Shown here: piece after piece, positions 1 through 64,000 of the stretch
Numbering within the stretch: position 1 is the stretch's first letter
Layout: each line of letters starts with the position of its first letter
From: Mobula hypostoma
Lineage: Eukaryota
Direction of reading: 5' to 3'
Length of the DNA stretch: 64,000 bases
Assembly: GCF_963921235.1 (NCBI RefSeq)
Contig: NC_086097.1
Span: 78,246,001 to 78,310,000, forward strand
Notes under the pieces: model-generated
Seen by the model: the letters and a program-made list of their open reading frames with translations, nothing else
What the model was told of the DNA's origin: nothing
Databases searched by the model: none
Program-made: the position numbers and the translations under genes

Positions 1-104
1 AAAAGCCTTCTGAAAATCCAAGAATGCAACATCCACTGATTCTCCTTCGTCTATCCTGCTTGTTATTTCTTCAAAGAAATCCAACAGATTTCCGTCAGAT
101 CCAT

Positions 105-1200
105 CCCTAACTTCAAACCGAATTGTGTATTCACTTTTAAGATGGTATTCCAAAGGACATTTTTGGACTTCTTGTATTGTTCTGGATCACCAGTCTTGGA
201 TGACATAGATCCAGCCCTCCGCAGACTATGAATTTCCTGGTTCATCTACACCTTTTGGTTTTGGTATGTTACTATGTTGTCAAAGGTACACACTCATCCA
301 CAAAGCTCTTGATGAAGTCACTGACAACTGTGGCATATTCATTCAGATTCAAAGATGAATCTCTGAATATTGTCCAGTCCACCAACTTAAAGCAGTCTTG
401 TAAGCACTCTTCCATCTCCTTTGACAATACGTTCTTGGTCTTCACCACTGGTGCTGTGGTCTAGTCTATGCCTGTGTGCTGGGAGTAGAAGTACAGCCAA
501 TGATCAGGCCTTCCAAAATGCAGGCATGGGAAGGAATGGAAAGTGTTCTAAATGCTGGGATAACAGTGGTCTTGTGTGTTGGCTTCTCTGTTTCCACGGG
601 TGATATGATGTTGACCTGGTTGAAATTCCCCATGATAGAAGGCATCAGGGTGCACTGTTTTGTGACTGCTGATCACAGTGTTCAGCTACTCCAGTGCCTG
701 CCTGATGTTGGCCAGGTGTGGAATGTACACCACTACCAATATGTTGACTGAAAACCCTCTTGGCAACTAAAATGGATGCTAGATATTCCAGGTTGGCTCA
801 GCAGTACTGAGACAGAACAGTCACATGAGTTGATCATGAAGTATACTCTCTTCCTCCTCTACCTTTAAAAGCCTGTACTGTCCTGTCATAGTGGTGGATG
901 GTGAAGCCTTCAGGCTGATCCCTGCATCCCAAAATGGTGGGGGTAAGCCATGTTTCTGTGAAGCAAAGTACATAGCAGTCCCTGATATTCCTCTGGTACT
1001 GCGATCTTACTCTGAGGTCTTCATTTTATGTACATTCACCGGCAGGATAGTAGAGACAGAGGGTCCAAGGGCTCTGAATTTCAATTGTACCTGATAACCA
1101 GCATGCTTTCCTCTCTTCCTTTGGTGGACCCCAGTCTGCCATCTGGGGTTCACCAATTTTGAGGATTGATAGATTTTTTTAAACACCTTAAAGTGATGTT
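105..1200 (-). mobile_element. Rex1/Babar-like LINE remnant (endonuclease plus RT fragments, internally deleted)
   Basis: Degenerate minus-strand coding (NQEIHSL...KTGDPEQYKKS...); family assignment by recognition. Confidence 0.6.
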
Positions 1201-1589
1201 GCTTACTGAAGTGCCCTTGGCTGCGACTGAGGATTTCAGCTGCACGAGTCCTAAACACAATTACTTAATAATTCCCTTCAGAGCTATACGCACATACCAC
1301 TGCGGCATGCACCCATGGCACTCAAGTACTTCTTCGTACATAGGTGCACAAATCAAGCAAAGCAGCACACTAAAGGCACATGACATTAGTGTTTATAAGT
1401 GTGTATATTAAGCATGTCACTCCAGAATCCTGCATATGCCCCTTTTTTTAGTTCCAGAGGCAATAAGTCACACAGGATATTATTAGCTTCCAATATCCAC
1501 ATGAATCCTGTAGAAAAGAATAACAAACTGCATTGTATTAGTTTATAATTGTCAAATGTACCAGTGAAAAACTTGTCTTGCATTCTGTT

Positions 1590-2110
1590 TATGCTGACCA
1601 AATCATTACACAGTGCATTGAGCTAGAGTAAGGTAAAACAATTACAATACAGAATGAAGTGTAAAAGATATCATACAAAGTACAGCACAGGTTAACGATG
1701 AAGTTCAAGATCACAACAAGGTAGATTGTGAAGTCAAGGGTCCATTTTGTTATAGAAGAGGTCCACTCAAGGACTGATAACAGGGTGACCAAACTGTCCC
1801 TGTTCCCTGAGCCTGGTGGTGCATGCTTTCAAGCTTTGTATTTTAGATGGGAGAGGGGAGAAGAGAGAAAGTCCAGGGTAGATAGGGGCTTTGACTATTC
1901 TGGCTGCATAATTGGGACAACAAGAGTATAGACAGAGTCCATAGAGTGGAGTTTGATCCTGTGATGTGCTGAAGTCACTGCAGTCTCTTGTGGTCACATG
2001 CAGAGCAGTTGCCATAGCAAGCCTTTATGCATCCAGACAGGATGCTTTCATAAAAATTGATAAGTTATTTGACACTGATGTTTTGATAAAAATTGTTAAG
2101 CTATTGTACC
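1590..2110 (-). mobile_element. Rex1/Babar-like LINE 3' end
   Basis: Same 3' block as 27425-27690 and 53540-53960 in the opposite orientation (ARTTRL...FYP.VIRLL-like). Confidence 0.65.
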
Positions 2111-2184
2111 CTTGGGTGTATCTCAGCTGCGGCTGTCCTCAGCTTCACCAGACTCCCAACCACACATACGAAGTTATTTTTAAT

Positions 2185-2419
2185 TTTATTTTATTTTATT
2201 TGGAGGTAGAGCATAGTAAGAGGCCTATCTGGCCTATCAAGCCTGCACCACCCACCCAAGTGACCAGTTGACTGACCGACACATATGTCTTCGGAATGTG
2301 GGAAAAAATCGGAGCACCCAGAGGCCATGAGGAGTACAAACTCCTTATGGTCAGCAGTGGGAATTGAACCCAGGCCATTGGCACTGTAAAGCATTATGCT
2401 AACCATTACGCTACAGTGC
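2185..2419 (-). mobile_element. tRNA-derived SINE (HE1/V-SINE-like)
   Basis: Minus strand shows A-box TAGCGTAATGG, B-box GGTTCAATTCC, a central domain, a CR1-like tail and an (AATAA)n end. Confidence 0.75.
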
Positions 2420-3262
2420 GGTGAAGGCACTGGACAATGATTTTTCCCTTTCATGTTATCAGAATAAATAGTGACCTGCAAAAATTAAAAAAAAAACTTG
2501 GTTTGGGTCATGCATCAAAATTTCGGGACTGGACCAGTCACCTCTCTGGTCTGGGTGGTTCAGCAGCATTACACAAGGTGCATTAAAGGTTTTTATATCT
2601 GCCCATTCCAGAATGTGGTTTCTACTAACAGGGAGAGCACTACTATTATCATTTCCCTATGAAGATGAAGTTAGATAAGAAGATGGCAGTCTATTTGTGG
2701 CAGTTTAATACAATTAAGTGGGTGACTCAAAAGGCAGCTGAACCCAACAAATCGGTGTAAAGCAGGAGCTACAAAAATGTAAAAGTTGGTTAGCATGGCA
2801 GATTTTATTCCCTCAGCTATAAATGTGAACCTGTTGACACCTTATCAGCAAAACTAGAAAGACCTGCATTTTGATGGGAATGCTCATCCTTTGAGCTGAT
2901 TGAATGTTTTTGAATGGAGTCACTTAAACCAGAGGAAACAATGTGCTGGCAGATGCCATTTTTACAGATTCCATTTCAATTTCTACATTAAAAAATCAAA
3001 TTCACATATTTTAAAATTCTCCATTCACTTAGGAAAAATGTACATACACAGGAAGATATAAATCACAAAATAGCAAAAGTCCAACTCCCAACTATTTGCC
3101 CTGTTTCAAGTGACTCCATTCAAAATTTCTACATATTGACTTCATTTCATTGTCACTGGGAACTGCCAACGCTAATGCTTTCCTTGACAGCATCAACTGC
3201 CTCCTAGAGGACACCTGATCAAACAACAATGGCTTTGTTTGCCAGTAAAAGCAATCTGAGCA

Positions 3263-3470
3263 CAGACACTGAAAATGCTTGAAATACTCAGCAGGTCAGG
3301 CCACAGAGGTGGGAGAAGAAACACTTCATATTAGAGACCATTTGTCAGAACCATCTGCCAAAGGATGTCCGACCTGAAATATTGACTCTTTTGCTCTTAC
3401 CACAGATGCATCTTGACCTGATAAAAATTTCTTGTATTTTCTGATGTTTTAGATTTCCAGCAATTGCAGT
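3263..3470. mobile_element. Palindromic copy of the Penelope-like terminal repeat family (degenerate hammerhead at 3355-3386)
   Basis: Left arm aaatactcagcaggtcagg is mirrored by tcttgacctgata; ctgccaaagg...cctgaaatattgac. Confidence 0.55.
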
Positions 3471-3852
3471 CTATTGATAATTAATCCATATCAATTAAAC
3501 TTCCATAAACCCAAGCAGATGGGAAGGAAAATTCCACTGATGGAAGGCTATGAAAACTGTTGGTCAAATTCCTTCCAATCATGCTGCATTTACCATAAGC
3601 CATTTTCAAATATTATTCACATGCCAATTTATTACTATACTTAAGGAAGAAATCATGCTCTTTGTTATCTAATTCATTCAGTTTTCTACAAATAATATTC
3701 TCTTGGTCCTTCAAGACTCAATGAGAACATAATTGAACAATAAAAATGCTCTTATGCTGTAATCTCTTCAACTCATATCATTTTCTCTTCCCCATGGTTA
3801 GAACTGTAGATAGTATTCAAAATACAATTTAATCAGCTTTATGATATTTCAA

Positions 3853-3965
3853 AAAACAAATTGCTGGAGAAACTCAGCAGGCCAGGCAACATCTGTGGAG
3901 TGAAATGGACAGGTCAAGACATCTTCTTCTGGACTGGACCCAGCATCTGCAGTCTCTTGTGTCTC
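3853..3965. mobile_element. Short copy of the same repeat family
   Basis: tgctggagaaactcagcaggccaggcaacatctgtgga...cagcatctgcagtctcttgtgtctc. Confidence 0.6.
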
Positions 3966-5889
3966 CATTTTACAAAGTTTTGGGTTTCATTTCATTATCT
4001 GCTTCTCATTATGAATACGGCCACTTTTTATTTATTTGAAGTTATTTCAAGTTTCTTGCCAAATAGGACTATCATATACACTTCAACCATCGCTGTACCC
4101 ATAAGATCGGTTTCATTTTCCCAATGTTATGTACCCATTTACATAACATATCCTTACTCCATCTACTTCAGCAGATGTGTGATCTCTTATCTCTTGAGCT
4201 CAAAAGTTTGTGTATTTGTTCTATTTCCACCGCCTGTCATCCTATAAAGTTCTCTGCTATCTTTTGCTGCAGTCTCCATTGCAGCCGATGGGTGAATCTC
4301 AGAAGTCCTTGGTGAAGTCGCATCTAGTGGTTAAGGCTTATCAGAGGCTTATGGTGAGAAGAAGCTATGTTTTGTATCCCAGGGCAGGGTCAATTCTAAG
4401 AGATACACGCTCAGAGAATGTTGCATTCCCCACGCCACACGCACACACAACCTGTCTCTTTTACTTCATGGCTGCCGACACCCATTCATAAGTAGACACT
4501 CGATAAGAGAGGTATACCACTCTGCTCAGGGCGAATACGGCACGGGAATCCACGTGAGCAAGAGGTTTTTGAGGCAAATAGTTACTCGAGGACAGTGATG
4601 CACTGAGAGTTATTTTCCTTCTCTCTCCTTACCCCATTCAATATTTTTTCATCGACCGCACGTGGTTAGAAAGTAAAATATCAGCGCCTTAGTTTAAAAT
4701 TTTACTGAATAGAACAAGGAATTCACACGAATTGCGGAATAAATATATTTGCGTTTGGGAAAAAAAAATCTCCTCTAAACCGATCGATGAGGGCATAACG
4801 GTGCTTAGATACAATTAAAACCCATCTGCTAGAGGAAGAAATTGCATTGATGAAATATTTGGCCGCGCGTAAGACTTGGGAATGAGTGTTGGGCTCGGGG
4901 CATTGATACAGGGTGGTGGTGGCGGGGTGTCAGACATTCATGCCGTGCCATAATATTCTGAGGAAGCAGATCAGTTCTGTCTCTACTTCAACAGCCAAGA
5001 AAAAAATGCACCGACGTCAAAAAGTATTTCCTGGATCAGATTTTTCCCCAATGACGTATGGCACAACTGAAAAACCAAATAAGTAGAATAGCAAAGAAAT
5101 CGAATTGATATGATTGAGTCCATTTACGCACATAGAATTTATTGAAAATATAGTTTCTGCGCCTATAAAGTAACATCACGAGCATTTCAAATTGTTCTGT
5201 GATTCAGAAATGCATTCATTACTCTCCACTCCTTGTGTCGCTTAACTAAATAAATAAAAAGTCCAGGTCTCTGTTTGCTCGATCAATGTGTTAGGTGAAT
5301 GCATTCAAAGACAATTTTCTGGTTCGGGACTCATGAAGTGGAGGTTGAACTCGCGGTGCGAGGTACCCGTTCCGTCTCACTCGGAGGTGAGTCACCGAAA
5401 CTCCAGTCGGATATTGCGCACCGCTCGAAATAAGGTGACACACTTCCCCCTAGTGGCTGATTCAAAATCAATCCCCAATCTCCACAAGATCCGATGGACT
5501 GACAAATTATAACTTTTGAAGTACTAAAACACATTAATAATTGACTGGAAACGCACAAATTAGTTGGCATATTTTACGTTCTTTTCCTTGAACATTTCAC
5601 CTAATTTACATGATCGAAGACGTAAACTACTTTAACGCAAGGTCTTATGATTTTGTTAAACTAAGTCAATATGTGTATGTGTTGTGCGCGTGGCTGCTAA
5701 AAATGACTGGGTTAAGGCGAAAATATGATCAATTGAGCAAGGCTCAACCTGGCTCGAATCTTTCTGTCATATTATATGAGTATATTGGCTCCAGTCCACT
5801 GGAATCCGCCTAATTGCTTTCCTCGCCGCGGTCTGCCTCCTTTGGAACTGTATCCCTCTTGTTGTGAGGTAACTGAATAAACACAAGCT

Positions 5890-5955
5890 CGCTTCCTCCC
5901 AGGCTGCCGGTGATTGGCAGATGCTGAATGCAAGGAATGCAAAAGGGTATTTAAA
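5890..5955 (+). promoter_or_regulatory. THBS1: THBS1 core promoter: ETS-like GCTTCCT, inverted CCAAT (GATTGG 5912-5917), tandem TEAD-like GAATG/GGAATG (5926-5939), TATA-like TATTTAAA (5948-5955)
   Basis: Motifs read directly, in a CpG-rich stretch ~380 nt upstream of the ATG. The order matches my recollection of the mammalian THBS1 promoter. Confidence 0.8.
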
Positions 5956-5979
5956 GGAGCCGCAGTCGGGCTCCACGGT

Positions 5980-6193
5980 AGTAGCGATCGCCGGTACCCT
6001 CAGCTTCAGGAACTGCTTCTGCACAAGTGGCTAAGCGGAAAGGCAAGCATCGCTCCAAGTCTTTGGTTACTCAGGCTACCCGCTTCTGCACTAGAACTTG
6101 TTCCATTTAGGATCTGTCACTGGCACTTCTTGCTTTACGCGGAACTATTACAGTTGATACCGTTCAGTTCATCCGGAGATTACAAGAGTACTG
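5980..6193 (+). other. THBS1: Probable non-coding exon 1 (5'UTR); TSS approximate
   Basis: Starts ~25-30 nt after the TATA. Donor CTG|gtcagt at 6193/6194; acceptor ttttatgctag| at 6311 opens the ATG exon (6312). Mammalian THBS1 has a non-coding exon 1. Confidence 0.6.
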
Positions 6194-6332
6194 GTCAGTA
6201 AAAGTTAGGCTCTAATAACACAGCTAACGAATTGCATTTTATTTGTTAAAACTGATTTCACTGTGGGAAATTATAAGCAGCTAAAACAATTTCACCCCTC
6301 TTTTATGCTAGGTAGCGAGCCCCTGTTCTAAA

Positions 6333-19268
<12,936 letters not shown>

Positions 19269-21240
19269 TTAACAGTCGTGGATGTGGAAATGTTTAAGAA
19301 ACCGGTGTTGCACCTATCTATTTTCTTGGAGCCATTGTTTCCTCCTTCTTTGTTTTACTTACGGAAAGCACATGACCTGCATTGGCTGATAGAACTCACT
19401 GGATGATATCAACTTAAAATACAGCAATGTCTGCAAGGAAATTATTCCCTAGATCATGACTCAGTATAATGTTTCCACTTCTGACAAATGCAAATTACAG
19501 GTACATTTAAACAAAACCTCTTGCATCTGGAAAAGGCAAATCATTAATCATTCCAATTCTACTACATCTCATGGCAGGAGGCCCCGTGAAAGGAGACTGC
19601 ACACTGTTAATGAGACTATCTCTGCTGTGGACTTTTTCTCAAATAAAAAGAGATGAGGACCATTCTATGGTGAAAGGATAGCTGAGGATTAAATGAGCAG
19701 AAAAAGAACTCACAAATGGGGTGGGAGAACTGTGATAGATCTATTATGTGCAAATATATCTGGAAGACACCTTGGAGGAACTGTTTCTTGTTTTGTATTG
19801 GAACTTGTTTATTATACAAAATTAATATGTGTGAATACTAGCAGAATTAGTCAGTTGATTACACACATGAAAATCTAATTCCGTAGATCCTGAGCCCACT
19901 GTAAATCACATCAAAACCAACCATCTCTCCAGGTATGTGCTGACCAGATTAAGTTAAAGGTTGCAAAATCTATCTTCAGGTCTTGTTGCCAGGAAGAGTT
20001 TATGAAGATCAAACATAACTTCGGCTCCTATAGGATAAGATTGCTGTCACTTGCTTTTATTCAAAGTGAAGCTAGTCTGATGATGGCAAGTTAAGTTAGA
20101 AGAGCAGTCCACAAGTATTCTCTTCTGCACTGATACTAGCCACCATGGAAGGAGTGTTTGCTTCAAATACTATGGTTTTAAAAAAGGCGCAAGTGGACAG
20201 TTGAGAGATTGCTCTTCTCTTAACCTAACATTTGTTAAAATAACAAATTGTTGTGCCTGTAGATATTTTTTTAAAAAGTCATAAATTATTTATTTTCTTA
20301 TCCTGGGTGAAATAAGATTGAAGGACACTTTAAAAAAATGCGGCAGACTATCCATGAGAATTTATCATAGTCTTTGTATGCATTCTAAGATTGTAAATAC
20401 AGTGATTATTTATTAATATTGTTCTATATTGATGCTAGCTAGTTTAGGTTTTTTATTATTTGTTGAAACATTTTGTTCTACTGCCCAACCTAAAGGGTAG
20501 CCCATAGGTGAAGCTGAAAGTGAGGGACTCCGCTGGAGTCTGTAATCTTGTTTTTGCAGGCTGTTGGGCCGTGAGATGCAGTTGTCTCTATTTTGCTCCT
20601 AACAAAGTAGCCCTTTTAGAGCCTAGAACTTTTTTCAACCATGTGATACACATGGATCTATATGGTTTCCAAAAAGAGAAAAAGGTGAAACTTTTCTATG
20701 TACAAATATTACCTCACTGTTGTCTGATCAATAAGAACCTTTAGATCAAGCAGCAGAAAACCTTGCTCATGTGTCTAAAGTCTCTCAAAGCTACTGTAGT
20801 ATTAAAGGCTGTGTACATAGTCAAAAATTTATTTTTACAGAAGAAAAATGTATTGCCCCATAACAAAAAATGTTAACAGCAACTAGTGTTCTCAAACTGG
20901 CTCATGTTTTCTCCCAAAATTAATAGTATGTCATTGCTCTTTATCAAAAGAAAACAAAAAGTTGTATAAATTATTGAGTTTTTTCTGGTGAAACTTGTAA
21001 CATTAAGCAAGTAAACAAATCTCATTATTTTGTAGATATGCTATTTAAGTAATTTATCAGGAAATGCTACCTAGAGTTAGTGTTTCTGTCTGTATGAAAT
21101 CTTTTGCACATTGAATTCATGTTGCTTTTTACATATTGTTTTATCAATAGGAGTTGCTTTTTTGTACATCTTTCTAGCCATTTTACAATTAAAGCTGTTA
21201 AAATCAAACATTGCTGTTTATAACAAACATGAAATTACTA
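19269..21240 (+). promoter_or_regulatory. THBS1: THBS1 3'UTR (3' end approximate; ATTAAA at 21188-21193)
   Basis: AU-rich with no obvious repeat insertions. TTATTTATT at 20286 and 20406, TGTAAATA 20392, TACCTCA 20710, TGTACATA 20812, TTTGCACA 21103. Confidence 0.7.
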
Positions 21241-22819
21241 TAAAACATTTAGAACCAATCTCTCTCGTTGTGTAATTACTTGTAATCCATTCAAGACTGA
21301 AGATATTTTATCAGTTGGTTTGTGTTAAGTATCTCTGCAGATCAACAATATGGTTTCCATTCCAGTTCAGCATCTCAATGCTACTCATAAGGTAAAGTGC
21401 ATTTTGCATCTGGCATTGAAGTTGCTTATGTAAAATGGTCTGAAAATGCACTTTTAATCCTTTTATTATCTTTCAGAATAAATACACTGAATATAAACAT
21501 TTTGAAGATGTTTTCACAGTTACCCCACCCCACCGCACCTGTCTTAACAGTGCACATTCAGCACAATAAGCCTTTGCTCAGTGGAAAAAGGGACGGCCGT
21601 ATTGCACATGGACCTCTCAGTAATTTTGTTTCAGTAACCAAGGTCTGGGTGGGAATGGAAGAAGGAAGGTCTTTTGCCTGGGGTTGGACTGCAATGCACA
21701 ACCCACCTCAATAATTATTTAGCACATTAGGGACTTACAGGTGTCCACCCGAGTAATGTGCATACAGAACCTGTCCCTCCAAAACAGCAAATTTTAACTT
21801 TGGTTCACATCCCTGAACTACACAGATCTTTTTCTTTTACAAAATGACAATCCATTTCCTGATGATGGTAGAAAGCTTGTTTGATTTTTCCCAGATTTTG
21901 TATCATTAATTTCCATTCAGCTTCAATCCCTAACATACAATAATGCCATTTGAAAAGTATTTTCTTTGATTTAAAAGGAGGCCGATGTCAGGACAGCAAT
22001 GGAGTTGGTAATGGATATTTTGGCACCCATTCAGCTGTGGTTGATGTGATCATGCTTTTTGCTAGTTAATTACCTCCATATTTTGCTCAATTTTCTCAAC
22101 TACCAATATAATTCTGGATTATCTATCTAACTATGTTGATGGCAAAATCTGCAGTATTTATTTACATCACACAATCAGACAACACTGCTGACTACCAAAT
22201 ATATACTTTAAAATTGTTTGTATCACTTTTACTTAACACAATTTAAGGAATAATATCTGAATTCATATAATGAAATTAGAGCTAAAAAGGATTTATCATT
22301 GTCTTGTAAAGATTTCAGTTGCAGTAGTTCAACTTCATTTGTATTTTCACTTACAGTACATCTGGCATTCAACCAATTCCACTTTAAAAGCCGCTTCAGC
22401 TTCTGCATCCGCTTCCACCACCTTTGTAGGTAGTGAAGTGGAAACATTTTTCCCCAAGCTGGTTTTGGTTCTTCACCTAAGATCAGTGCCCAATTGTCAA
22501 TCCTTGAGCTAAAGGCAAATATTTCTCCTCATTTACTTTTCAAGACTTATGTGATTTTGAAACTTATCTGTCCTTCCTTGAAGGAAAACAATTTCAGCTA
22601 CTCTGGGCTGTCTCTCAGCTCTGGAAGCATTCCAGTAAATCTTTTCTATACTCCTTCTCAATGGACATTTTAATCAAATTATGGTCCAGTGTTTTACAAA
22701 ATGTTCAAAACAAACATTCTGCTTCTGTAGTATTTACTGGGTGGGGCTCTGTACATCAATTTAGCAAGCTTCATCACATGAATTAAAACCTTTGTTTTAT
22801 TTTCCTGCTTTGTTTTATG

Positions 22820-23430
22820 TAATACCACACAATGATGCAGCCAGACAGGACACACTCAATGGTGTTCCTGTAGAAAGCTGTTAGAAGGAGAGCCTTGCAC
22901 ACCTCAGTCTCCTCAGAAAATGTAATCTATGCCATGACTTCTGATGAGGAGGTGGTGTGGGTCCAGGTTATATCATCCATGATGTGTACATCGAGGAAAT
23001 TCGTGCTTTTCACTCTCTCCACCACAGAGTCATTAATGTGCCAGGGAAAGTAGTCAATCTGTGCCTTCCTGAAGTCCATAATCGTCTCTTTCATCTTGTC
23101 CACATTGAGGCTCAGGTTGTTGCTTTTGCACCATTTGACATGCCTCTCTAGGTCCTCTCTGTATGCTGACTCATCACCGCCCTGGGGAGCATCAGTGCTC
23201 AGAGTGATGGAGCTTGAGATGTTGCTGCCAACTTGGACTGATTGGGGTCCTTCCATCAAGTAGTCCAAGATCCAGTTACAGAGAGAGGTGTTGAGTCCCA
23301 ACAATGACAGCTAACCACCAACCTGGCATACAGGGTATCATTTTCTAGGTGGAACAGGATGGAGTGGAGGACTGAGGCTATGGCATCATCAGTGCACTGG
23401 TTTGAGTGGTAGGTGAACTGGAAAGGGCTA
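22820..23430 (-). mobile_element. Rex1/Babar-like LINE RT fragment
   Basis: ORF 22927..23304: [30 protein letters not shown]. Confidence 0.85.
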
Positions 23431-26109
23431 GTTTATTTGGAACCTTCCTCCATCATAAGTTGAAAAATGGGGATTTTGCATAATTAGGTAATTTTGGACT
23501 GCAAAAGTGCACTGAGCTTCTCCAACAAGAGAGAACTTAACCACCGATCCTTGATAGGTAATGGTTTTACCATTACCAAGACTCTACCCTCAACATTCTA
23601 GGGATAACCATTGACCAGATATTCAACTAGATTAGCCACCTAAATACTGTAGCTGCAAGAGTAAGTCAAGAGTAATTTATCTAACCCACCATGAACCCTT
23701 TCCACGCTCTACAGTGCACATGATGGGAGCATAATGGATAACTGCAGTCCCAGCAATTCACAAGTCCTGTTTAGATGGGACCCCATTCATTCATTCTCTA
23801 AGCATTCATTCCCTTTGCTATAGGAATAGCTATTTCATACATTTCAATGATAATATATGCCGTATTAAAACAAAATATATTTAACCATTGTAAAAAAAAC
23901 ATTTTCAGGTTGATTATATTCCATTCCAAAATCCAGTTAAATTTTCATTTCCTTTTATTGCTGCTTTCTGCTTTCAAAGCCTTAAATTGCCTAGTCCAAA
24001 GCAGTCGTGAATCTCTCATGCATTCCATACATCATGAAAATCAATGCCAAATCAGTTATGTTATTAAATACACTTTTAATCATAATTCCAAGTAAAATCA
24101 GAAATCAGTATGTCTTCCGTAAAGATAAACATTTCAGCAAAAATACTATAAGCTGACGCTCCCCATGTTTTATATAGATGTCTTTCACTTGATAAGATTT
24201 GTGTTATTCAAAGTTTTCATTCCAGAACCTGGTATATTTGTCACTTCAATCCTCCCATCAGTACAAAGTTACTATAATATAATCTGTGGGCAAGAAAACA
24301 AATATAAATCAGTATTTTTCAATGCAAGAAAATACATTCACCCCAGAATCCAACCCCTCCCCAACTCTCCACCATTTCTTTCATTTCTTTTCTCTTTAAA
24401 AAGCTACTATTATTTCTTTGTAATGTCTAAATGTAAATTTTCCATAAGTAATATACAGAATATAAAGAACAATTTCTCAAGGTCTATCATTTGATTAAAA
24501 ATGTTCACTCCATTTCCTTCCACTTATTAACTTGATTCTTGAAGCTTTTATCATAGTTAAAATTTAATCCAAATCAAAATTGCTAATTCCTTTTAAAATA
24601 GCTTTCTCCTCATAAAAAAATTAGCATGATCTGTCCCAGATGTGATTAAAACCAGCCACTCTACATGCACGTTGAAAAGGAAAACAATTGCATTCCGTGT
24701 AAATTTTCAATTTAGGTTTTGCTGCTTATTCTTCAGTGGAATGAACAGGACAAAAACTTGTTTTTGTTAGCTTGGATAAAAATAAGTTATGCTAAATAAC
24801 AATAGATTCTTGAATTTTACTTACATTAGATATTTCAGGTGATTGTTGGGGTTCGAAGGACTACAAGCCCAAAATAAGGCTTAGACCAGTTAATAACCTA
24901 AACTAGTACGAATGTAGTTAATTTACTTATTAATAGACAGGTTTTCTGTTGATTAACTGTGGGGTAGTTAATACTTATCACAAGACAAATGTAGAGAACC
25001 ACGAACAACGTTCTCGCAGATCAATTTCTCTCTGATTTTTCCTGTACAATCAAAGACAAGAGGTCAGAGGCAAGCTGCAGTTCTGGTGTGAGTGCAGTGA
25101 GATGAAAGGTCGGGTGCACTTAGCACCCTGCCCCTTAACTGAGCAGGGCGACATTCATCTGATGAGTCATGGGATCATCAATCCTGAATAAATGATGTTC
25201 AGATTTGTTGTAGTTCTGTACTTATGCATTCTGCTTTCTCAATGCTTTAAATTAATTTCCAATCTTTGAATTCATTTCTAATACTTTTAATTTTCAATTT
25301 AAGATCATTTTAATGTTTAAAATAAAACACTTCAGATTTTTAAATATCCCTTCATTGATTCAAAGAGTCAGTTTAGTCATCCCTCTGTATTTGAACCAGG
25401 TGAACACAAACAGTACAGCTACTGAATCCTCTGTTTTGGGCTCAGTACGAATGCATTCTGGTTCTAGCCTTACCATATTTCAATTTGTTTCCTTTGAATA
25501 ACACAAAAGACTTGGTAAAAGGTCAAATCACACGTTATTTTCACTATCCTATCGAAATCATCACTATTACACTTTATGTAGATAACTCCACATTCTTATC
25601 GTATCCTGGATAAACTACTTCCTACCAATTTCCTTATTAATTTCATACTGACTGTCTACTGTATACTTATGGTTCCTAGTTCTGGTTTTCCCATAAAGTG
25701 AAATCATCTCTTCCTCTCTACCATTCCATCCCTCAGTTTACTATAAAGAAAGGAACCTCCAGATGTCCTGTCTTTCCAGATCATGGACTGAACCACTGAC
25801 CAACTGGAACTTATTCATCTGAGTAAAGTAATAGCTTGTAATCTATAAGGCTGGATATATCACTATCACCTCAGTGCTCATTTGGACAGGTCTGAGGCTG
25901 ATCACCTGGCTAACTCTCAGAATCATGAGCACCAATCTTTCAGGTTGCCATTATGTAATACACTCCTTTGAGATTGTCTTAGTTCCAAGCCTCAATGCCA
26001 GAAATCTTTACATTAGTTCTGTACCTCTTTTTCAGAACTTCCTCAGAGCACTGTCACTCTTCTGGCTGACAGCTTCATCATGAAGGGCTCAAGAGGCTGC
26101 TCATGGCAT

Positions 26110-27690
26110 TGCATTAACTTCAACCTCCAAGAGAGCCTCAACCCACTACATTTTGGCTACTGCCAAAACAGGTAAGCAGACACCATCTCCCTGGCCCTAC
26201 ATTCACCTCTAATGACATCAATGTTAGACTATACTTTATTGACTACAGCTTTGCCTCCAATACAATAACTATAAACAAACTCATCTCTAAGCTTCTCTCA
26301 CTGTCAACAAAACAAAAGAGCTGGTCATTGACTTCAGAATGGGGGCAAGTGCACAATGGACAGTCTCTTGTTTACATCAGTGGTGCAGAGGATGAGAAGG
26401 TTGAGTGTTTCAAGTTCCTAGGAATGAACGTCACCAATAGCCTGTCTTGGTCTAACCACATTGTGGCCGAAAAAGCTCACCAGCACCCCTTCTTCCTCAG
26501 AAAGCTAAGGAAATTTGGCATGCCCCCTTTGACCCTCACCAATTTTTGTCAATGCACCATATAAAAGGCATTCTATTCGGACGCATCATGACTAGGTACG
26601 CCAACTGCTCTGCCTGTGACCATGAGAAATTGCAGGAGGTTATGGTCGCAGCTTAGCACATCCCAGAACACAGACTCCCCTCCAAGGACTCCGTCTTCAC
26701 TTCTTGATGCCGTAGTTAAGCAGCCAGTACAATCAAAGATCCGGTCTACCCTGGAAATTCTTTCTTCACCATCCTCAATTCAGATAGAAGATACAAAAAC
26801 CTGAAAGCACACATCCGCGGGCACAAGGTCAACTTCTATCCTTGAATTGCAGCTCAGATTTAGCTGCTTTTTGAGGCTTATCATGATAGTAATGGGGATG
26901 GACATAGAAGTTTAGGGGTCTGGTTATGGTTTAGGGCTTAGGGACAGTGATGTTGTGAGTCAGCCCAGAATCTAAGTCTCTGCCCCACGATCGAAGGCCA
27001 GTGATGAAGATGTGGGACATCTGTGGTTTTATGTTTGATGTCAAGCCAGCAGAGGGTATACAAGGGTTGAATCAGAAGTCTGGAAATCATGATCAGAACT
27101 GAGTCTGCTGGGGAGAAAGAAGCCCAAAATCTGCAGACCTCAGTCCAAGTCAGCTGGAGGCCTGTCATGGGGTTAGAGGACTGTGTATATGCATGCATGA
27201 GAGGGAGGGACGGGGACTTGTTTTGCTGTTGTTTTCTAGTTGCTTGTTGTGTTCTGTGTTGTTCTGCCAAGCATTGTGGGCAATCTATGTTGCCGCTGGA
27301 GTGTGTTACGACACTTGCGGGCTGACTCTAGTGCACACTTGGATATGCTGGTTATTAATGCAAACAATGCATTTTACTGTACATTTCAATGTACACATGA
27401 TAAATAAACCTGGATATGGAATCCATCCCACTGTTAGACTATTGAACAGTTCCTAAGTATGATAAAATGGACTCTTAACCTTACACAATCTACCTCATTA
27501 CGATCTTGCACCTTATTGTCTACCTGCACTGCACGTTCTCTGTAACACTTTATTCTGCACTCCATTAATGTTTTACCTTGTATGACCCCAATTCACCATG
27601 GTAACAAATTGATCTGTATGAACAGTGTACAAGATGAGTTTATTGCTGTACCTTAGTACATGTGACAATAATAATAAACCAAAGTGACTT
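26110..27690 (+). mobile_element. Rex1/Babar-like LINE fragment (26110-26840, resuming 27425-27690) interrupted by another repeat (~26850-27420)
   Basis: KVECFKFLG, FFLRKLRKFG fragments; the interrupting piece matches 50586-51107. Confidence 0.75.
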
Positions 27691-28325
27691 GTGAAATGTA
27701 TTCTTGAGAAGTACATGAAAAATTGCTTTTTTTTCTACACACATGAAAACTGTTGACGTTCGAAATACGGTGACATTAAACAGCCCAAATCTCACAGATG
27801 CTTAGTAGTGCAGGGTGCATCACAGCCTTGTGGACATTGTACCATGATTGTTCCATAAACATTCACAAATGGCTCTGGCTTTGGAAAAACATGCATTAAT
27901 ATCAGTATCTACATTGACTTTAAATGCAGATACTTCCTATGTCTAGTGCTTGCAGTCTGTATTTATCAAACTTATCTGTGATGGACCTATTTAAACTTCA
28001 ATTTTCTTCAGAGTAATAGTCAACCTGAATCCTAATTCCTATAAGCAGGTGCTCTCAAGAAAGCCACAGTAAGCTGGACTTTAACACTGGCTAAATGGAG
28101 CAAACATGCTTGGAATCTAAGGCATTCCACAAAAATATTCTTATAAGGTACCAATAATGATAAACTAAAGCACTCAGAATATTTACGATCACCACACCCA
28201 AATGCTTACAAGTAACATGGTTAAGTTATTAGAATTTTAGTGTGCGGGTTGTTGCTAACGCATTTTATTACAATTTCTCCTTTAATTGACCTTTTCTACC
28301 TGCAGCCTAGCATTGGATTCCTCAG

Positions 28326-28550
28326 GCAACAAAAAATCTGCTCGAGTAACTCAGCAGGTTGAGCAGCATCTGTGGGAGGCGGGGAATTGTCGACATTTTG
28401 GGTCAAAACCCTGTATCAGGAACTCATGCAAAGTTTCAACCCACAACATCAACAACTCTTTTCCTCCCAAAGATACTGCTCAAACTACTGAGTTCCTCCA
28501 GCAGACTGCTTGTTGCTCCAGATTTCAGCATCTTCAGTTTCTTGTGTCTC
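28326..28550. mobile_element. Palindromic copy of the Penelope-like terminal repeat family
   Basis: Inverted arms; minus-strand degenerate core CTGATAC-AGGG-TTTTGA-CCC-AAAA-T-GTC-GAC at ~28389-28419. Confidence 0.7.
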
Positions 28551-30987
28551 CATTTGATTCTTATACTTCTACAATGCATAGAATCACAAAAAGACAAATC
28601 AGCAATATTAAGATACAAAATTGAAGAGACAAATAAAAAAAAGTCCAAAATAAATTTGCAACAATGCAATACTTTCCAGGAATGGAAGTTAAACAGAAAA
28701 ATGACAGATTACTACTAGATTGCACGCATTCAATCCAAGAAACTGTGACCAAGGCTGCATTTAAACCCCATCACGGCAGCTAATAAAAAAAAAGCAAACA
28801 AAAATCTTCAGTGAAGATCTGGTCTCAAGTGGACATTAAACTATGGTATTGCAAAAACCCATGTGGATCATTAACACCTTTATGATATTATATGGTCTGG
28901 TACATACAGTATGTGACTTCATTCAAAGCAATGTAATTGACTCTTAACCATCCTCCAAAATGGCCAACTGTACTAAAACACTCATTTGCAATAGTAACAA
29001 TTTTGCTAACATGCTATGAACATTCTGCTCATTTGCATTTTAAGAAAGGAGTTCATTTTACCTTCTTTTCAAGGAAAGAAGGAGAAAAATCCAAAATTAA
29101 ACTTCAAAATAGATCTATTGAAAAATATCACTCACTGGAACTAATACTGTGGAAAGCACAAACTTATTCTGTGAAAATATATTACAGCAAACAAGAAGCA
29201 AAATAAAAAGCAGGCACCAAAACACAGCAACTGCAAGTACTAAGGCTTATAGTGTTTAGTTGACTGAAAATGAGAGCATTAACTCTTGAGCTTATTACAT
29301 TGATATTCTGCCAAATAAATATTAAGCTCTCCTTTAATTTCTACCAAATGGCACAATAATTAACCAACTCAGATAAACTTATTTCCAACGTAAATTTCAG
29401 GATAGAAATGTTTTTAAAATCATCTCCTTTTACTGACTTCATTTCAACCAGCAAGCATTAAATTGAAATATAATCAGAAAATTCTTCTACGTTAATATCA
29501 CCTCATTGTCAGCAATATTTATATCCACTTCACTGGCAGTGACATTTTCATCACCTAAAGAAAATAAAATAATAGAGCTGTATCAATGAAATGTTCAGAT
29601 TTAGAATTCCTCAAAGAGCATGTAACTGGTAAACTATACAGGCTAGCTCACCGTCCCTCCAGGAGATGGTTTATTGCTGAATAACTTATTGACAAAAGAG
29701 TTTGTTACCAACATTAAACAAGTCTGAGAATTGGTGGCCGGTTATATTCATCTCTGTACTTCAACTTGTACAACACATACTCCTGAATCTCTTTAATACC
29801 AACAAACAAAGATAAAATTCTCATTTGCGCTGGCAGTGCTGAAGCTCACACTTGAAGTGTAGGCAGATCCCAAAGGACAACTCTTACCTATTTCAGCTTT
29901 GTCTGGCCTTCAGGATAAGATCATGATAGAAAATGAGACAAGGATAGCAAAGTATTCTATGAGCAAAATAGATTGTAGCAAGTAATCGTATCCATACTAG
30001 AAAGTAATTAAAAATAGTGGTGAATGGTTAATCTTCAGAGGTAAACACATGTAGAGGCTATCTTATCTGGAGTAAGGTATAAGGCATATTAAAGACTTGA
30101 ATGGCTATATGAAGCAGATTTGCCCACAAAATATGCCTATAAAGGCAATGTCTACATGTGCAATAAAGCAGTGGAAAAAATAACTATCAACTATTAAGAA
30201 CTTCTCTATGGAATTTCTATTGGTGTTTGGAGCAAAGAAATGAAAATCGCTATAAAGTAGCTGAATCAAAATATTTGGTCTTTGTTTTCTGCAAATAGCA
30301 GTTCCCATTGCCTTTCAGACAGATCTTCCTTATTCTATATACATGCCTAATAAACAGCAGAAACTGCATTAAAAAAAAGTAGCTCAAAATTATAATCATA
30401 CAGTGGGGAAAGCAGACGTTGAACTCATCAAACCCACAGTCTTTGAAAATGCTTTTAAATTAATTCCACCTCTTTGTTCTTTCCACATATTGTTCACCAT
30501 TATTTTTCAATTCAAATACTTATTCAGATTCCTTCAGATAGCATCTCCAAGATCACAACAAAAGGCAGGCTTCATATTATCTACTTCTTGCCTGTTCTTT
30601 TACCAATCACCTTAAATAGGCACCTTCTCATTGCTGACCTATTGTCATACTTTATTCTGCTGACACCATCATAATTTTGAATATTTCCATCATTTCTCTT
30701 GTCCTTCCTGTTTTGAATGGTGTAGAAATTTATTCTGTACCTCTCTAAAACCCTGAATTCCTTCCTAAACTGGAAAGTAATATTCCAGCTGAATCCCAAC
30801 ATCACTTTAATAAAGGCTTAGTATAGATTTCTTACTTTTGATTTTAATTAATAAAATTAAAGATCTCTTGTGCTTTTTCTTGAAGCATTCTCACCCTATC
30901 CTCCCATATTTATGGTTATCTTCATGCCTTTCTGTTCCTGCACCCCTTTTAAAACTGTAAACATTTTCTACCCAAATGTATCACATA

Positions 30988-31731
30988 CAGTGGATTCCAG
31001 TTATTTGTGTCAGCAGTTAATCAAGACAGCCACTTATTTGGGACAACTCATAAAGAACAAAAACTAATCAAGAAAATAGCAGAGGTTCCCTTCATTTATT
31101 TAGGATTCTATGCCACTTAATTGAGGCAGGAGACTGTTGCCCAACAGTTTCCAACTACATCAGTTGCTTGCGTTTCCAAATTAGACTCAACATTGCTTCG
31201 AGTGAACAGTTTTTAAGTAGCATCCATTGCATGTGCTTATGTTCAAAAAGCAGCAATTTTTTGTCACTGATAATTGGGGATAAATAAGCAATAAGACAAT
31301 TCAGAACTGTTTGCTCACTATGGTTTCAAGCATTCAGGAATCCAGATGCCAGAAACGGCCAGGAGTGAAAATGAAACAATTTCGTAACTTCAGCAAGTTA
31401 GAAACTATGAAGAATGAAAATGAAGATTTGGAGGATGCAATAGTTAACAGCATTGTATAAAGGCAGTCCATTATCTGCCCTAGGTGGCTGCACGGATTTT
31501 GTTCATTTCCAGTCAAAAGAATAAAACGCGGATGAATTAGGAACTAATACACAGTTTTATAGTACTGTAATAGTATTGGTAGTGTTCTGATTTGTTCTGT
31601 ATTTCACTTAAATACATAATTTGTTGTTCCATTTGTCTTATTTATACCTTTTCAACTATTCCCATGAAACTTCAGCTAATTGGGCCAAAATGTACCAGTC
31701 CTGATGTGTCCCAATTAACAGAAATTCATTG
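30988..31731. mobile_element. Tigger/pogo-like non-autonomous DNA transposon
   Basis: TA flanks (30986-87, 31732-33); imperfect TIRs CAGTGGATTCCAGTTATTTG vs reverse complement CAATGAATTTCTGTTAATTG. Confidence 0.75.
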
Positions 31732-32679
31732 TATTCCCATTTTACCTTTTTGTCAATGCTTAGCGTTGTTGCTATCCTCCTGATTATTACCAGAGTTCTG
31801 AGTTTCATGTCATCTACAAACCATGGAATTATGGTCTCTATCCCTGGATCCAGGCCATTAATGCTGCGAACATTTGCAGTAGTCCTAACATTGATCTCTG
31901 TGCAACACCACTGTCCACATTCCTCCTGTCATAAAAGTGAACTTCACTACTCTTTTTTTCTGTCAGTTGTGTATCCATAATGCCACTGACCATTTCATCA
32001 CATGACTTTTAATCTTAGTTGCAATTCATTACCTGCTCCTTCTTGTGAGTCCGCAAACACAAAACATTACCTGCAAACCATCCTCATCTACACCCTATAA
32101 TGAATGAATCATATCAGCCAAATGTGATTTGTCTTGCACAGGTTTTTGCGAGGTCAATTAATTTTGTCCTAAGTTATTAACTTAAAAACATTTCCTCAAA
32201 ACATGCAATTGCTAACTTTATTTCACATTCCTTTTTAAAATATTTACTACCCTCTATTCTCAGGTACAATTTCTCTGTGTAATGATTGGAAGATTGTACC
32301 TATAGCTTCCACAATCTCTTTACCCCTTTCAGCTAACTAGAATGCTTTCTTGCAGATTATATGACTCTAGCTGAAAATAACATTTAATTTAACCCCTGTG
32401 AGAGTCCTTCTCACTACAGAATATAAAATAATATAACCCAATAAAAGTTACCGACTGCTGAGATACATCATTACTGCTCTGACAATATAATGAACAGACA
32501 GCATCTGTAGATAGAAGGGAGCACTGAGGTGAGACCAAAGCAGGAGTGTTAGAAACAGTTCTGGACTCCTTAAACAAGAAGTAGCATACTTAGCATGCAG
32601 GAAGCCTAACTTAAGGTTCACCTTGAATGGCAGACGCGTCATTTGGGCAGGGATTGGTTTGACTAGGCCTGTATTTCTA

Positions 32680-33360
32680 AGAGCAAAATGAGATGACAAT
32701 TCTGACAGAATTCAGCCGATGAAAAATAGGAAGGATGTTTCTCTGGCTGTATGGGATGGAAGGGTGAGACAAAAAGGTGGGAAGATGGGTCATGTTCTTT
32801 TGGATATAGATTAAGATCTCTAAGGCTGAGGCACAGAAAGATTTCATTTGGATACTAGGGGGGTCAATTTTATCACGCATAAGGCTGTGGAGGTCAATTC
32901 ATTAAAGATTCTTGAGAAGGAAATTGATCAATTTCTCAATACACAAGGAAAATGCTGAGGTACAGAGGAGATTCTCAAGGATGTTGCCTGGATCAGAAGA
33001 TTTTAGTTAGAGGAGGAGGTTAAATGGGCTGTGCTTCCTTTCCCTGGAACAAAGGAGGCTGGAAGGGTGACTCCTCAGTATATGCAATTTCGGGAGGCAG
33101 AGCTGGATAGATAGTCAAAATCTCTTTTCTGTAGTAAGGGTATCAAAAACAAGAGGGCATAGGTTGAAGGTGAGAGGTATGATCTAAGGGGCAAGTTTCT
33201 TTACACAGAGATTAGCTGATATCTAAATATGCTGACAGAAAAGGAGATAGAATTGTAAGCAGTTACCATGTTTAAGAGGCATGTAGGCAGACACAAGTCA
33301 AAAAAATAAGCTATAATGTGGACAAATGGGCTTAGAGTAGATGGGCAAAAAGGTTGGTTT
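32680..33360 (+). mobile_element. Degenerate CR1-like fragments
   Basis: aacaagagggcataggttgaaggtgagagg and other CR1 ORF2 3' motifs. Confidence 0.6.
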
Positions 33361-34754
33361 GAACATGGTGGGTAATAATCATTGAAGCAGCTCACCCTGC
33401 TCTTCTTGGGCACTGGTATGATTGTCACCTGATTAGATTGGTACGATTAGAGACTAGTTTAGCAAAATCCCTTGGGCTTTCCATAATAGATGAATTTTAA
33501 GATAATGAATCAGGGAGCAAAAGGAGAGAGAATTTTACAAAGGATTTAAATGAGATAAGCCATAAACCAGAGTGTGGATAGGTGTAATTCTGATTTCTAC
33601 TGAGGGCAAAATGAGATGTATCATAACTGATCTGACACTATAATGCAAAATATAGCACAATCAATTCAAATTAATGTTGAATCATTGGACATTAGAGTTC
33701 AAATAAACACAATGGCCTAATTTAACCATTTTTATCCTATCCTGTATTTGTGAGTAATTCCTCATTACTGCAATGAGATTAAGATTATAATGTCATTAAG
33801 ATTATAACTGACTTTTTACTTATCTTGATGGTCACATTTTCAGTCTTAAATGTATCTATGAAGAGACTTGCTGAGATATGCTGGACTGCATTAAAACTGC
33901 TTTTATAAATTTGTAGGTATATAAGTAATTTATTAAATTAGCATTCCTGGTTTGAAACTGTTACAAAGTTAAATATAATGTTATTTGTAAATCGTCTGGA
34001 AGTTAAGGAGCAGGGAAGTAGTGAGTTCAAAGGCACAGTATTTAAATTTGGGCCAAATTCCTAGCAACCAGCAAACAATTTATGCAATTAAGAGCATAAT
34101 TCACAACATAACATTACAGTACTTAAAAAGAATTCTGTGTTATTTTGTGAATCATAAATTACACAAAGATCAAGGATGAATTGTAAACAAAACGTTGATT
34201 GCAAATTGGTTGTGCAAAATGGGACATATGCAGGATAGACACAAAGAAGTGCACAAACTCAAGTTAACGAGGGACTCATTGTAAATTGAACACAGTATCA
34301 CTGTCAAATAACTTCAAACAAATGTATTAAAGTTTAACTATATCTTCCTACCTACATGTATTAATTGAAAACTGAATGGCTGTTTAGGGCTCCATTACGA
34401 CTGGATAATTGAAAAAAACTGTGACCTCACAACATTGACAAATAACTCTTTGTGCATAATTTGAGGCAAGCATGAGTAAGTAAAGTTTACTTTTTGAAGC
34501 ACATTCAAGACAATAAAGTTAATTGAATATATGAATTGTATTGAATTAGTTAAGGAGACCTTGCAAACTCAAAGGTTCATCTGCCTGACCTAATCATCAG
34601 AAGTATTCTCATCCAGATAAAAGAAGAAATCTGCCTTGAAATTCCAAATTAAAATGAAGCTGGCAAGAGAACAACACTTTTAATGTTTAATTCACCCATA
34701 TCCACTTATCACCTAAGTCTCACACAGCTTTGGGAGAAAGGATATAATTATTAC

Positions 34755-35313
34755 CTATGTGCGGCAGCTGTGGAATTGCAGGAGTGTTGTCGGTTGTTTG
34801 CTGCTCCTGTTCTGTGTCTCCATTAAGGTTTGAATCAACAAGGAAAGAGGGCTTTTTCCCTTGTTTAATCGCCAGTGCCCTGGTCAAGTAGGGCACCTCA
34901 TTGCTGCTTGGCATCAACTTCCCCACCTCTCCATCTGAGTTATCATCATCTGTTGTTGAAACTGCCAGCAATATTCCTGACAGTCTGTTAACGTTAGCCA
35001 GAACTCGGTTCCGATAGTAATTTGGGTCCTCACTCTCAGCCAATTGCTTGCTGCCTCCTTCTGCTCTGCCAGAAGACAGGGAAAGGCCAGATCTATGTGC
35101 CTCCTCCAAAAGCTGAGAAAGGACAGAGTCTGACAACCGTGGTGTATTAATTTCAATTATTGCCTGAGAACGTTGAGAACATAAGGAACTAGAAAGGTCA
35201 GAATCAGCATCCAAAATGTTATTTTCAAATATCTTTCCTGAACTTTGACATCGGATACAATCGTCCAATAAGGAGGTCAATGTCTCTTTTGGTAAGTCTG
35301 GCACGCCGTCAAT
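34755..35313 (-). CDS. FSIP1: Large 3'-proximal coding exon of fibrous sheath-interacting protein 1 (IDGVPDLPKETLTSLLDDCI...YLTRALAIKQGKKPSFL...PHI)
   Basis: 210-aa ORF 34720..35352. Acceptor ctttggttgcag| at 35313 (alternatives 35330, 35357); donor ATAG|gtaata at 34755. Motifs LLDDCI, LSDSVLSQLL and KKPSFL resemble the FSIP1 C-terminus as I recall it. Convergent position next to THBS1 matches known synteny. Confidence 0.78.
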
Positions 35314-35484
35314 CTGCAACCAAAGATCATCTGAGTAAGACATAGTATCCAATAAATCTACTTAATCATATTGAAACCTTATCTTCAAATTTTTCAGCAA
35401 TTAATAAATACATACAAGAAAAAAACAGTAATATAAAAAGGGATTCCTTAAACTCACCATAATTTTTTTTTAAATCATCAAAAA

Positions 35485-35760
35485 TGAGAGCACAGGTTTA
35501 AAGGAGAGGGAAAGGATTTAAAAGGGACCTGAGGGTCAACTTTTCACATCGTATGTATATGCAATAAATTGCCAGAGAAAGTAGTTAAGACAGGTAAAAT
35601 GGTGACATTTAAAAGATGTTTGGATAGATGCATGGATAGGAAAGGTTCAGAGGGATTTGGGCCAAATGCAGGCAAACAGGATTATATCAGTCAGGCTACT
35701 TGGTTACATGGATGAAATGGGCTGAAAGTGGGCTATTCCATGCTGTAGAGCTCTAAGACT
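35485..35760 (+). mobile_element. CR1-like 3' end
   Basis: gggctgaag...gctattccatgctgta tail; homologous to other CR1 copies. Confidence 0.65.
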
Positions 35761-36059
35761 GTAAGGTAGGAAAAACAACTACTTAATGTGTCAAAACCCC
35801 TCAAACATGGAATATACTGATTGTATTTTCTTGAGAAGCATGTGAAGATGATTCAGATTCTACTTACACCAGCAGATGCTAGAACCAGTGATCAACATTT
35901 AACATTTAGCACCAAAGTATGATTTCTAACAAGTTAGGCTATAGCAAAACAGACTAATTTTTAGCAAAATCATAGAAATTGACCTAAAAACCTGAGATTT
36001 CATTAGAATAATGAAAGGAAACAGAATGAGACTCCTGCAAATACTCATGACACTAGGAC

Positions 36060-36198
36060 TAAACACAAAAGATTCTGCAGATGCTAGAAATCCAGAGCAA
36101 CACACACAAAATGCTGGAGGAATCCAGCAAATATGGAGGGGAGTAAACAGTTGAGACTTCTCATCAGGTCCTGCTGAGTTCCTCCAGCATTTTGTGTC
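36060..36198. mobile_element. Internally deleted palindromic copy of the Penelope-like terminal repeat family
   Basis: cacaaaatgctggaggaa ... ttcctccagcattttgtg inverted arms; tcatcagg core remnant. Confidence 0.7.
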
Positions 36199-36989
36199 TG
36201 GGGCATTAGGTTTACTATTCTACTGTTTGTGCAGAGAGCAGAGACTGTTTTCTCAGTAGCAAAGCAGCAAAGTCTGTGTAACCATGATGTTTGGACACTT
36301 CAGATGGTATTACTCTCCTTCTCACTCAGATATTTGTACTGTACTATCCTCATGCTCACTCAATCCGGTGAGACTCTACGACTCATTCAAATCTGGCATC
36401 TGAAGGAAAAGTATACTAGTTCTGAATCAAGCTGATGTGACTATTAGATTATGTTTTAAAAGATAGTAAAATAATAAGGTATGTACACAATCCTGTTCCA
36501 GATTTAGTTAATCTTTATAATTCATACTTTTCTTATTGTAAAACTTGTATGAACCACACTTCAATTAGAGCTGAACTTCCCATATGGTTAATGAATGCTT
36601 GTTTTAATTTAATCCAGTGGCATTCAGTGACAATGTTACTGAGTAATTTTTGGGCCAAATGAGTGATTTGGCGCTTCGCTGTCTCCGAGTGAGTTCGGTG
36701 AGGTTTCAAGTGAAGCGTGCAGCCTTGAGGCCAGGAAGTCTGGAGACAGGGCGCAAGCCCATGATCAACTCCATTTCTTGCTGATCTTGCTGATTAAAGA
36801 ATCGGGGAAGATTTAAATCATTGAGGCAAGGGGGTATTCAGTGCTGCCTACCTGCCCATTGCTGTGTGTGATATTTTCTCTCTCTATCTCTCTCTCCCCC
36901 CTTTGATGCTCTTGGAGGATAGTTCCAGAGCTCTGGGTCATAGGCAAGGTTTATAATAGTTAGATCATATACATATACCTGTATATGAT

Positions 36990-37870
36990 TACATCAAGTA
37001 AGTAATGCAAAAAAAAAGTAGTAAGGTAGTGTTCATGGGTTCAACGTACATTCAGAAATCGGATGCCATAGAGGAAGAAGCTGCTCCTGGATTGTTGAGT
37101 GTGTGCCTTCAGGCTCCTGGGTGATGGATGCTGCCTTTTTGAGGCATCACTCCTTGAAGATGTCCTGGATGCTACAGAGGTTATGATCGAGCTGATTTGA
37201 GTTCACAGTTTCTACAGCTTCTTTCGATCCTAAGTAATTGAACCAGCCCCCCATACCAGACAGTGATGCAGCTGGTTAGAATGTTCTCCATGGTATATTT
37301 GTAGAAATTTGCAAGTGTCTTTGGTGACATACAAAATCTCCTCAAACTCTTAATGAACTATAGCCAATGTTGTGCCTTCTTTGTAGCTGCATTGATATGT
37401 TGGAGCCAGGATAGATCCTCAAAGATGTTGATACCCAGGAACTCGAAATTACTTACTTTTTCCACTTCTGATCCCTCTATGAGGACTGGTGACCAGTTCT
37501 TTGGTCTTACTGCGTTGAGTGCAATGTTGTTGCTGTGACATCACTCAGCTAGCTGATGTATCTCTCTCTAGTATGCCCTCTCATCAACATCCGAAATTCT
37601 GCCAACAACAGTTGTGTCACCAGCAAATTTATAGATGGCATTTGAGCTGTTGCCTAGCCACACAGTGATGGATGTAGAGAGAGTAGAGCAAAGGGCTAAG
37701 CACACATCCCTGCGGTATGCCAGTACTGATTGTCAGTGAGGTGGAGAGGTTATTTCCGATCGACACAGATTGTGCTCTTCTGGTGAAGAAAACGAGATCT
37801 GGTTGCAAAGGGAAGTACAAAGGACCATGTTTTGGAGCTTTTCAATCACAACTGTAGGAACGATTGTGTA
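36990..37870 (-). mobile_element. Rex1/Babar-like LINE RT fragment
   Basis: ORF 37629..37820: STGIPQGCVLSPLLYSLY. Confidence 0.85.
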
Positions 37871-38289
37871 AAAATTCCATGGGATTGATAAATTTAAAAA
37901 TAAAATTGGATACTGATTTGTAAAGGAACAGCACTGAATCTTACAGGGTAAACACCAAGTTGTGGATAGCTTTGATAAATAGCTCACAAGACATGATTAG
38001 CCAATGAACTTTTTTCAAGTAAGATTTTAACACACAAAGATATGATAAGCAAGATGACTTAAATTGGTGTTCATTCCCTAAAATGTAATTTCCTTTTTGT
38101 GATCCTATAATTTTCCATTCTGAAGAAGTAAATTTGAATGCTTAAATAAATACTTTTTAATATGTACCTAATTCATTCTGTTCTACATCCTTGTTGGTGA
38201 AGTTCTATATCTCAACACTGCTGTTTCACAGACCTTGATGAGCAAAATCCTTCTCCTTGGTCTAAATACACCACTATACAACTGAGTGT

Positions 38290-39400
38290 CAAACTTCCTA
38301 ATGAACAGATCTCAGACAATCATGATGCACAACCACACCTCCCTCCCTATCATACTCAACGCAGGTGTCTCCCAGGGCTGTGTGCTGAGCCCATTGCTGT
38401 AAACTCTGCTCACACATGACTGCATAGCCAAACATTGTCAAGCTCACCGATGACATGACAGTGGTGAGGCTCATCACCAGCAACGATGAGGCAGCCTACA
38501 GAGAGGAAGTGGCAGAGCTCGGGGCCAGTTGCCAAGCAAGTAACCTCTTCCTCAATATCAACAAGAAAAAGGAGGTGATTATTGACTTCAAGAGAACTCG
38601 CACCACTCACACTACTTTATATCAGTGCACAGCAGTGGAAGCTGCAAGCAGCTTTAAAGTCCTGAGAATGAACACCTCACACAAACTCTCATTGTCCCAG
38701 AATGCATCCTGCTCTCTCAGGAATACTCACCAATGGCTCTACTTTTTGAGGAGACTGTTGAGAGCAGGACTTTGCACATATTCATGTTATTCTACCGATA
38801 TACAGTAGAGAGCATCCTGACAAGCTGCATTACTGCTTGGTACAGAAACTGCACTGTGGTGGACAGGAAGGCTCTACAACGGGTAGGTAAAACTGCCCAA
38901 AGCATCACCGGCACCAGCCTACCGCCATCAAGGACGCATATACAGAAAGGTGCAGGAAAAGAACCAGTAGCGTAATGAAGATATCACCCACTCTGCTCAT
39001 GGTCGGTTTGCCCACTCCTGTCAGGGAGGAGGCTATGTAGCATCCACGCCAGGATCACCAGACTCAAAAACTGTAATTTCCCCAACCAGTAAGGCTGATC
39101 AACACCTCCACCCTCTAATGCACCCCTCCACACCCCCAATTATCACTACTTTATTATTTCCTGTTAGTTGCCTAAGTTCAGACACCCCTGTGCCTAATGT
39201 CACCTAATGGACATACAATTAACATATGTATATAAGCTATTTTACGTATTTATATTTATTGTGCTTTTTTAAAATTATTATTAACGTGTTCTTTATCTTT
39301 AGTAGTTTTTGTGTTGCATTGGATCCAGAGTAACAATTATTTTGTTCTCTTTTACATTTATGTACAGGAAATGACATTAAACAGTCTTGAATCTTGAATC
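38290..39400 (+). mobile_element. Rex1/Babar-like LINE 3' kb with tail
   Basis: DEAAYREEV, LYFLRRL, VESILTSCITAWY; ends tcttgaatcttgaatc. Confidence 0.85.
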
Positions 39401-40439
39401 ATTAATATTTCCCATCTATACTGTTATTGTTCACATTTGTTCCTGTTAGACAAGGCAGCTTTTGAAAGCAGAAAGGTGTTGATCTGATTAGTAGCTTTGT
39501 CGTATTGCGATACAGTATCCTTTCAGTCATTACATAAAGTAACAAGAGTGATTGGTACTGAGGGTGAGTGACTTACGTTAAAGCATCATCACATTGCGTA
39601 TTATTAACAGCCATTATATGTATATAACATGAAGTATTGCATGGATTCCAATGCCTAAAGAGACATGAAGTATCACAAGGTGCTTTTCGCTTTTGTGTAG
39701 AGAACTATCAGAACAATTGTGATATTTAAGTGAAATTAAAATAGTTTAAACAATATGCGTTTGTAATATCTTAGCAACCTATTATTACCAGTTTAATTAC
39801 AGAGAATGATTTTAAATGATATTATCGGGTCAGCACAAGCACACTTTGGTTTCTCACACCATCTCCAGCTGGAGTTGCATTGTCTTCTGGCATTAATACC
39901 ATGTAAATAATATGATTAGCTACACGGTTGGTTCTAAAAGTCTTCCATGTCCAGTCGATCAATTGAGAATCCGTCAGATCTCTTAATTTGTAGATCTGTT
40001 ACCAACCTAGTGATTTATTCTCTTTGATATACTGTACTATAGAGTAATTGATTGTATCAATAAGGTCCATGTTCCTCTTCACAGTTCCATCACACTAGTT
40101 TTTTTTTGTGCTTTCTGTGCCAAGTTATGTAAAGCTCTCTTCCCTTAACCTTCAGTATTTTTTAATAAATACTCAAATGAAAAATAAGGTCTATTTTCTG
40201 AGAAAAGTCTGCTGTGTTCTTATTTAACTTACTTCTCCTTGAGATAGGTACCAGTAATTCTGCTATCATTTCTAAGAACAAGCCAAATTCAGAAGATTGC
40301 TCTGCGATAGAGTGTTCTGAAAGGCTAATATGTAAGTGCAACAAGCAAGTAGGAAAGCTGGCAGAATGGTATTGAGAACTGCATATATATAAAGAGGGAG
40401 TTTCAGTTAGACAGGACGCTGGTGACACCAGATCTGGAA

Positions 40440-40930
40440 CACTGTGCACGGCATTGGCCTCTTTATTTAAGGGAGGATATTAATGCATTAGAAAGAGTTC
40501 ACAAAAGGTTTATTGGAAAGCTTGGTCACTTTAGCATTCTAACCTTGGGAGTTTAGAAATGTATAAGGGGACTTGATTGAAACATATAAGATTCTAATGC
40601 GTTGCAAGAGTTTACAGATTTTGAATCAGCTGAGAGAAAAGAATTACACTGCTGGAAGAACTCAACAGGTCAGACAGCATCTATAGAGGAAATGTATTGT
40701 CCATTTTTTGAGTCTAGAACTTTTATCTGTAGCAACATTTTTGCTTCAGAGGATCATCCTCAAAGGGCAGTACAAAAAGAGTCTTTGAATGCTTTAAGGC
40801 ACATGCAGAAAGAAACTAGGTAAGTATGGAGTAACAGGTTACCACCTTGGCAGGAGTACTGAGCTGAGGTTATAGTTCAATCTTTCATTGTCTTATTAAA
40901 TGGTGGACTAGGCTGAGAAGATGTGGCATA
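40440..40930 (+). mobile_element. Old CR1-like fragment containing a degenerate Penelope-type repeat (~40640-40725)
   Basis: CR1 motifs interrupted by tgctggaagaactcaacaggtcagacagcatctat. Confidence 0.5.
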
Positions 40931-42598
40931 CTCATATTATTAACTTCTCTGAAAGTCCATCTATGGAGTATAATCTTGAAAATATATCAACAAGAACTTA
41001 AAACTGCATATTCCTAAAGGACAGAATTTGAAAATATTCCATTCTCCACTTTAAATGGCTCTTTCATGCAAATCCTGTTAAAGAAGTGGGAGAGAAAACA
41101 AGGACTTTTCCCTCTATGATGCAATTTTTAAATATTACTTCTGCTTGAACTCATGGAGGAATATCAATGTCACTCAATGGAAAACTCTGCCCTCTGAATA
41201 CAGAAATGATATCAAGGCGTTGTCTGTCTCCTTCAAAAGTGACGAGGATTCTTCCGGATTCTGATGAAAATAAACAGAAAGTCAATAACACAGCACAATG
41301 GAAATGTTCTTGTGGTATTCAGGGTCCTCATTTTCCAACTGCCTGGCATTCTGTCTGTCCCAGCTTCAGAAGAACTTCTCAATTCCTCTTATCAGTGTGG
41401 CCTGTCATTCTACTTCCCACTCTTACTGTATAAAGATGCTTAGGAAAATGATTAAGTACTTTTCAAAAACTGCAAAATAATTTGAGAGAGCTATAAAATG
41501 ATAATGATATTTTATTTTCAAAAACATTCCTGACATATACAGTAAATAATTATGTCAGTAAAAATGTCAACAGTGGACGCCAATACATCATATGACACAT
41601 CATAAACACGAACTGTATGGAGCATCATCAGTATTTCATTCTGGAACCACTTAGCATTGCATTCCTTTCAGTGAGCTGCTGACAGTCAATGATTAGAGTT
41701 CGGTCACTATATAAGATTCACTTCCTAAGGATCATTCTGTTTCACTTTTCACTGCATGAATTCAAGTCAAATTAGAATAAAGGATGACATAAGCACAGCA
41801 TCATATCAATGATGAAGGCCTGACCAGTGGGAAGCTGCAGCCTGACAGATGTTGATGAAACAATCTTGCTGTACCGGACAAGATTGAACAAGACTATAAA
41901 AATTCTTTAATGTCTGCATCAAGGTGAAATCAGCAGAGTAAGGAAATCTGACATTAAATGGGGTCTATAATTACTGGGAAGGCAAATTGATGTAAGTCTG
42001 TCCAATATAAGGCGCACAACTATCACTGGTCCAAACAATTTTAGACTCTCTGCCTTTGACATTTTGGTAAGAATCTAATGCACACTATTATCAGATGTTC
42101 CCCTCACTCAGCTTCCTGCTGAACCATTGACCCTTGTCCTCCTTATTCCTAACTGTATTCTGCATACCACATCACATTAGAGGGAAGGATCGAAGCCTCA
42201 GCTTGATGCAGCTGGAATTTCCAGTTATCAAGACCTGGTATATTCCTGCTGTGCATCCTGGCTTAGAGCTGAGACTCTTAGGAAGTATCTGTCTAAGAAT
42301 TACAGCTGCTTATTTTCTATTAAAGTCTTGCCAAATGTTTGCTCTTCCAGGCACTTCTCGTCACGGTTCCCCGATTTTCTTAAATAGCAGCCGAGACAAA
42401 GGAAATGATGTAGTGTCTCCTTTAAAAGTTTATTGGAATAAATTCAAAGTTAACAAAATAAAATATAAGCAATCTCTATACTTTGTCCAATGAGCAAAGA
42501 GAGAGTAATTCATAAAAATGTTTTCAAGCATTGGTCAGCAATCACTGTGGTCTTATTTTTAAATTTCCAATGAATATTTATCAAGATCATACAGTATA

Positions 42599-44985
42599 TG
42601 TTAGGTTTGTGGTACTGGGAAGCCAGGTGGCCAGGAATAACACACACAAGAGATGGAGAGGTGAGGAACAAATGTGCAGCTATTTATTTTACTTGTAAGT
42701 CATCCACCCATAATGCCTTCTCACATTATATTCAGTATGTAACACACAGGGAAGCTCGGCAGCAAATCATAAGTGTCAAAATATACATGAGTACATAACA
42801 TAGCCCTCCCCCCAAAAGGTTTCTCCCTCTTCTCCAGCCAGTCCAATGGCTGAACTATTAACATTCAATTGAGTAATCATCAAATTTGACAAACAACAAT
42901 CATTTTTTTCTAAACTAGAAAAGCGGGTAGACTGCCTCTATTCCCAGACAAAACCCTGGGGATTATTCTGCCCATGTGCTGAGATTTTGGTCACTAAACT
43001 AGAGATTCAATCTGCCTGGAGGCTCTCTGTTCCTGTGAAGGTACCAATGACCTGAGGATGATGCCAACATTTTATCCCTTCAGGGTGTATGTACAGTATA
43101 GATCATGGCTTGGGTACTGCAGTATCAGTAGGGGACATCTCAGAAAGTGCAGGTAATGGGAGAGCACTGGCTGTGTCAGTTGATATTAACAGAAGTTCTG
43201 AAGTCATTGTCTCAGAATCCGGTCCCACTTCTGCAACTGGATCTGGATTGATCTGTTTGTGTTGGTTTTCAATAGCCTGAAAAGTGGGCAACAGCTGATC
43301 AACATGCCTTCTCCAGATGTTGTGATTACTAATTTCCACTGGGTACGATACAGGACCAGTTTGTGTCACCACCATTGCAGGTATCCACTTTGCTCCAGAA
43401 ATGTAGTTCTGGGCAAGTACTCTCTCTCCTCCTGTGAAACTTCTGTACAGCAATTTGGCACATTTCTCTGCTTGCGCTTTCTATTCATTTCTGTTCATTC
43501 ATCTGTTTGTGTTTTGGCATCTCAGCTGGTCAAGCCAGGTGCAAAACAGTTTTTTCATCAGTACAGTTGCTGGAACCATTTTGGTGGCGGTGGTATGTCA
43601 CAAGAAAGTGCCAAAACACTGGTTAAGAGATCCACTTCCCACTACAGTCTTGAGGGCTTGTTTCATTCTTTGTATGAATCATTCTTCAAGGTTATTAGTG
43701 GCTGGATGACCGAGCATCACACACAAAATGCTGGAGGAACTCAGCAGGCCAGGCAGCATCTATGGAAAAGAGTAAACAGTTGATGTTTCAGGCTGAAATC
43801 CTTCATCAGGGTCAGAGGGCAGCAGAGATCACAGAGGGAGAGCAATGAGAAAGGGTTTCACTAAACTCCCATTGAAGGGAAGATTTAAACTTCTTCAGGG
43901 TAGGCATCCCCGGAAGAGACTTCTCAGTGTAGAACCCCAATCACAAACAAGAGAAAACCTGCAGATGATGAAATCTGAGCAACACACACAAGATGCTGGA
44001 AGAATTCAGCAGAGCAGTCAGCTTCTATGGAAAAGAGTGAACAGTTGACGATTTGGACTGAGACCCTCCATATGGACTCAGTGGCCGGATGATATGGTAC
44101 TGGACTGATGTGCCAAATATCATTTGCTTCCATGAATGTCTTGAACTCTTCATACAGGAGTTGTGGGCCATTGTCACTTACAATTGTTTCAGCATCGCCA
44201 CAGACTGTGAAATAGATTCACCTTCCTCTCGATTCCTTTTTTGAAATCTAAACCTCTCAGCAATAATCAAAGATTTAGGTGAATAGTGGTCCTTTCAAAT
44301 TTTAACTATGTCTTCACAGGGCTTATTACCAGGCTTAGCAGGATGCACTAGACGGCATAATAAATTAAATGTGTTTGTACCCATCATGGTCAGAAAAGTT
44401 AGAAGATGAGTATCTTCTGAAATTTGATTGTCCAGTGCAAAATATTCAAATCTTTCAGTAAATGAACTCCATTTCTCTGTCATTTCATCATACAGGCTGT
44501 ATTTCCAAACATTGTTGCTATTTTCAAACACAATCATGTTCCAGAAAAGTGGACTAGTCTTATCCATTTCTCTCTCTCCCTCGTATTTGTTTTATTTAAC
44601 TGTCCCATTTTCATTTTCTTCCCTCAGATTATTCTCTCCCAGTGCTTCCTGCAGCTGTTTACAGTTCCCTCAACCACGTTACACAGTGGTACACCACCAG
44701 CATTGCACAGGGGCTTCTCTGGCCAAACAGAACAAAACAATAAATATCGCATGAGGACCTGTCACCTAATCACCAGCTATTTTGTTTCTGGTACTGGAAA
44801 GCCGGGTGGGTGGCCATGAAAACATTCACGAGAGACGGAGAGGTGAGGAACAAACGTGCAACTGCTTATCTTACTTGTAAGTCATCTACCCAGAATGCCC
44901 TCTCACATTATGTTCAATAATACATAACACACAGGGAAGCATGACAGCAACCCGTAAGGGTCCAAATGTACACGAATACATAACA
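42599..44985 (-). mobile_element. Internally deleted Gypsy/Ty3 LTR retrotransposon with both LTRs
   Basis: ~200-bp direct repeats 42599-42800 and 44778-44985, reading TGTTATGTA... on minus. PBS-like TGGTGA lies 2 nt after the 5' LTR; PPT GGGGGGAGGG at 42804-42813. gag remnant 44295-44567; integrase remnants (IVSDNGPQ, PYHPAT, WRRHVDQL). Confidence 0.88.
43710..44079 (-). mobile_element. Penelope-like tandem terminal-repeat insertion (two hammerhead motifs) inside the Gypsy integrase
   Basis: 13-bp TSD AGTGGC(T/C)GGATGA at 43697-43709 and 44080-44092; two direct copies of the repeat separated by a ~130-nt spacer. Confidence 0.8.
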
Positions 44986-44994
44986 ATTTAGAAC

Positions 44995-45670
44995 TACGAA
45001 ACATAGAAAACCTACAGCACAATACAGGCCCTTCGGCCCACAAAACTGTGCCGAACATGTACTTACTTTAGAAATTACCTAGGGTTACCCATAGCCCTCT
45101 ATTTCTCTGAGCTCCATGTACATGTCCAGGAGTCTCTTAAATGACCCTATTGTATCCACCTCCACCACCGTCACCAGCAGCCTATTCCATGCACTCACCA
45201 CTCTCTGCGTAAAAAACTCACCCCTGACATCTCCTCTGTACCTACTTCCAAGCACCTTAAAACTGTGCCCTCTTGTGGCAGCCATTTCAGCCCTGGGAAA
45301 AAGCTTCTGACTATCCACACAATCCATGCCTCTCATCACCTTGCACACCTCTATCAGGTCACCTCTCATCCTCGTCGCTCCAAAGAGAAAAGGCCGAGTT
45401 CACTCAACCTGTTTTCATTAGGCATGCTCCCCAAGCCAGACAAAATCCTTGTAAATCTCCTCTGCATCGTTTCTGTGGTTTCACATCCTTCCTGTAGTGA
45501 GGTGACCAGAACTGAGCACAGTACTCCAAGTGTGGTCTGATCAGGGTCCTATGTAGCTGCAACATTATCTCTGGGCTCTTAAGCTCAATCCCATGATTGA
45601 TGAAGGCCAATGCACCATATGCTTTCTTAACCACAGAGTCAACCTGCGCAGCAGCTTTGAGTGTCCTATT
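44995..45670 (-). mobile_element. Relatively young CR1/HER1-like LINE 3' fragment
   Basis: ORFs 45404..45634 (RPHLEYCAQFWSPHYRKD) and 45085..45369 (RGDLIEV...TRGHSFKV...FFTQRVV). Confidence 0.9.
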
Positions 45671-47039
45671 TGATTTAAAAGACTTGAAGATACTAGAAGT
45701 ATTTGGAGAAAACTCTCCTTCTGCAGAGAGAATAGAATTGGGATGGTTCTAGCTAGTCACACCACCAAGCTGTGATGTGTAAACAGTTCAATCACCACGT
45801 CATTTGTGTAGATTTATTTTTCCCCAGGAACACAATATTCCATAAATTCTGATATTTAACCCTGTAGAAAGCATAAGGAATCAGAAATAAAGGTAAGCAA
45901 ATTTAGAATTATTGACTTATATGACATATTAATAAATTTAAGCCTAACATGGGGTAAACATTCACAGCATGAATAGAGTGACTGGATTGGAGGTTATGCC
46001 TCTGTGCATCATATCACAAACATCTGTACTGATGTAGATAACACACTTCATTCCACAAGTTGACTAAAACCCCAGATATTTTCATACTTCTGCTAAAAAA
46101 GCCGATGATGTCCATCATATTTTTTTGGCTTTCAGTTAAATCTGTGATTTTGTTAATTAATGCAAAAGAACATTGCTGCTTAATTCTTCTGTCTGCTACT
46201 TTAACCAAAATGATTATCTATTTGACCTGGTACTAATACTGTGCAGAGCAGCTTCAGGGTTTGTCATTTTAAAGTTTCTGAGCCAACATAACTTGTTTAT
46301 AAACTTCAGACCGCTGATGTATCTTCGGCTCTTATAATTTCATAGCAAAGCAATGAGTATATCCTCCAAAATACAAAATGCAAACTGAGGAATAATCTTT
46401 TTTACACCCAAAATACTTCTCTAAATTTAAAGGGGGAAAAAAACAGAAATATGTTTTACATAAATAAAAATAAAATTGCTAAACAAATGTTTGCATTAAA
46501 GAATAAACTTGTTGGTGCATTTTCAGAAGAGGTACCAAAAGTGCCTGATTAAAAACTATACATCAACAGATGGAACTATTAACTGTTACTGCAATCATCT
46601 GGAACAACTATTACAAAAAATGTTTCAGTAACATTTTAATTTAGTTTGGAGTGCCACGCTTGCTGGACCTAATAAACCAAGTTAAAGTCTAAGATGTTAC
46701 AGATTACAAAGTAGAGAACTTAGCTGTCAAGTGATTTTGAAAGTCAATTATTAAAAGGCTAAAACCAACCTTTAAAAATGAAACTAATAAAAATGCTATT
46801 ATTAATGCCAGTATTTCTATGTATATTATTTAAAGGTGAAGAAACAATGTGGCATTTTTTGTCAGAAAGTTATCTCCCAATCATATGAAAAAGACTCTTG
46901 TCATATATCTGGACACCAGGAATTAATTTGAAATAGAGTCAAACAATTGCATGCCCTGATTTTGATCTCACACTTTCAGTAATTCATAACAGTCCAAAGA
47001 AAATCAACAAGATATCTTTGAAATGTAAGCACTTCTACA

Positions 47040-47640
47040 ATGTAGAGATAAAGGCGATAATTTATACACATACAGGCCACTTCTTAGCCTCCAGTTCTTG
47101 GCCCTGGACTGTCAGACTCACAGACATCAGGCCTCCAATCTCCATTCCCTGGCGTGGACTTGCAGACTTTGGTCTTCGGGCTTTTACCTCGGGAGTCCAA
47201 AAGGTCATCAACGCTCGAGCTATCTACCTCCAAACTCACAGAGCTCTGGACTTCATCTTTCAGTTATGCCCTCCAGACATCACTGACATCTGGGTATCAA
47301 ACCCATGGCCTGATCACAGGCTTGACTTCAAGCTTTGATCCTAGAACCCCGGGACTCGCTAATCATGGGTTTGATTTTGGGTCCTGACTTACAGACTCAT
47401 ATGAACTTTCAGTCCTGGTGACCATGGGGATTACAGCCCACGTGACCCACACTTGTATAGACCTCCAACTTGGGATTCACCAGCCTGGGGCTCACTGGTC
47501 TCCTCAGCATCTCCTGAACCATGATCCAGGATCACTGACCTTGCAACTCAGAGCACTTTGGGCCTCAACTTTCAGACTCATGGTATCTGGACTATTTACT
47601 TGACTAACGCTCTGAACTATGCCCCCAAATGCACTAGAGA
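47040..47640 (-). repeat. Unclassified interspersed repeat with degenerate internal subrepeats
   Basis: Resembles the reverse complement of the 5' parts of 26900-27170 and 50586-50830. Confidence 0.4.
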
Positions 47641-49070
47641 CCACTACCTCTGGCTACATATCCTGCTCAAACTCTGCCACCACCACCCCATCACATTCTA
47701 GTGAATGAAATAGATGATATACCATCAAGATTTCTGAATTATTGGATGCTATATTATCAAAGTTTTGCATGACAGACACTAAACAAACAAACAGCTATCA
47801 GTTCTAACGTTCAACTAACCATCACTTGTTGGAGAGTTGATATTCCGGTATTAAAATTCTAAAAAGTCCAATTACCTATTTTTCTAATAGTACCTCGCTG
47901 AATTGAAGGGATTAATGCTAAATGAACCACATAAAATACTAAGGTGAATGCTGATCTCAAATTCTGTCCCCTCCTGGACACTCTAGAGTTATTTATGAGA
48001 TACACATACAAAAGTTCAGCTGCCCTTTAAATACAACTGCAGCAACAAACCTTTTGTGAAGTGTCAGAAAAACTTGTCAGTGAACAATGAAATGCTGAAT
48101 TATGATGTATGGCATCATCAAACAGAATAGTGAACTGTGGTGAATCTCTTAAGAACCTAATTTCGCAGAAATGTGTGAAATTTTGTTCTGGCCTTGGGCC
48201 TGGCCAGGTTGCACAGAAAATGAACAGCAAAGGGAAAGAGAACATCAAGATCAGTCAGCTGCGATTTCAGGTCTGTCAGACAACTGATCTTGTGGTATGG
48301 AAGTTGAAACAACAGTGGCAGGGTGCAACAGCTAGCAGATCGCTGCACCACTCTGTGCTCAGTCCCCTGAGAGGTTCTCAGGTTCAAAACAGTGATGTTG
48401 CTCTCATCGGAGAAGCATGTTATCTCTTATCATGACCCCTCAAGATACATGCTTACACATGACTCATAGATGACTGCCTCAGACTGCTCCTCCAGTGGGC
48501 CCTGTTTAGCAGTTTGAAACCACGATATCGAGGACAAGAGCTTCTCTGAGACATCCTCTGAGTAGACAGATGGAAAAACATCAGCTAGAATGGAGCAAAG
48601 GGGTGGTACTGCAGAGGAATTGTAGGACATTAAGAGTAAAATGAAAACACACAGAGCCATGCAATGCCAAACATTATGGTTTTCAGTTATTGTATTACAC
48701 AATATTTTGTAGTTATAAATGATTTGAATTAACTATCACAGTTTAAGTGCATTTGTATTCTTCAAAATGCAGATATAAGCAACATTGATATTGAAGCTGC
48801 TAGTGTTGCAGTAGACCTTGCCTCACCTCACTTGGAGAGGTTGATAATGAAATTTGCCCAGGAGTGTCAACAATGTGATACCTAATGAATAAGTATGTCA
48901 GCAGGTAAGTGCTGATGAAGACACTCCCTGTTAGCCTTTTTACACACAGTGGACATTACAAGAAGTCTGAGCAGCTTGCAAAGAGCTCTAAAGCTGTGCA
49001 GAACATTGGGTTTATCCAATGTCAATCGACACCTCTTTAAGTAACGACAACAGCAACAAAGTAGTATAAA

Positions 49071-49205
49071 GAGTCCTGCTGAAGGGTTTCGGCCCGAAAT
49101 GTCGACTGTGCTTTTTTCCATAGATGCTGCCTGACCTGCTGAGTTCCTTCAGCATTTTGTGTGTGTTGCTCGGATTTCCAGCACCTGCAGATTTTCTCTT
49201 GTTTG
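49071..49205 (+). mobile_element. Single copy of the Penelope-like terminal repeat, with hammerhead motif at 49072-49107
   Basis: AGTC-CTGCTGA-A-GGG-TTTCGG-CCC-GAAA-T-GTC-GACT. Confidence 0.8.
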
Positions 49206-50429
49206 TGAAAGTATTGTTGTTTCTGGCAGAAACTCGGGATGCAACAGAATCACGACAGTGCACATTGAGGTATCAAAATAGAAAGAGGGGTGAAAAAGAT
49301 GGCACACTTGAAGGAGATGAGACCATAGAAGCAGGATGGAAAATCACAACATGATCTGGTAATGGATTATCCCCACATCCTTTTGCTCAACACGTTGGTG
49401 CAACTTCACCAGGTACATTAAAGAAAGCAAAGCCAAGCAACAATAAAGATTTTATGACATATAGGAAAAGTGTAGATCTCAATAAAATGTTATTGGTCTC
49501 TGATAGTGCCTATCAATTAAAGAAAAAGTTAAGGAAAAAAATTATTGTGATATTTTACCTTGCTTGGATTTCTGGAAGGTAATATTATAGAAAGCAGAGG
49601 ATTGAATGTACTAATACAATTTCCCAAATATATAGAATAATTCAAAGTATTTGCCAGCTGTGACTGAGTGAATCGTAATGCCAAAGTTGCCTACCACCTG
49701 GAAGTGTTGCTGTAAAGGCACAGAGCAATTCAATTAGCTAAATTCACTTTCAATGCACATTGCGGAATCTCTGTGTTCTCTGCAGCTTCCGCAAAGGAGG
49801 ATAGCATACTATCAAAAATGTGCGTACCATAGCTTACTATCTTTTAGACTGGAAGGTAAACTGAGGTCATGACACATCTGTATGGCTGATGGAAATTCTG
49901 CTGTGCAGGGGTACAGCAGAAATATTGGGCTATTAGATTCATAGAGATCTATATAAATTGAAAAGGACAGTTCCATTAATCTGCCAGCAAAGCATAAGCA
50001 CTTAGAACAAATGGAGAAAGGGCCTCATGACAAATCACCTCACTGGGGCAAGCTGATTTTGACTTCCAACTGCAGCTGATGTAGATGAGGTGAAAGAATC
50101 CCATTGGAGCCTTCACTTCTGGCTATGATTCAACATATGTTTGAGCCCTACTTTCAATACAGATGAGATGAGTAGCTTGTTCTGCTTTACCTCAACGTTC
50201 TGGATTTTCTTTGTGTCCATTTAACTGCAAGTATATCATACAGATGTGAAATTGATTAATTGCTGAAGGAGGCAGAAGTGAAACCACAGAGATTTATGCT
50301 GTTCAAGTGGAAAAAATATAAAGTCAAAAATAAGTTCATGCCAATGCAATGGACAAATGTTTAAGGTAGCATTGATAAAATTTTCATCCTACAGAGAGTA
50401 ATTTGACAGCTCTATAAAATTCTGATTGG

Positions 50430-51465
50430 ACTACATTTGTCACCTCATTTTAAGAAAGGTGTAGAAGTTATGGAGAAGGTGCAGAGAAGACTTACCAGCA
50501 TCCTGCCTGAATTAGAGAACAGGTCTTATGAGAAAAGGCAGAGTGATCTTGGACTTTTCTCTTTGGAGTAAAGGAGGACGAGAGACTGGTGTTTGGAGTT
50601 CTGTACAAGTCTGGAATTTGAGGCCCAGAGTTCAAATTCCCATGATCAGCAGGTCCTGGGGTCGATACCAAAGGTCAAAGACCAAAATCGACGAGCCTGG
50701 AAGTCGAGACCCAATTGTTGAAGCCTCTGGTTCAGCATGGTAAGAAATCAGAGGCCTGATGTTTGTGAATCTGTGAGTCAAAGACTCACTGCCTGTGAGT
50801 CCAAGCCAAGGACTGTCTTGGGGTTGAAAGCTTGTCTATGTTTGGGAGTGGGTGGGTAAGTGGAAGGAAGGCAACAGCCCTGTTTTATTGATGTTGTTTT
50901 GTTGATACTGTTGTGTTGCTGTTGTTATTATTGTTGCTTGTGTTGTTCTGTTGGACATTGTGGGCATATTGTGTTGGCACTGGAATGTGTGGCAAAACTT
51001 GCAGACTGCCCCCAGCACATCTTTAGGCTGTATTGCTTGTTAACACAAGCATTGCATTTCACTGAATTGTGCGATGTATAAGTTATAAATAAATAAATCT
51101 GAATTGGAATTTGATAGAGATGTCTAAGATTATGAGAGGCACAGACGGTGTGGACAGCCATCACCTTCCTGCCAGGATGGCAAGGGTTAATACCAGAGGA
51201 CATCCATTTAAGATTAGTAGAGGAAAGTTTAGGGAAGATGACAGAAGTAGTCATTTTTTTACACAGAGAAATGGGTGCCTGGAATGCACTGTTGAGGATG
51301 GCAGTAGAGGTTGATACTAAGGGATATCTTAAAAACTCTTAGATACATGGATGTAAAAAATGGAGGATTATGTGTTGTATAGGAGGAAAGCATTAGATTG
51401 GTTGTGGAGTAGTTTATATTGGGCTGAAGGGCTAGTACTGTGCTGTACTGTTTAATGTTCTATAA
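50430..51465 (+). mobile_element. CR1-like fragment split by an inserted repeat (50586-51107)
   Basis: CR1 coding stops at ggaggacgagagact and resumes at ttgatagagatgtc; the insert ends in ataaataaatctgaat. Confidence 0.75.
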
Positions 51466-52270
51466 ATGGAGCTCAGAGCAGTGCAAATTGAAAGTTAAAT
51501 GATTTCCCTATCTACCCTCAATGAACAGATTGGCAAAAGTGGAAATTTGGGGAGCTGCATTAACACAAACCTTGTTTGTTTCAAATATGCCAACAAACGA
51601 TTTCAATTACCAGAATCAGATTGAGGCAGATTCCTTGGATGTCTACAAGGTAAACCTTTCTTTTTCAGGTACTTTTGGTTTCAATGTGATGACAGTGAAT
51701 GTAAAGCAAACCTTTTGAAGCTTGATATACTATTTCTGGGTCAAGTAACCTGCATGAATTCAAGCTGCTGCTTTTGTGTTGAAGAAAAATTCCAGTACAA
51801 TAAGCAAGAGGGGAAGGATATTTCTACACAGTTTAGCTTCTAATCCCCCTGGACCCATGGTATACAAGATGCATAATTTAATTTTCAGTCATCTCCCCTG
51901 TTAGGTGGGAACCTGTAACTCAATACATCTGCCACAGTTTCTGTTTTCAACTTGCTAAATTGGGAATGTCATTACTGCTGCTGGATTGTGAGATGGAACT
52001 TCACAGACAGCTTCTGATGTCTGGACTCTGACAGATTCAGTCAGTCATAAGCTTTTGCTACTAGGATCAGTCCTAAGCTCCCTAAAGTGAAACTGGAATT
52101 CACATGCTCACATCATGAATACAGCTTGTGTAAAGATGGGTTGTATTTAATTGAATATATGAGATCTAGGCTTGATCTGATCAGGTTGTTTAAATGTTGA
52201 GATTTCATTGGATGGTTGTGGAGAAACAATCTGAGAGATCGATAAATAGTTAGGAGAAATGCTTCAATAA

Positions 52271-52701
52271 TATTCAGTGGCCACCTTATTAGGCACACCT
52301 GTTTGTTAATATCTAATCAGCTAATCATGGTGGCAGCAACTCAGTGCATGAAAGCATGCAGATATGGTCAAGAGGTTCAGTTGTTGTCCAGACCAAACAT
52401 CAGAAAGGAGAAGAAATGTCATCTAAATGACTTTGCCTGTGGAATGATTGTTGATGCCAGACAGGGTGGTTTGAGTATCTCAGAGACTGCTGATCTCCTG
52501 GGATTTGCATGCACAACTGTCTCTTTAGTTTACAGAGAATGGTATGAGAAACAATAAACATCCAGTGAGGAGCTGTTCTGTGGCAAAAATGCCTGGTTAA
52601 TGAGAAAGGTCAGAGAGGAATGGCCAGACTAGTCCAAGCTGACAGGAAGGCAACAGTAACTCAAATAACCACGCTGCACCTAATAAAGTGGCAACCAAGT
52701 G
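52271..52701 (+). mobile_element. Tc1-like non-autonomous transposon retaining the transposase HTH
   Basis: TIRs (cagtggccaccttattagg / cctaataaagtggcaac); ORF 52303..52557 GMIVDARQGGLSISETADLLGF...TVSLVYREW. Confidence 0.85.
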
Positions 52702-53539
52702 TATAATCTAATTAAATCCTAACACAAGCTTATTTTGAACAGCACTCTGTCCTTTGTACATCCCTGATTTGCAAGTATTATATATATCTGACTTAAAACA
52801 TCCACATTAGCTTATTGATAATCTCTATGTTTTACAAAAGTACTTCGTGTAATGATAGGATATCAAGAATAACCATGAAATATTACTCAAAGGCTGTCTA
52901 ACTCACAGTACTGATGGCATCTGGAATTTCACAAAAATCTGTCAAAATAAGAGTTACAGGGAAAGCTCAAAGCTATTTCCGTCTATATTTATCAAAGTTC
53001 TTCACACAGTTTCAAAGCCAATTTCTACTTCAAAGTAGCTTTCATATTGTAAGGTCAAAATATTTCAACAACTTTCTCAGCTCTGTCTTCATACCCATCC
53101 TGTAGTTACATAGTTGCACATCTGCCTGGGTTGAGCCCGTTGACTTTGAAATATTCTTTCAACATATTACTTGCTCTACAGAAGAATTTATAATATTCAC
53201 TGAATGCAGATGGGAAAAGTTTGCTCTTGTTTTTAAAGAAAGGTTTGTCGCAAGTAAATAATGAAGGATTGGTGAAATGCAGGGAAAATAATCCAGATTT
53301 TGAAAGAGTTTGAATATTTGCCTGTGTGAGTTTACAAAATCCATATTCATACGCTCAGTAAACAGTCTAACTTTTTTCCACTCCACATCTCCTCTGCCAT
53401 AACTCTGCTGGTTGTTAGAAAGGCTGCCTGACCCGTGATAGTGTGCTTGCTGACCCGGATATACAGTAGAAAAATGCACAAATGTGTCCTGAGGGAATGT
53501 CACAAATTATTTATTCTACCTTTTGCGAAAACTCTGAAG

Positions 53540-53960
53540 ATGTATTATGGCTTCATATGGAACTGTTCTGCCTGAGACCCCAAGAAACGGCAAAAATATG
53601 GATGTAACTCAGTACGTCATGAAAAACAGCCTCTCCTCCATGGGCTCTGTCTACACTTCTCGCTGCCTTGTAAAGTCATCCAACATAATCAAAAACTCCT
53701 CCCACACTGGATGCTTTCTTGTCTCCCCCCTCCCATCCAGCAGAAGAGACAATCAGCTGAAAGCACATACCATCAGGCTCGAGGACAGCTTCTATCCCGC
53801 AGTTATAAGACTACTGAACAGACCTCTTGTAAAACAAGATGGACTCTTGACTTCATAATCTATGTTGCTATGGCCTGGCACTTCATTGTCTGCCTGCACT
53901 GCACTTACTCTTTAACAGTATATTCTGCGTTCTGTTATAGCTTTTGACTTGTACCTCAAG
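53540..53960 (+). mobile_element. Rex1/Babar-like LINE 3' end
   Basis: SPLPSSRR...KAHTIRLEDSFYPAVIRLLN. Confidence 0.8.
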
Positions 53961-53994
53961 CTTAAAATGCTGACAATATGCAAAATAAATTATA

Positions 53995-54398
53995 TAGTCG
54001 TAGTCATACTTTATTGATCCTGGGGGAAATTAGTTTTCATTACAGTTGCACCATAAGTAATTAAATAGTAATAAAACCATAAATAGTTAAATAGTAATAT
54101 GTAAATTATGCCAGGAAATGTCCAGGACCAGCCTATTGGCTCAGGGTGTCTGACCCTCCAAGGGAGGAGTTGTAAAGTTTGATGGCCACAGGCAGGAATG
54201 ACTTCCTATGACGCTCTGTGTTGCATCTCGGTGGAATGAGTCTCTGGCTGAATGTACTCCTGTGCCCACCCAGTACATTATGTAGTGGATGGGAGACATT
54301 GTCCAAGATGGCATGCAACTTGGACAGCGTCCTCTTTTCAGACACCACCATCAGAGAGTCCAGTTCCATCCCCACAACATCACTGGCCTTACGAATGA
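53995..54398 (-). mobile_element. Rex1/Babar-like LINE 3' end, second subfamily
   Basis: IRKASDVVG...LDNVSHPLH...TERHRKSFLPVAIKLYN; GACTAC-type tail. Confidence 0.8.
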
Positions 54399-54889
54399 TG
54401 TGGGTATTTGTATAAATCCTTGCACATACATCCATCCATCCAGCATATTGCATTTTGCCATTGGACAATATAAGATGCTGCAGCAATAATGCTGAATGGC
54501 CAGTAGCCCAGCCCAAGAAGGCACGTAATGCTGAGAATCTCTGCACACCATATGTCTTTTTTTTTATTATTGTGCAATTGATTTTTAATTTTCAGTGGCT
54601 CCAGAATTCAGGTGTATTTATATTAGTGTTAGCTCATTTATTTTAAGGGTATTATTTTACCATTTGATGCAAAGGTATGATCCAATAATTGTAGGACATC
54701 TTTTTGACAGATTAATCTCGTCAGCTAATTTGACAGAAACAAAAAATAAAGTCAGTTTCTTAAAGCTGAATTCTATCTGTTTTCCTCTTGTTTTCCCTGC
54801 TAGTCTATTGCGTGAAGATTTCTTAGTGTGTCTAATTGCAGGTCATGCAGCACAGAGGAGTAGGAGCAAGTTATTGCAGTCTCACACAA

Positions 54890-55500
54890 GTCATAGAGTA
54901 ATACAGCCATTTGGCCCGACTTGTACATGGCAACCAAGATGGCCATCTAAACTAAGTCCCTTTGCCCATGTTTGGCCCATATCCCTCTAACTTTTCCTAT
55001 CCATTCCTTCTGTAACCACTTCTTCTGATAGTTCATTTCATAATGCACAACAACTTTTGCATGAAGGAATTACCTCTCTGGTGTCTCGAAAATCTTTCTC
55101 CTGTCATATTGAACCTACGCTATCTAGTTTTGATTTCCTTTCCCTGGGGAAAAAAGATTGTGCATTCACCCTAGCTACGCTTTTCATGATATTTTACACT
55201 TATACCTTATAGGTCACACCCCCTCAGTCTCCTACTCTCAAGGAATAAAGTTCTAGTCTGCCGATCCTCTCCCTATAACTCAGGGCCGCAAGTTCTGGCA
55301 ACTTTCTCATAAAGCTTCCTTGCACTCTAACCAGTTTAATGATATCTTTCCTATTGTACACAGTAGTCCAAATGTGGTTTCACAAACGTCTTGTACTACA
55401 TGATGCCCCAATCCCTCTGCTCTTTGCTTCAACTAATGAAGGCCAGTTTGCCAAACACCTTCTTCACCAACTTGTGTACCCGTGGCTCCACTTTCAGGGA
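54890..55500 (-). mobile_element. CR1-like fragment
   Basis: Reverse-complement CR1 ORF2 3' motifs and tail. Confidence 0.7.
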
Positions 55501-56929
55501 ACTATGTATACTTACATAGTCATAGAGTAATAGAGCCCTGCGGCCTACTCATACACTCCTATTTCCCACTGTTCTACAACACTTCCTAGGGCTCTGCCAT
55601 CCTCATAGATAAAAACATTTACATGTGAAAACCTTATTTCTCAATGCAGGCATTCATGAGACCCAAGAACCACCTTCAGGACTTGGGAAGTTGTGACAAT
55701 GACACAGGAACTCTTGATATGACAGCCATAATCTTAGCACATGGTAAATTATCTGCTTCATTTGTGGCCCCCAGCGCAGCCTGTAACATGCAGGAAGCAC
55801 TGATTGCCAGCTGGCTGTCATATTCCACTGTCTGGGACATTAGTGACAAGTATTCTCATATTCCTAATGAAATGCATTCATAACAGAAAGGCAAATGTCA
55901 CCATAAATATGCTGTTGATTTGTCACTGATGCAACTGAATTTTGTGAATGATACCAATTGTTAAGCAGATGTTATTAATCCTTTATCTCAAATTGCTATA
56001 ATATGAAGAACTACATTGAGTGCTGTGTGATAATATGGATTGCAAATTATAGCAGATGATCTTAAAGTCAAATGCACTGCATGGTTATTTGGATCAGAGT
56101 TGAAAGGAAGAGAATATGCCTTGGTCAATTATACCAGTAAGAAACTGTCAAATACAAATAAAAACAAGTGGTTAAAATCAGATACATTAGCAATACAACA
56201 ATACTGGTATGAAATTTAAGTTACTTGGAACTAAATAAATCAGAATCCTGGAAAGGGTCATGTTTCACTGTTGCTTGTAGTAAAGATTACTTTGACCAAA
56301 GAAGAACATTTGTGAAGAGGGAATCGGTAAGCAACAAACAGAGGTAAAAGAGGCCCTGTCAATGAGTCAAACAACCTGTCTATAAAGCTAACCAGTCATG
56401 CTGTAAATAATCAGGAAGGGAGCAAAATAGGAAAGACTACATGATTGATTCCAGACCTTAAGAAAGTGAATTTTGGAGAAAAGGATGCCTTCAACTTTCC
56501 TATTTTCCATTGTTACATTATGTTTCTTTGTGCTGCTAATAGCAAGTTTTTTTCTATTAATATACCCCAACCCATTGGACATGTCCCACAACTTTGCTAT
56601 TAGCAATTAGTAACATATACAATCAAGCATAATCTGCTTCTTTTGTCGCATTAACTTCTTTGGTTTGACCCTATCCCCTTTGTTCTACCCATCATTTCTT
56701 CACCTTCTCTGAAAACAAGCTTGTTTCACTCCTTCTCAATTCTGTCAAGAGTTCACAGGTGTGTAATATTGTTGTAGATGCTGACTGACCTGATGGGTCA
56801 CCATTTTCTTTTTAAATTTAAATTAAAGAGCTCCAGAAATCAGCTGCAGACATAGAGCAAGCCAATTCTTCTTGAATAGGATTAAGCAGTGCTCAACTAT
56901 TCTAATTGTGAAGCTGATTTTAGAAACTG

Positions 56930-57375
56930 TAAAAAAGGTCAAAAATAGTTGATGACACAAAGATAGGTAGGAAAGAAAGTTGTGAAGAGGAGATATAGAT
57001 CCATGAAAAAGACAGCTAGATTAAGTGATTGGGCAAAATCAGGCATATAAAGTGGAAAATGTGAGGTTTTTTTATGAAAACTATCAACAAAGTTTATGTA
57101 AATAGTGAGAGATTGAAAACTCTGTGATGTAAAGGCATCTGGGTGCCCTGTTTCATGATTTACAGAAATTAAAACAGTCATACTGCAAGTAATTAGGAAA
57201 ACTAACAGAATGTTCAGTTTCAACATAAGGGGAACCAAATACAAAAGTATGAGTCCTGACGAAGGGTCTCGGCCCAAAACGTCGAATTTACCTCTTCTTA
57301 GAGATGCTGCCTGGCCTGCTGCGTTCACCAGCAACTTTGCTGTGTGTTACAAAAGTATGAAGGCTATGTTTCACT
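56930..57375 (+). mobile_element. Old CR1-like fragment hosting the 95-nt hammerhead insertion
   Basis: RGTKYKS-(insert)-MKAMFHY resembles the CR1 ORF2 motif RGIEYKS.EVML.LY. Confidence 0.6.
57253..57347 (+). mobile_element. 95-nt hammerhead-bearing insertion with 13-bp TSD
   Basis: TACAAAAGTATGA at 57240-57252 and 57348-57360; core CTGACGA-A-GGG-TCTCGG-CCC-AAAA-C-GTC. Confidence 0.85.
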
Positions 57376-58375
57376 ATAAATTGGCTGATGACACAGCTAT
57401 TGTTGGCAGAACTTCAGATAGTCACGAGGGGGTGTAGAGGAGTGAAATAGATCAGCTGTTTGAGTGGGGTCACAACAACAACCTTGCACGCAACATCAGT
57501 AAGCCCAAGGAATAGATCGTGAACTTCAGAAAGGAGAAGTCGAGGGAAACACACCAGTCTTCATTGACAGTGAGCGGTTTCAATTTCCCGGGTGTCAACA
57601 TCTCTGAGGATCTATTCTGGGTCCAACATAGTGATGCAATTACAAAGAAAGCATGACAGTGGTTATATTTCATTAGAAATTTGAGGAGACTTGGTATGTC
57701 ACCAAAGATTCTCACAAATTTCTACAGATATACCATGAAGAGTATTCTAACTGGTTGCAATGCCATCTGGTATGGAGGAGCCACTACACAGGATTGGAAA
57801 AAGCTGCGAAAAGTTGCAAACTCAGCCAGCTTCATCATGGGCACTGGCCTCACCAGCATCAAGGACACCTTCAAAAAACAATGTTTCAAAAAGGTGGCAT
57901 CCACCGTTAAGGCTGCCATCACACAGGACATGACCTCTTCTCATTGCTACCACCAAGGAGGTACAGGAGCCTAGAGACACACACTCAACGTTCTAGAAAC
58001 AGCATCTTCCCCAATGCCAACAGATTTCTGAATGGACAATGAACCCATGTACACTATTTTTTTCTTTTATTTGCTCACCTTTTGCGCTACTTATTCAATT
58101 TATTTTTATATATACTGCCTATCTCTTATTGTCATTTGTAGATTTTTAATTATTATGTATTGCCATGTACTGCTGCTACAAAACAACACATTTCACATCA
58201 CGTGAAAGTCTGCAGATGCTGGAAATCCAAAGCAACACGCTCAAAATGCTGGAGGAACTCAGCAGGTCAGGCGGCATCTATAGGAATTAATAAATAGTCA
58301 ACATTTTGGGCTGAAACCCTTAAGGACAGAATTTCATGACATATGCCAGGGATTTTAAACCTGATTCTGATCCTG
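57375..58375 (+). mobile_element. Rex1/Babar-like LINE 3' kb
   Basis: KLADDTAIVG (RT motif), LTNFYRYTMKSILTGC; tail cctgattctga. Confidence 0.85.
58196..58330 (-). mobile_element. Penelope-like terminal repeat copy inserted in the Rex1 tail
   Basis: ctgcagatgctggaaatcc...aaaatgctggaggaactcagcaggtcagg...ttttgggctgaaaccctt; ATTTCA duplicated at 58190-58195 and 58331-58336. Confidence 0.75.
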
Positions 58376-58379
58376 AAAT

Positions 58380-58920
58380 TCATTAGTGTCTTATGTATGA
58401 ACAATACAGAATATCATGCTTCATATTAATTTCTATATTTAAGGTGCATATTAATGCTTTGGAAGTAGTTCAGAGAAGTTTTATTGGACAGATAGTGGGA
58501 TGGAAAAAAGTGTAACATTGAGGAAAGGTTGGATAGGCTTGGCTTCTATATGCTGCAGTTTAGAAACATACAAGATAACTTCATTGAAACCCTAGGGGTT
58601 ATACGTGAAGACTTTTCCTTGCGTGGAGAATGTGAAGAGTCAGTTTTTTTTTTCAAAATAAGGGTTGTGTAGCTAATACAGGGATAAAGTGATGTTTTTA
58701 TTTTTCAGAAGGCCATGCAACTTTGTAATGTTCTTCTTCAAAGAGCAGTGGGAAGAGAGTCTTTGAATATTTTTCATGGCATGGGTAGAAAGACTCTAGA
58801 TAATCAAGGGGGTAACATATTACACTGAGTATAAGGTAATGCTGAGCTGAGCTTATAAATTTATCATGATCTTATAATGGAAGAGTAGCCTTGAAGGAGT
58901 GAATGGCCCAGTCCTCCTAG
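58380..58920 (+). mobile_element. Old CR1-like fragment
   Basis: Degenerate CR1 3' motifs; similar to 40440-40930. Confidence 0.5.
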
Positions 58921-60466
58921 CCATTCCTTTGTTTAAGAGCAAGCTTTAAGAATTTTGTGCATTACACTGGAGGGTGTGGTGAAGAGCGAAGAAAATGGAA
59001 TGGATGACCTAGAAGTCCATCAGAAAACATGATCTATAGGAAATAGAAACAGAGAAAGCTGGAGGTCATGGAAACTAACATGGGTGGAATGCCACAAGAA
59101 ATTCAATCTTTCAGGACTAATCAGTACAGTAAATTTATCTTCAGACACCACTTGACATAACAAGCCACAGATATTCTTCAACTTACTGTGCATTTCAAAA
59201 GTTGTCTTCTGAGGAATGAGGAGAAAAGCTTTTGACAATCAGGTCAGTTGGGGCATAAAGTGACAAACAGAAACCAAAGCTGATTATTGTTGCACCTCTC
59301 TAAATATATTTAGGGAAGTGAAACTAGGCTTGTGAACAGGAAATAAAAGGGAGGATATTGAATGTTGTGGATGAATATAAAGAATGTGTGATCATTGATC
59401 CTTAGAGGTAGCAAAATAGAAAGCTGAAAAGGCATTCTGGATGATTAATTTATTAGCAAAGTTATGGAATATTAGAACAGGTATGTTAGTTATACAACAG
59501 TACACATACAGCCAGTACAGTTAAAGGGTAGGGTGAGTGTCTGCGCTTAGAGTGTACACAAGTTCCACTGCAGAGTACTTTATATAAGAACATCAATGAT
59601 GCAGGCAGTGGCAATAGATTGACAAGCAAGTACAATGAAACTGGGCATTGGGAAGTCTGACAAAAACTTGTGTTCAATATCAAGGAGCATGGAAGAATCT
59701 AGCACAAATGTGGCATATAGCATTGTCGAGCCTAAAGCACATCCATTCCAGGGTGGAAACTGGCAGCAAAGCCCATTACCACATAATGTCACAAAAACTC
59801 TTGCTGCCCAGCAGCAGATAACTAAGGTCTGAGAATTGCCATGGAAAGTCAAATGCTATCATGCATTTTCAGAATACTGTGGTTATAGCACTGGATTCCA
59901 AAGTTCAAAGGAACTTGAGGATACGATGCCACTCCAAAAATTACTTTTCTACTCAGGCCGTCCCTTAAAATCAAAAATGACTTGCTCTGTAGGTTCTGAG
60001 TTGTCCAATGAAGGTAATATGGCACCAATAGACATTACCACAGGTGAGACAGGATGTGCTTAATGGGGCAGGTAAGAAGAAGTGTACTCCTTCTGTGATT
60101 AATGCCAAGCTTCCGTCTGCTCCTGGGAATCTTGCTATGCCAGGTTCCATGCACAATTGAGACAATGTTTTATTTTCTGCTACCTGCATCCAGATTTCTT
60201 TTTTAGGATTACCTTTGTTCAGGAATACATTTCCATTCCAAAAACATCCAACAATTCCTTCAAGTCACTCCCCAAAATTGTATGTTTCCCTCATTGTGAC
60301 TAACTACTGCCACTTGGGGCTTGGAGACAGTTTGCTTTCAAGGGCTTTTAACATTTGTTGGCCTCCTGTACTTAATGCACTCTGCAGCAGGGGTGCTGTC
60401 TTTAATTATTTATTGAAGGAGAGCCAAAGACTGTCAGAACATAGCCATTACTACTGGCCTCTAGAG

Positions 60467-60635
60467 AAAGAAATTACTGGAAATACTCAACAAGTCAGAT
60501 AACTTGTAGAGAGAGTGAAACAAAGTTAAAGTTTCAATGGACTCCAAGCATTAACACTATCTCTGACTCTATAAATGCTGCCTGACCTGCTGAGCATTTC
60601 TAGCATCTTCTATTTTATTTTAGAATTCCAGCAGA
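60467..60635. mobile_element. Old palindromic copy of the Penelope-like repeat family
   Basis: ctggaaatactcaacaagtcag ... ctgacctgctgagcatttctag inverted arms. Confidence 0.55.
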
Positions 60636-60855
60636 TTTCAAATTTTCTGTGGCTTATCAAGAATCAAACAAATATATGACCATGTTATTATATATCATTG
60701 TTTCAAAAAGTGATTAATAAGAAACATTGAGGATGAACAGGAGGTGGTTAAGTTATTCCCACGTTCTGCCTCTTTTCCGCAAAAATAAAGACATCACTCT
60801 GTGATCATTCCTGCATCAACCTGACAACAAATTTATGCCTTATGATATACAGTAC

Positions 60856-61356
60856 CCCTAAATTAATTCAATGGTTTTCTCAAGTGTTATGTCTTAGCTT
60901 GGAAAAAATTAGAAATAGAACTTTTGATCCTCGATTCGATTTTGAGAGAAGATAGGGCTCTTTTGCCAAATATTATCATTTAATTTGAATTAATTTATAT
61001 GGTTTCCTTCCAACCTTATTTATATAAATGTAAGTTGGCAGTTGGTGATTTTTCTTCTTTATATATATAGATGATTGTAAGTCGTATTGCTCCAGGAGTT
61101 GGTTCCTAATGTTTTTTTTTCTTTTTTCTTTTTCTTTCTCTTGTAGTTAGTGGGTTTTTTTTTCTTTTAATTAGTTGGGGTTCTCTTTTTTCCTTCTTTT
61201 CTTTATAAAATTTTTTTTTCATTATATATTATTTTTTTGATAAGTTTTCTTCTTCAGCTGTATTAACTGTATATACATACATTAATTTGTTGAAGTCTTG
61301 TATCATTTTATAGCTGTAGAAGATTATGTATCAATAAAATGATTTTAAAAATGAAG
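60856..61356 (+). mobile_element. 5'-truncated L1-clade LINE 3' end with perfect 13-bp TSD
   Basis: TGATATACAGTAC at 60843-60855 and 61357-61369; PKLIQWFSQVLCLSLEKIR...*GSF resembles the fish L1 ORF2 C-terminus; T-rich UTR and AATAAA. Confidence 0.8.
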
Positions 61357-61373
61357 TGATATACAGTACGTCC

Positions 61374-61866
61374 TGTACCTAATAAAGTGGCAACTGAGTG
61401 TATGTTCATGGTTTTCTGCTTCTGTGACCCATCCACTTCAAGGTTCGACGTGTTATACATTCAGATGTGCTCTTCTGCACATCACTGTTGTAATGTGTCA
61501 TTATTTGCATTACTGTCACAGTCCTGTCAGCTGAACCCATCTGGCCATTCTTCTCTGACCTCTTTCTTCAGTGAACTGGTCTCACCCACAGAACTGCCAC
61601 TGACTGGATGTTTTTTGTTTTGTTTATTGCACCATTCTCTGAGACTGCTGTGCGTGAAAATCCCAGGGGATCAGAGTTTCTGAGATACTCAAACCGCCCC
61701 ATCTGCCACCAACAATCATTCCACATTCAAAGTCACTTAGATCACGTTTTGATGTTTGGTCTGAGCAATTGAACCTCCTGACTTTGTCTTCATGCTTTTA
61801 TGTATTGGGTTGGTGCCACATGATTGGCTTTTTAGATATTAGGTTTCTCTAATGTCTGAGTGTATA
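61374..61866 (-). mobile_element. Second Tc1-like non-autonomous copy
   Basis: Reverse complement of 52271-52701 internal sequence; TIR copy cctaataaagtggcaactgagtgta at 61378-61402. Confidence 0.75.
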
Positions 61867-62299
61867 TGTTTGCAAACATGATAATATGGTGGAAGGGAAG
61901 GGACAGATTCATTTACATCTTACCATTAATTTGAATGTCTTTTTTAAAGTATATATTCTAAATAATAAGATGACAACAATCACTCAGTTTCCCACTTCAG
62001 ATCAAATGATTACACCAATTAACAAGTATTTTTTGCATTAAAATAGGGAAATAGTTCTCAAAATGATTTGTTAAACTTTGGATAAACATTTGGGTGTCAT
62101 TTCAAGTAGGGATGGCATGTGCAGTTGAAACTCAAATATTGTTCTTGTGCTGTGCTCTTGACCTTATTGAAGGCTAGGTAATAGGTACCAATATATCACT
62201 CTGGATGCAAAGTAAACCCGATCAAGAAGGTTCTGTTTCTTTTCATTTCTAGCTACACATTAGTTACATATGAACATGTGAAATGTTACTTCAGAATTT

Positions 62300-62750
62300 A
62301 GTCATAGATAAGTACAGCACAGAAACAGGCTCTTTGGCCTATCTAGTCCATGCCGAACCTTTAAACTGCCTACTCCTGTAGATCTGCACCAGGACCAGAC
62401 TCTCCATACCTGCCACCCATGTACCTATTCAAACTTCTCTTAAACATTGAAATCATGCTCCCATGCACTACTTGTGCTGACAGCTCATTCCACATTCTCA
62501 TGACCTTCTGAGTGAGGAAGTTTCCCCCTAATGTTCCCTTTAAACTTTTCACCTTTCACCCTTAACCCATGACTTCTGTTTGCAACCTCACACAACCTCA
62601 GTGGAAAAAACCTACTTGCATTTACCCTATCTATATCTCTCATAATTTTGGATACCTCTATCAAATCTCCTCTCAATCTTCTACGTTCCAAGGAATAGTC
62701 CTAACCTATTCAATATTTCCATATAATTCAGAGCCTCCAGACCCGGCAAT
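62300..62750 (-). mobile_element. CR1-like 3' fragment
   Basis: ERRRLRGDLIEVSKIM...HGLRVKGEKFKG. Confidence 0.85.
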
Positions 62751-63039
62751 GGATTCTCAGAAACATCTTGTTTCACTTTACTATTCTAATTCTCTTAAAG
62801 TCTCTCTATCCAAACGTCAGTTCCCATTTCCAATTCCTCATCATGAATTGGCACTGAATTCAACCACATTAAAAGCCCTTTAGTTTTTTTTCCCAATTAA
62901 TTTTGCAGTTAAACTTTATTCTGCAAGGTTGTTCTTCATGAACAAAAAGTCGCAGAGCAGATGTCTGGTTTCTTTTGCTGTAACACTGCAAAACGTCCAT
63001 GCTACTGCTCTCAATCATTCAGTACTTGAACCATCCAGG

Positions 63040-63245
63040 ACAACCCTTATCAGGAGAATTCAGTAACTCCAAGACCACTTCAACCATTTTGCACTGAAAT
63101 TGCCTTTCTTATTCTAATTGTGTTTTCTTGTGAATGTACCTTATTATGATGCTATGTGCCTGTGATGCTGCTTAAGTAAATTTTCTGTTGCACCTGTGCA
63201 TAACATGTACTTGTATACATGACAATAAACTCAACTTCAACTTGT
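63040..63245 (+). mobile_element. Rex1-like 3' tail
   Basis: cctgtgatgctgc...acatgacaataaactc tail. Confidence 0.5.
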
Positions 63246-63799
63246 AAAAAACACTTAAAATCTATACGTTCAAAAGCAAGTCAAATAATGGTAAATGCCA
63301 TTAGATGCCCTGCTGCAGCAAATTATGATCAATAAGTACTACTTTCTAAAAGTTATCTAAAATCCAAGAGTTTACAGAGAAAGCAAACCCTGCCCAAAAT
63401 GTTTTACCAAAGCAGTGTCCAAAACATTTTAGCTGAACTAAATATTTCATTGACCAGAAGCTGCCTCGGAAAAAGCAACAAACTTCAACATTCAGTGTTC
63501 TTACCAGCCAAACTTCCACCTTCAAAGTAATTGTTTCCTGGATCACAGACTGTAAATTAGGTGTCCAGGACAGAAAAATTACAAAAAGAGAAAGACTTGA
63601 ACCATATAAAGGCTAGTAACAGTTAAATACGATGAAAAAGTAATTATGGTTTTGTTGACATTTTGCTGGATGAATGTTCAAAATAAATTTAGTTCTACAA
63701 CATAGCACTATAATATTTACACAGAGGTTCCAGGAAAGGTTAGGAATTTATCAAAAACTGTTGTGAAAAAGGCTACAGAGTGAGAGTAAGGTTATAATA

Positions 63800-64000
63800 T
63801 ATATGAGCAGAATTGGGCACTTGGCCCAACAAGTCTGCTCCACCATTCCTTCATGGCTGATTTACCATCCCTTTCAACCCCACTTCCCTGCCATCTCCCT
63901 GTAACCTCTGACACCCTGATTAATCAAGAACCTATCAACCTCCGCTTTCAATAAACTCAATGACTTGCCCTCACGACCAACCATATCAATAAATTCCACC
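63800..64000 (-). mobile_element. CR1-like 3' end, cut by window edge
   Basis: gagcagaattgggcacttggccc...tctgctccaccatt is a reverse-complement CR1 tail. Confidence 0.7.

Follow-up and report, generated by a model that had tools for sequence, protein, structure and literature searches.

A 95-nt hammerhead-bearing insert in the genome of Mobula hypostoma is very probably the terminal tip of an abundant Penelope-like element

Minimal type-I hammerhead ribozymes are carried by pseudo-LTRs in metazoan Penelope-like elements (PLEs), where they are mostly solitary and derive from truncated PLEs, and in fish they occur in Neptune, Poseidon and Xena (Cervera and De la Pena, 2014; PMC4209133). The main text of that study names no cartilaginous fish among the hammerhead hosts, and its supplements may list one. 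In Anolis carolinensis, the tail of Poseidon insertions has been explained by two internal start sites of the reverse transcriptase (RT) (Frangieh et al., 2024; PMC11167929). A CX2-5CxxC linker is a mark of Neptune and Nematis (Craig et al., 2021; PMC8557442), and a PLE origin of retrozymes has been argued in a preprint that includes one chondrichthyan (Li et al., 2026; 10.64898/2026.07.22.740005). Further background literature comprises PMC6765202, PMC2377424, PMC7229834 and PMC13000458. Both the motif and the class of element that we describe are already known; our search of the main-text literature found no report of a hammerhead-bearing PLE in sharks or rays.

The window analysed here is a 64,000-nt stretch of the Mobula hypostoma genome (NC_086097.1, 78,246,001 to 78,310,000), in which the original prediction described a 95-nt mobile unit with a perfect 13-bp target-site duplication (TSD). 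This description is confirmed: TACAAAAGTATGA is found in exact copies at 57240-57252 and 57348-57360, bracketing an insert at 57253-57347, and the chance of such a 13-mer match at a fixed place is ~5e-8 from base composition. The outer A and T of the duplication also match element sequence, so each border of the insert is ambiguous by 1 nt. Throughout, position +1 is window base 57253 and position 0 is 57252. The features of the locus are as follows.

56942..57373, + strand: decayed LINE remnant, which we take to be CR1-like, that receives the insert and continues ~13 nt beyond the TSD
57240..57252, + strand: left copy of the TSD, 13 bp, whose last base is also the element's first base (position 0)
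57253..57347, + strand: 95-nt insert, a 5'-truncated terminal piece of an apparently Neptune-type Penelope-like element, which begins at the 5' edge of the hammerhead and ends at the first of the family's two 3' ends
57252..57255, + strand: helix I 5' strand (AGUC), read from the sequence
57256..57263, + strand: CUGACGA box with the additional A between positions 9 and 10.1, a feature of minimal PLE hammerheads
57264..57275, + strand: helix II (GGGU/GCCC with a CUCG loop)
57276..57283, + strand: GAAA box (here AAAA), the palindromic ACGU that replaces helix III, and the GUC triplet, with the cut predicted after 57283
57284..57288, + strand: helix I 3' strand, damaged (GAATT versus the family's GACTG)
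57289..57347, + strand: element sequence from the hammerhead to the first 3' end, the putative first internal RT start site
57348..57360, + strand: right copy of the TSD, an exact repeat
49073-49166 (+), 43718-43810, 43982-44067, 58247-58321, 28348-28421, 3858-3894, 40650-40685 (-): older relatives of the terminal repeat, 72-86% identical

The sequence that follows the hammerhead, described earlier as a tail, is not poly(A)-like and consists of the 59 nt of the element that lead up to the family's first 3' end; the optional ~37-nt tail of the family is absent from this copy. Nor does the insert split a CR1 reading frame, as had been claimed. The host remnant, labelled CR1 in the original prediction and here, is 60-68% identical to other copies and carries stops in each of the three frames, which left no intact frame to split; its register runs on for only ~13 nt beyond the TSD, where another LINE remnant takes over. 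This second remnant, of RT type and on the + strand at 57374-58190, cuts off the first one 13 nt past the TSD and is presumably Rex1/Babar-like. Seven older relatives of the terminal repeat also lie in the window, as given above.

In the window copy, the parts of the hammerhead lie where they had been placed, including the G12>A change at a CpG, but helix II is better taken as four pairs (three G-C plus U-G, with the CUCG loop) than as the three first described. Neither G12 nor helix I is intact, helix I carrying two changes of its own. The G12 column holds G in 106 of 113 young copies, and the C>A change in helix I has 96 exact matches in the genome versus 21,571 without it, which marks it as a private mutation and rules out a sub-lineage with a dead ribozyme marked by this change. 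Given how rare they are in the family, G12>A and the helix I changes arose after insertion. G12 is important for the hammerhead, and with G12 and a helix I pair lost the ribozyme of the window copy is likely to be inactive. Scoring against Rfam hammerhead models, which had been suggested as a check, gave no match for either the window copy or an intact copy, even at E<=10.

We believe that the insert is very probably a fragment, the terminal tip, of an autonomous PLE. The same 95 nt terminate 3.5-kb elements that encode an RT, a C-X4-C-X2-C linker and a GIY-YIG domain, and many of the 30 loci inspected extend on both sides of the 95-nt segment. The predicted link to an element with RT and GIY-YIG is thereby borne out, as a frame with both domains lies upstream of many copies and a random sample yielded a complete repeat-ORF-repeat copy (L065:1345-5214; G000:C1:110001345-110005214). 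That copy carries hammerheads at 1606 and 5117, 3.5 kb apart, within one 13-bp TSD, and its ORF is broken by frameshifts and stops. Partial tandems that form pseudo-LTRs were seen in this copy, in L114 and in 27 of 44 ORF-bearing copies. The Pfam matches of the ORF fall below the cut-off (RVT_1, E 0.056; GIY-YIG, E 0.11), its Atlas neighbours are RVT_1-bearing clusters (score 0.98) and GIY-YIG clusters (0.97), and a PDB sequence search found nothing. The linker seen in the translations agrees with the CX2-5CxxC pattern of Neptune and Nematis, and on this motif, rather than on a tree, we class the parent element as Neptune-type.

The expected abundance of the family is equally borne out. Searching the 3.48-Gb genome turned up 1,220 candidates, of which the 40 that were scored are 94-100% identical, and a 48-nt stretch of the element has 20,138 exact genome matches. 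In 510 kb of random DNA, 23 copies were found at >=87% identity (24 at >=85%), which corresponds to ~1.6e5 copies in the genome. A related but older family, whose own 48-mer gives 1,135 exact matches, has GIY-YIG sequence upstream in 4 of 30 copies (L212-L241). It shares sequence with the young family only from position 0 onward and has a different, pyrimidine-rich upstream part; judged by eye, many of its copies appear to start near the edge of the hammerhead.

The hammerhead of the family is, in line with the original prediction, of the minimal PLE type: it has CUGANGA and GAAA boxes, helices I and II, the extra nucleotide after position 9 and the palindromic 15.2-16.2. Both boxes are fully intact in 67 of 113 young copies and in 3 of 33 older ones, and the helix pairs are kept in most copies, the first pair of helix II being G-C in 36 and G-U in 73. 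Column +23 (hammerhead position 11.1) has T for C in 74 of the 113, whereas the mirror G>A change is found in only 7; this likely reflects a sub-lineage with a G-U first pair and not CpG decay alone. Changes in the family hammerhead concentrate at CpG sites and no compensatory pair changes were seen among the 113 young and 33 older copies, a pattern that neutral decay of an intact master would produce. In its minimum-energy fold, an intact copy forms a 38-nt rod (-13.5 kcal/mol) in which the CUGACGA box is paired to the cleavage strand, against -9.5 kcal/mol for the hammerhead fold. A swapped hammerhead dimer is possible at -17.9 kcal/mol, and the lowest-energy dimer is at -35.3 kcal/mol. Since the rod outcompetes the hammerhead in predicted energy, the family ribozyme may require help to be active, as reported for the Anolis element. 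Monomers derived from cleavage would start at +32, where only 1 of 120 mapped copies starts, and we therefore reject the idea that the short copies begin at the cleavage site.

These 120 copies were picked because they match sequence downstream of the hammerhead exactly, and comprise 90 of the 100 hits of one search (the window copy left out) and the first 30 matches to the 48-nt stretch. Their 3' ends fall at two sites ~37 nt apart, with 69 at or before +110, 50 at +111..+145 and one in a tandem. An inverted partner is present in 56 copies. Eleven of these pairs were excluded because the 3' end of the partner failed to map to the terminal region; of the 45 pairs with both ends mapped, in which one locus is counted twice, 43 have one arm of each 3' end class. 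In 48 of 55 pairs the two arms fall in the same length class, short or long (p 1.5e-8). The family thus combines an optional 30-40 bp tail with an inverted, 5'-truncated partner, and the two 3' end classes represent the PLE tail and match the two internal RT start sites described for Anolis (PMC11167929). TSDs were found for 65 of the 120 copies, most often of 13-14 bp (26 of 65), the length class of the window TSD, which supports the predicted target-primed insertion. One inverted pair (L008, ~1595-1670) is inserted in a TTAGGG-like stretch that forms its TSD.

Other arrangements were met in a second sample, selected at the start of the ORF (L242-L311; 65 copies from 512 hits), in which 21 of the 65 copies end at +206..+439, mostly at +266..+351. 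This is perhaps a third 3' end class, marking the end of a short transcript. One locus (L272; G000:C2:157815500-157819000, minus strand) holds a head-to-tail array of slightly over four units of 310 bp, each running from -2 to ~+308, with a hammerhead in each full unit and a 13-bp TSD. The array ends at the first family 3' end and is retrozyme-like, made from this PLE. Smaller partial tandems occur in L242 (341-bp unit) and L254; the two small tandems other than L272 start at -53 and -127, so that the start is not uniform.

At the 5' side, 52 of the 120 copies end in -5..+35, one at +40, 17 in -300..-6 and 50 farther upstream, an excess in -5..+35 over -300..-6 with a binomial p of 2e-33. The peak lies at the first two bases of the hammerhead (0/+1), while most short ends lie deeper (+3..+35 in 33 of 52). 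Short copies make up 5 of 23 in random DNA versus 53 of 120 in the pattern-selected sets. Exact genome counts of the intact motif drop from 4,033 when extended to +2, to 3,842 at +1, 3,554 at 0, 3,314 at -1 and 3,145 at -3; the losses are 4.7% (+2/+1), 7.5% (+1/0), 6.8% (0/-1) and 5.1% for the two steps after that combined, part of every loss being point mutation. The base before position 0 differs from T in 240 intact copies: it is G in 94 and A in 50, although the genome is AT-rich (p 5e-9), and subtraction leaves 96 with C, a number inflated by transitions. Inspection of 30 G cases found 25 true junctions and 5 point changes. Where a G case has a TSD, the G lies outside it in 5 of 6, with an inverted tail remnant accounting for one of these, and the window copy also has G before position 0, inside its TSD. 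In contig runs, loose ends at 0 and +1 were seen in 3 of 4, partly from older families with a different upstream sequence; contigs cannot show RNA starts, and these ends are not counted as support. A 5' breakpoint peak at helix I was not reported in the main-text literature that we searched.

We favour a reading in which the tip of the PLE was made by internal priming of the RT and run-off at a capped RNA start, and give it a probability of roughly 0.6. Based on the work on the Anolis PLE (PMC11167929), the element protein would nick the target and start reverse transcription inside its own RNA, at two sites and on uncleaved RNA. An RNA starting at position 0 (the A of TTAGTCC) would leave only ~95 or 135 nt upstream of these start sites. 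The cDNA would run off at position 0 and be joined to the target, giving inserts that consist of a hammerhead plus a tail and are flanked by 9-15 bp TSDs, and the RT would copy the cap as an extra G before position 0. The window copy would then have decayed after insertion through G12>A and the helix I changes. In full elements, position 0 lies within what we take to be an initiator-like word (YYANWYY). The Penelope element of D. virilis has a TATA-less initiator promoter in its repeat.

The RNA start as the explanation of the 5' edge, taken by itself, we consider only slightly better than an even bet. The G excess before position 0 is what would be expected if the RT copies a cap; it could also come from a preference of the RT for untemplated G, and the R2 RT adds untemplated G and T. 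The edge is a window of ~3 nt and not one base, which argues against an RNA start, as do the deeper position of most short ends and the smaller share of short copies in random DNA. Moreover, of the 44 copies of the second sample that continue into the ORF, 27 pass the hammerhead into upstream sequence, 15 break off at +36..+200 and 2 have their start in -5..+35, so that only 2 of the 29 that reach the hammerhead stop there. Full-length cDNAs therefore do not stop at position 0, and the simple model in which all complete cDNAs end there is rejected. The RNA-start model consequently needs either that cDNAs jump to the terminal repeat or that the short class has a short RNA of its own, the latter being hinted at by the copies that end at +206..+439 and by the 310-bp array.

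A less likely account, to which we give about half the credence of the RNA start, has the same PLE fragment with its edge set by structure, the cDNA being stopped, trimmed or joined at the base of the 38-nt rod (-1..+2). The rod is indeed the fold of lowest energy for an intact copy, positions that pair in the hairpin are joined at some inverted junctions (for example 6 with 28, 22 with 13), and the passage of ORF-bearing copies beyond position 0 shows that longer templates exist. However, those long cDNAs cross the same hairpin unstopped in 27 of 29 cases, many inverted arms end at 0 and join positions that are not partners, simple insertions abut their TSD at 0, and trimming offers no reason for the G excess. 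An RNA start remains our preferred explanation of the edge.

The original prediction saw in the insert a member of an independent non-autonomous family, SINE- or retrozyme-like, with short masters and dimeric self-cleavage. This is now very improbable and largely refuted already. An abundant short class with a preferred 5' edge would suit it, as would the 310-bp array with its hammerhead in every full unit and its TSD, and PLE-derived retrozymes have been reported in vertebrates, with one chondrichthyan included (Li et al., 2026). However, 81 short and 76 long copies have their variants in common across 129 columns (lowest p 0.0036, no longer significant once corrected), and the short copies are not more diverged than the long ones (2.8% versus 3.5%). 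A head-to-tail arrangement was found in 0 of the 81 short copies; a hammerhead in at least two consecutive units, as in a retrozyme, was seen only in the separate L272 array. Four patterns for Pol III A and B boxes had no match in positions 0..135. Diagnostic changes and a fixed length, as in a SINE lineage of its own, were not found in these copies: both ends vary, the two 3' sites of the PLE are used, and starts at +32 are confined to the single copy mentioned above.

Least likely of all, and by a long way less so than a structural edge, is that the edge is a 3' splice site and the short copies come from spliced or splice-arrested RNA, as with the intron of D. virilis Penelope: that intron reaches up to the 5' end of helix I, the hammerhead of the young and older families is preceded by a pyrimidine tract with a terminal AG, and the 310-bp array joins at -2, right after CAG, but the short copies lack a shared 5' exon, several directly abut the TSD, and the peak at 0/+1 includes the AG itself. 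A spliced leader on the short copies is likewise ruled out, as they have no upstream exon in common.

The value of this family lies in its sample size, as ~1e5 young copies expose the steps of PLE insertion through their junctions. These show two 3' start sites, one per arm, a ribozyme cut that is hardly used, and a 5' stop at the first base of the ribozyme. If that stop is the start of a capped RNA, it would locate the promoter of a vertebrate PLE, explain the solitary minimal hammerheads that litter animal genomes, and provide a testable route from PLE to retrozyme. We tentatively propose a more specific version, which we regard as doubtful: that tens of thousands of hammerhead-plus-tail inserts are run-off cDNAs of a capped ~300-nt RNA that starts at the first base of helix I, with its cap copied as the extra G, and that the same RNA, by template jumps or through a circle, gives rise to the 310-bp hammerhead arrays. 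If true, these arrays would show the birth of animal retrozymes from PLEs without ribozyme cleavage. For annotation, pieces of the 95-nt type belong under PLE fragments and not under SINEs.

Compared with the motifs in the main text of Cervera and De la Pena (PMC4209133), the Mobula hammerhead has the same CUGANGA and GAAA boxes, extra nucleotide after position 9 and G10.1-C11.1 pair, the same helix I of 4-5 bp and palindromic 15.2-16.2, and likewise no helix III. Its helix II has 4 pairs, versus 7-8 in Schistosoma. The copy number is far higher than in coelacanth and Xenopus: the Mobula family alone has 4,033 exact intact 44-mers, versus the 4,000-9,000 motifs of all families given there for those genomes. 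As in Anolis Poseidon (PMC11167929), two internal 3' ends lie 30-40 nt apart downstream of the hammerhead, and insertion would proceed from uncleaved RNA, with no sign of ends at the cleavage site. Unlike Poseidon, the Mobula element carries the linker of Neptune/Nematis and has its first in-frame ATG ~170 nt after the start of the hammerhead rather than inside it, and the 5' breakpoints of its family peak at helix I, with an excess of G, a pattern that the main text on Anolis does not describe. Like the canonical EN+ PLEs of Craig et al. (PMC8557442), the element has a single ORF with an RT, a CX2-5CxxC linker and a GIY-YIG domain at the C terminus, forms pseudo-LTR partial tandems, and has an inverted 5'-truncated partner and a tail at one end; it differs from what is described there in its clear TSDs of 9-15 bp, and we noticed no microsatellite bias. 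In contrast to non-LTR retrozymes, the 95-nt unit is solitary, its hammerhead is minimal rather than canonical, and its ends are not at the ribozyme site. With these retrozymes, as presented in PMC7229834 and Li et al., 2026, it nevertheless shares the type-I hammerhead and the PLE origin, and the L272 array fits their definition.
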